Source of the DNA: Methanosarcinales archaeon ex4572_44
GTDB lineage: Archaea > Halobacteriota > Methanosarcinia > Methanosarcinales > EX4572-44
Direction: 5' to 3'
Assembly: GCA_002254825.2 (NCBI GenBank)
Contig: NJEL02000002.1
Location: 1-35,312, forward strand
Length of the DNA: 35,312 nucleotides
The notes under the pieces were generated by a model that saw only the letters and a program-made list of their open reading frames with translations, was not told where the DNA came from and did no database searches. Below, one piece after another: positions 1 through 35,312 of the stretch. Both the position numbers and the translations under genes were made by a program. Positions within the stretch are counted from its first letter, which is position 1. Each line of letters opens with the position of its first letter.

Positions 1-146
1 AGGTCAGGTATCTGTGGAGCAACCACAATATCAACACCCTGTTCCGAGACCTTTTCACAGATCCTTGCTATTTCAACTGCTTTTTTACCAACGGACTCTG
101 AATAAGTCTTGAAGTTTAGGACAATGACTGGACTACTCAAACTCAT
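1..146 (-). CDS. tpiA: triosephosphate isomerase (archaeal type), N-terminal fragment; gene continues beyond the window start
   Basis: Reverse-strand translation from ATG at 146..144 gives MSLSSPVIVLNFKTYSESVGKKAVEIARICEKVSEQGVDIVVAPQIPD. This matches the conserved archaeal TIM N-terminus (xINFKTYxExxGkxAxEIA...VAPQ). The ORF runs off the window edge, so it is absent from the supplied track. Confidence 0.8.
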   Translation of the reverse strand, partial: MSLSSPVIVLNFKTYSESVGKKAVEIARICEKVSEQGVDIVVAPQIPD

Positions 147-441
147 CAATACTCACCAAGTATCAAAACGGGGTTGACCAACTATAAACTTTCCGCCTTT
201 GAATCCAAACGGGACTGTTGACCAAATCAAATAAGCAACCAGAACAGAAATCGAAGATAATGATCACTATTATTCCTATTCCAGCCATTTCGCTGTGCTT
301 CTTTATTTCACAAGTATATTTTGATTATATACTAATCAAGAGAATCTTTCAGATCCCCATTAAAACCAAATAAGTTGAGAGCCCGGATCACGCGGTTGTC
401 TCAATATTGCAGCAAGCTTATTTAGCCTTACTGAGCGTCTG

Positions 442-449
442 TTTATATA
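442..449 (+). promoter_or_regulatory. archaeal TATA box (TTTATATA) for the PUA-domain gene
   Basis: Perfect TTTATATA octamer lies 43 nt upstream of the ATG at 492. A transcription start about 25 nt downstream would exclude the TTG/ATG at 459/465 used by the ORF track. Confidence 0.5.
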
Positions 450-491
450 TGTTAGTGTTTGGAGATGTTTTGTGTGAGATCGGATGAACTC

Positions 492-947
492 ATGAAGATC
501 CGACTGATTGCCGATTATCAGTTTGGACGTGGCACGGGCAGGCTGCTCTTTTCAGATGATGTTGCTGTGACTCACTCCAGAACAGGGCGCATCCGCCAGG
601 TATTCGAGGATGGCGAGCGGCTGGCAACTCTCCGTGCTCGCGATGGAATGCTCACCCTCAGTATCCGTGGCGCTGTAAAGCTTCACAAGTCCCTCCCATA
701 CCCCATAGTGCGGGTCGTGGTCAGTAGTGAAGCAGCACCTTTTGTTGCAGAGGGAAAAACTGCCTTTGCAAAGCATGCGATAGACGTCGATCCAGAGATT
801 CGTTCAGGCGAGGAAGTCCTGATCGTGAACGAGTCAGATGACCTGCTTGGTGTTGGAAAAGCACTGCTTGCACCCACTGAGATGCTCTCTGCCATGCGTG
901 GCGTTGGCGTAGAGACACGATTTGGAGTGGGAAAGATTGAAAAGTGA
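492..947 (+). CDS. stand-alone PUA-domain RNA-binding protein (ArcTGT C-terminal-domain-like)
   Basis: The ~150-aa product starts MKIRLIADYQFGRGTG. Its C-terminal PUA-like segment is EGKTAFAKHAIDVDPEIRSGEEVLIVNESDDLLGVGKALL. Start moved to ATG 492 because of the upstream TATA box. Confidence 0.7.
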   Translation: MKIRLIADYQFGRGTGRLLFSDDVAVTHSRTGRIRQVFEDGERLATLRARDGMLTLSIRGAVKLHKSLPYPIVRVVVSSEAAPFVAEGKTAFAKHAIDVDPEIRSGEEVLIVNESDDLLGVGKALLAPTEMLSAMRGVGVETRFGVGKIEK

Positions 948-1038
948 ATGGCTGCAGACTCGCTTTCCCCGGAACACGACAAGTTTTAAGTAGAGTCGAC
1001 TGCAAGTAAGGAGACTATACTTCAAGGTGACGTATTCA

Positions 1039-1482
1039 ATGGCAGATTTCAGAGTTGTAATTTCAGACCCTTCAACAGGGAAGTCGCATCAGGTTGAGGT
1101 GAGCGGAAGCCAGGCGAACAAATTCATCACACAGAGAATAGGTGATACAATCGAGGGGGATGCTGCCGGGCTTGGCGGTTACACCCTGAAGATCACAGGT
1201 GGGAGTGATAAAGATGGTTTTTCCATGCGTCCTGACCTACCAGGTCCAGCGAGGAGAAAGTTACTCGTATCAAAGAGCACAGGTTTCAAGCCAAAGAGGG
1301 CTGGCTTGCGCAGGAGAAAGGCTTACCGCGGCAGGGAGATCTCAAGTGAGACTGGTCAGATAAATCTCGTCGTAATCGAACACGGCAGAAAGACGGTAGA
1401 CGAGATATTCGCCCCACCACAAGAAGAAACAAAAGCAGAAGAGACAGGGGAAGCAATAGAAGAAATGGTGGGCGAGGAGTGA
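1039..1482 (+). CDS. rps6e: 30S ribosomal protein S6e
   Basis: MADFRVVISDPSTGKSHQVEV...LKITGGSDKDGFSMRPD is the S6e signature. An AAGGTGA Shine-Dalgarno sits 9 nt upstream of ATG 1039; the track's GTG 1027 is an alternative start. The protein has an acidic C-terminal tail. Confidence 0.9.
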   Translation: MADFRVVISDPSTGKSHQVEVSGSQANKFITQRIGDTIEGDAAGLGGYTLKITGGSDKDGFSMRPDLPGPARRKLLVSKSTGFKPKRAGLRRRKAYRGREISSETGQINLVVIEHGRKTVDEIFAPPQEETKAEETGEAIEEMVGEE

Positions 1483-2015
1483 ACACCTCTATAATTCAAT
1501 TTATAATCACTCAAGAAACGCGCCAATAACAGGAACCGTTGTCATCGCGCTTTGTAACTGTCATCTCCGAGCATTACAGCTTAGATGACATAGTCCATGG
1601 CGCCACTCTACAACCATACTATCGCGTAGTATTGCGGAAAAAAGTCTGTTGTTGTCAGTTGAATCAAGCTTTAGTTACGCTACTGCTGGTTTCGGATTAT
1701 GGTGTAGGCAAGATTTTTGCACTGAAACGGAGAGATCTCATAGCACTGGTTGTACACAATCTTTAAGTACGATGAGTTTGTTTGGATGGGTGTTGAAGCT
1801 GTCCATTTCCGAATGAGTGATTTCGGGTTGGATTTGTGAAGTGTATGGTTGGCTGACGGTGGCGTTGGGCTGATATGCCTGTGTGTGCTTATGTCAGGCT
1901 CTATTTGCGATGACCAAAAGCGTGTATTACGTTTGTTCAGTTGGATTATACATTTTTCTATGACTATTGTCATCGGTTTCATAGATAGATACATTGTAGT
2001 GAGAGGAGTTAAGAG

Positions 2016-3029
2016 ATGCCCACCATTCATAGACCGCGGCGCGGGTCACTGGCTTATAGTCCTAGGAAGAGAGCAAAGAGTGAAGTGCCGCAGATAAAAG
2101 CCTGGCCAGAGAGTGATGAGGTGAAGTTGTTGGGCTTTGCTGGTTATAAGGCTGGGATGAGCCATGTGGTGATGCTTGATAGTAAGCCGAACAGCCCGAC
2201 TGAGGGCATGGAAGTGTCTGTCTCTGCCACTGTGGTAGAGGTTCCTGAGATGCGGGTTGCGGCAATACGTGGATATGCTAATGGCACTCATGGAAAGAGG
2301 GTGGTAGGAGAGGCGTGGGCGAGAGAGCAGGATAAAGAACTTTCGAAGAGTTTTCGTGTTCCAGATGAGGGGAATGGGAAACAGTTGGAGGATCTGGAGA
2401 AGCTGGTTGAGTCCGGGGTGATCAGTGAGCTCCGAGCAGTTCTTCACACGCGTGCCCACAAGATTACAGGCATACCGAAGAAGAAGCCTGATCTGATGGA
2501 GACCGGTATCGGTGGTGGCGAGCCTATGGCGTCTTTTGAGTTTGCAAAATCGATTCTGGGAACAACGGTGAGGATAGGTGATCTCTTCAAGGCTGGTGAT
2601 ATCATCGATGTTGTTGCGGTGACAACTGGTAAAGGAACACAGGGTCCTGTGAAGCGTTGGGGTATCAGTCTAATGAAAAACAAGCATTCCAGGGCAGGTA
2701 GTAAAAGGCAGGTAGGAAATCTTGGGCCATGGAGTCCTGCACATGTGAGTTGGAGGGTTCCACAACTTGGACAGACTGGGTATCAGCAGAGAACCGATTT
2801 TAACAAGATGATACTCAAGATCGGGGATGGTGGTGAGGAGAATATAACGCCTTCGAACGGTTTCATAAATTATGGTGTTGTTAGGAATGAGTACGTCCTG
2901 ATCAAGGGCAGTGTACCAGGCCCTGTTAAAAGGCTTATACGGATGAGACACGCGATGAGGCCGAAGGGTGAGCCAGTGGAGCCGCAGATACTGAATATAA
3001 GCCTTAAGTCTACACAAGGGGTGGGATAG
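2016..3029 (+). CDS. rpl3: 50S ribosomal protein L3 (uL3)
   Basis: [14 protein letters not shown]...[11 protein letters not shown]...[13 protein letters not shown] motifs. GAGGAG lies upstream of the ATG. First gene of the conserved L3-L4-L23-L2 order. Confidence 0.95.
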
Positions 3030-3030
3030 A

Positions 3031-3783
3031 ATGGAAGTAGCTGTCTTTGATCTTACAGGTGAAAAGGCGAGGGAGATCAGGTTGCCTCTGGTATTTATGG
3101 AAGCCTATAGGCCAGACTTAATCAAGAGGGCTGTTCTTGCGGCACAGGCAAATCGTCAACAGCCTTATGGTCCACACAGGTATGCTGGCATGAATACGTC
3201 TGCTGCGAGCTGGGGTGTTGGTCGTGGTGTTTCGAGGGTTCCGCGACTCACCAATGCAAGAAGAGCGGCGCGTGTTCCGCAGGCTGTCGGTGGACGACGT
3301 GCACATCCTCCGAAGCCTGAGGCGCTGAGGGGTGAGAAGGTTAACAGGAAAGAGCGGAGAAAAGCGATTGCTTCAGCGATAGCTGCAACATGTTCAGAGG
3401 AACTTGTGGAGAGGCGCGGTCACAGGTTTGCGGGAAGTCTTCCAATAGTGGTTGTGGACGAGCTTGAATCGCTGACCCGCACGAGTGATGTCCTGGATCT
3501 TGCAATGAAGATCAATGTTCATGATGATCTTATGAGAGCGAAAAATGGGAAGAAGGTTAGAGCCGGAAAGGGTAAGATGCGGGGCAGGAGATACAAGAGA
3601 CCGAAGAGTTTTCTGATAGTTGTTAGTGAGGACAGGGGTATCATCAGGGCCGGGAGAAACCTGCCTGGTGTTGACACTGTTACTGTTCAGCAGTTGAATG
3701 CAGAACTCCTTGCACCGGGCACGGTTGCTGGCAGACTGGTCATCTGGAGTGAGTCTGCAATACATCGCCTCGGGGAGGTATAA
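3031..3783 (+). CDS. rpl4: 50S ribosomal protein L4 (uL4)
   Basis: Position after rpl3, 250 aa, archaeal L4 motifs ([19 protein letters not shown]). Confidence 0.93.
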
Positions 3784-3786
3784 CGG

Positions 3787-4038
3787 ATGAAAGCGATCAA
3801 GTATCCATTTATCACAGAGAAGGCGACACTGCATATAGATGATGATAACAAGCTCCATTTCATGGTTGACATCAACACAACAAAACGCGAGATACAACGT
3901 GAGGTTGAGAAGCTATACGATGTTGATGTGGCAGATATAAACACTATGATAACACCCAAGGGCAAGAAGAAAGCGATTGTAACATTTACAGAAGCAGGCA
4001 CTGCAAGTGAGCTTGCATCAAGACTTGGAATATTCTAA
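3787..4038 (+). CDS. rpl23: 50S ribosomal protein L23 (uL23)
   Basis: 83 aa; IKYPFITEKA...FMVDINTTKREIQREVEKLYDVDV is typical L23. Conserved operon position. Confidence 0.93.
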   Translation: MKAIKYPFITEKATLHIDDDNKLHFMVDINTTKREIQREVEKLYDVDVADINTMITPKGKKKAIVTFTEAGTASELASRLGIF

Positions 4039-4062
4039 ACGAAAGATGGTTGTGATGATTAT

Positions 4063-4779
4063 ATGGGAAAGAGAATAATTGCACAGAGCAGGGGTAAAGG
4101 CTCTCCCACGTACAAAGCACCCTCTCACAAGTTCAAAGCAGACCTTGAACACATCAAAACAAGGCAGGGTGAGACGGTCAAAGGCAGGATAGTGGAGCTC
4201 GTTCATGATACTGCACGTTCAGCCCCCATAGCAAAAGTTCAGCTCTCGAACAGAGAACAACACTTCATACTTGCGCCCGAAGGCGTCTCGGTTGGCGATG
4301 AGATAGCCTGTGGGGCATCGGCAGAGATCAAACAGGGCAACACGCTACCGATCTCGATGATCCCTGAAGGCATGCCGATCTGTAACGTTGAGAATCGACC
4401 ATGGGACGGTGGACGGTTTGCACGTGCATCAGGGACTTATGCAGTCCTGGTGGCTCACGATTCAGAGAAGACAGTCGTTCGGCTGCCGAGTGGCGGGATG
4501 AAATGGCTGGATCATAAGTGTCGTGCAACGATTGGGGTTGTTGCTGGTGGCGGAAGAGTGGAAAATCCACTCTTAAAGGCAGGAAAGAAGTTTCATAAGC
4601 TTAAAGCGCGAGCCAGAAAATGGCCAAGAGTTTCAGGTGTTGCGATGAACGCCGTTGACCATCCATTTGGTGGTGGTGGACGACAGCACGTAGGGCTTCC
4701 GACAACTGTGAGCAGGAACGCTCCACCAGGGCGAAAGGTCGGCTCGATTGCAGCAAGAAGAACAGGCAAGAGGCGGTAA
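4063..4779 (+). CDS. rpl2: 50S ribosomal protein L2 (uL2)
   Basis: [21 protein letters not shown]...[17 protein letters not shown] signature. Confidence 0.96.
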
Positions 4780-4783
4780 AATT

Positions 4784-5194
4784 ATGGCAAAGAAGGGAGC
4801 GACACGATTACCGAAGAGAAAGGGCGAGTTCACGTATCGCGGCAAGCTAATGGAAGAACTGAAAAGTATGAGTATCGAAGAGTTTGCAGAAATAGTCAAT
4901 GCCCGCCCGCGAAGAAGCCTCAAGCGAGGCTTGTCTGATGATGAGAAAAAAGTGCTTGATAAGCTCAGAAGTGACGGGGTGGTACGCACACACCTTCGAG
5001 AGATGATAATACTCCCTGAGATGGTGGATCGGAAGATCTCGGTTTATAGCGGAAGGGAGTTTGTATCCGTAACAATACAGCCAGAGATGCTTGGACACCG
5101 CCTAGGAGAGTTTGCATCCACGAGAAAAATGGTGAGGCACGGCTCGGCAGGCGTTGGAGCAACCAAGTCCAGCAAGTTCGTACCGTTGAAGTGA
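4784..5194 (+). CDS. rps19: 30S ribosomal protein S19 (uS19)
   Basis: [21 protein letters not shown]...[12 protein letters not shown]...[15 protein letters not shown] 4784 lies 5 nt after the rpl2 stop. The track's upstream extension overlaps rpl2 and is discarded. Confidence 0.93.
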
Positions 5195-5206
5195 GGTGAA
5201 AAATAC

Positions 5207-5656
5207 TTGGCAAGGGTTAACTACTCAGTTGAAGCAGATCCCAATAATACTGCACGGGCAATGGGCTATGAGTTGCACATATCACCCAAGAAGTCAATAG
5301 AGCTCTGCAATACGCTGCGTGGCATGAAAACAACTACGGCAGGAGTTTTTCTTGAAGATGTTATCAACATGAGAAGACCTGTACCGTTCAAGAAATACAC
5401 CGCGGGTGCAGGGCACAAACCAGGCATGGGGTCTGGAAAATACCCTGTCAAGGTTGCGCGGGAGATACAGAGGTTGCTGGTGAGTGCAGAGGAGAATGCC
5501 AGATACAAGGGACTTGATCCTGAAGAGATGAAGATCATGCATATAGCAGTTAGAAAAGGTCGTGTTATACGTGGTTTCATGCCACGTGCAATGGGTCGTG
5601 CGACACCCAAGAATACAGAGACTGTGACGATTGAGATAATACTTCAGGAGGTATGA
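5207..5656 (+). CDS. rpl22: 50S ribosomal protein L22 (uL22)
   Basis: Conserved position and L22 motifs (ARAMGYELHISPKKSIELCNTLRG). TTG start preceded by GAGGTGA (5192-5198) at 8-nt spacing. Confidence 0.9.
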   Translation: MARVNYSVEADPNNTARAMGYELHISPKKSIELCNTLRGMKTTTAGVFLEDVINMRRPVPFKKYTAGAGHKPGMGSGKYPVKVAREIQRLLVSAEENARYKGLDPEEMKIMHIAVRKGRVIRGFMPRAMGRATPKNTETVTIEIILQEV

Positions 5657-5662
5657 TTCAAG

Positions 5663-6574
5663 ATGGGTAGTGAGAAAAAATTTGTCCAGGAGGGTATAAA
5701 TCGGGCGCAGATTACAGAATATTTCATAAAACAACTGGATCGTGCCGGTTATGGTGGGATGACCATCAGCAGAACGCCTATGGGCACACAGATAACCGTC
5801 TTTGCAGAGAAACCCGGAATAATTATAGGAAAGGGTGGGCGCACGATCAGAAAGCTGACATCGGACGTAGCAGAACTATTCAATATGGACAATCCACAGA
5901 TCGATGTTCAGGAAGTGAAAGTTCCAGAGCTGAATGCCCAGATGATGGCGACACGGCTTGCAAATGCATTGGAACGTGGGATCTACTTCAGAAAAGCTGG
6001 CCATAACATGCTTCGACGGATCATGGAGTCAGGTGCTCTTGGTTGTGAGATTATTACTTCGGGTAAGTTCACTGGTTCGCGATCACGTGTCCAGAAATTT
6101 GTTGCAGGTAATATCTTGCATGCTGGAAAGCCTGCCGAGGAACTGGTTGACGATGGTTTTGCAACAGCGATCAAGAAGCTTGGGACAATCGGTTGCCGGG
6201 TGCGAATAATCCCGCCTGGTGTGGAGATTCCTGGTCAGTTCCATACAACTCCAAGAACGGTTGAAGAGGTCTCCACTGAACCTGAAAAGCCTGCCGGGGT
6301 TGTTGAGATACTGGACGAGGCAAAGGCTGAAACAACAATTGAAGAGGAGATTATAGCTGAATCACCACCTGATACAGTTGTCGAAACACCTATCGAAACG
6401 ACAGAACCTGAAAGAGAAGAAGTTAAAGCTGATCTTGAAGAGGAGGTTGTGGTTGAGGTGCCTGGCGAGGCAGATGAAGAGACACGTATGCGTGGCGAGG
6501 TGCTTGAACACAAACACAAGGAGTATGATTATTGGCACCCTGTGAGCAGGGTCCATAAGAAAGAGGCGGAGTGA
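5663..6574 (+). CDS. rps3: 30S ribosomal protein S3 (uS3) with long acidic C-terminal extension
   Basis: KH-domain core ([17 protein letters not shown]...[14 protein letters not shown]). It is followed by ~100 aa of E/T/V-rich sequence. Confidence 0.94.
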
Positions 6575-6576
6575 AA

Positions 6577-6774
6577 ATGGCGATACTCAGACCAGATGAG
6601 ATTAGGAACATGAGCCGCGAAGAAATCGCTGACGAGCTTCTGAAACTGGAGAGCGATCTTGTGACCGAGAGGGCTCTGGCATCTGCGGGCGGTGCACCAG
6701 AGAAACCAGGCCGTATACAAGAGATCAGAAGAACCATAGCCAGGATCAAGACAATACAGGGCGGGATGAGATGA
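6577..6774 (+). CDS. rpl29: 50S ribosomal protein L29 (uL29)
   Basis: [28 protein letters not shown] is typical L29. GTG 6571, overlapping the rps3 stop, is an alternative start. Confidence 0.9.
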
Positions 6775-7058
6775 AGATAACACCCTATAATCTGATATAC
6801 CATGAATTGATCGGGCTCAACCTAGCAGTAGCACGAAGCACAAACCCTTCTCAAGAGAGGATCAGCGGAATGGTTGTGGGCGAGACAAAGAACACACTCA
6901 TGATCGATACAGGTTGTGGCGAGAAGCAGATTCAGAAGAAGCACAACATATTTCACTTCAATCTCGAAGATCAGGTGGTATCGGTTGCGGGGAGCCTGCT
7001 CGTATCACGACCAGAAAACCGAATAAAAAAGAAGGGTAAGAGATATAAATTGAATTAA
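6771..7058 (+). CDS. rnp1: ribonuclease P protein component 1 (Rpp29/Pop4 homologue)
   Basis: [35 protein letters not shown] motif. Canonical archaeal position between rpl29 and rps17. ATGA overlap with the rpl29 stop. Confidence 0.88.
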
Positions 7059-7071
7059 TGTGGTATTCACT

Positions 7072-7398
7072 ATGACGAGAGATATTGGACTTGATATTCA
7101 ATCACCAGAGAAGGAGTGTGATGATGTGAAATGCCCGTTTCATGGAAGGCTCTCAGTGCGTGGGAGTCTCCTGGACGGTGTCGTGATCAGCTCCAGGATG
7201 GAGAGAACTGTTGTGGTGGAGCGGACATTTGAGAGGAAGATTCAAAAATACGAGCGATTCGAGAAACGCAGAAGCAGGATTCATGCTCATAACCCGCCAT
7301 GCATCGATGCCGTGGAGGGTGATCGTGTTCGCATAGCAGAGTGCCGCCCCTTAAGTAAGACCAAGAGCTTTGTTGTGGTGGAGGTGCAGGAGAGATGA
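7072..7398 (+). CDS. rps17: 30S ribosomal protein S17 (uS17)
   Basis: [27 protein letters not shown]...[15 protein letters not shown] signature. ATG 7072 preferred over the track's GTG 7060. Confidence 0.92.
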
Positions 7399-7793
7399 GG
7401 GGGCTTAAGGCAGCGATCCCACGATCATTGAACTCCTCTTCACGGATTGCCTGTGCAGATAATACAGGTGCACGTGTTGTTGAACTCATATCGGTCAGGG
7501 GTTATCGCGGTGTCAAGAACAGACATCCGTGTGCGGGGATAGGTGACATGATAGTCGCATCTGTTAAGAAGGGCACACCTGAGATGCGAAAACAGATTGT
7601 CAACGCTGTTGTGATACGCCAGAAGAAGGAGTTCAGACGACCTAACGGGACACGGGTATCCTTTGAGGATAATGCTGTTGTGATCACTGATGAGTCAGGT
7701 ATTCCGAAGGGCAGTGAGATAAAAGGGCCTGTTGCGAGAGAGGTTGCGGATAGATTTGGAAAGATTGCATCCACTGCCACGATAGTTGTATGA
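7395..7793 (+). CDS. rpl14: 50S ribosomal protein L14 (uL14)
   Basis: [23 protein letters not shown]...NAVVIT motifs. ATGA overlap with rps17. Confidence 0.96.
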
Positions 7794-7803
7794 GGGATAA
7801 TTG

Positions 7804-8166
7804 ATGATAGCAAGTAAACAGTCTGGAAAACAGAGAAAAGCACGTTTTACAGCACCACTTCACCAGAGGAACAGATTGATGAGTGCAATGATCTCAAGGG
7901 ATCTCAGGGAGAAACATGGGAGAAAGAGCCTTCCTGTCCGATTGGACGATACTGTCCGGGTGATGCGTGGGAATTATGCAGGTACTGAGGGAAAGGTTGT
8001 GGCAGTGAATCGCAAGAAGTATACTATTGCAGTTGAAGGTGTGGTATCTGTAAAGGCCGATGGAACAGAAGTTGCGCGTCCCATTCACCCATCCAATGTG
8101 ATGATCACCAAACTGAATCTTGAGGACGGAGAGCGAAAAGAGATACTTGAGAGGAGTGGAAGATGA
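7804..8166 (+). CDS. rpl24: 50S ribosomal protein L24 (uL24)
   Basis: KQRKARFTAPLHQR...DDTVRVMRGNYAGTEGKV (KOW motif). TTG 7801 is an alternative start. Confidence 0.93.
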   Translation: MIASKQSGKQRKARFTAPLHQRNRLMSAMISRDLREKHGRKSLPVRLDDTVRVMRGNYAGTEGKVVAVNRKKYTIAVEGVVSVKADGTEVARPIHPSNVMITKLNLEDGERKEILERSGR

Positions 8167-8870
8167 GCAGACACCAGAAGAGAGTGGCAGCACCAAAGAG
8201 CTGGCCAATACCGAGAAAGACCAAGGTTTGGGTAGTCAAGTCGAATCCAGGACCGCACAGTGAAGTTAAGAGCATACCACTTGGGGTGATTATACGAGAC
8301 ATGCTCGGTCTTGCAAAAACGCTTCGAGAGGTAAAGAAGATCTTGCATGATGGAAGCGTCCTTGTTGATGGCGGTGTGCGCAGGGACTACAAGTTCCCGG
8401 TAGGACTCTTCGATGTCATAGCGATTCCGAAGATGGATAAGTATTACAGAATGCTTCTGGATCGACGAGGGCGGCTGGAGCTTCGAAGCCTTGAAGGCTC
8501 GGATACAAAAAAACTGTGCAAAGTTGTGAACAAGACCGTGTTGCCAGGCGGAAGGGTCCAGTTGAACCTGCACGATGGAACCAATCTGCTTGCAACGAAC
8601 GAGTACGGGACAGGAGACTCTTTGATCCTGTCACTACCAAGTAAGGAGATATTCAAACACCTCGAGTTCACAGAAGGGAACACTGCCATGATCATAGGTG
8701 GCAAGCACTCTGGAGAGATTGGTACGATTGCTGGAAAGCGTGTTGTGCACGGCTCAGCCTCTAACATGGTAACAGTTACGATTGGTGAACGAGAGGTTGA
8801 AACACTTGAGAGATACGTTTATGTGATAGGCGAGGATAAGCCAGAGATAATGATCGGGAGTTCACTATGA
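8163..8870 (+). CDS. rps4e: 30S ribosomal protein S4e
   Basis: SRHQKRVAAPKSWPIPRKTKVWV...DVI signature. ATGA overlap with rpl24. Confidence 0.95.
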   Translation: MSRHQKRVAAPKSWPIPRKTKVWVVKSNPGPHSEVKSIPLGVIIRDMLGLAKTLREVKKILHDGSVLVDGGVRRDYKFPVGLFDVIAIPKMDKYYRMLLDRRGRLELRSLEGSDTKKLCKVVNKTVLPGGRVQLNLHDGTNLLATNEYGTGDSLILSLPSKEIFKHLEFTEGNTAMIIGGKHSGEIGTIAGKRVVHGSASNMVTVTIGEREVETLERYVYVIGEDKPEIMIGSSL

Positions 8871-9376
8871 ATAACCCTATGCTGAGACCACGGATTGACA
8901 AAGTCACCGTCCACATCGGTGTGGGCGAGAGCGGTGAGCGGCTGGCAAGTGCAGAGAAGATCATGAGCGGCATAACCAGTGGTACACCTGTGCGAACCCA
9001 TGCAAAGAAGACACTGCCAGGATTTGGCATTAAAAAGAGAGAACCTATAGGTTGTAAAACAACGCTCAGGGGAAAAACCGCAGAAGAATTCCTCAAAACA
9101 TGCCTCAAAATAAACGAGAACAGGCTTGCAGTAGACCAGTTTGACGATAATGGAAACTTTGCCTTCGGTATCGAAGAGCACACCGATTTCCCAGGGATGA
9201 AGTACGACCCCAATATCGGTATCTTCGGCATGGACGTGATCGTAGCGGTCAAAAGGCCAGGTTATCGGGTCAAGCGAAGACGTGTGCAGAGATCAAAAGT
9301 ACCAACAAGGCATAAGCTCACACCAGAGGACTCCATCGCCCATATAAGAGAAGAGTTCAAGGTCGAGGTGATATAG
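8867..9376 (+). CDS. rpl5: 50S ribosomal protein L5 (uL5)
   Basis: NPMLRPRIDKVTVHIGVGESGE...FGIEEHTDFPGMKYDPNIGIFGMDV signature. ATGA overlap with rps4e. TAG stop at 9374-9376. Confidence 0.96.
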   Translation: MNNPMLRPRIDKVTVHIGVGESGERLASAEKIMSGITSGTPVRTHAKKTLPGFGIKKREPIGCKTTLRGKTAEEFLKTCLKINENRLAVDQFDDNGNFAFGIEEHTDFPGMKYDPNIGIFGMDVIVAVKRPGYRVKRRRVQRSKVPTRHKLTPEDSIAHIREEFKVEVI

Positions 9377-9523
9377 ATTAGCGATAAGAAATTCGGGCGT
9401 GGCGCCAATCAATGTCGGCGCTGTGGTCGCAAACAGGGGCTTATTAGACGATATAACCTGTATCTCTGTAGACAATGCTTCAGAGAGATAGCAAGCGAGA
9501 TAGGTTTTGAAAAATACAGATGA
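9377..9523 (+). CDS. rps14: 30S ribosomal protein S14 (uS14, zinc-binding short type)
   Basis: Not in the ORF track (<60 aa). The frame directly after the rpl5 stop reads [48 protein letters not shown], with CxxC...CxxC. It sits in the canonical position between rpl5 and rps8. No canonical in-frame start exists; ATT 9377 is assumed (see findings). Confidence 0.85.
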
Positions 9524-9538
9524 GGTGACGTTTTATAG

Positions 9539-9928
9539 ATGTTGTTGGATCCAGTGGCAGATGCACTCTCAGCCATCAAGAATGCTGAACATGCGTCCAA
9601 AAAGGTATGCACCATCAAACCAGCATCAAAGCTGATTGGAAGAATGTTAAAGGTCATGCAGGATGCAGGGTATCTCGGAGAGTTTGAGCTCTTGGACGAT
9701 GGAAAGGCAGGTATCTTCACGGTGGAGTTGAAAGGGCAGATCAACCGATGTGGCGTGATAAAACCCAGACACGACGTGAAACACAGGGAATTTGAAGATT
9801 GGGAGAAACGATACCTTCCTGCAAGAAAATTTGGAGCACTCATACTTACAACGCCAGAGGGTGTGATGTCCCACCGCGAAGCGATAGAAAAAGGCATTGG
9901 AGGGCAACTACTCGCATACGTGTACTGA
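9539..9928 (+). CDS. rps8: 30S ribosomal protein S8 (uS8)
   Basis: [19 protein letters not shown]...[13 protein letters not shown] signature. GAGGTGA lies 10 nt upstream. Confidence 0.95.
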
Positions 9929-9947
9929 AGAGAGAGGCGATTAATAG

Positions 9948-10475
9948 ATGGAGATCAAAGCGATAGAGATCAGCATCCCTGAAAATATAACCGCAGAGGT
10001 CGGAGAGAGAACGATCACCGTCACAGGTGAAAAAGGAAGTATAGAGCGAGAGTTGTGGTATCCAGGCGTGAGTATAAGGATGAAAGATTCGAAAATAATA
10101 GTAAAAGCAGAGAAAATACGCAAAAGACAGGCTGCAATGGTCGGAACACTGGCATCCCACATCCAAAACATGATACAGGGTGTAAGCGAGGGTTACACAT
10201 ACAGGATGAAGATGGTCTTTGCACACTTCCCGATACAGTTGAGGGTTGAAGGCGATCATCTCTCCATAGCAAACTTTCTCGGAGAAAAAAAACCACGCAG
10301 CGCACGAATACACAGCGGAGTCGACGTGAAGGTTGCGGGTGATCTAATCACAGTCACAGGTATCAACAAAGAAGACGTTGGTCAGACAGCGGCAAACATC
10401 GAGCAGGCCACCAGGATAAAAGGCTTTGATCCAAGGGTCTTCCAGGACGGGATATACTTAATAGCAAAGGCATGA
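9948..10475 (+). CDS. rpl6: 50S ribosomal protein L6 (uL6)
   Basis: 175 aa, conserved position, L6 motifs (YTYRMKMVFAHFPIQL...FLGEKKPR). Confidence 0.94.
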   Translation: MEIKAIEISIPENITAEVGERTITVTGEKGSIERELWYPGVSIRMKDSKIIVKAEKIRKRQAAMVGTLASHIQNMIQGVSEGYTYRMKMVFAHFPIQLRVEGDHLSIANFLGEKKPRSARIHSGVDVKVAGDLITVTGINKEDVGQTAANIEQATRIKGFDPRVFQDGIYLIAKA

Positions 10476-10488
10476 GAGGTGAAAAGGG

Positions 10489-10881
10489 ATGGATAGACTG
10501 CTCAGGGTACGAAAAAAGCAGAAGGCAAAAAAGCCAGAATTCAAACGGGCAGACGCCCACAAAAAGAAGAGACTTGATGATAATTGGAGAAAACCACGCG
10601 GGTTGCATAACAAGTCCAGAAAACACATCAAGGGCAAGGCTAAAGTGGCACACCCAGGATACGGAAGCCCTGCCAGTGTACGCGGAATGCATCCATCAGG
10701 TTTCAGGGAAATCCTGATCCACACGCCGCAAGAGCTTGAGGGCGTTGATGCCTCAACCACTGCTGTTCGGATCGGCGGTGGCGTCGGCTGGAAGAAGAGA
10801 ACGGTGATAGAAGAGCGCGCCCAAGAACTTGGGATCAAGGTTTTGAACGCCAAGACGAGCAAGGTTGGTGAAGAAGCATGA
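10489..10881 (+). CDS. rpl32e: 50S ribosomal protein L32e
   Basis: [30 protein letters not shown] signature in the conserved position. Confidence 0.94.
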
Positions 10882-11324
10882 CAGACCTATCAAACCAACG
10901 AAGGCTTGCAGCCAAGATCCTGAAAGTTGGGCTTGGAAGGGTCTGGATCGACAATGAAGCATCTGAAGATATTGCAGCAGCGATCACCCGCAAAGACGTC
11001 AGGAACTTGATCGATGAAGGAAAGATCAAGAAAAGACAGATTAAAGGTGTGAGCCGTGGGCGTGCACGCTTGCGAGATGTAAAGAGAGCCTATGGGCATC
11101 AGCGGGGGCATGGAACCCGCAAGGGTGCGAAAGGCGCACGCCATCCACGAAAGCGAGATTGGATAAAGAAGATACGTGCCCAGAGGCGAAGGCTCAGAGA
11201 GCTTCGAAGCGAAGGTACAATCGACGCCTCAACGCATCATAGACTCTATCGAAAGGCAAAGGGTGGAGAGTATCGTAGCGTGGCTCACCTTGAAGCACAC
11301 ATAGAACTATCAAAGGAGCAGTGA
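10878..11324 (+). CDS. rpl19e: 50S ribosomal protein L19e
   Basis: [22 protein letters not shown] signature. ATGA overlap with rpl32e. Confidence 0.95.
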
Positions 11325-11330
11325 ATCAAA

Positions 11331-11852
11331 GTGGCAAGAGGACCAGGGTACAAGGTGGCTTTCAGAAGACGTAGAGAAGGTCGTACCAATTATCATAGCA
11401 GAAGAAAACTGATAATATCAGGAAAACCACGACTCGTCATCAGGAAAAGCCTGAAACACACACAGATACAACTTGTGACTGCAGAACAGGGTGGCGACAA
11501 GACGCATGTCAGCGCAATATCCACAGAGCTTAAAAAATATGGCTACACGTGCAGTACATCAAATACCAGTGCAGCATACCTAACAGGTCTGTTGATGGGA
11601 TATCGTATGCTCGATTCTGGATTGGGCTCGGCAATTCTCGATATCGGGTTGCACCCCGCAATAAAAGGCTCCAGGGTCTATGCCGCGGTCAAAGGTGCCA
11701 GGGACGCTGGTGTCGACATCCCCTGCGATGAAAGGGTCTTTCCCAGCGATGAAAGAATACATGGTCAGGCGGCAGCAGAATACAATGGTAACGAGATCCC
11801 AGCTCAGTTTGAAGCTGCTGTCGAGAATATAAATAATCTCTACGAGGAATGA
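11331..11852 (+). CDS. rpl18: 50S ribosomal protein L18 (uL18)
   Basis: [27 protein letters not shown] signature. GTG start. Confidence 0.94.
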
Positions 11853-11856
11853 TTAT

Positions 11857-12516
11857 ATGAGGGGCAAAAAAAGGGACGATGGTCGCCGTAAACGTGAACC
11901 AAGAACTGTAAATGTGGTTGAATGGATGCCTAAGACGCGCCTTGGCCAACTTGTTAAGGATGGTCAGATCACAACGATGGATGAAGCCCTCAGGTCAGGT
12001 TTTGTGATCCGTGAAGCTGAGATCGTGGACGTACTATTACCCGATCTCAGGGAAGAAGTGATAGATATAAACATGGTCCAGCGGATGACAGACTCTGGTA
12101 GGAGAGTGAAGTTCAGGGCAACTGTGATCGTTGGAAATGGGGATGGATTCATAGGCATCGGTCAGGGCAAGGACGCGCAAGTTGGACCTGCCATAAGAAA
12201 GGCAGTTAACGCTGGAAAGCGAGGAATACTACACGTCAGGCGTGGTTGTGGTTCATGGGAGTGCGGGTGCGGCGAAGCCCACACCGTGCCCTTCGAGGTA
12301 CAGGGCAAGTCTGGAAGCGTTGTCGTCGTACTGAAGCCTGCTCCAAAAGGACTTGGTCTCGTGGCTGGCGAGACCGCGAGGAAGGTTATGGAGATTGCAG
12401 GGATAAAAGACGTGTGGACATACTCAGAGGGCAGAACCCGGACCACGTTGAACTTTGCCAAGGCAACCTACGATGCATTACAACAGACGCTCACAACAAG
12501 AGTAGTAGAGGTGTGA
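11857..12516 (+). CDS. rps5: 30S ribosomal protein S5 (uS5)
   Basis: [23 protein letters not shown]...[17 protein letters not shown] signature. Confidence 0.95.
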
Positions 12517-12524
12517 AAAGTCTC

Positions 12525-12986
12525 ATGTATGCTGCGATCAGGCTTCGTGGGGGTGTGAACGCTCGCTCCGAGATCAATGAAACTCTCAGGTTGTTGCGCT
12601 TGAACCGTGTCAACCATTGCGTGGTGGTGGATGAAAATCCTCATTATAAAGGGATGCTCCAGAAAGTGGCGGGGTATATAGCATGGGGTGAGGTCTCAAA
12701 CGAGTCTCTCTCACTTCTCTTAAAGCATAGGGGCGAACTCGCTCGCGGGGTGAGGGTAACCGATGAGTACATCGAGGGCAACACAGATCATGGCTCGATA
12801 GATGAGTTCTCCCGCGCGGTCTTGCAGGGTGACGCACGTCTTAGAGATGTTCCTGGCTTAAGTCCTGTTTTCAGGCTGCACCCCCCAAGAAAAGGGCATC
12901 GGGGAATCAAGAAGAGTTACCGTGAAGGGGGAGTACTGGGTTACCACGGAGACGAGATAGCGACACTGATAAAAAAGATGAGATAA
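12525..12986 (+). CDS. rpl30: 50S ribosomal protein L30 (uL30)
   Basis: MYAAIRLRGGVNARSEINETLRLLRLNRVNH signature. ATG 12525 lies 9 nt after the rps5 stop. The track's long N-terminal extension (from 12246) overlaps rps5 out of frame and is discarded. Confidence 0.93.
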   Translation: MYAAIRLRGGVNARSEINETLRLLRLNRVNHCVVVDENPHYKGMLQKVAGYIAWGEVSNESLSLLLKHRGELARGVRVTDEYIEGNTDHGSIDEFSRAVLQGDARLRDVPGLSPVFRLHPPRKGHRGIKKSYREGGVLGYHGDEIATLIKKMR

Positions 12987-13010
12987 TAATATATATTTTG
13001 GTGGTTATGT

Positions 13011-13436
13011 ATGGGCAAGGAAAAAGCTAAGAAATATCGGGGATCTCGCACTTGCGGCGGCGGCACCCACAAGAACCGACGAGGTGCAGGCAGCCGAGGC
13101 GGACGCGGGAATGCTGGTGTATACAAACACCATGCAATGAGAACATCAAAAATGGGACTGAAACAGGGCAAACACGGGTTCACATGTCACGCAGCAACAC
13201 GAATAAAAACGATCGTGAACGTTAGTGAACTCGATGAGATCATTGAAGAACTCGTATCGGATGGAATAGCACGAAAGGAAGATGACTCCTATCATCTGAG
13301 CCTCGCAGACCTGGGAATCGATAAGGTGCTCGGCACAGGCAGAGTCACAAAAAGAATGATGATCCAGGCAGAAGAAGCCAGTCCCAGAGCAAAATCCAAG
13401 ATCGAGAGCGTCGGTGGATCTATAACAACAAAATAA
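13011..13436 (+). CDS. rpl15: 50S ribosomal protein L15 (uL15)
   Basis: KKYRGSRTCGGGTHKNRRGAGSRGGRGNAG signature. Confidence 0.95.
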   Translation: MGKEKAKKYRGSRTCGGGTHKNRRGAGSRGGRGNAGVYKHHAMRTSKMGLKQGKHGFTCHAATRIKTIVNVSELDEIIEELVSDGIARKEDDSYHLSLADLGIDKVLGTGRVTKRMMIQAEEASPRAKSKIESVGGSITTK

Positions 13437-13472
13437 AAAAACAACCGCTAAACCCAACGGAGAACGGCCAAG

Positions 13473-14942
13473 ATGAGCATATTCGAAGCCCTTTCACCAG
13501 TACTATTACGACTGCCTTCGGTCTCACGTCCAGAAGGGCACCTCCCATTCAAAACACGGATGATGTGGACAATCGGAATACTTATACTATACTTTGCACT
13601 TTCAAACGTTCCACTCTTCGGACTCTCAGCAGAGTCGATCGATCTTTTCGAAATGTACCGTGCATTCTTTGCAGGAGCTTCAGGCTCGATCCTACTCCTC
13701 GGAATAGGTCCAATCGTTACCGCATCAATCGTTTTACAACTACTTGTTGGTGCAAACGTAATCAGGATGGATCTCTCCGATCCACATCAACAGGCACTCT
13801 TCCAGGGTGCTCAGAAGTTACTCGTCTTCGTGATGATCACACTTGAAACGCTCCCACAACTATTCGGCGGTTTCATAAAACCTGATGAAGCAATAGCAGC
13901 CACGCTCGGCGTCGGCATAAACATCGTAGTGCTGATACTATTCATCCAGATATTCATCGGCGGAGTACTGATCCTATTTATGGATGAAATAGTCTCAAAA
14001 TGGGGGATAGGATCAGGCGTAGGACTCTTTATAATCGCAGGCGTCTCACAACAGATCATCACAGGCGTCTTCAACTGGAAACTCAACAAAGGAACAGGAA
14101 TCCCGATCGGACTGATACCAAAATGGGTGTACCTCATACAAAACGAAGGAGTAGAGTACCTATTATCAAGCGATATGCTAATACAGGGCGGTATACTCGC
14201 ATTAGTCACCACAGTCGCGATTTTCCTGATGGTCGTCTACGTCGAGAGCACAAGAATCGAGATACCGCTCGCACATAGCGCTGTTAGAGGTGCTCGCGGC
14301 AGATTCCCTGTAAAACTGATCTATGCAAGCGTACTCCCGATGATCCTCGTACGAGCACTCCAGGCAAACATCCAGATGATAGGCACAGTCCTCTACAGCC
14401 GCGGCATAACCATCTTTGGCGAGTACAGCGGTAGCACGCCACTCAACGGAATAATGTACTACCTTGCACCACTACACAGCCCAAACGACTGGATTCCTTC
14501 TCTCGTGGATCAGCACTACACAAGCCTCGGAGCAGCAGTACCAGCAGGATGGCAGATATTCCTCCACGTAATAACAGACGCGGCATTTCTCATAGTCGGC
14601 GGAATAGTATTTGCCATCTTTTGGATTGAAACGACAGGCATGGATGCAAAGAGCGTGGCAGCAAAGATCGGAGGCTCAGGCATGCAGATACCAGGATTCA
14701 GGCGAAGCACAGGCAGCATCGAACGCGTAATGCAACGATATATCCCAGGGGTAACTGTCATCGGTGGTGCATTTATAGGTTTTCTAACGTTCTTAGCAAG
14801 CCTCCTTGGAACAATAGGAGGCGTCGGCGGAACAGGCCTGCTGCTCACAGTAAGCATCATGTATCGCCTCTATGAAGACATAGCATCAGAGCAAATGATG
14901 GAAATACACCCAATGCTTCGTGGATTCCTCGGAGGGAGCTAA
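13473..14942 (+). CDS. secY: preprotein translocase subunit SecY
   Basis: 489 aa, 10-TM-type hydrophobic profile, conserved position after rpl15, archaeal SecY motifs (FKTRMMWTIGILILYF, GIGPIVTASIVLQLL). Confidence 0.95.
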   Translation: MSIFEALSPVLLRLPSVSRPEGHLPFKTRMMWTIGILILYFALSNVPLFGLSAESIDLFEMYRAFFAGASGSILLLGIGPIVTASIVLQLLVGANVIRMDLSDPHQQALFQGAQKLLVFVMITLETLPQLFGGFIKPDEAIAATLGVGINIVVLILFIQIFIGGVLILFMDEIVSKWGIGSGVGLFIIAGVSQQIITGVFNWKLNKGTGIPIGLIPKWVYLIQNEGVEYLLSSDMLIQGGILALVTTVAIFLMVVYVESTRIEIPLAHSAVRGARGRFPVKLIYASVLPMILVRALQANIQMIGTVLYSRGITIFGEYSGSTPLNGIMYYLAPLHSPNDWIPSLVDQHYTSLGAAVPAGWQIFLHVITDAAFLIVGGIVFAIFWIETTGMDAKSVAAKIGGSGMQIPGFRRSTGSIERVMQRYIPGVTVIGGAFIGFLTFLASLLGTIGGVGGTGLLLTVSIMYRLYEDIASEQMMEIHPMLRGFLGGS

Positions 14943-14973
14943 AAAATCGTAGAGAGCCACTCTCTACGATTTT
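14943..14973. terminator. perfect 14-bp stem / 3-nt loop hairpin between convergent secY and the glycosyltransferase gene; possible bidirectional terminator
   Basis: AAAATCGTAGAGAG-cca-CTCTCTACGATTTT. The A/T runs at both ends give U-tracts on either transcript. It begins 1 nt after the secY stop, and its right arm overlaps the last codons of the minus-strand gene. Confidence 0.5.
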
Positions 14974-16199
14974 GGGGGGTATTTGTAGAAGAGTGTTATG
15001 CCATATTCGTCTGGTGGGTTTTTCATCTCTCTCCATAGTATGTATTCTGGTGTTATGTCTTTTGTTTTGAACCAGTACCAATTCATTTTGGCGCTGTCAA
15101 GTCGCTGGTATTGGTTGCTCAGTTTGTTCTGTACTTTTGGCGCGTCTGTGTCGTGGACTACGATCAATGGCGCGTTCAGTTGTGAGTCAGTTTTTACTTT
15201 CCAGCGTATGTTTTCATAATGACGTAGGTACCAGAGGAATTGTGTTTCGATCGCGGTGTCGGTTACATGGATTTCCGTGTTATATCTGTCCCAGTGGTTC
15301 GCGACTTCATCGATTTTGTCCAGCATTTCTTGGAATTTTTGTGGTGGTTGTGCTGCCTGAATCAGTGGTTCTGCCGGGTCTGTGTAATTGTGGTAGTTGA
15401 GTTGGAGGCTTGAGAAGACAAGCAGTAGGGTGGTCGTGATGAAGATTGCTACGAGTATCTGTCTGGTTTGCGGGTTGTTATTCTGGTGTTTCTGTAGTGT
15501 CTCGTTCAGTGTGGTTGATGCGAGGAGGATCATAGGTAGGAGTATGTGTATTGTGAGCCATGGTACTTTCTCTCCGAGGTAGGAGTATGCTGCAAGGCTT
15601 GTTAGGGTCCAGTAGATTAGGAATATTCTGAATCGGGCTGGTTTCTCTGGTTTTTGGATTGCTCCGATTGCTGCGAAGATCACGATCGGTAGTTCGTACA
15701 GTAATAGGATTGGGATATAGAAGTATGGTGGCCCACTGACGCGTTCTGTGGTGTGCATCCTGTACCAGTGGGTTAAGGCTGATTCAAAGGATGTTGCAAA
15801 GCCATGTGGATTTGAGAAAAAATCTGTGTAGAAGAGTGCATATACTATTAAAAAGGATGCGAGTATCGTTATTGTTGCTTGGTGGTGTTTTTTGATAGAT
15901 CTCCATGGTTGCAGTGGTTTTTTTGATATAATGTCCAGCAGGCATATGAGTGCGAGGTAGGATGTAAAGATCGCTATGTAGATGTACGTGTTCTCCTTTG
16001 CTGATGCAGAAAGCCCAAAGAATATTCCCGCACCAGCTGCAAAGAAGAGATTTCTTTTATCGTTGTATTTCAGGATACAGATTATGGCTGCAAGCATGAA
16101 GAAGGCTACAAACATGTCGTTTCTGAAGAAACGAGAGTAATAAAGGAAGGATGGTGATATGGCAAGGAAGAAGGCTGCAATGATTGCACCGCGCCTCAA
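14964..16199 (-). CDS. polytopic membrane protein, GT-C/PMT_2-like glycosyltransferase family (TIGR03663-like); apparently lacks the usual N-terminal ~100 aa
   Basis: The 411-aa product is multi-TM. Its N-terminus AISPSFLYYSRFFRNDMFVAFF resembles the internal conserved block of this family. Only a TTG start is available, with an in-frame stop 8 codons upstream. A soluble C-terminal domain is present. Confidence 0.6.
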   Translation of the reverse strand: MRRGAIIAAFFLAISPSFLYYSRFFRNDMFVAFFMLAAIICILKYNDKRNLFFAAGAGIFFGLSASAKENTYIYIAIFTSYLALICLLDIISKKPLQPWRSIKKHHQATITILASFLIVYALFYTDFFSNPHGFATSFESALTHWYRMHTTERVSGPPYFYIPILLLYELPIVIFAAIGAIQKPEKPARFRIFLIYWTLTSLAAYSYLGEKVPWLTIHILLPMILLASTTLNETLQKHQNNNPQTRQILVAIFITTTLLLVFSSLQLNYHNYTDPAEPLIQAAQPPQKFQEMLDKIDEVANHWDRYNTEIHVTDTAIETQFLWYLRHYENIRWKVKTDSQLNAPLIVVHDTDAPKVQNKLSNQYQRLDSAKMNWYWFKTKDITPEYILWREMKNPPDEYGITLFYKYPPKS

Positions 16200-16328
16200 A
16201 GAGGGCGAGTGTGATGATCTCTATCTGTACACGGTACTTGGTCAGTGGTTGCATTATCTAACACCGTCTGCTCGTGTTATGGTGGTCATGTAGATGGTTA
16301 TATATGTTGTTGTTAGAGTTATATCTGT

Positions 16329-18350
16329 ATGCGTGAAATTCCGGTTGGTAATGGCAGATTGCTTGTAAACTTTGATGCTGATTATCAGATCCGTGACATC
16401 TATTATCCTCATGTCGGTCTTGAGAATCATGGTGTTGGTTTTCCGTTCCGCTTCGGTCTATGGGTGGACGGTGATTTTTCGTGGATGGGGGATGAGTGGG
16501 AGAAGAGTTTGAAGTATCTCCCTGAGACCCTTGTGACCGATGTGAGACTTGTGAATAGAAGGCTTGGAATTGAGTTATTGTGCAATGACGTGGTCGATAT
16601 CGGGAGGGATATTTACATCCGTCAGATCAGAGTGGTTAACGAGCGGGATGAACTTCGGGAGGTGCGGTTGTTCTTCCATCAGGATTTTAGGATTATGGAA
16701 AATGCTGTTGGAGATACTGCAAGTTATGATCCTGGCACCGGCAGCGTGATTCATTATAAGGGCAAGAGATATTTTCTCGTCAGTGCTATTCGTGATGGTA
16801 AAAAAGGTGTTGATCAGTTTGCCACAGGTTTCAAGCAGTTTCACAATTTTGAAGGCACTTGGAAGGATGCTGAGGATGGTGTGCTCAGCAGGGGTCCAAT
16901 TGCACAGGGTTCTGTCGATTCCACGGTTGGTGTGAACCTTGTGCTTGATCCTCGTGGCGAGAAGGCAGTGTATTATATCATTGCTGTTGGGCGTGATTAT
17001 GGTACGGTTAGGGAGGGGTATTATTATCTGCTAGACCGTACACCGAGTTATTTCATACACCGCACAGAGAACTACTGGAAGAGGTGGGTGAACAAGACCG
17101 ATTTCAACTTCACGAACCTGCCTCCTCCAATTGTCGAGTTTTTTAAGAAGAGTCTTTTAATCCTCAGAACCCAGGTTGATGAGGGCGGTGCGATCATCGC
17201 AGCCAACGATACCGATATTCTCCAATTTGGTCGTGACACGTACAGTTACATGTGGCCAAGGGATGGTGCACTTGTGGCTTACGGGCTTGGTCTTTCGAAC
17301 AATCCTGCTATTGCAGAGCGTTTCTTCACATTCTGTTCAGGCATTCTGATGCATATCGGGTATCTCTTTCACAAGTACAATCCGGACGGGTCTATCGGGA
17401 GTTCCTGGCATCCTTGGATCATAGATGGTAGGAGGGTGCTTCCAATTCAAGAAGATGAGACTGCACTTGTGATCTGGGCATTGTGGGAGCATTTCGAGCG
17501 TTTTCGAAATATCGACTTTATTCGCTCGATCTATCATCCGTTGATCACGCAGGCTTCCGATTTCATGGTGAAGTATCGGGATAACGAGACAGGTCTCCCT
17601 GATCAGTCGTATGATCTCTGGGAGGAGCGGCGTGGCATTCACACCTTCACAACCTCTGCCGTCTACGGTGGCCTGATTGCAGCCGCTCGCTTTGCCGAGC
17701 TCTTCCATGACACCAGTGCCTGCAGGGAATACAATGCTGCAGCCCGTGAGATCAGATCTGGGTTGGAGCGGTATCTTTACAGTGAGGAGCTTAGGCGTTT
17801 TGTTCGAAGGATTGTTCCGAAGGGGTATGATGTTGATGGCGGTTTTGAGGTGGACGAGACCATTGATGCAAGCCTCTATGGAATATTTAAGTTCGGGGTC
17901 TTCAAGCCTGATGACCCGCGTGTGATCGATACCATGAAGACCATTGAAGATCGGCTCTGGGTCAAGAGTGATGTTGGTGGTGTTGCCCGTTACGAGGACG
18001 ATTATTATCACCGAGTTAGTAAGGATATAGCGAATGTACCAGGTAATCCATGGTTCATCTGCACGCTCTGGCTTGCACAGCATCGTATTGCAGTGGCACG
18101 CACGGTGAAAGAGTTAAAACTGGCAATCCCGCTCATGGAGTGGGTTGTTAGGCATGCCACGCCTTCGGGTGTTCTGGCTGAGCAGTTGGACCCTTATACT
18201 GGTGAACCGCTTTCGGTAAGCCCGCTCACGTGGAGCCATGGAGAGTTTGTAGCGACCGTGATGGAGTTTATTGAGAAGACAAAAAATCTGACCGTTTCAG
18301 CCGTCCTTGAATCGTATCATCTTGGTAGCGCTAAAAAGCGAAGTCCTTGA
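16329..18350 (+). CDS. glycoside hydrolase family 15 (glucoamylase / glucodextranase / trehalase type)
   Basis: 673 aa with an N-terminal beta-sandwich plus (alpha/alpha)6 catalytic domain. Motifs: YSYMWPRDGA, YDLWEERRGIHTFT (catalytic acid region), PWFICTLWLAQ, LAEQLDPYTGEPLSVSPLTWSH. Confidence 0.85.
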   Translation: MREIPVGNGRLLVNFDADYQIRDIYYPHVGLENHGVGFPFRFGLWVDGDFSWMGDEWEKSLKYLPETLVTDVRLVNRRLGIELLCNDVVDIGRDIYIRQIRVVNERDELREVRLFFHQDFRIMENAVGDTASYDPGTGSVIHYKGKRYFLVSAIRDGKKGVDQFATGFKQFHNFEGTWKDAEDGVLSRGPIAQGSVDSTVGVNLVLDPRGEKAVYYIIAVGRDYGTVREGYYYLLDRTPSYFIHRTENYWKRWVNKTDFNFTNLPPPIVEFFKKSLLILRTQVDEGGAIIAANDTDILQFGRDTYSYMWPRDGALVAYGLGLSNNPAIAERFFTFCSGILMHIGYLFHKYNPDGSIGSSWHPWIIDGRRVLPIQEDETALVIWALWEHFERFRNIDFIRSIYHPLITQASDFMVKYRDNETGLPDQSYDLWEERRGIHTFTTSAVYGGLIAAARFAELFHDTSACREYNAAAREIRSGLERYLYSEELRRFVRRIVPKGYDVDGGFEVDETIDASLYGIFKFGVFKPDDPRVIDTMKTIEDRLWVKSDVGGVARYEDDYYHRVSKDIANVPGNPWFICTLWLAQHRIAVARTVKELKLAIPLMEWVVRHATPSGVLAEQLDPYTGEPLSVSPLTWSHGEFVATVMEFIEKTKNLTVSAVLESYHLGSAKKRSP

Positions 18351-19422
18351 GTTCGTTGTATCGTTCGTAAACGAGTTCTTTGAATTTTTCAGGTTTTGCT
18401 CTGATGAGCGCTGCAAGCTCGAAGTCGCCGAGGTACTCTAACCATTTGATGATCCACCCAATCTCCTCTCCCTTGATCTCGTTGAGGTGTTCAATCAGTC
18501 CCTGCAACCCGTTACAGACTCTGTTTAGTGCGCAGTAGCCTTCTTTTCCCTCACCAAGTATTATTCTCCGTGCAATCTTGCATCGATGCACTGCTTCCTC
18601 TTTTGTGATCCAGTCAAGGTCACGACAGTTCCTGAAGCCCTTGAGCTGGTGTATCGTCTCTATGCTTTTTGCAGCCCTCCCTGCGAGTTCGAGCAGCATT
18701 TCGTTGTCCAACCCCGAGAGTGCGTAAGGTGTCTCATAGTAGCATTCGATAGCACCGATCACAGAGTTCTCTGCAATGAGGGGTATCCCAATTGCAGATG
18801 ATGGTGTTGTGCCGTTTTTGATCGTTGAAACACCTGTCCGTTTGGAAACATCCTCTGGTGTGATTGCAATCTTGATCTCAGCATGTCTGAGAGCATCTCC
18901 CACAAGTGTCTCATGCGTGCTGAGATCGATGGGCAGTACATCTCCTGCCACGTTCTCTGTGTATACTGGCGTGAGATGTGAGTCTTTCAGGAGGTAGATT
19001 ATGATTGCCTCGGATCCTGCAGTCTTCTGGATCAGGCTTGATATTATCTCTATGGTTTTATCAAGGTTCAGACATGCTATGAGAGCGTCTCCTGTCTCTC
19101 TGATTGCATCCCGTAGTTCCATTCCTGTTCGCTCCCACATCTCGAAGTATTCTTTGTAGACGAGGCTGAAATTCATTATGAATTCGAGGAAGAAGACCGA
19201 TGATTTTGAGACTATGAGTGGTATCTCTTGGAATGGTACCTCCTCTGTGAGCTTGCCGAGGGCATCGGTATGCACTGCTGTTATTTCTTCGAGACCAGTC
19301 TTCTCACGTATGCACTCTCTACTGAACTCATAGGCGTTGTAGAGAGCGGTCTCATCATCTCCTCCGAATAGGTACTCGTTGAGCAGTTCTGTATATGTCT
19401 CTTCAAGTTTTTCAGGAGTCAC
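18331..19422 (-). CDS. RsbU_N-like docking domain + GAF domain + Cys-containing C-terminal domain protein (putative output of the stressosome-like operon)
   Basis: The N-terminus YTELLNEYLFGGDDETALYNAYEFSRECIREKTGLEEITAVHTDALGKL parallels the N-terminal RsbT-binding domain of B. subtilis RsbU (recalled sequence). The central part has a GAF pattern (SAIGIPLIAENSVIGAIECYY...LLELAGRAAKSIE). The GTG start overlaps the upstream stop (GTGA). Confidence 0.65.
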   Translation of the reverse strand: MTPEKLEETYTELLNEYLFGGDDETALYNAYEFSRECIREKTGLEEITAVHTDALGKLTEEVPFQEIPLIVSKSSVFFLEFIMNFSLVYKEYFEMWERTGMELRDAIRETGDALIACLNLDKTIEIISSLIQKTAGSEAIIIYLLKDSHLTPVYTENVAGDVLPIDLSTHETLVGDALRHAEIKIAITPEDVSKRTGVSTIKNGTTPSSAIGIPLIAENSVIGAIECYYETPYALSGLDNEMLLELAGRAAKSIETIHQLKGFRNCRDLDWITKEEAVHRCKIARRIILGEGKEGYCALNRVCNGLQGLIEHLNEIKGEEIGWIIKWLEYLGDFELAALIRAKPEKFKELVYERYNELKDFAF

Positions 19423-20018
19423 TCTGATCTCCTCTCGCGTGCCACTACAATGGTTGCATCATCTGTTCCCCGCGCATACTCTCGGAACAACGCATCTGCG
19501 ATCCTCTCTTCATCCTGGCTGCAGAGTCGCAGGAGAAGCTCTCGGTTGATACCTGATCGTATCCCGTCTGAGTGCATCAGTATCAGATCTCCACTGGTGT
19601 AGGGGTATGTGTGCTCTATTACCCTTTGCATGTTGTACCCGATGATTCCACCTGTTGAGATCGGGTAGCTGTTCTCGCTCCCAATTATCCTGGTGGTGAT
19701 ATTCCCAACCCCTGCAAAATGGATCCTACCCTCATCTATTTTTATTATCACTACTGCCATGACAACGCCATCGGTAGCTCTGAGTGCATCATCACACGCA
19801 TAAAAGAGACCCGTCAGGGTGAAATCCTCTCTGGAGCGAATGTAGTCTCTTATTGTCTTCACACAGATAGTTGCAGCCCTTTCTGCATGATCTCCATGCC
19901 CGATGCCATCAATAAGACTGATCAGAATGCCCTGGTTTATCTCTTCCACCAGGTATGCATCGCCGTTTGCGGTGAACCCCTTCTTCGCCCTGCTGATAGC
20001 ACCCACGCCCATTTTCAT
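19419..20018 (-). CDS. stand-alone PP2C-type serine phosphatase, RsbX-like
   Basis: ~199 aa when started at the ATG that overlaps the upstream stop (ATGA at 20015-20018). PP2C/SpoIIE motifs: GDAYLV, LIDGIGHGDHA, MHSDGI, DDATIVV. Same size class as B. subtilis RsbX. Confidence 0.8.
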   Translation of the reverse strand: MKMGVGAISRAKKGFTANGDAYLVEEINQGILISLIDGIGHGDHAERAATICVKTIRDYIRSREDFTLTGLFYACDDALRATDGVVMAVVIIKIDEGRIHFAGVGNITTRIIGSENSYPISTGGIIGYNMQRVIEHTYPYTSGDLILMHSDGIRSGINRELLLRLCSQDEERIADALFREYARGTDDATIVVARERRSE

Positions 20019-20392
20019 CTCAACCACTTTCTGATCCGTACGCATGTTCCATCCTTCCCGGTGTCGATAGAGAGCTCATCCATCATGTGTTCAACACCCA
20101 GTAGCCCGATGCCAAGCCCATGGCTCACGCTCTTATCTCCATTATCTATAATTCCACTGCCCGAGTCCCTGCAGACGATCTCAATCCCCTGCTCGTTGGG
20201 GTGCACCTCAACCGTTCCAGCACCTGCATACTTCACTGCGTTCTCGGCGAGCTCTGAGACGGCAGTTGCGATCCGATGTTGATCATAGATACCAAAACCT
20301 ATTCTCTCTGCAATCTCTATCACACTCTCCCGCATGTTTATGATACCTGCCAGATTCTGGACATGAAAGACTCCCTCTCGCATTGGGCTCAT
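20015..20392 (-). CDS. second RsbT/RsbW-type anti-sigma-factor-like serine kinase (HATPase_c_2)
   Basis: 125 aa from the ATG overlapping the upstream stop. N-box-like VSELAENAVKYAGAG, G-boxes DSGSGI and GLGIGL, C-terminal IRKWL. Paralogous to the preceding gene. Confidence 0.75.
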   Translation of the reverse strand: MSPMREGVFHVQNLAGIINMRESVIEIAERIGFGIYDQHRIATAVSELAENAVKYAGAGTVEVHPNEQGIEIVCRDSGSGIIDNGDKSVSHGLGIGLLGVEHMMDELSIDTGKDGTCVRIRKWLR

Positions 20393-20793
20393 CGTCGTCT
20401 CAGCCATTTTTTGATGGTTATGATGGTTCCCTCACCTGGCTTTGATTTGATCTCAAACTCGTCCATGAGTTGCTTTGCACCAGATAGCCCGAGTCCAAGG
20501 CTGCCTGATGTACTGACCCCGCCTTTGAGCACAAGTCCAATATCCTTTATCCCAGGACCTTCATCTACACATACCACCACGATACCATTCTTATCACCAG
20601 TCTCACTTTGCGCCTTTTCAATTGTCACCTCTCCCTTGCCTGCATAGGTTACGATATTTCTTGTGAGTTCAGAGATGGCGGTGGTGATCTTTGTCTGATC
20701 CACCACGTTAAAACCCATTTTCATCGCAAGCTCGCGCCCCTTGCCCCGCGCAGCGATTATATCAGCGCTCGATGCAATATTCACCTTCGTCAT
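20389..20793 (-). CDS. rsbT: RsbT-like serine kinase / switch protein
   Basis: MTKVNIASSADIIAARGKGRELAMKMGFNVVDQTKITTAISELTRNIVTYAGKG...DEGPGI...STSGSLGLGLSGAKQLMDEF...IKKWL is colinear with B. subtilis RsbT (recalled). Start moved to ATG 20793, 15 nt after the rsbS-like stop. Confidence 0.88.
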   Translation of the reverse strand: MTKVNIASSADIIAARGKGRELAMKMGFNVVDQTKITTAISELTRNIVTYAGKGEVTIEKAQSETGDKNGIVVVCVDEGPGIKDIGLVLKGGVSTSGSLGLGLSGAKQLMDEFEIKSKPGEGTIITIKKWLRRR

Positions 20794-20807
20794 CTCCTCA
20801 TCTTCGC

Positions 20808-21188
20808 TCACGACACACCACCACGTTGCTCCGCCCCAATGAGTTGTTTCAACAGCTTCCTCCCCCTCTCGAGGTTGAGAGCAGTGTTCACGTTCCACTT
20901 GACACGTATCCCGAGTTCAACGAGGGTTACTGCAACAGCAGGTCGGATTCCCACAACAACCGTTTTTGCACCGAGCAGTTCTGCTGTTGCTGCAACATTT
21001 GAAAGGGTTCTACCCATAAAACTATCCACAATATCGAGGGCTGTGATATCGATTATCAACCCTGTGGCTCCAACATCCTTGATCCTGAGCAGTATATCTT
21101 CCTGCAGCTTGGATATCTCATCGTCAGAGAGCTCTGACTGGATCGTTACCACAAGGAAATCCTCAATCTTCAGTATAGGAATATCCAA
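20808..21188 (-). CDS. rsbS: RsbS-like single-STAS stressosome scaffold protein
   Basis: MDIPILKIEDFLVVTIQSELSDDEISKLQEDILLRIKDVGATGLIIDITALDIVDSFMGRTL...GAKTVVVGIRPAVAVTLVELGI is near-colinear with B. subtilis RsbS, including the phospho-serine context (DSF). Confidence 0.9.
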   Translation of the reverse strand: MDIPILKIEDFLVVTIQSELSDDEISKLQEDILLRIKDVGATGLIIDITALDIVDSFMGRTLSNVAATAELLGAKTVVVGIRPAVAVTLVELGIRVKWNVNTALNLERGRKLLKQLIGAEQRGGVS

Positions 21189-21203
21189 GAAAAATCCCTC
21201 TCT

Positions 21204-22046
21204 TCATCTATCTTCTATCCTCACTTTAAACCCAAGCATCTTGTCAGCGTGCCAGAGACCTGCACGCAGGTTGTTCTTCGTTATCAGCATCGAGATATCG
21301 ATCCCGAGACCTGCAAGCGTCTGTGCGTTAGCCGGGCTTATGCCTGTTATGATCGTATCTGCACCGAGCATCTTTGCAGCATGCACCGTCTTTATCATGT
21401 GGTTTGCTACCAGACTGTCAATTATTGGAACGCCTGTAAGATCGATTATCACAACCGACGCCTCAACTTCAACGATCCTATCCAACAACTCTTCCAAGAT
21501 CTGCTCCGCCCTTTCAGAATCGACGGTTCCGATCAATGGAAGCACCAGTATCTCCTCGCGTATCTGCAGGACTGGGGTGGAGAGGCTCATCATGGCTCTC
21601 TGCTGTTCGTGTATCACACGCTCCCGTTCCTCAACAAAAGCCATTGTCACAATGGTGAGGATATTATTTGCAATGGGTTCATACGAGTCGAGCAGTTGAT
21701 AGAGCTTCTCCTCATCATCCCGATACTTTGAGAAGATGAAACGCTCATAGATATCTCGAAGTTTGAGAATCCCACCGATTATTCTCTCAACGCTCATATC
21801 ATGCATCACTGCTTCTTCGGTTATTATTTTTGCATATTTTTCAACATCTTCAAATTCGCCAGTTCTGAAGGTTGAGACCACAGTGTTGTAGAGAGCAGTG
21901 TACCGCGCCTCTGTCTCAACATCACTCATCTGTTCAAGAAGACCTGATTCTCGCATCTCGGTTATCCACTGTCCCTTCAACTGATCTGCATGATCCTCAA
22001 AGAGAGCGCTCAACTCTCTTTCCAAATTTTGACTCATACCGCTCAC
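21204..22046 (-). CDS. rsbR: RsbR-like stressosome sensor protein (helical N-terminal sensor domain + C-terminal STAS)
   Basis: C-terminus: LPLIGTVDSERAEQILEELL...VIIDLTGVPIIDSLVANH...ITGISPANAQTLAGLGID. It matches the RsbRA STAS domain, with Ser/Thr at both phospho-acceptor positions. Start is GTG 22046 or ATG 22037. Confidence 0.85.
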   Translation of the reverse strand: MSGMSQNLERELSALFEDHADQLKGQWITEMRESGLLEQMSDVETEARYTALYNTVVSTFRTGEFEDVEKYAKIITEEAVMHDMSVERIIGGILKLRDIYERFIFSKYRDDEEKLYQLLDSYEPIANNILTIVTMAFVEERERVIHEQQRAMMSLSTPVLQIREEILVLPLIGTVDSERAEQILEELLDRIVEVEASVVIIDLTGVPIIDSLVANHMIKTVHAAKMLGADTIITGISPANAQTLAGLGIDISMLITKNNLRAGLWHADKMLGFKVRIEDR

Positions 22047-22092
22047 CCGACTATCACAACAGGTATCATTCTGTGATTATTGGTACATAATA

Positions 22093-22111
22093 CTGTCGAA
22101 TATTCTGACAG
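22093..22111. promoter_or_regulatory. near-perfect 19-bp palindrome upstream of the rsbR-like gene (candidate operator)
   Basis: CTGTC-GAATATTC-tGACAG lies 47-65 nt upstream of the rsbR-like start, next to AT-rich TATA-like sequence on the minus strand. Confidence 0.3.
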
Positions 22112-22278
22112 ATCCTAACTCCATGTTATAGATATCCCCTTACAGATAGAAGAACGCCTCCAAACCGAGACCCCAAGAGACACCGCATAAACCAGAGCCC
22201 ACCCCCGCAAAAGATTTAACGCTAAGAGGCCATACAAGACCTGAAAAGCGATCTTTATCCTTTAGTTGGGGCAATGCA

Positions 22279-22728
22279 ATGGTTTCACGCACACCACTAC
22301 TAACGGTCGACGTTGTAATCATCTATCAAAAAAAGATAGTTTTGATCAGGCGTGCCAATCCACCCTACCAGGGCTACTATGCGCTACCCGGCGGTTTTGT
22401 TGAGATCGGTGAAACAGTAGAAGATGCTGCTCGGCGCGAGGCAGAAGAAGAGACCACGCTTAACGTGAAGCTCGTAAAGCTTCTTGGTGTCTATTCTGAC
22501 CCTGATCGGGATCCGCGTGGGCACACCATCTCAATCGCATACATCGGCGAAGGAACAGGTAGGCTGGTCGCCAATACTGACGCTGCCTCCGTAGAATTGT
22601 TCGACACCGATGAACTGCCTAAAAAACTCGCCTTTGACCATGAAAAAATCCTAAGAGATGCATTCCATGTCATTTTAAACGCTCACAGCCCTCACAATAT
22701 TTTATTTCATTCAAACCGAAAAAGATAA
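22279..22728 (+). CDS. Nudix hydrolase
   Basis: Nudix box GGFVEIGETVEDAARREAEEETTL (Gx5Ex7REUxEExGU). Confidence 0.88.
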   Translation: MVSRTPLLTVDVVIIYQKKIVLIRRANPPYQGYYALPGGFVEIGETVEDAARREAEEETTLNVKLVKLLGVYSDPDRDPRGHTISIAYIGEGTGRLVANTDAASVELFDTDELPKKLAFDHEKILRDAFHVILNAHSPHNILFHSNRKR

Positions 22729-22820
22729 AATAAGAGAAAACTTATATTTATAACAATATTGTTGCGGGGGTGGGTCTCCTCTTCGCTATTTATCTTTCCC
22801 ATTTTTCTGCTGGTCGTTCT

Positions 22821-23333
22821 CTATATGTTGAATATTTTTCGTGCGTTTTCGGTGGTTTTCTGTGCTATTTTCTCGAAGTTTGTCTCTTTTATGTTGGCTA
22901 TGGTTGTAATTGCATCCACTATGAAGGCTGGCTCGTTCCTTCCGCGGCGGGGTGAGAGGTATGGCGAATCGGTCTCAACGAGCAATCGGTCGAGCGGGAC
23001 TTCGCGTGCGAGGTCTCTGTGGTGTTGTGAGAAGCAGACGAGTGTTGCGAGCGAGATGTAGAAGCCGTGGTCGAGTATCTCGTTCATCGTCTCGATGCTT
23101 CCGCCGTAGCAGTGGAATACTACGCTATCACAGTTCTCTACTATTTTTAGTGCTTTTTCTTCTGCATCTCTTGCGTGGAGTATCACGGCTCCCTCAAAGG
23201 TGGTTGTTATCCCTGAGGTTATAATCTCGCTCACACCACTTCTCCCTGCTCTACTCAGGGCATCGCCTCTATCTGAGTTGAACTGTGGAAAGTTGATGTG
23301 ACAGTGTGAGTCAATTATCAGAGGGTTTCTCAT
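22821..23333 (-). CDS. TatD-family metal-dependent hydrolase, unusually short (internal segment missing)
   Basis: IIDSHCH (HxH), ILHARDA, VFHCYGG and LLVETDSPYL motifs are present, but the product is only 170 aa. The ATG overlaps the upstream gene's stop (ATGA 23330-23333). Confidence 0.75.
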   Translation of the reverse strand: MRNPLIIDSHCHINFPQFNSDRGDALSRAGRSGVSEIITSGITTTFEGAVILHARDAEEKALKIVENCDSVVFHCYGGSIETMNEILDHGFYISLATLVCFSQHHRDLAREVPLDRLLVETDSPYLSPRRGRNEPAFIVDAITTIANIKETNFEKIAQKTTENARKIFNI

Positions 23334-24859
23334 CTGCTGATTGAGAGTAGGTGGTTGATGGCTACTACAAAGGCTTCAACCGATGCCATGACTATGTCTT
23401 CTCTTGCAACACTTGCGGTGATCATTCGTCCTGTTTCATCTTCCACTCCGATAGTTACCTCTGCAAGTGCGTCAGATCCTCCAGATATGGCTTCTATCCT
23501 AAAGTCTTTTATCTTCACCTTGAAACGCTCGCCGAGCATGCTTTCAAGGGTTTTGAGTGCCGCATCCACTGTTCCAACTCCTGTGTGTGCTGCAAGTTGC
23601 TCTTGATCGTCTATTATGGCTTTTATAGCTGCTGTGGGTGTGATCAGGTTGCCTGTCATAACCGAGACCTCTTTCAATGCGATTACTTGCTCTCTTCTCG
23701 AGACCTGTCCCATCACAGTATCCGCAACAGCAATTAGGTCTGAATCGGTGACACGCTTGCCCTTGTCAGCGATCTGTTTCACGCGTGAGAGTATCTCTCG
23801 CAACTGCTCTCTGTTGGGTTGTATATCCATTACATTGAGTGCCTGTTCCACTGCGTGGCTGCCTGTGTGTTTGCCGAGCACGATCCGTCGTTTGTGCCCC
23901 ACCATCTCAGGGGTCATTATACCAGGTTCAAAGGTCTCTGATTCTACGATCACCCCGTGGGCATGTATCCCGGACTCGTGGGCAAAGGCATTATCCCCTA
24001 TGATCGGCATTGTGATCGGCATCTTTACATCGGTGTAGCGCTCCACGAGCTTTGAGGTTTCAAAGAGGCGTTCGGTCCTGATAGTTGTTCTGGCACCGTA
24101 CATGCTGTGGAGGCTCATCACAACCTGGGCTATGTCAGCATTGCCTGCACGTTCCCCGAGTCCGTTCACGGTCACCTGCACCTGCGAGGCTCCTGCTTCG
24201 CATGCTGCAAGGCTGTTGGCTGATGCAAGCCCAAAATCGTCGTGGCAGTGAACATCGATCGGGATTTTAACCGCACTGTTGATGCCTTTTATCAATTTGT
24301 ACATCTCTGAGGGCACAATCACGCCAACTGTGTCTGGGACATTTATCACATCACATCCAACAGACTCAACCCTGGAGAATATCTCTTTTAAGTAGGAGAG
24401 TTCTGTTCTGGTGGCATCCATCGCTGAGAACATGCATTTCACACCACAGTCCTTGATCTGCTCCACCGCATCCACAGCCATCTGAGAGACCTCCTCCCGA
24501 GTCTTCTTGATGGTATGAATCCGCTGAACATCAGAGGTTGAGACAAAAATGTGCACCATATCAACGTCACACTCGATGCACGCATCAACATCCTCTTTCA
24601 CCACCCTCGCAAGCCCGCATACATCAGCAGTGCTCAAATCCAATCCAGCGATCGTCCGCGTAGCAGCCATATCACCTTCAGAAGCATTTGGGAATCCTGC
24701 TTCGATCACATTCACACCGAGCTCGTCCAATTTCTCTGCTATACAAACCTTTTCATCGATTGTGAGTGCAACACCAGGTGTCTGCTCTCCATCACGGAGC
24801 GTCGTATCAAAAATGCGTATCTTTCTCCCTTTCAACGATTCATTGAAGTAAAATGCCAT
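23330..24859 (-). CDS. 2-isopropylmalate synthase / (R)-citramalate synthase family enzyme (LeuA/CimA)
   Basis: [17 protein letters not shown] and [16 protein letters not shown] motifs of the DRE-TIM aldolase fold, plus a C-terminal LeuA-dimer regulatory domain. 509 aa. LeuA and CimA cannot be told apart by eye. Confidence 0.88.
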
Positions 24860-24990
24860 CCCCTCACACTTATTTTATTATTTGATCAGCATTGCTCAGA
24901 TCTGCCCACCCTAAAATGAATGATGAGAGATAAACCTTTTGATTTGCAGCGAATTTATGCAATGCTGGAATAGAGGAATAATTTTTATTT

Positions 24991-27900
24991 TTATTTTGAT
25001 ATTGCCATCGTTATTTGTATTCCTTCGACGTCCCATTCTTTTACGAGTGCTCCTTTTACGTCTATGTCCATGCCTATTGCGAGTATTCTTGCGCGGACTT
25101 CGTATGCGATTGTTTCTTCCCATTCGAAGACGAGGTCTGTGATCCGATCGTTGTTTATCTTCACTATTGCCTGTATTTCGTCGTCTACGTGGAGGTTGAG
25201 GTTTTTGCGCATGTCTTGGAGGCGGCGTATGATTTCGCGTGTGTATCCTTCGGCTTCGATGTTTCGTGTTAGTGTGCTGTCGACGTAGACGAGTCCGCCT
25301 GGGAATTCGGCTACTGTGGTGTTTTCTGGGATTACTTCTTTGAATTCGACCATTTCTGGTAATACTGTGGCGTTAAGTTCTGGGATTTCGAATCTGCCTT
25401 GTGTGTTGATGCTGTGTTTGACTGCAATGCTGTTTGCTCGTTCGATTGCTTCTTTCACTTTTCTAGCGTCTTTTTTGAATGCTGGTCCGAGAATTGCTGG
25501 TTTTGGTATGGCTTTAACTCCTAGTTCGCTCCATGTTTCGTCTGGGTCGAGGATTATCACGTCTTTTGAGTTGCATTGTTCCAAGAGGACTTTTCTGAGG
25601 TTTTTCACTGCTTTTATCACTTTTTGGTTGTCTGGTTTTATTATTATTCGTCTGATGGGCCAGCGTAGTTTTCTCTTGGCTTTTTGGCGTGCGTTTGATG
25701 CTGATTCAACTATGTCTCGCACGATTTCCATCTCTTCTTCAAGTTCAAGATTTTGTAGACTCGTGTCGCTGGGCCAGTCGCACATGTGTATTGAGAGGGG
25801 TGCATCGGTGTCTGTTTCGCGAACGATGTTTTGGTATATTGTTTCTGATATAAATGGTGCGAAGGGGGCGATTATCTTTGAGAGGTCGGAGAGTACGCGG
25901 TGCAGTACGTAGTATGCTGCAAGTTTCGTTGGGCTTTCTGCTTCGATCCAGACTCGTGGGCGGATGAGCTGGATGTACCATCGTGAGAGGTCGTCGAGTA
26001 TGAATTCACTGATTGCGCGGGTGGCTCTGTGAAGCTCGTATTTTTCCATCTCTTTTTCAACTGTTCTGGCAAGGCTCTGGATGCGTGAGAGGATCCATTG
26101 ATCTTCAGAGTAGAGAGCGTCCTTTATTGAATCATAATCGGTTTTCTTTGGGTCGAATCCGTCAAGCACCATGTATGGAAGCGGGAATCTGTAGACGTTC
26201 CATAGGATGTTGAAGATGCGATGGGTGTTTGCAATGCCCTCCCACCCAAACTTCAGATCGTCCCATGGTGCACTCGATGAAAGGACGTAGTAGCGGAGTG
26301 TCTCAGCGCCAAACCGCTTCACCACCTCTTCAGGTTCCACCACGTTTCCAAGACGCTTCGACATCTTCTTACCTGCATCATCCAGCGTGAAGCCGTGCAT
26401 TAAGACACTTTTATATGGTGCACGTCCGAAGGCTATCATGCTTGCGCCAAGCTGTGAATAGAACCAGCCTCGTGTCTGGTCATGTCCTTCTGTTATGAAA
26501 TCGGCAGGCCACCATTCGGCAAACTCCTTGCGCTCACCTGGGAATTTGAGGGTTGCCCATGATGACACGGCTGAGTCGAACCAGACATCAAAAACATCTC
26601 TCACCCGCTTCTTCACACCACCGCCGCACTCGCATGAGAGTTCTATCTCGTCCACGTAAGGGCGGTGGAGGTCTTTCAGATCGCTTACCCCGGCGCGTGA
26701 CTTGAGCTCGCCCACTGTCCCGATAACCTCGATATTTCCACATCGTTCGCAGACCCAGATGGGAAGGGGGATGCCCCAGTATCGCTGGCGGGAGATGCAC
26801 CAGTCACGGACACTTGAGACCCAGTCATGGAAGCGTGCTGTCCCGGCCCACTCAGGATACCACCAGACACGCGTTATCTCTTCAAGCATCTCATCTCTGA
26901 GCCTCGAAACCCGGAGGAACCACTGTTCTGTAGCCCGGTAGATGATAGGTGTCTCGCATCGCCAGCAGTGACCATAGCGATGCGTTATCTTCCCACGTGC
27001 AAGCAATGATCCCCGTTCTTCAAGGTCAGAGATCACAAGATCGTTCACATTGGCCTGAACATTCAGACCTGCATATTCGCCAGCATCATCCGTGTATTCG
27101 CCAGCAGAGTCGACTGGACAGAAGATGGGCAGGTCATGCTCAATACCAAGCAGGAAATCGTCCATACCATGACCTGGAGCAATATGAACACAACCTGTGT
27201 TCTCAACCGTCACAAAATCTGCCAGATACACCTGGTGCAAGAAATCATTCTGTTTTGGAACTTTATCTCCAAGCGGATGCTCATAAGTTGTTCCTTCAAG
27301 TTCTTCGCCAAGCATCGTATTCAGAATTTCGTAATCCGTGTACCTGCCCGCGCGGAGCACAGATTCAACCAGTTCACTTGCAACGATCAACACCTCACTC
27401 ACACCTTCTTTGATGGCACGGACCCGCGCATACTCAAAAGACGGGTGAACAGCCACAGCAATATTGGAGGGAATCGTCCAGGGCGTCGTCGTCCAGATAA
27501 CAATGAACTCGTTATCAACACCCGAAACAGGGAGTTTCACAAAGATTGAAGGATCGACCCGATCAGCATAATCCACTTCGGAATCGGCAATAGCTGTTTC
27601 GCACCTCGGACACCAGTTCACAACCCGAAACCCGCGCTCAAGCAGATCCCTCTCGTACGCCCGCTTCAACGTCCACCACGCAGACTCGATATACTCATCC
27701 CGAAGCGTCATGTACGGATCCTTCCAGTTAAGCCACACCCCAAGAGACTCAAACTGAACAGTCATCTCGTCTTTGTGAGAGAGCGCAAACTCTTCACACT
27801 TGGAAACAAACTTATCCACTCCATACGACTCAATATCCTTCTTAGACGTAAAACCAAGCACACCCTCAACCTTCACTTCAATAGGCAGACCATGCATATC

Positions 27901-28155
27901 CCAGCCAGCACGATCCCGCACATGAAAACCCCGCATAGACTTAAAACGCAGAATACTGTCTTTTATCACCTTATTCCACGCAGTACCGAGATGAATCTTA
28001 CCCGTTGTGTACGGAGGACCATCGACAAAGAAAAACTTCTCACCACCACGCCTGAGCTCACGCACCTTAGAATACGCATTAATTTCATCCCAAAAAGACA
28101 TGATCGAAGACTCGACTTCCTTCGAATCATACTGAGCATCCACAACATGAAACAT
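24991..28155 (-). CDS. ileS: isoleucine--tRNA ligase
   Basis: 1054 aa class I synthetase with HIGH-type motif ([15 protein letters not shown]), KMSKS motif (KMSKRLGN), CP1 editing domain and zinc-type CxxC pairs (CPRCET, CWRCET, CERCG). Confidence 0.95.
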
Positions 28156-28367
28156 AAAACAATCACCAAAAACCTGAAAACCAACACTAATAGAAAAACA
28201 CCAATGAAAAGCCTTGTGATCACAAACTCGTGCGGCGTTGGCTTGGAGAGGAGATAGTCTCTGCTTAATGTCTTATTCTAAAGGAGTGTGAAAGTGTTAT
28301 CGCGGGTTTTCCGAGGAGTTCCAAAAGATTCTATAATTATTGACTCCTGAAGTATGCACATCTGAAC

Positions 28368-29126
28368 ATGGATCCCAAAAACCGTTTCTGGGAGATAGAT
28401 CTCACACGTGGTATTGCCATAATCGCGATGGTCGCCTACCACCTTTCCTATGATCTAAATTATTTTAATGTGTATGGTGTTGATATCAACTCTGGCTTCT
28501 GGTGGTATCTCGCACGAAGCACAGCCGTAACATTCTTACTCCTCGTTGGAGTCTCACTGACTCTCAGCTACTCAAAAACAAAGATACAGACTCCAGAAAA
28601 GAATACATACCGAAAATATCTCAAGAGAGGTTTTGATATATTCATGCTGGGCTTAGCCATCACCGCGACAACGTGGCTTCTTCTGGAAGAAGGCACCATC
28701 CTCTTCGGCATCCTCCCTCTCATCGGAGTATCAATCATTCTGGCATACCCGTTCCTGCAATACCGCTACTTAAACCTCATAGCAGGCGTAATCATCATAT
28801 CAATCGGGATACACCTTAAGAGCGTCACAATCAACTCTCCCTATCTCTTCTGGATGGGTCTCAGACCTGAATACTTCTACACGCTCGACTACTTCCCGAT
28901 CCTCCCATGGTTTGGAGTGATTCTGATCGGTTTATTCCTCGGAAACCTACTCTATTACAACAGCACGAGAATGTTCAACTTATGGAACCAACCCAAAAAT
29001 CCAATTGTGACATTATTTTGCCTCATAGGAAGACACTCACTCCCGATCTATCTCGCCCATCAACCAGTACTGATCACAACACTACACGTATTTGGCATAA
29101 TAGAGTTCATAACGCAACTACCCTGA
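28368..29126 (+). CDS. DUF1624-like (heparan-alpha-glucosaminide N-acetyltransferase-like) integral membrane protein
   Basis: N-terminus RFWEIDLTRGIAIIAMVAYH followed by ~8 predicted TM segments. A TATA-like CTATAATT lies ~30 nt upstream. Confidence 0.65.
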   Translation: MDPKNRFWEIDLTRGIAIIAMVAYHLSYDLNYFNVYGVDINSGFWWYLARSTAVTFLLLVGVSLTLSYSKTKIQTPEKNTYRKYLKRGFDIFMLGLAITATTWLLLEEGTILFGILPLIGVSIILAYPFLQYRYLNLIAGVIIISIGIHLKSVTINSPYLFWMGLRPEYFYTLDYFPILPWFGVILIGLFLGNLLYYNSTRMFNLWNQPKNPIVTLFCLIGRHSLPIYLAHQPVLITTLHVFGIIEFITQLP

Positions 29127-29236
29127 AGCTGTTAAATTGATGTTTTGGCTTGAAATATCCATTTTTGCCAACCGCAAGCAGTAGAGAAACACTCCTATCG
29201 GGGCGAAGGCAGCGTATGCTTTTTCCACCACTTGCT

Positions 29237-29698
29237 CTAATTTTTACGATTGTGATCCTTCTTTTCGCACACGTGTTTTCCTGTCTCGCAGAACGTCTCG
29301 AAGTGTTTGAGCCAATCTGGATAGACAGGTGATGTTTCTACGAATTCGACCAGTGCTTTTACCTGTGTGATGGTTTTCGGGTCGAGTCCGTGTTCAATAA
29401 TGCAGGCGTCTCTCTCAGCTATTTTATCAGGGACTCGTATGATCTTCAGGAACGATTTTATTGCGTTGTGTTTGTCTTTCACTGCGAGAGCTATTTCGTG
29501 TCCTTTCTCTGTGAGCTTCACACCATTATGTTTTTCATATCTGACAAGCCCATGCTTGTCCAGTTTCTTCAGCATTTCCACCACACTTGGCGGTTTGACG
29601 TTCAGAGATGCTGAAACATTCTTTACTCTCACATACCCTTGTTCGTCTATTATATTGAGGATTGCTTCGAGGTAATCCTCTGCTTTTCTTGAGAGCAC
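29237..29698 (-). CDS. DtxR/MntR-family metal-dependent transcriptional repressor
   Basis: MLSRKAEDYLEAILNI...VRVKNVSASLNVKPPSVVEMLKKLDKHGLV (wHTH), plus the metal-binding/dimerisation region KIAERDACIIEHGL. Confidence 0.85.
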   Translation of the reverse strand: MLSRKAEDYLEAILNIIDEQGYVRVKNVSASLNVKPPSVVEMLKKLDKHGLVRYEKHNGVKLTEKGHEIALAVKDKHNAIKSFLKIIRVPDKIAERDACIIEHGLDPKTITQVKALVEFVETSPVYPDWLKHFETFCETGKHVCEKKDHNRKN

Positions 29699-29712
29699 GA
29701 CCAGTTATTAGG

Positions 29713-29735
29713 ACAACCTATTATTTGAAGGTTGT
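29713..29735. promoter_or_regulatory. 7+7 inverted repeat bracketing a TATA-like element; candidate operator/promoter of the DtxR-family gene
   Basis: ACAACCT-attatttga-AGGTTGT lies 15-37 nt upstream of the repressor ATG (29698). The AT-rich spacer reads AAATAAT on the minus strand at TATA distance, consistent with a leaderless transcript. Confidence 0.4.
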
Positions 29736-29840
29736 TGCAGAGGCCAGAGAAAGAAAGCGAGAGTTTTGTATCACTGGCACAAGGTTTATCAGGTGCTTCG
29801 TTTCATTCTATCTTTTTTCACTCTTTGCGAGGTGTGATGC

Positions 29841-30941
29841 TTGTCTGATGAGCTTGGTGTCTCTGAGCTATTTGAGATCACTGCTGATATCGGTGGTCGT
29901 CCTGGTGTGGACTGCAGAGGTTTCTGCAAGTACTGCTATTTCAAGCGTGTGAAAGAAAATCCTGTGTTAGGGTGCAGGTATTGTTCAAGGGAGAATGTTG
30001 GCTGCGACAAGTGCCGTTATGAGATTGTTGAGAAGCATAACGGGTACGCCGATCCCACGATCCTTCAGCACTACGTGATTTCCAGGACCACACAGGAGCG
30101 TTTCGCAAACCCCAATCGCAGTTATGCAATCAACATCAGCGGGGGCGGGGATGCTGGTTGCTACCCCGATCTATTGGAGCTTGTCCGATCAATCGGGGGC
30201 GTAGCCCCTATCCACCTCGGCTACGTGAGCGGTAAGGGGTTAACACCGCAGGATGCAATGGAACTCGTTGAAGCAGGCGTTCGGATCGTCACTTTCACCG
30301 TCTTCTCAACCGATCCGTTGTTGCGAAGGGAGTGGCTGAATGACCACGCCCCAGAAGCTGCATTAGAGTCGTTGCGCACGTTTGCTGGTAACTGTGAAAC
30401 CTATGCTGCTGCTGTGATAATACCAGGCGTGAATGCTGAAGATATCTTCAAGACTGCTCGGACGCTTGAGTCGTGGGGCGTTAAAGGACTCACACTCATG
30501 CGTTTTGGAAACAATGAAGAGAACGGGATTATACTTGGAAACGAGCCGATCATAGAAGGTATCACCCCCCAAAGTGTTGAAGAATTCAGAGAGCTCGTGC
30601 TTGCTGTTGACCGTGCTGTCCCCGGGATGAGGGTGGTCGGAACACCGCTCTTTGATCCTCTCACTGGTGCACCATTCGCACTTGCAAGCGTCTTAGAGGA
30701 TGATTTTCCAGATTTTTCACCGATCCGATCCGAAGCCACGATCCTCACTGGGAAGGTTGCAGCCCCCTTTATTGAGAGGATACTTCAGAGGATTGACGGA
30801 TCTCAACATGTGAACGTGATCAGTCTTGAAAAGGAGATCGGCGACCTCATCACGCACCGCGATCTTGAGCGGTTGCCACTCGATTGTGTGAAGGAAACTG
30901 TTGTGGTCCCAGGCAATGCGCTCATCCATTCACAGAGCTAA
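29841..30941 (+). CDS. mmp10: methanogenesis marker 10-type radical SAM protein (Mmp10, B12-dependent methyl-coenzyme M reductase arginine C-methyltransferase family)
   Basis: N-terminus ADIGGRPGVDCRGFCKYCYFKRV carries the CX3CX2C radical SAM motif. It is immediately followed by CRYCSRENVGCDKC (CX2CX6CX2C). 366 aa. TTG at 29841 is the only possible in-frame start. Confidence 0.7.
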   Translation: MSDELGVSELFEITADIGGRPGVDCRGFCKYCYFKRVKENPVLGCRYCSRENVGCDKCRYEIVEKHNGYADPTILQHYVISRTTQERFANPNRSYAINISGGGDAGCYPDLLELVRSIGGVAPIHLGYVSGKGLTPQDAMELVEAGVRIVTFTVFSTDPLLRREWLNDHAPEAALESLRTFAGNCETYAAAVIIPGVNAEDIFKTARTLESWGVKGLTLMRFGNNEENGIILGNEPIIEGITPQSVEEFRELVLAVDRAVPGMRVVGTPLFDPLTGAPFALASVLEDDFPDFSPIRSEATILTGKVAAPFIERILQRIDGSQHVNVISLEKEIGDLITHRDLERLPLDCVKETVVVPGNALIHSQS

Positions 30942-30964
30942 TCCAGATGATCAATGCCTTTGGC

Positions 30965-31294
30965 TTACCACCCAAAGAGTGAGCCTGATGCCGACTCTCT
31001 GTGTACCCTAACAAGTATCTGGTCATCATGCGAGGGCGTTACATCTGCCACATCGCTGATCGTCTTCCCTTCAACAAGTTCAATGCCCATGATATCCTCT
31101 GCAAAGTTCGCATAAGGCAATTTGACACGCACGCCATCGGTTTTCAGCGTCACGGGAAACGGTGCAATACACATATTAAGATCCTGGACCTCTCCTTCAA
31201 TCGCTTGTTTCAAATAGATCGGTGGCAGGATTGGCGGATCGTCTTCAAGCTCTCCCTTCAACCCATCCGCAGTTTCAAGCACTGCATCCATCAC
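30965..31294 (-). CDS. hypothetical protein (109 aa), last gene of a three-gene cassette
   Basis: ORF with an ATG start 5 nt after the upstream stop. Acidic protein with no motif I recognise. Confidence 0.6.
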   Translation of the reverse strand: MMDAVLETADGLKGELEDDPPILPPIYLKQAIEGEVQDLNMCIAPFPVTLKTDGVRVKLPYANFAEDIMGIELVEGKTISDVADVTPSHDDQILVRVHRESASGSLFGW

Positions 31295-31299
31295 CCTGT

Positions 31300-31683
31300 T
31301 TAAGCGAGCCTTCTCATTTCCATAGCACTCATCTGAGATATCGTCAAGCCAACGCCACGACCCATGACAAGAGAGTTCACCTTGGCGCCGCTCTCTCTCA
31401 AACCCTCGATGAGATTGCAGTGCGGAACAGGCGCATGGTGACGGGCATACGAAGGCGAGACCATTATAATCTCAATACCAGTGAGCGGCGCAGGCATAAG
31501 CTCACCGTGCACGATTTTAACCATGCCCTCTATCTTCGAAACACCCTCCTTTGGCACTGCAAAGATCATGACTACTTCAGTGGAGGTAAGGTCTATCGAG
31601 ACGATGAACCCGCCAACATCCTCTATTAAATCTGTCACCCAATCATGCCTGTAGGGCGCACCCCGAAAGATCATGAACTCCAT
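31300..31683 (-). CDS. hypothetical protein (~124-127 aa), middle gene of the three-gene cassette
   Basis: Start is ATG 31683, or ATG 31674 which forms an ATGA overlap with the upstream stop. No recognised motif. The track's longer start (31713) is discarded. Confidence 0.6.
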   Translation of the reverse strand: MEFMIFRGAPYRHDWVTDLIEDVGGFIVSIDLTSTEVVMIFAVPKEGVSKIEGMVKIVHGELMPAPLTGIEIIMVSPSYARHHAPVPHCNLIEGLRESGAKVNSLVMGRGVGLTISQMSAMEMRRLA

Positions 31684-32291
31684 CCAAACCTCTCCTTCAC
31701 ACGATTGACCCACTCAGGCTCAATAACAGCCTCAGATGCAACCACAAGCACCGACTTTGCCCCATATTCCACATGACGCACCCTGAAACCTACAGGGATT
31801 ATCTGAAGTGCAAGCGTAACAAGCTGATCATATATCTCCTTTGAAGGATCAACGATCACAATACCCAGCAACCCATCAAGATCAACACCCTCTTTCTTAA
31901 CCAGAATATGGGATCGTTCAGGCTGCTCCACATTATCCCTCCCATAAATATCCCAAAGCCTCCGCAGTATCTCAGGGATATACCGTTCCTCTCCAATCAC
32001 AAGATCAAACTCATCCCCAACAACACGGGCAACCGAGATGTCATTGATGGTAAGAGGCTTTTCAACCGCCTTGAACTCAATCTGGCACGAGAAGAGAGGG
32101 GTTTTTGGATCAGCATAGATACGAAGAGCATCAAGGTTCTTGACGTTCATATCCATCATCAGGTACTCAACAATCTCACGATACGCAGCAACACCCGCTT
32201 CATCCTCACACTCAACAAACAGATTCTCCATAAAGTCACCCGAAACACCAATATTATTCAGATCAAAGATTTGAAAGGTCTTCCGACCCAT
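31671..32291 (-). CDS. conserved hypothetical protein (206 aa); possibly a methanogenesis-marker small protein (Mmp17-like), unverified
   Basis: Clean ORF with an ATG start. A TATA-like TGTATATA lies on the minus strand ~40 nt upstream (32331-32338). The Mmp17-like guess rests only on size, context next to mmp10 and a vague motif recollection (EERYIPEILRRLWDIYGRDNVEQPER). Confidence 0.55.
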   Translation of the reverse strand: MGRKTFQIFDLNNIGVSGDFMENLFVECEDEAGVAAYREIVEYLMMDMNVKNLDALRIYADPKTPLFSCQIEFKAVEKPLTINDISVARVVGDEFDLVIGEERYIPEILRRLWDIYGRDNVEQPERSHILVKKEGVDLDGLLGIVIVDPSKEIYDQLVTLALQIIPVGFRVRHVEYGAKSVLVVASEAVIEPEWVNRVKERFGWSS

Positions 32292-32597
32292 CGGTTGGAC
32301 AACACTCTAATACCATAAATGGTGACGTGATATATACATTTCGGATTAGAGATCTCTGGAGACAAAATTGGGCGGGGTTCGAGTTTACACAAATTATGCC
32401 ATGTGTCAGCGCAGGTTGAGGTAGTGCTGGTCTTATCATCCTTTTTTGCCGCGGTGTCTGTCCAAACAATTTCGTTTTCTGTTGTTTGGTATTTTTTATT
32501 GCTTTGTAAGTTTACACTTAGCTATAATCGAGAAATCGGGAAATCGAGAAGTGGGGGGCCAGAGAAACATTTTGCATCAAAGATTTTTAAGACTTGA

Positions 32598-34184
32598 TTA
32601 TACTCCTACATCAAGTTCGTAGCTTGGTCGTGTTTCTATCGTCTCGGATCGCTCGTCTTGCATCTGTTCTCTCCAGACTCGTGGTGCGTCCTTGCTCGTT
32701 CCACGTATCTGTGTTGTGCGGCGCTCCCTGATCTCAACGATGATCGGCGTGTTGATTGCAACACCACTTGTGATTGCCTGCCCCCGTGCGAGAGCTGACA
32801 GCTCATCGAGCAGGTCTCTGCTCACCGATTCTATGCTCTCTCCTATCTGCTTTTGGTCTGAGGGATTGATGATTCGCATGGTGACCTGTGTCATACACTG
32901 GGAGAGTGCGTCTGCATCGAGTTTGCTTGGGCGTTGCGAGACCATACACACGCCGATTCCGAATTTCCTACCTTCTGATAGGATTTTTTTGAGTATTTGT
33001 CTCGATTTTGCATCTCCTGTCTGCGGCGCGAACCTGTGTGCCTCTTCGAGTATCACAAATACTGGATGGGGCAGATAGCGCTCAGGTCGGCGTTCTTCGC
33101 TGTAACGCTCATTATCTGTGCCTTCTCGCGCATCGAAGAGTTGGCGGAGCAGAATGGTTGCAATCCACTGCTGTTTCCACTCTCCGATGCCTGAGACATC
33201 CATTATGGTGAGGAGCCCGGGCTGGAAGTACTCGCGCAGTGGGATGCTCCGATAGTCATCGAAGATCTTCTCGCGCACCATTCTATCGTAACGCCAGAGC
33301 AATCCCGCGATGCTCGGCTCATTCGTACCATCACTCAAACCCTCAATAGTCTCACGAAGCTCGTTTTTGGTGAAACTTCGTGTGAGTCTCTTTTCATCCT
33401 TTTTCAAGCTCTCATAAGCCCTCATAAAGAGTGTCTTCATCTTCTCTGACATGTTACCCTCGTCCATGATACTGATGAAATCGCCAGGCGTGAGATCCCC
33501 GACTCTGATCTTTATCTGTTCTGGCTTCACGATCCGCACCCTTGGCCGATACTCCTCTTCCCAGAAGCTGTGATCGTTCTGAATATCGCTCAACACGCCG
33601 TACTCGCCATGTGGATCAAAGATCAAGACCGACGCCATATTCTTCGCCGAGATCAGTTCTTCCACGATCACGCCAACGGTATAGGACTTTCCTGCGCCTG
33701 TTGCAGCGATGATTGAGAGGTGCTGGCTCACCATTTCACGAACAGAGAGCACAGCATCGGTCTTCGTGCCAAGTATCGTGCCGATGTGAGCCGAACCAAC
33801 CTCGCTCGCAGAGACCCTGTTCACATCTGACAGGATCGTGTCGTCCACCCGCTCTATCCTCGTGCCAGAAAGCGGCATCACACGCGGGTTTATGAACTCA
33901 TTAACTATCCTGTCAAAATAGCCCACAACCCGTGCGTGCGCACGATAAAACTGATAATCGCTCGCATCAAGACCGTAAAAGACTGCAACATCTCCAGCGT
34001 CAACCTCAGGATCGAGCAAGAACTCTACAGGGTAATCCCGCAAGGGCTCAGTATGCCTCACACGAGCAAGCACGCGATCACCCCCCAACCGATAGTATAC
34101 AAACTCGCCAGATGCAAAGGAGTGCTTCGTTACAAAGGAAAAACCCTCTCGCGTATGCGTTAACACCACACCAACCGGATTCAC
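32598..34184 (-). CDS. HerA-like / DUF87 (COG0433-type) FtsK-HerA superfamily ATPase
   Basis: N-terminal barrel-like segment, Walker A IIAATGAGKSYTVG, Walker B PVFVILEEAHRFAP, and SEGRKFGIGVCMVSQRPSKLD. The GTG start overlaps the upstream stop (GTGA 34181-34184). Confidence 0.85.
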   Translation of the reverse strand: MNPVGVVLTHTREGFSFVTKHSFASGEFVYYRLGGDRVLARVRHTEPLRDYPVEFLLDPEVDAGDVAVFYGLDASDYQFYRAHARVVGYFDRIVNEFINPRVMPLSGTRIERVDDTILSDVNRVSASEVGSAHIGTILGTKTDAVLSVREMVSQHLSIIAATGAGKSYTVGVIVEELISAKNMASVLIFDPHGEYGVLSDIQNDHSFWEEEYRPRVRIVKPEQIKIRVGDLTPGDFISIMDEGNMSEKMKTLFMRAYESLKKDEKRLTRSFTKNELRETIEGLSDGTNEPSIAGLLWRYDRMVREKIFDDYRSIPLREYFQPGLLTIMDVSGIGEWKQQWIATILLRQLFDAREGTDNERYSEERRPERYLPHPVFVILEEAHRFAPQTGDAKSRQILKKILSEGRKFGIGVCMVSQRPSKLDADALSQCMTQVTMRIINPSDQKQIGESIESVSRDLLDELSALARGQAITSGVAINTPIIVEIRERRTTQIRGTSKDAPRVWREQMQDERSETIETRPSYELDVGV

Positions 34185-34720
34185 AATACTCCACCCCCTC
34201 TGAGATACTTCCTGACAGGTACAAGCATCGTTTGAGCCTCAGGCAGCACACGCCACAGCTCATCAACAATTGCAAGTAAGACATCATCCCCGAGCGCTTC
34301 ACGATACCGATTGAAATAAGAGATACTAACACTACCAAAAGAGAGATGAAACTTCCTGATCACATCATCCTCCAACCGCCACACCCTGCTGCGAACCTGC
34401 GGCGCCACACGAAGACCGTACCGAACACACTCTCGATAGAGCAGACCAAGCCCAAAAACAAGATAATAACTGGTCCCAAGATCTGCACTGTACGGCAGAT
34501 ACTTCGATTCCATCTCAAAAGATAGCATCGAGACCACATCCTCAGGAATCAAACGCTCCACACCCGTAACCACAGAGACCACTACACCCTCCGCAGACTC
34601 GACCCCAACAAACTCGCCAACACCAGACTCACGAGAAGACCCGAAAACCGCCCTCACAACATACGCATTCACACCATCCACCCGAACAACCTCGCCAAAA
34701 ACAGCATCATCGTCAACCAT
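34181..34720 (-). CDS. hypothetical protein (179 aa) translationally coupled to the HerA-like ATPase; N-terminal beta-barrel-like (HAS-barrel-like) segment
   Basis: ATG start. N-terminus FGEVVRVDGVNAYVVRAVFG...GEFVGVESAEGVVVSVVTGVERL resembles the V/G-rich barrel at HerA N-termini. The remainder is not recognised. Confidence 0.6.
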   Translation of the reverse strand: MVDDDAVFGEVVRVDGVNAYVVRAVFGSSRESGVGEFVGVESAEGVVVSVVTGVERLIPEDVVSMLSFEMESKYLPYSADLGTSYYLVFGLGLLYRECVRYGLRVAPQVRSRVWRLEDDVIRKFHLSFGSVSISYFNRYREALGDDVLLAIVDELWRVLPEAQTMLVPVRKYLRGGGVL

Positions 34721-34770
34721 AAAACATCACATCCACCACAACCAAAACACAACACCAGAAGAGATATGAG

Positions 34771-34778
34771 TATATAAA
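34771..34778 (-). promoter_or_regulatory. archaeal TATA box (TTTATATA on minus strand) for the small-protein/HerA operon
   Basis: Perfect TTTATATA octamer ~50 nt upstream of ATG 34720, inside a 171-bp AT-rich intergenic region. Confidence 0.45.
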
Positions 34779-35000
34779 CATAGTTACATGATAAAAATCA
34801 TCACCAGAAAAAGAGTTTTTGACTTTTGATGCATGAGAAAATTTAAAAATTATTTTGATCCAGATAAATATTATTTAAACAAACATTTTCTTTAGCGTTG
34901 TCTCACTATCTCCCAGATTCGTTTTATCTCATCCGAAACGCTAAAATCGTTAAATTCAACAACAGTCTTGCCCTCAACCATCGCCTCTGTGACTACGGGG

Positions 35001-35312
35001 TCAAACGGCACAGAAGCTTTGAATTCGCTCTGTCATCTCAGAATTTATATCATGCTTGTTTATACAAACCATAGCCTCCACGTTGAAGTGATCTGCAAGA
35101 TCCAGCACTCGTTCAAGGTCATGCAGTCCCGACTGGGTGGGTTCTGTTATGATAAGAGCGAGATTGACACCTGTGAGTGATGCGATAACAGGGCATCCGA
35201 TCCCTGGTGAACCGTCGATTATAATGAGATTCTTCCCGCCTCGTTCTGCAATCTCACGCGCATTATTCCTGACAAGTGTTACAAGCTTTCCAGACGCTTC
35301 TTCCGCGATATT
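35001..35312 (-). CDS. MinD/ParA-superfamily P-loop ATPase (CooC/COG1149-like), C-terminal part; 5' end outside the window and 3' end apparently frameshifted
   Basis: The reverse strand reads NIAEEASGKLVTLVRNNAREIAERGGKNLIIIDGSPGIGCPVIASLTGVNLALIITEPTQSGLHDLERVLDLADHFNVEAMVCINKHDINSEMTERIQSFCAV*. The expected family C-terminus (VPFDPVVTEAMVEGKTVVEF...) continues in another frame at 35005-34892. Confidence 0.7.
   Translation of the reverse strand, partial: NIAEEASGKLVTLVRNNAREIAERGGKNLIIIDGSPGIGCPVIASLTGVNLALIITEPTQSGLHDLERVLDLADHFNVEAMVCINKHDINSEMTERIQSFCAV

Follow-up and report, generated by a model that had tools for sequence, protein, structure and literature searches.

A conserved stressosome-type operon in GoM-Arc1 archaea, with an RsbU_N-GAF receiver and a candidate link to storage-sugar metabolism

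What does a stressosome-type partner switch control in an archaeon? The question is raised by six closely packed minus-strand genes at 18331-22046 of a 35,312-nucleotide stretch of contig NJEL02000002.1 (the window) from Methanosarcinales archaeon ex4572_44, an ethane oxidiser of the GoM-Arc1 clade. A first-pass annotation had read these genes as an RsbR-RsbS-RsbT-RsbT'-RsbX-RsbU_N/GAF operon with no recognisable canonical output. The analysis suggests a switch that controls storage-sugar metabolism, a reading with roughly an even chance of being correct.

All six open reading frames run in one direction and lie at the coordinates first assigned to them. As had been assumed, the 134-, 125- and 199-aa products start at internal ATGs of longer mechanical ORFs. 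The R-S gap is 15 nt and the S-T gap 14 nt, rather than the 15 nt reported for both; the ATGA overlaps at the T/T2 and T2/X junctions and the GTGA overlap at the X/UGAF junction are as described. Several starts are preceded by Shine-Dalgarno-like GAGGAG or GAGAGG. The previously quoted motifs DIVDSF, ITTAISELTRNIVTYAGKG, DEGPGI, KKWL and IIDSLVA are all present, and the six domain assignments (RsbR, S, T and X types, RsbU_N, GAF) are upheld by Pfam profile searches and by sequence searches against solved structures.

The cassette is found, with its order kept, in every GoM-Arc1 genome recovered (Ca. Ethanoperedens and Ca. Argoarchaeum). The order R-S-T-T2-X-UGAF is identical at loci L001/L006, L002, L003, L004, L005, L008, L009 and L010, among which the proteins are 52-92% identical, with T better conserved than T2. 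Because this order recurs across loci, the six ORFs are not fortuitous, and the cassette is stably maintained across this clade of archaea. The annotation had noted catalogued RsbRST modules outside Firmicutes and had taken an archaeal module to be uncharacterised. That "some archaeal species" possess rsbRSTX has in fact been stated before (PMC9237108, PMC10014275); a literature search returned no paper characterising an archaeal rsbRSTX module.

The first gene (21204-22046, minus strand) encodes a 280-aa RsbR-like scaffold/sensor protein, in which an N-terminal helical sensor domain precedes a C-terminal STAS domain (Pfam, 4.6e-15). Residues 20-267 align nearly full-length with Listeria RsbR 14-265 (E 1.6e-33), and the Pfam RsbRD_N match is weak and sub-threshold (0.0038). 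Ser177 (VDSERA) aligns with Listeria T175 and Ser211 (IIDSLVA) with T209, which suggests that the acceptors of this protein are Ser instead of Thr. The STAS domain and Ser211 had been recognised in the annotation; its other candidate, Thr243 (NAQTLAGLG), aligns with no RsbR phospho-threonine, and the correct second position is Ser177. The second gene (20808-21188, minus strand) encodes a 126-aa RsbS-like single-STAS protein that matches Listeria RsbS (2.2e-29), B. subtilis RsbS (6.7e-29) and Moorella MtS (2.4e-27). Consistent with the phospho-serine context DIVDSF proposed for it, Ser57 (DSF) aligns with the RsbS phospho-serine, a site marked by the S-to-A mutant chain 9o4r.

Directly after the rsbS-like gene lies that for a 134-aa RsbT-like GHKL serine kinase, T (20389-20793, minus strand; Pfam HATPase_c_2 2.5e-10, above cut-off, and HATPase_c 1.9e-11). 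Its N-box (SELTRN), G1 (DEGPGI) and G2 (GLGLGLSG) boxes are all intact, the R-S-T order is conserved across cassettes, and T is 67-87% identical among GoM-Arc1 orthologs. Among proteins of solved structure, it comes closest to SpoIIAB (0.012) and then RsbW (1.3). Identity to B. subtilis RsbT is a provisional 53%, to be taken as a lead only. Family-level profiles, gene order and this provisional comparison point to T as a probable RsbT ortholog, in agreement with the type first assigned.

T2, the second RsbT paralog (125 aa; 20015-20392, minus strand; HATPase_c_2 1.5e-12), is 40% identical to T. It keeps the N-box and G2, and its ATP-lid segment, from G1 to G2, is shorter by 5-8 residues. In every cassette T2 falls in a separate orthologous group (52-73% identity) that evolves faster than T. 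By a provisional comparison, T2 is presumably much closer to RsbT than to RsbW (77 vs 34 bits). This divergent paralog might recognise a second type of substrate or compete for the receiver. The next gene (19419-20018, minus strand) encodes the 199-aa stand-alone PP2C (Pfam SpoIIE 5.7e-10), with the metal-site motifs GD, DGIGHG, HSDG and DDAT. Its matches to Moorella MtX (3ZT9; 2.7e-26) and B. subtilis RsbX (1.3e-11) bear out the RsbX type proposed for it.

The last gene (18331-19422, minus strand) encodes the 363-aa receiver/output protein. Its RsbU_N domain (aa 1-95; 19138-19422, minus strand) scores 45.5 bits against a Pfam cut-off of 25.5 (8.5e-12) and matches the B. subtilis RsbU N-domain at E 1e-5. 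Its GAF domain (aa 118-255; 18658-19071, minus strand; GAF_2 2.1e-08) is separated from RsbU_N by a predicted long helix. The model places a single helix over residues 64-114, a linker geometry that rests on a predicted structure of low confidence: the full-length model is poor (pLDDT 55), and pLDDT is <50 from residue 89 on. RsbU E24 and Y28, with I74/I78, have been implicated in RsbT binding (PMC12143880). The equivalents of E24 and Y28 are invariant across 8/8 receiver orthologs, and the hydrophobic residues L79 and M83 occupy the I74 and I78 positions. By its RsbU_N-GAF architecture, the protein thus appears to be a recognised kind of RsbT receiver. The verdict of no recognisable canonical output therefore requires qualification: RsbU_N-GAF is a known receiver type, as in MtG, and it is the effector domain itself that has no known family. 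No known catalytic effector (PP2C, GGDEF or histidine kinase) was found at the receiver C-terminus in Pfam, NCBIfam and PDB fold searches. Among the scanned window ORFs, the large ones flanking the operon, none encodes RsbV, RsbW, a sigma factor, a histidine kinase or GGDEF, as had largely been anticipated (RsbW was not on the earlier list).

The undescribed C-terminal domain (aa ~278-363; 18334-18591, minus strand) spans about 85 aa. The C-terminal 109 aa give no Pfam match even at E<=5 and hit no NCBIfam family, and the domain fold, modelled at pLDDT 85.9, has no PDB match (all E >1). Sequence searches recovered 37 representative relatives (E down to 2.7e-10), sharing a core of W-x3-W-x-EYLGD with a conserved Tyr upstream of it; in the receiver orthologs and throughout the family, W323, W327 and EYLGD never vary. 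Stand-alone relatives are 75-170 aa long and annotated "hypothetical protein"; the few members with an organism name are all archaeal. Fusion to RsbU_N-GAF occurs in GoM-Arc1 proteins only. None of 35 family members matches Pfam DUF5752 (PF19027), which forms a C-terminal tail on the sugar nucleotidyltransferases that neighbour stand-alone domain genes, even at E<=5; aligning profile to profile gives a weak co-linear match across 63 columns (E 0.019, probability 2.4%). By sequence, then, the domain is an uncharacterised family that replaces the GGDEF of an MtG-like architecture.

Comparison with known systems places this replacement in context. In Moorella, MtG (RsbU_N-GAF-GGDEF) is the output of the MtR-MtS-MtT-MtX module (Quin et al. 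2012, as summarised in PMC12143880). The archaeal operon shares its R, S, T and X homologs, its PP2C has MtX as best solved match, and its receiver begins with the same RsbU_N-GAF pair; it differs in the ~85-aa domain in place of GGDEF, the extra RsbT paralog and the archaeal host. With the B. subtilis/Listeria RsbRST-RsbX pathway (leading to RsbU-RsbV-RsbW-sigma B) it shares full-length similarity of R and S, the phospho-positions, the RsbX type and the RsbU_N E24/Y28 pair. In contrast to that pathway, the archaeal RsbU_N protein lacks a PP2C, RsbV, RsbW and a sigma factor were not found among the window ORFs scanned, the RsbR acceptors are Ser rather than Thr, and there are two RsbT-like kinases.

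RsbU_N-histidine kinases occur within stressosome operons (PMC12143880), and proteobacterial rsbRSTX loci such as that of Vibrio vulnificus have two-component outputs (Heinz et al. 2022, as cited in PMC12143880). The GC-rich metagenomic contig L095 carries the same R-S-K1-K2-X core, with two adjacent RsbT-like kinases that pair with T and T2, together with an RsbU_N-histidine kinase. The two-kinase core is thus not peculiar to archaea, and its association with a histidine kinase in L095 suggests that the RsbU_N protein is a swappable output. As in GoM-Arc1 archaea, these loci encode an RsbU_N-bearing protein with the RSTX core; their effector is HisKA-HATPase_c, whereas the archaeal one is GAF plus the new domain. 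The stand-alone domain proteins share the core motif and upstream Tyr with the archaeal receiver and, unlike it, are free-standing.

The genomic surroundings of those stand-alone genes bear on what the domain may act upon. They sit in clusters with GT4/GT5, NDP-sugar, GalT-like and DJ-1 genes. Across 44 non-redundant loci, with 73 immediate neighbours examined, GT1/GT4 proteins make up 13 neighbours (10 of the 13 match the starch-synthase domain), NTP_transferase-LbH six and GH57 one. The GT neighbours do not reach the trusted cut-offs of the NCBIfam glycogen synthase models, and GT4 is a broad family. A glycogen-synthase-like GT4/GT5, sugar-1-phosphate nucleotidyltransferase, GH57 or GalT-like gene lies <=2 genes away at 18/44 loci and directly adjacent at 16/44; the other 26 have no such neighbour. 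At single loci, genes of the glycogen phosphorylase, GalT-like, GH57 and glycogen-synthase-like types are seen, whereas sugar genes are lacking around the REC-fused member. Beside the operon itself, a convergent GH15 glucoamylase-like gene (16329-18350, plus strand; Glyco_hydro_15 1e-30, Pfam) overlaps the receiver gene by 20 nt at the 3' end. Its product matches PDB glucoamylases and the NCBIfam oligosaccharide amylase model (8.1e-89, below cut-off), with TreH1/TreH2 weak. GH15 adjoins the cassette in four diverged lineages (the window, L001/L002/L006, L003 and L005) whose other flanks differ, and is absent beside it in the Argoarchaeum-type L004, L008 and L009. Its gene, outside the transcription unit of the operon, is a possible functional partner. 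Ca. Ethanoperedens cultures accumulate trehalose, at <=75% of extracted metabolites (bioRxiv 10.64898/2026.05.21.726584).

If the module operates as its bacterial relatives do, the mechanism would involve: a scaffold of RsbR-like and RsbS-like STAS proteins that sequesters the RsbT-like kinase; upon a signal, phosphorylation of RsbS Ser57 and RsbR Ser177/Ser211 and departure of the kinase; and return of the scaffold to its start state by the RsbX-type PP2C. Freed RsbT would bind the dimeric RsbU_N and the next helix of the 363-aa protein, as for RsbT-RsbU and MtT-MtG, and so alter the state of the C-terminal domain, with the GAF domain possibly supplying a small-molecule input. Since genes of the domain family neighbour those for sugar-1-phosphate nucleotidyltransferases and glycogen-synthase-like glycosyltransferases, the output would most likely be post-translational control of storage-sugar (alpha-glucan/trehalose) metabolism, with the neighbouring GH15 enzyme as one possible target.

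The same input module might instead drive a C-terminal domain that controls gene expression via DNA, RNA or a transcription factor, in which case sugar genes could still be targets. Family fusions to HhH, an S1 fragment and PIN_9 point this way, as do Lys/Arg-rich N-terminal tails in several stand-alone members and one member located C-terminally in a REC protein, where DNA-binding domains are often found. These fusions are, however, single cases, acidic N-terminal tails are as frequent as basic ones, the conserved core ranges from acidic to neutral (mean net charge about -1, pI mostly 4.3-7), and the PDB search gave no helix-turn-helix or other nucleic-acid-binding fold; control of expression is an unlikely output. 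Somewhat less probable again is a receiver that serves as a sink or adaptor, its C-terminal domain only dimerising or localising, while the real outputs are substrates of T and T2, especially T2, encoded elsewhere. Two kinases for one obvious receiver, the altered ATP lid and separate orthology of T2, and the second kinase of L095 beside a different output would all fit. Yet the neighbourhood contains no gene for a candidate substrate, STAS or other, and the invariance of W323, W327 and EYLGD, in a domain that also exists outside the module, points to a function in its own right.

The six genes could also form a small soluble partner switch of low-order R/S/T complexes rather than a ~1.8-MDa stressosome. 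Sequence does not show how the proteins assemble, and the L095 "R" of only 158 aa indicates that related modules can lack the large sensor domain; the full-length matches of R and S to stressosome scaffold proteins (1e-29 to 1e-33), the R N-terminal region included, make the smaller assembly improbable. By far the least credible alternative is bacterial DNA mis-binned or mis-assembled in an archaeal contig. The closest solved homologs do come from Firmicutes, but archaeal genes flank the cassette on both sides, in the window and in independent assemblies, one of which carries it within a 1.92-Mb contig; no compositional (GC) break crosses the operon in the window, and ortholog divergence tracks host clade. 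The archaeal host first deduced from the window also stands, with S4e, L19e, L32e, Mmp10 and methanogenesis marker 17 above NCBIfam cut-offs.

Upstream of the RsbR-like gene, sequence inspection delimits an intergenic region (22047-22278) shared with a divergent NUDIX gene, which is presumed to be the promoter region of the operon. AT-rich stretches occur within it.

The six minus-strand open reading frames of the cassette (18331-22046) were confirmed in the window as the first-pass annotation had placed them. The junctions it described were largely borne out: a 15-nt gap separates the RsbR-like and RsbS-like genes, and three 4-nt overlaps (ATGA, ATGA and GTGA) join the two RsbT-like kinase genes T (20389-20793) and T2 (20015-20392), T2 and the PP2C gene, and the PP2C gene and the 363-aa receiver (18331-19422). 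The gap between the RsbS-like gene and T is 14 nt, not 15. The GC content along the operon (0.46-0.51) is the same as in the remaining window, and comparison of the operon DNA with plasmids gave no similarity match. A profile search of the six products with Pfam backs each assignment, with STAS and a sub-threshold RsbRD_N in the 280-aa product, STAS in the 126-aa product, HATPase_c_2/HATPase_c in both small kinases, a SpoIIE-type PP2C in the 199-aa product, and RsbU_N and GAF in the 363-aa product.

Comparison with solved proteins is much more specific than Pfam for these assignments. The 126-aa protein aligns over its full length with Listeria RsbS, B. subtilis RsbS and Moorella MtS (E 2e-29 to 2e-27), with Ser57 at the phospho-serine position. 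The 280-aa protein matches Listeria RsbR across residues 20-267 (E 1.6e-33), so that the N-terminal sensor region is covered as well. Here, Ser177 (VDSERA) and Ser211 (IIDSLVA) occupy the positions of Listeria T175 and T209, which means that the Thr of NAQTLAGLG, previously put forward as the second RsbR phospho-site, was misplaced; the aligned residue is Ser177. The PP2C matches Moorella MtX (E 2.7e-26) and B. subtilis RsbX (E 1.3e-11) and keeps the metal-site motifs. We conclude with high confidence that the input side, comprising the RsbR-like, RsbS-like, T and PP2C proteins, is a canonical stressosome-type module.

The two kinases are 40% identical, and both keep the N-box, G1 box and G2 box. 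In T2, the lid between G1 and G2 is shortened by 5-8 residues, and T2 is the faster-evolving of the pair, with ortholog identities of 52-73% as against 67-87% for T. A PDB sequence search with T and T2 at E<=0.001 gave no match; at E<=5, in a PDB set that holds no RsbT, the nearest solved relatives were SpoIIAB and RsbW only, with weak E values. Against what we take to be the B. subtilis RsbT sequence, T is 53% and T2 39% identical, and both are ~27% identical to the presumed RsbW sequence; as these two reference sequences are unverified, the comparison serves as a lead only. As such, it suggests that T is the RsbT ortholog and T2 a divergent RsbT paralog, not an RsbW.

RsbT activates RsbU through binding to the dimeric RsbU N-domain and linker helix, at an interface that includes RsbU E24, Y28, I74 and I78 (PMC12143880). 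Residues 1-94 of the receiver align with the N-terminal domain of B. subtilis RsbU (E 1e-5). E24 and Y28 (RsbU numbering) are invariant in all eight orthologs, and invariant L79 and M83 stand at the positions of RsbU I74 and I78. Together, these residues mark the receiver as a recognised RsbT-receiver type. The earlier statement that the locus has no recognisable canonical output therefore stands only for the effector domain, which belongs to no known family. Based on homology and the conserved interface residues, docking of T on the RsbU_N domain of the receiver would be the route to output, a step that we propose with moderate confidence. The nearest architecture is that of Moorella MtG (RsbU_N-GAF-GGDEF), which is under MtT control, and other stressosome operons include RsbU_N-histidine kinases (PMC12143880); the receiver differs from MtG in carrying another domain in place of GGDEF. 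A full-length model of the receiver built from eight sequences reached a pLDDT of 55, too poor for use.

A metagenomic locus reached via T2 (L095, 6091-9387, on a GC-rich contig) encodes an RsbU_N-HisKA-HATPase protein, two STAS proteins (158 aa and 126 aa), a pair of neighbouring RsbT-like kinases and a PP2C. It has the two-kinase core in common with the cassette, whereas the effector on the RsbU_N protein differs. This swap backs the reading of the receiver as an RsbT receiver with a new effector, and the locus indicates that two-kinase stressosome-type cores also occur outside archaea. Searches of the stressosome literature turned up no reference to a second RsbT paralog.

The C-terminal domain of the receiver spans residues ~278-363 (window 18334-18591, minus strand). 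Neither Pfam nor NCBIfam gave a family match, even at E<=5, and nothing recurrent appeared at permissive Pfam thresholds. Across 1.84 billion representatives, an exhaustive HMMER search recovered 37 relatives; a profile search of a word-indexed database with the domain alignment gained little, and one candidate of 1662 aa with "8 repeats" (P0012) was dropped as a low-complexity artefact. Most relatives are stand-alone proteins of 75-170 aa that share W-x3-W-x-EYLGD and an upstream KNPYY-type motif, and the few named members are archaeal "hypothetical protein" entries. In the KNPYY-type motif, which reads KEGYC in the window protein, the Lys and Tyr are nearly invariant in the family alignment (A2); it lies on a predicted beta-hairpin and precedes the W-x3-W-x-EYLGD helix. 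With the family alignment as input, the domain is modelled as a beta-hairpin and four helices (pLDDT 85.9, pTM 0.74), and a PDB fold search with this model gave no meaningful match (all E > 1).

The genomic context of the stand-alone domain genes recurrently involves sugar enzymes. Of the first two contexts looked up, one holds glycogen phosphorylase, GAPDH and PGK genes, and the other a Glyco_transf_5-type synthase and GH57. A metagenome scan with a trimmed alignment (A3) yielded 105 relatives; the 80 loci retained form 44 clusters at 80% identity. Among 73 immediate neighbours, 13 are GT1/GT4 proteins (10 of which match the starch-synthase catalytic domain), seven are DJ-1/PfpI proteins, six are NTP_transferase-LbH proteins with a DUF5752 tail, and one is GH57; a GalT-like protein and an ADP-dependent sugar kinase also occur. 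For the three glycosyltransferase neighbours scanned against NCBIfam, glgA_Coryne was the best or third-best match, below cut-off. By BLAST to reference neighbours, such a sugar gene lies within two genes of the domain gene in 18 of the 44 clusters and is adjacent in 16. Each of these enzymes accounts for about one or two genes per few thousand, so the chance expectation is well under one among 73 neighbours.

Two gene orders recur: [NTP-transferase-DUF5752]-[small protein]-[GT] and [GalT-like]-[GT]-[small protein]-[DJ-1]. At L049, L062, L067, L100 and other loci, the DJ-1/PfpI gene lies next to the small-domain gene, downstream of it and convergent. The sugar-1-phosphate nucleotidyltransferases (NTP_transferase, LbH and a C-terminal DUF5752 tail) lie immediately upstream of the small-domain gene and a glycogen-synthase-like glycosyltransferase, at L020:2475-3950, L024:1578-3203, L047:2496-3929, L071:1331-2764, L076:1-1341 and L089:413-1798. 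Their tail carries a motif (G..A..L.EF ... W[IL]..[LGD/FRD]..LA) reminiscent of the domain, with a weak profile-profile comparison (E 0.019); a literature search found no paper on DUF5752.

Beside the cassette itself, a GH15 glucoamylase-like gene is convergent with the operon and overlaps it by 20 nt. The relative loci L001/L002, L003 and L005 keep this neighbour; their receivers share only 61-77% identity, and their other flank is different. Beside the cassette in L004, L008 and L009 the GH15 gene is absent. Guilt by association of the domain family, together with the GH15 neighbour, points to control of storage-sugar metabolism as the output, which is the best reading here though less likely than not. 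One alternative is that the output is instead directed at nucleic acids or transcription. The fusions of the domain, each a single case, are to REC, PIN_9, HhH, an S1 fragment and the end of a GT1 glycosyltransferase; the context of the REC-fused member is uninformative, and the domain core is acidic to neutral. Another alternative is that the C-terminal domain is a mere adaptor. In a more specific form of the storage-sugar reading, which we consider rather unlikely, the W-x3-W-x-EYLGD domain would be a new effector/adaptor family that directly binds and regulates alpha-glucan/trehalose enzymes (GT4/GT5 glucan synthase, NDP-sugar pyrophosphorylase, GH15). That would make the GoM-Arc1 cassette the first stressosome with a post-translational link to carbon-storage metabolism, in place of one to a sigma factor, second messenger or two-component system.

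The four-gene rsbRSTX module has been described in many bacteria "and even some archaeal species", with sigma factors, second messengers and two-component systems as known outputs (PMC9237108, PMC10014275). The locus brings together a known signalling module, a known receiver architecture, a new effector domain and an additional kinase, in an archaeal lineage where the cassette is fixed. Literature searches found no paper characterising an archaeal stressosome, nor one that connects stressosome genes with Ethanoperedens or Argoarchaeum. Stressosome structure is well studied, whereas outputs beyond the sigma-B pathway are poorly known, and this locus offers a concrete testable case, with a canonical conserved input and a known RsbT-docking domain on the receiver. 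As the effector domain is small, well-folding and also found alone, its binding partners should be easy to seek. Cultures of Ca. Ethanoperedens are reported to accumulate trehalose, reaching up to 75% of the metabolites extracted, and their genomes to be rich in disaccharide-metabolism genes (2026 preprint, 10.64898/2026.05.21.726584). If the sugar-storage link is true, the stressosome would operate in an archaeon accumulating large sugar pools. It would represent a new output class, give a function to a widespread "hypothetical" small-protein family, and hint at how syntrophic ethane oxidisers control the sizeable trehalose/glucan pools that recent work reports from their cultures.

The receiver forms only eight 90%-identity clusters among 5.8 billion proteins, each at least 61% identical. 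When one genome per GTDB species was scanned, the receiver appeared in the GoM-Arc1 clade alone; as the query consisted of two peptide patterns taken from the RsbU_N region, distant relatives were possibly missed. Ca. Methanoperedenaceae archaeon GB37 (GoM-Arc1_E37) carries it on a contig of 1.92 Mb; the other hosts are Ca. Ethanoperedens thermophilum, Ca. Argoarchaeum ethanivorans and a GoM-Arc1 Methanosarcinales MAG. In the survey of gene order, the identical six genes occur in identical order at every locus with sufficient sequence. The flanks are archaeal yet variable: L003 has L7Ae/S28e/L24e/aIF2, L004 has Alba and L001 has a KaiC-like gene. In the window, S4e, L19e, L32e, L3, S3, S17, SecY, Mmp10 and methanogenesis marker 17 of archaeal type all exceed NCBIfam cut-offs, in agreement with the archaeal host first proposed. 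The archaeal flanks and window genes, the 1.92-Mb contig and the unbroken GC content exclude a bacterial chimera.

Mmp10, the methyl-coenzyme M reductase arginine methyltransferase (29841-30941, plus strand, above its NCBIfam cut-off), and methanogenesis marker 17 (31671-32291, minus strand) are consistent with an archaeon that uses an alkyl-CoM-reductase. The KaiC-like ATPase of GB37 (PF06745, DUF7125; L001:6199-6957, minus strand) is divergent and lies upstream of the cassette, a place taken in the window by a NUDIX gene (22279-22728). An Agl23/PMT-like glycosyltransferase reading frame (14964-16199, minus strand, 411 aa) looks 5'-truncated or rearranged, since its profile match starts at position 98, its GB37 homolog has 529 aa and only 129 nt separate it from the divergent GH15 gene. 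A TatD-type reading frame (22821-23333, minus strand, 170 aa) covers profile positions 124-253 only, appears to be the C-terminal half alone, and adjoins a LeuA-type gene (23330-24859) with a 4-nt overlap.

Follow-up and report, generated by a model that had tools for sequence, protein, structure and literature searches.

Stressosome outputs are known to vary and include PP2C phosphatases acting with sigma B, diguanylate cyclases and histidine kinases. In archaea, where sigma factors are lacking, no stressosome output has to our knowledge been defined. In Bacillus subtilis RsbU (1W53, 2J6Y-2J70), a four-helix RsbU_N domain is followed by a long helical linker that leads to a PPM/PP2C domain. 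It has been described that RsbU_N, with or without a GAF domain, drives non-phosphatase outputs via a coiled-coil linker (PMC12143880, PMC9237108). The MtG protein of Moorella thermoacetica has the architecture RsbU_N-GAF-GGDEF and is encoded downstream of MtR-MtS-MtT-MtX (Quin et al. 2012, as described in PMC12143880), and its RsbU_N together with RsbT was reported to control a non-phosphatase output (PMC12143880). In addition, RsbU_N histidine kinases are found downstream of rsbRSTX modules (Heinz et al. 2022, PMC9237108).

Here, we analyzed a window of 35,312 nucleotides, the whole stretch of DNA under study, from Methanosarcinales archaeon ex4572_44. The list of open reading frames and their translations contains a gene with a GTG start on the minus strand (18331-19422), whose 363-residue product has the architecture RsbU_N, helical linker, GAF and OrfY-like C-terminal domain. 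The RsbU_N domain, a putative docking site for an RsbT-like kinase, comprises residues 9-86 (19165-19398, minus strand); it matched PF08673 with an E-value of 8.5e-12 and 45.5 bits against a cut-off of 25.5, and phmmer matched the solved N-domain of B. subtilis RsbU (2J70/1W53) directly (E 2e-6). When we compared the positions at which RsbU touches RsbT, as given in PMC12143880, E24 and Y28 were identical, and I74 and I78 corresponded to L79 and M83; all four equivalent positions are invariant among the orthologues. The following long linker (approximately residues 87-117; 19072-19164, minus strand) was taken from the AlphaFold2 model, in which a single helix spans residues 64-114 with low confidence over residues 86-118, and by analogy with RsbU (PMC12143880) we infer that it would serve as a coiled-coil transducer. 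It leads to a GAF domain at residues 118-254 (18661-19071, minus strand) matched by GAF_2, GAF_3 and GAF, of which GAF_2 gave an E-value of 2.1e-8 and 34.9 bits against a cut-off of 28.6, and the region was modelled as an alpha/beta fold with pLDDT of 70-88. Since Pfam gave no PP2C or SpoIIE match in the 363-residue protein, it is not an RsbU phosphatase, and neither Pfam nor NCBIfam revealed a recognizable catalytic or DNA-binding domain. An earlier note on this DNA had proposed an RsbU_N front end with a GAF domain behind it and no PP2C; both domains pass their Pfam cut-offs and the SpoIIE/PP2C is encoded by a separate gene upstream, so that the proposal is borne out, and the domain calls support an RsbU_N that is detached from PP2C and joined to GAF and another C-terminal module.

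The gene start overlaps the TGA stop codon of the PP2C gene upstream (GTGA), as the earlier note, which placed the gene last in its operon, had also stated. The gene is the terminal one of an RsbR-RsbS-RsbT-second kinase-PP2C operon. Thus RsbR-, RsbS-, RsbT- and RsbX-type partners (two STAS, two HATPase_c_2 and one SpoIIE/PP2C protein) are all encoded upstream on the same minus strand. The RsbR-like protein of 280 residues (21204-22046) has an N-terminal sensor region, where the RsbRD_N match was weak, and a C-terminal STAS domain (E 4.6e-15), and it is followed by an RsbS-like single STAS protein of 126 residues (20808-21188; PF01740, E 4.9e-11). The RsbT-like switch kinase (20389-20793; 134 residues from the ATG at 20793; HATPase_c and HATPase_c_2) is 52% identical to the RsbT of a related genome, which is encoded beside an RsbU_N-GAF-histidine kinase. 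The second kinase, a paralogue of the RsbT type with 130 residues (20015-20407; HATPase_c_2, E 1.7e-12), shows 40% identity to the first kinase and 45% to the RsbT of a relative. A PDB sequence search with both kinases for mapping R19, R23 and N24 of RsbT found no chain. The single-domain PP2C/SpoIIE phosphatase of 208 residues (19419-20045; PF07228, E 6.6e-10) is RsbX-like by position, and its gene is kept in all orthologous operons. On the plus strand, a convergent gene for a GH15 glycoside hydrolase of 673 residues (16329-18350; Glyco_hydro_15, E 1e-30), a possible functional neighbour, overlaps the 3' end of the 363-residue gene by 20 nt. The closest NCBIfam model of the hydrolase is 'oligosaccharide amylase' TIGR01577 (E 8e-89, below the model cut-off).

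The locus resembles each of the described systems in part. Like B. subtilis RsbU, the protein begins with RsbU_N and a long helical linker and is encoded with RsbR, RsbS and RsbT homologues, but it contains no PPM/PP2C domain, the linker leads to GAF and the OrfY-like domain, and RsbV, RsbW and sigma B are absent from this archaeal system. It shares with Moorella MtG both the RsbU_N-GAF front end and the gene order R-S-T-...-X-output, whereas a non-catalytic helical domain of about 100 residues replaces the diguanylate cyclase, an additional RsbT paralogue is present and the host is an archaeon. A stressosome module with a downstream protein tagged by RsbU_N is also seen with the RsbU_N histidine kinases, although the 363-residue protein has no HisKA/HATPase_c output. 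Within the same order, genomes of a related family encode RsbU_N-GAFx2-HisKA-HATPase and RsbU_N-GAFx4 proteins.

We found eight orthologues with identities of 61-99%. Full-length orthologues of the same architecture occur in all five other genomes of the window's own family, as compared with none of the 145 genomes searched elsewhere in the order. The orthologues are always encoded within the six-gene operon, whose order is kept on five independent contigs (L001-L003, L075 and L076), and they are mostly convergent with the GH15 amylase gene, which is found in this position in L001/L002, L003 and L076 and is absent from L075. The search for homologues with the same architecture thus led to the window's own family only, with the operon conserved around them. 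No RNA sequencing run was listed as containing the gene; as DNA, the locus was detected in many sediment and vent metagenomes. The closest named orthologue (P0004, 77% identity) comes from the record Ca. Methanoperedenaceae archaeon GB37, whose genus we take to be Ca. Ethanoperedens, and the window's own family is presumably the Ca. Ethanoperedens group. Trehalose was accumulated in large amounts in Ca. Ethanoperedens cultures (PMC13597711).

The C-terminal domain (residues 262-363; 18334-18639, minus strand), delimited by profile search and model and marked by a WxxW-EYLGD motif, was modelled as a helix, a beta-hairpin and four helices with pLDDT of 87.9 and pTM of 0.76. Searches of Pfam and NCBIfam with the C-terminal 109 residues and with all 44 members of its family gave nothing meaningful. 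A profile search with the domain retrieved 43 relatives, which are mostly stand-alone 'hypothetical proteins' of about 100 residues, together with fusions to REC (two), PIN (one) and GT (one), indicating that the domain is autonomous. Among these relatives, with profile-search E-values of 1e-15 to 1e-9, are Mtc_0556-like proteins of Methanocella conradii and further Halobacteriota, which share the invariant W, the L-G-D and the aromatic positions, but stand alone with about 100 residues, carry a basic tail and have no attached signalling domains. The PF19027 (DUF5752) model matched neither this domain nor the 44 family members at E-values up to 10. However, when the family alignment was compared with 42 DUF5752 repeats by hhalign, the probability was 91.1% (E 1e-6, 64 columns); against a single DUF5752 sequence the match was weak (2.3% probability, E 0.02). 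In an exhaustive VIA search of 48,161 solved chains, OrfY of Thermoproteus tenax (4cso_A) ranked first (Z 6.5, rmsd 2.3 Å over 72 residues), and Atlas models of DUF5752 proteins superposed on the domain with TM of 0.66-0.67 and rmsd of 2.5-2.7 Å. The relation to 4CSO was seen only in the exhaustive search, since Foldseek with the domain model against the PDB gave nothing below an E-value of 3. When PDB sequences were searched with a profile of the family alignment, PscG and FliG alone appeared, at the level of chance (E 0.05-0.08).

According to the models, the domain has the same repeat fold as OrfY/DUF5752, sharing the hairpin, the x-NL-x-EL helix, the W...LGD..A helix and the final helix. 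Unlike OrfY, it has one repeat and not two, is about 20 residues shorter per repeat, is not encoded next to TreT and is not detected by PF19027, and we therefore regard it as a relative within the superfamily, not as a member of DUF5752. Based on the profile-profile and fold comparisons, the C-terminal domain is a single-repeat remote relative of DUF5752/OrfY. The earlier note had left the domain unassigned, which holds as far as Pfam and NCBIfam models are concerned, although its place as a remote DUF5752/OrfY relative can be given. Nor does this relation make the region a familiar domain with an assigned role, since no function has been established for DUF5752/OrfY, and a literature search on DUF5752, OrfY or 4CSO found nothing relevant. 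A tree of the domain family, weakly supported at its deep nodes, set the domains fused to RsbU_N apart on a long branch of their own, outside the GT-linked and NTP-transferase-linked clades; since this branch is not nested in the enzyme-linked clades, the tree points to no partner.

We then examined the gene neighbourhoods. Work of Kouril et al. in 2008 reportedly placed treT and orfY of T. tenax in one operon, and we observed that a two-repeat OrfY is encoded directly upstream of TreT at 10 of 10 loci. Among 30 loci of stand-alone members, which are not independent since many come from related genomes, 24 adjoin a carbohydrate enzyme gene. In 14 of them the stand-alone gene comes immediately after that of a sugar-1-phosphate nucleotidyltransferase (an NTP_transferase-LbH protein with one DUF5752 repeat), in nine its neighbour is a glycogen-synthase-like GT and in one it is a glycogen phosphorylase. 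The remaining six have no carbohydrate gene inside 1.5 kb. The start of Mtc_0556 overlaps the end of the GT gene upstream, and at other stand-alone loci the stop-to-stop frames abut or overlap the enzyme gene upstream; Mtc_0556-like frames are in this way tied to glycogen-synthase-like GT or nucleotidyltransferase genes, unlike the C-terminal domain of the 363-residue protein. The gene surroundings of both REC-fused relatives showed nothing informative. DUF5752-type repeats are also joined to the C-termini of nucleotidyltransferases, GH57 enzymes and a GT. Nearly every member of the superfamily thus has an enzyme of trehalose or alpha-glucan metabolism as its gene neighbour or fusion partner (TreT, sugar-1-phosphate nucleotidyltransferases, glycogen-synthase-like GTs, GH57 and glycogen phosphorylase). 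The genomes of the window's own family contain only two domains of the DUF5752/OrfY type, namely the 363-residue protein and the TreT-linked OrfY. This genome's own DUF5752 protein matches 4CSO with an E-value of 8e-29, and TreT with the true two-repeat OrfY is located on another contig, not near the operon.

The output end of this system is thus a small domain for which the databases hold no model and whose relatives consistently occur together with enzymes of trehalose and glycogen. Based on these observations, we tentatively suggest, as the best reading but one to which we would give slightly under an even chance, that the protein is a stressosome output adaptor on glucan/trehalose enzymes, downstream of an archaeal stressosome of the RsbR-RsbS-RsbT type; its action on these enzymes is what we infer from the neighbourhoods of its relatives. 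Upon stress, one of the two RsbT-like kinases would leave the RsbR/RsbS complex and bind the RsbU_N dimer and linker, and, as in RsbU and Moorella MtG, its binding would alter the register of the linker and GAF or the geometry of their dimer. Such a change might re-position the two C-terminal OrfY-like domains, whose pairing in the dimer would mimic the two-repeat OrfY, so that they could bind or release a carbohydrate enzyme. In this lineage, the GH15 amylase encoded convergently is one candidate partner; another is the OrfY-TreT pair, whose OrfY is the only further protein of the DUF5752 type that these genomes encode. Stress would in this way be relayed at the post-translational level to trehalose or glycogen turnover and not to a sigma factor, and the separate PP2C would reset the stressosome in an RsbX-like manner. 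The narrower version, in which RsbT drives the RsbU_N-GAF dimer to bring two single OrfY-like repeats together as a mimic of OrfY, turning TreT or GH15 on or off by direct contact, is possible but doubtful. Several observations count against the adaptor: the 'transcription factor' label of 4CSO, the absence of GH15 in L075, the distance of TreT/OrfY, the six loci without a carbohydrate gene, the missing PF19027 match, the long separate branch and the lack of independence among loci from related genomes.

If the adaptor reading is true, a bacterial-type stress sensor has been re-used by an alkane-oxidizing archaeon for the control of a compatible solute or a storage sugar, a non-catalytic adaptor joins the modules driven by coiled-coil linkers, and DUF5752/OrfY and the Mtc_0556-like proteins gain a testable function. 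Should the OrfY mimic hold, it would give the DUF5752/OrfY superfamily its first function, that of regulatory subunits partnering glucan and trehalose enzymes, and the archaeal stressosome its first defined output, in a lineage reported to hoard trehalose.

Here, we need to consider other explanations. The OrfY-like domain might be a DNA-binding output, in which case the protein would regulate transcription under the control of stress, in place of the sigma-factor branch that is missing in archaea, and each stand-alone member would act as a small regulator of the sugar genes next to it. The PDB depositors named 4CSO a 'transcription factor', the domain follows REC, a position most often taken by DNA-binding outputs, in two protein clusters, and basic N-terminal tails are frequent in the stand-alone members (median net charge +1.5, up to +9). 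However, the domain core has a net charge scattered about zero (median 0, range -9 to +10; from -4 to +1 among the domains fused to RsbU_N), the Foldseek and VIA fold matches contained no HTH, winged-helix or zinc-finger structure, and no HTH family was found by Pfam or NCBIfam. Moreover, a place at the C-termini of enzymes is unusual for a DNA binder, and 12% of the members of one DUF5752 cluster carry a separate winged-helix domain (HTH_45), indicating that in that cluster DNA is not read by DUF5752. Taken together, we consider a DNA-binding output unlikely. It is also conceivable, but in our view improbable, that the protein is a signal integrator or sink, in which ligand occupancy of the GAF and OrfY-like domains sets the capture of the RsbT-like kinase by RsbU_N, and the second kinase delivers the true output by phosphorylating some target. 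Possible ligands would be, for example, sugars, sugar nucleotides or the ends of glucans. Such a role would fit a protein with neither a catalytic nor a DNA-binding domain that can be recognized, the four-GAF RsbU_N protein of a related genome that has no output domain, and the extra RsbT paralogue of the six-gene operon, which is lacking in one related R-S-T-X operon examined (L078); the occurrence of DUF5752-type repeats on enzymes and sometimes on an HTH domain also fits a ligand-sensing regulatory domain. On the contrary, a ligand is known for no member of the OrfY-like family, the nearby genes encode no substrate for the second kinase, and stand-alone members are tightly paired, in overlapping frames, with a single enzyme gene, which resembles a protein partner more than a free sensor.

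Finally, the earlier note had described a four-cysteine domain that might serve as a metal, redox or nucleic-acid-binding module. The spacing CX14CX15CX5C is present (C266, C281, C297 and C303), and C281, C303 and H312 are invariant in the eight orthologues. However, the orthologues replace C266 by L, S or E and C297 by L or H, and all four positions lack conservation across the 44 aligned sequences of the domain family. With two of four cysteines invariant in orthologues and none in the family, the 'four-cysteine domain' is an accident of a single sequence. A Cys4 module binding zinc or iron was therefore rejected, and a nucleic-acid-binding module finds no support in a core that is not consistently basic and lacks any HTH or zinc-finger match. 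The confident model of a helical bundle with a hairpin needs no metal site, and a Cys4 metal or redox module, which the conservation data already largely refute, appears highly improbable. The invariant columns of the 44-sequence alignment are L, W, L, G and D, all within the WxxW-EYLGD motif.

The P0001 gene (window 18331-19422, - strand) encodes a 363-aa protein from a GTG start according to the ORF list and its translation, and this start lies on the TGA stop of the adjoining upstream gene in a GTGA overlap. Pfam matched RsbU_N at residues 9-86 of P0001 (E 8.5e-12, 45.5 bits against a cut-off of 25.5) and GAF_2 at residues 118-254 (E 2.1e-8, above the curated cut-off), while it found no PP2C domain in the protein. 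The solved N-domain of B. subtilis RsbU (2J70/1W53) also aligned directly to the first 94 residues with an E-value of 2e-6. It has been reported that RsbT contacts E24, Y28, I74 and I78 of RsbU (Hardwick 2007, as summarised in PMC12143880), and these residues correspond in the alignment to E24, Y28, L79 and M83 of P0001, all four of which are invariant among the P0001 orthologues. In the AlphaFold2 model of full-length P0001, which was of moderate quality (pLDDT 69), the N-domain is helical, a single long helix (residues 64-114) leads on to the alpha/beta fold of GAF, and the C-terminus is again helical. These results agree with the earlier note, which had described an RsbU_N domain followed by GAF without PP2C, encoded by the last, GTGA-coupled gene of an operon.

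Upstream of P0001 lie five genes on the same (-) strand, encoding an RsbR-like protein (280 aa, with a STAS domain at the C-terminus), an RsbS-like STAS protein (126 aa), an RsbT-like kinase (134 aa), a second kinase (130 aa, 40% identity to the RsbT-like kinase) and a single-domain PP2C (208 aa). The gene content of the window is archaeal, with SecY bearing the Sec61 plug, DUF2113 and a gene for a ribosomal protein. The operon is conserved, with the same six-gene order in five independent contigs. When 5.8 billion clustered proteins were searched, only eight homologues with the P0001 architecture were found (61-99% identity), including one from 'Ca. Methanoperedenaceae archaeon GB37'. Each of the five other genomes belonging to the window's family contained a full-length orthologue, and none was found among 145 genomes from the rest of the order. 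Near-identical DNA of the operon (window 18331-22046) was seen in at least 10 marine-sediment and hydrothermal-vent metagenome studies, and none of the listed runs containing it was an RNA run.

The RsbU_N-GAF part alone (P0001 residues 4-262, 27-30% identity) was found in nine genomes of a related family in the same order, in proteins of 640-850 aa, two of which we examined. At one locus (L078:3349-10924), an R-S-T-X module is followed by an RsbU_N-GAFx4 protein, with dCache-GAF and MEDS-histidine-kinase genes further downstream. At the other (L077:4848-8221), an RsbU_N-GAFx2-HisKA-HATPase protein adjoins an RsbT, next to a mechanosensitive-channel gene. It has been known that rsbRSTX modules are followed by a variety of proteins, 'even in some archaeal species' (PMC9237108), and both the RsbU_N-GAF-GGDEF architecture of Moorella MtG and the coiled-coil linker model have been described (PMC12143880). 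MtG shares the front end of P0001, but its output is GGDEF whereas that of P0001 is an OrfY-like domain. That RsbU_N can serve as a docking tag carried from one output to another is not a new idea, and stressosomes with other RsbU_N-tagged proteins downstream are of a known kind; what is new is the output domain, which represents an unmodelled OrfY/DUF5752-related family tied to sugar storage genes.

The C-terminal domain of P0001 had no match in Pfam or NCBIfam. Using a profile of residues 262-363 built from the P0001 orthologues, we searched 1.84 billion representative proteins with HMMER and obtained 43 matching proteins. The majority of these are stand-alone proteins of 75-170 aa, and the others include two fusions to a REC receiver (357 and 444 aa), one to PIN_9, and one GT4-type glycosyltransferase with the domain at its end. 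The domain is therefore autonomous. Members are named 'hypothetical protein' in their sources, such as Mtc_0556 of Methanocella conradii, and 44 aligned members gave no convincing match to any Pfam family. The family alignment revealed an invariant WxxW-EYLGD motif, followed by conserved Y, A, I, F, R and L. The domain model from the deeper family alignment was confident (AlphaFold2, pLDDT 87.9, pTM 0.76), and predicted a helix, a beta-hairpin and four helices. A further protein with this C-terminal domain, P0049 (349 aa, 7 cluster members), contains an internal second 'WEKYLGD' near residue 112 and may hold several copies of the domain; no Pfam match was obtained for its N-terminus.

The earlier note had also described the C-terminal part as a four-cysteine domain. 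The CX14CX15CX5C spacing is present in P0001; however, the orthologues keep only C281 and C303 without exception, the other two cysteines vary, and the wider family conserves none of the four, indicating that the motif is not a real feature of the domain. A Cys4 metal site was rejected on the same conservation. The domains, the operon position and the reading of RsbU_N-GAF joined to a different C-terminal module were borne out, while the cysteine motif and the metal site were not.

A relation to DUF5752 (PF19027), the family of OrfY, was first suggested, weakly, by a language-model look-up. When we compared the family alignment with 42 DUF5752 repeats taken from genomes using hhalign, the two matched over 64 columns (91% probability, E 1e-6), and the family HMM weakly matched DUF5752 regions at corresponding positions. 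Superposition of the domain model on ESM Atlas clusters of DUF5752 gave TM 0.66-0.67 and an rmsd of 2.5-2.7 Å over 84-85 residues. When the model was aligned exhaustively to 48,161 solved chains, 4CSO, OrfY from Thermoproteus tenax, ranked first (Z 6.5, rmsd 2.3 Å). Three independent tests, by profile-profile comparison, predicted folds and solved structures, agree in pointing to this kinship. The genome of the window also encodes, on another contig, a true DUF5752 protein (E 1.4e-68) that matches 4CSO at E 8e-29. DUF5752/OrfY consists of two repeats in tandem, whereas the P0001 domain is a single, shorter repeat missed by the Pfam model, and we therefore regard it as a superfamily relative rather than a DUF5752 member.

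The superfamily is associated with trehalose and alpha-glucan genes. At 10 of 10 loci, from several archaeal families, the gene immediately before a TreT-like trehalose synthase encodes a two-repeat OrfY homologue, and in the genome of the window a 227-aa two-repeat homologue overlaps the TreT gene downstream of it (L010:258-2157; G000:C30, about 15117-17016). Single DUF5752 repeats occur at the C-termini of sugar-1-phosphate nucleotidyltransferases (NTP_transferase and LbH) and of GH57 enzymes (L036:235-1731 and L037:1432-3006). Stand-alone members of the new family were located in 41 of 401 genomes of the phylum, concentrated in three families including Methanocellaceae. We inspected 30 stand-alone loci (L044-L073), which are not independent counts since many are from related genomes: a nucleotidyltransferase with one DUF5752 repeat is immediately upstream in 14, a glycogen-synthase-like glycosyltransferase (GT5/GT4) is adjacent in nine and a glycogen phosphorylase fragment in one, while six have no such carbohydrate-enzyme neighbour within 1.5 kb. 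In M. conradii, the ATG of the small gene (Mtc_0556, L056:1501-1800) overlaps the end of the glycosyltransferase gene, and at the other stand-alone loci the stop-to-stop frame either overlaps the preceding enzyme gene or adjoins it. Within the family of the window, the RsbU_N-GAF protein and the TreT-linked OrfY are the sole representatives of the superfamily. A convergent GH15 hydrolase abuts the P0001 gene in the window as well as in three of the four other lineages, being absent at the orthologous locus L075; it is closest to 'oligosaccharide amylase' and matches archaeal GH15 trehalases more weakly.

We suggest that an RsbT-like kinase, freed from the RsbR/RsbS complex, would dock on the RsbU_N dimer and linker, as modelled for RsbU (PMC12143880). 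The linker and GAF would transmit the change to two C-terminal single repeats, which, paired in the dimer, would resemble the two-repeat OrfY and may engage a sugar-metabolism enzyme, and the system would be reset by the PP2C, like RsbX. The C-terminal domain follows either of two signalling inputs that are unrelated to each other, REC and RsbU_N, and this marks it as an output module. These inputs support a role in engaging a protein partner, as do the fusions to several enzymes of one pathway and the gene-enzyme overlap in M. conradii. The depositors' name for 4CSO would instead fit a DNA-binding output, as would the REC fusions and the basic N-terminal tails of the stand-alone ~100-aa proteins, but the core net charge of the family is scattered around zero, no HTH-like fold was matched, 12% of one DUF5752 cluster carry HTH_45 as a separate domain, and the fusions to enzymes also argue against this reading. 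P0001 might instead be a ligand-sensing integrator or a sink for RsbT, in which case the real output would be the second kinase. TreT uses NDP-glucose and glucose, and a GH15 amylase could supply glucose from glucans, which would be a metabolic link between the two. Trehalose reaches up to 75% of extracted metabolites in Ca. Ethanoperedens cultures (PMC13597711), which makes stress control of sugar enzymes plausible but does not evidence it.

Elsewhere in the window, the TatD-family ORF (22821-23333, - strand) encodes only 170 aa, with a Pfam match in two stretches that leaves out the central part of the profile. The ORF for a PMT-type membrane glycosyltransferase (14964-16199, - strand) encodes 411 aa compared with 529 aa for its counterpart at the orthologous locus L001, and has probably lost part of its 5' end or uses another start.
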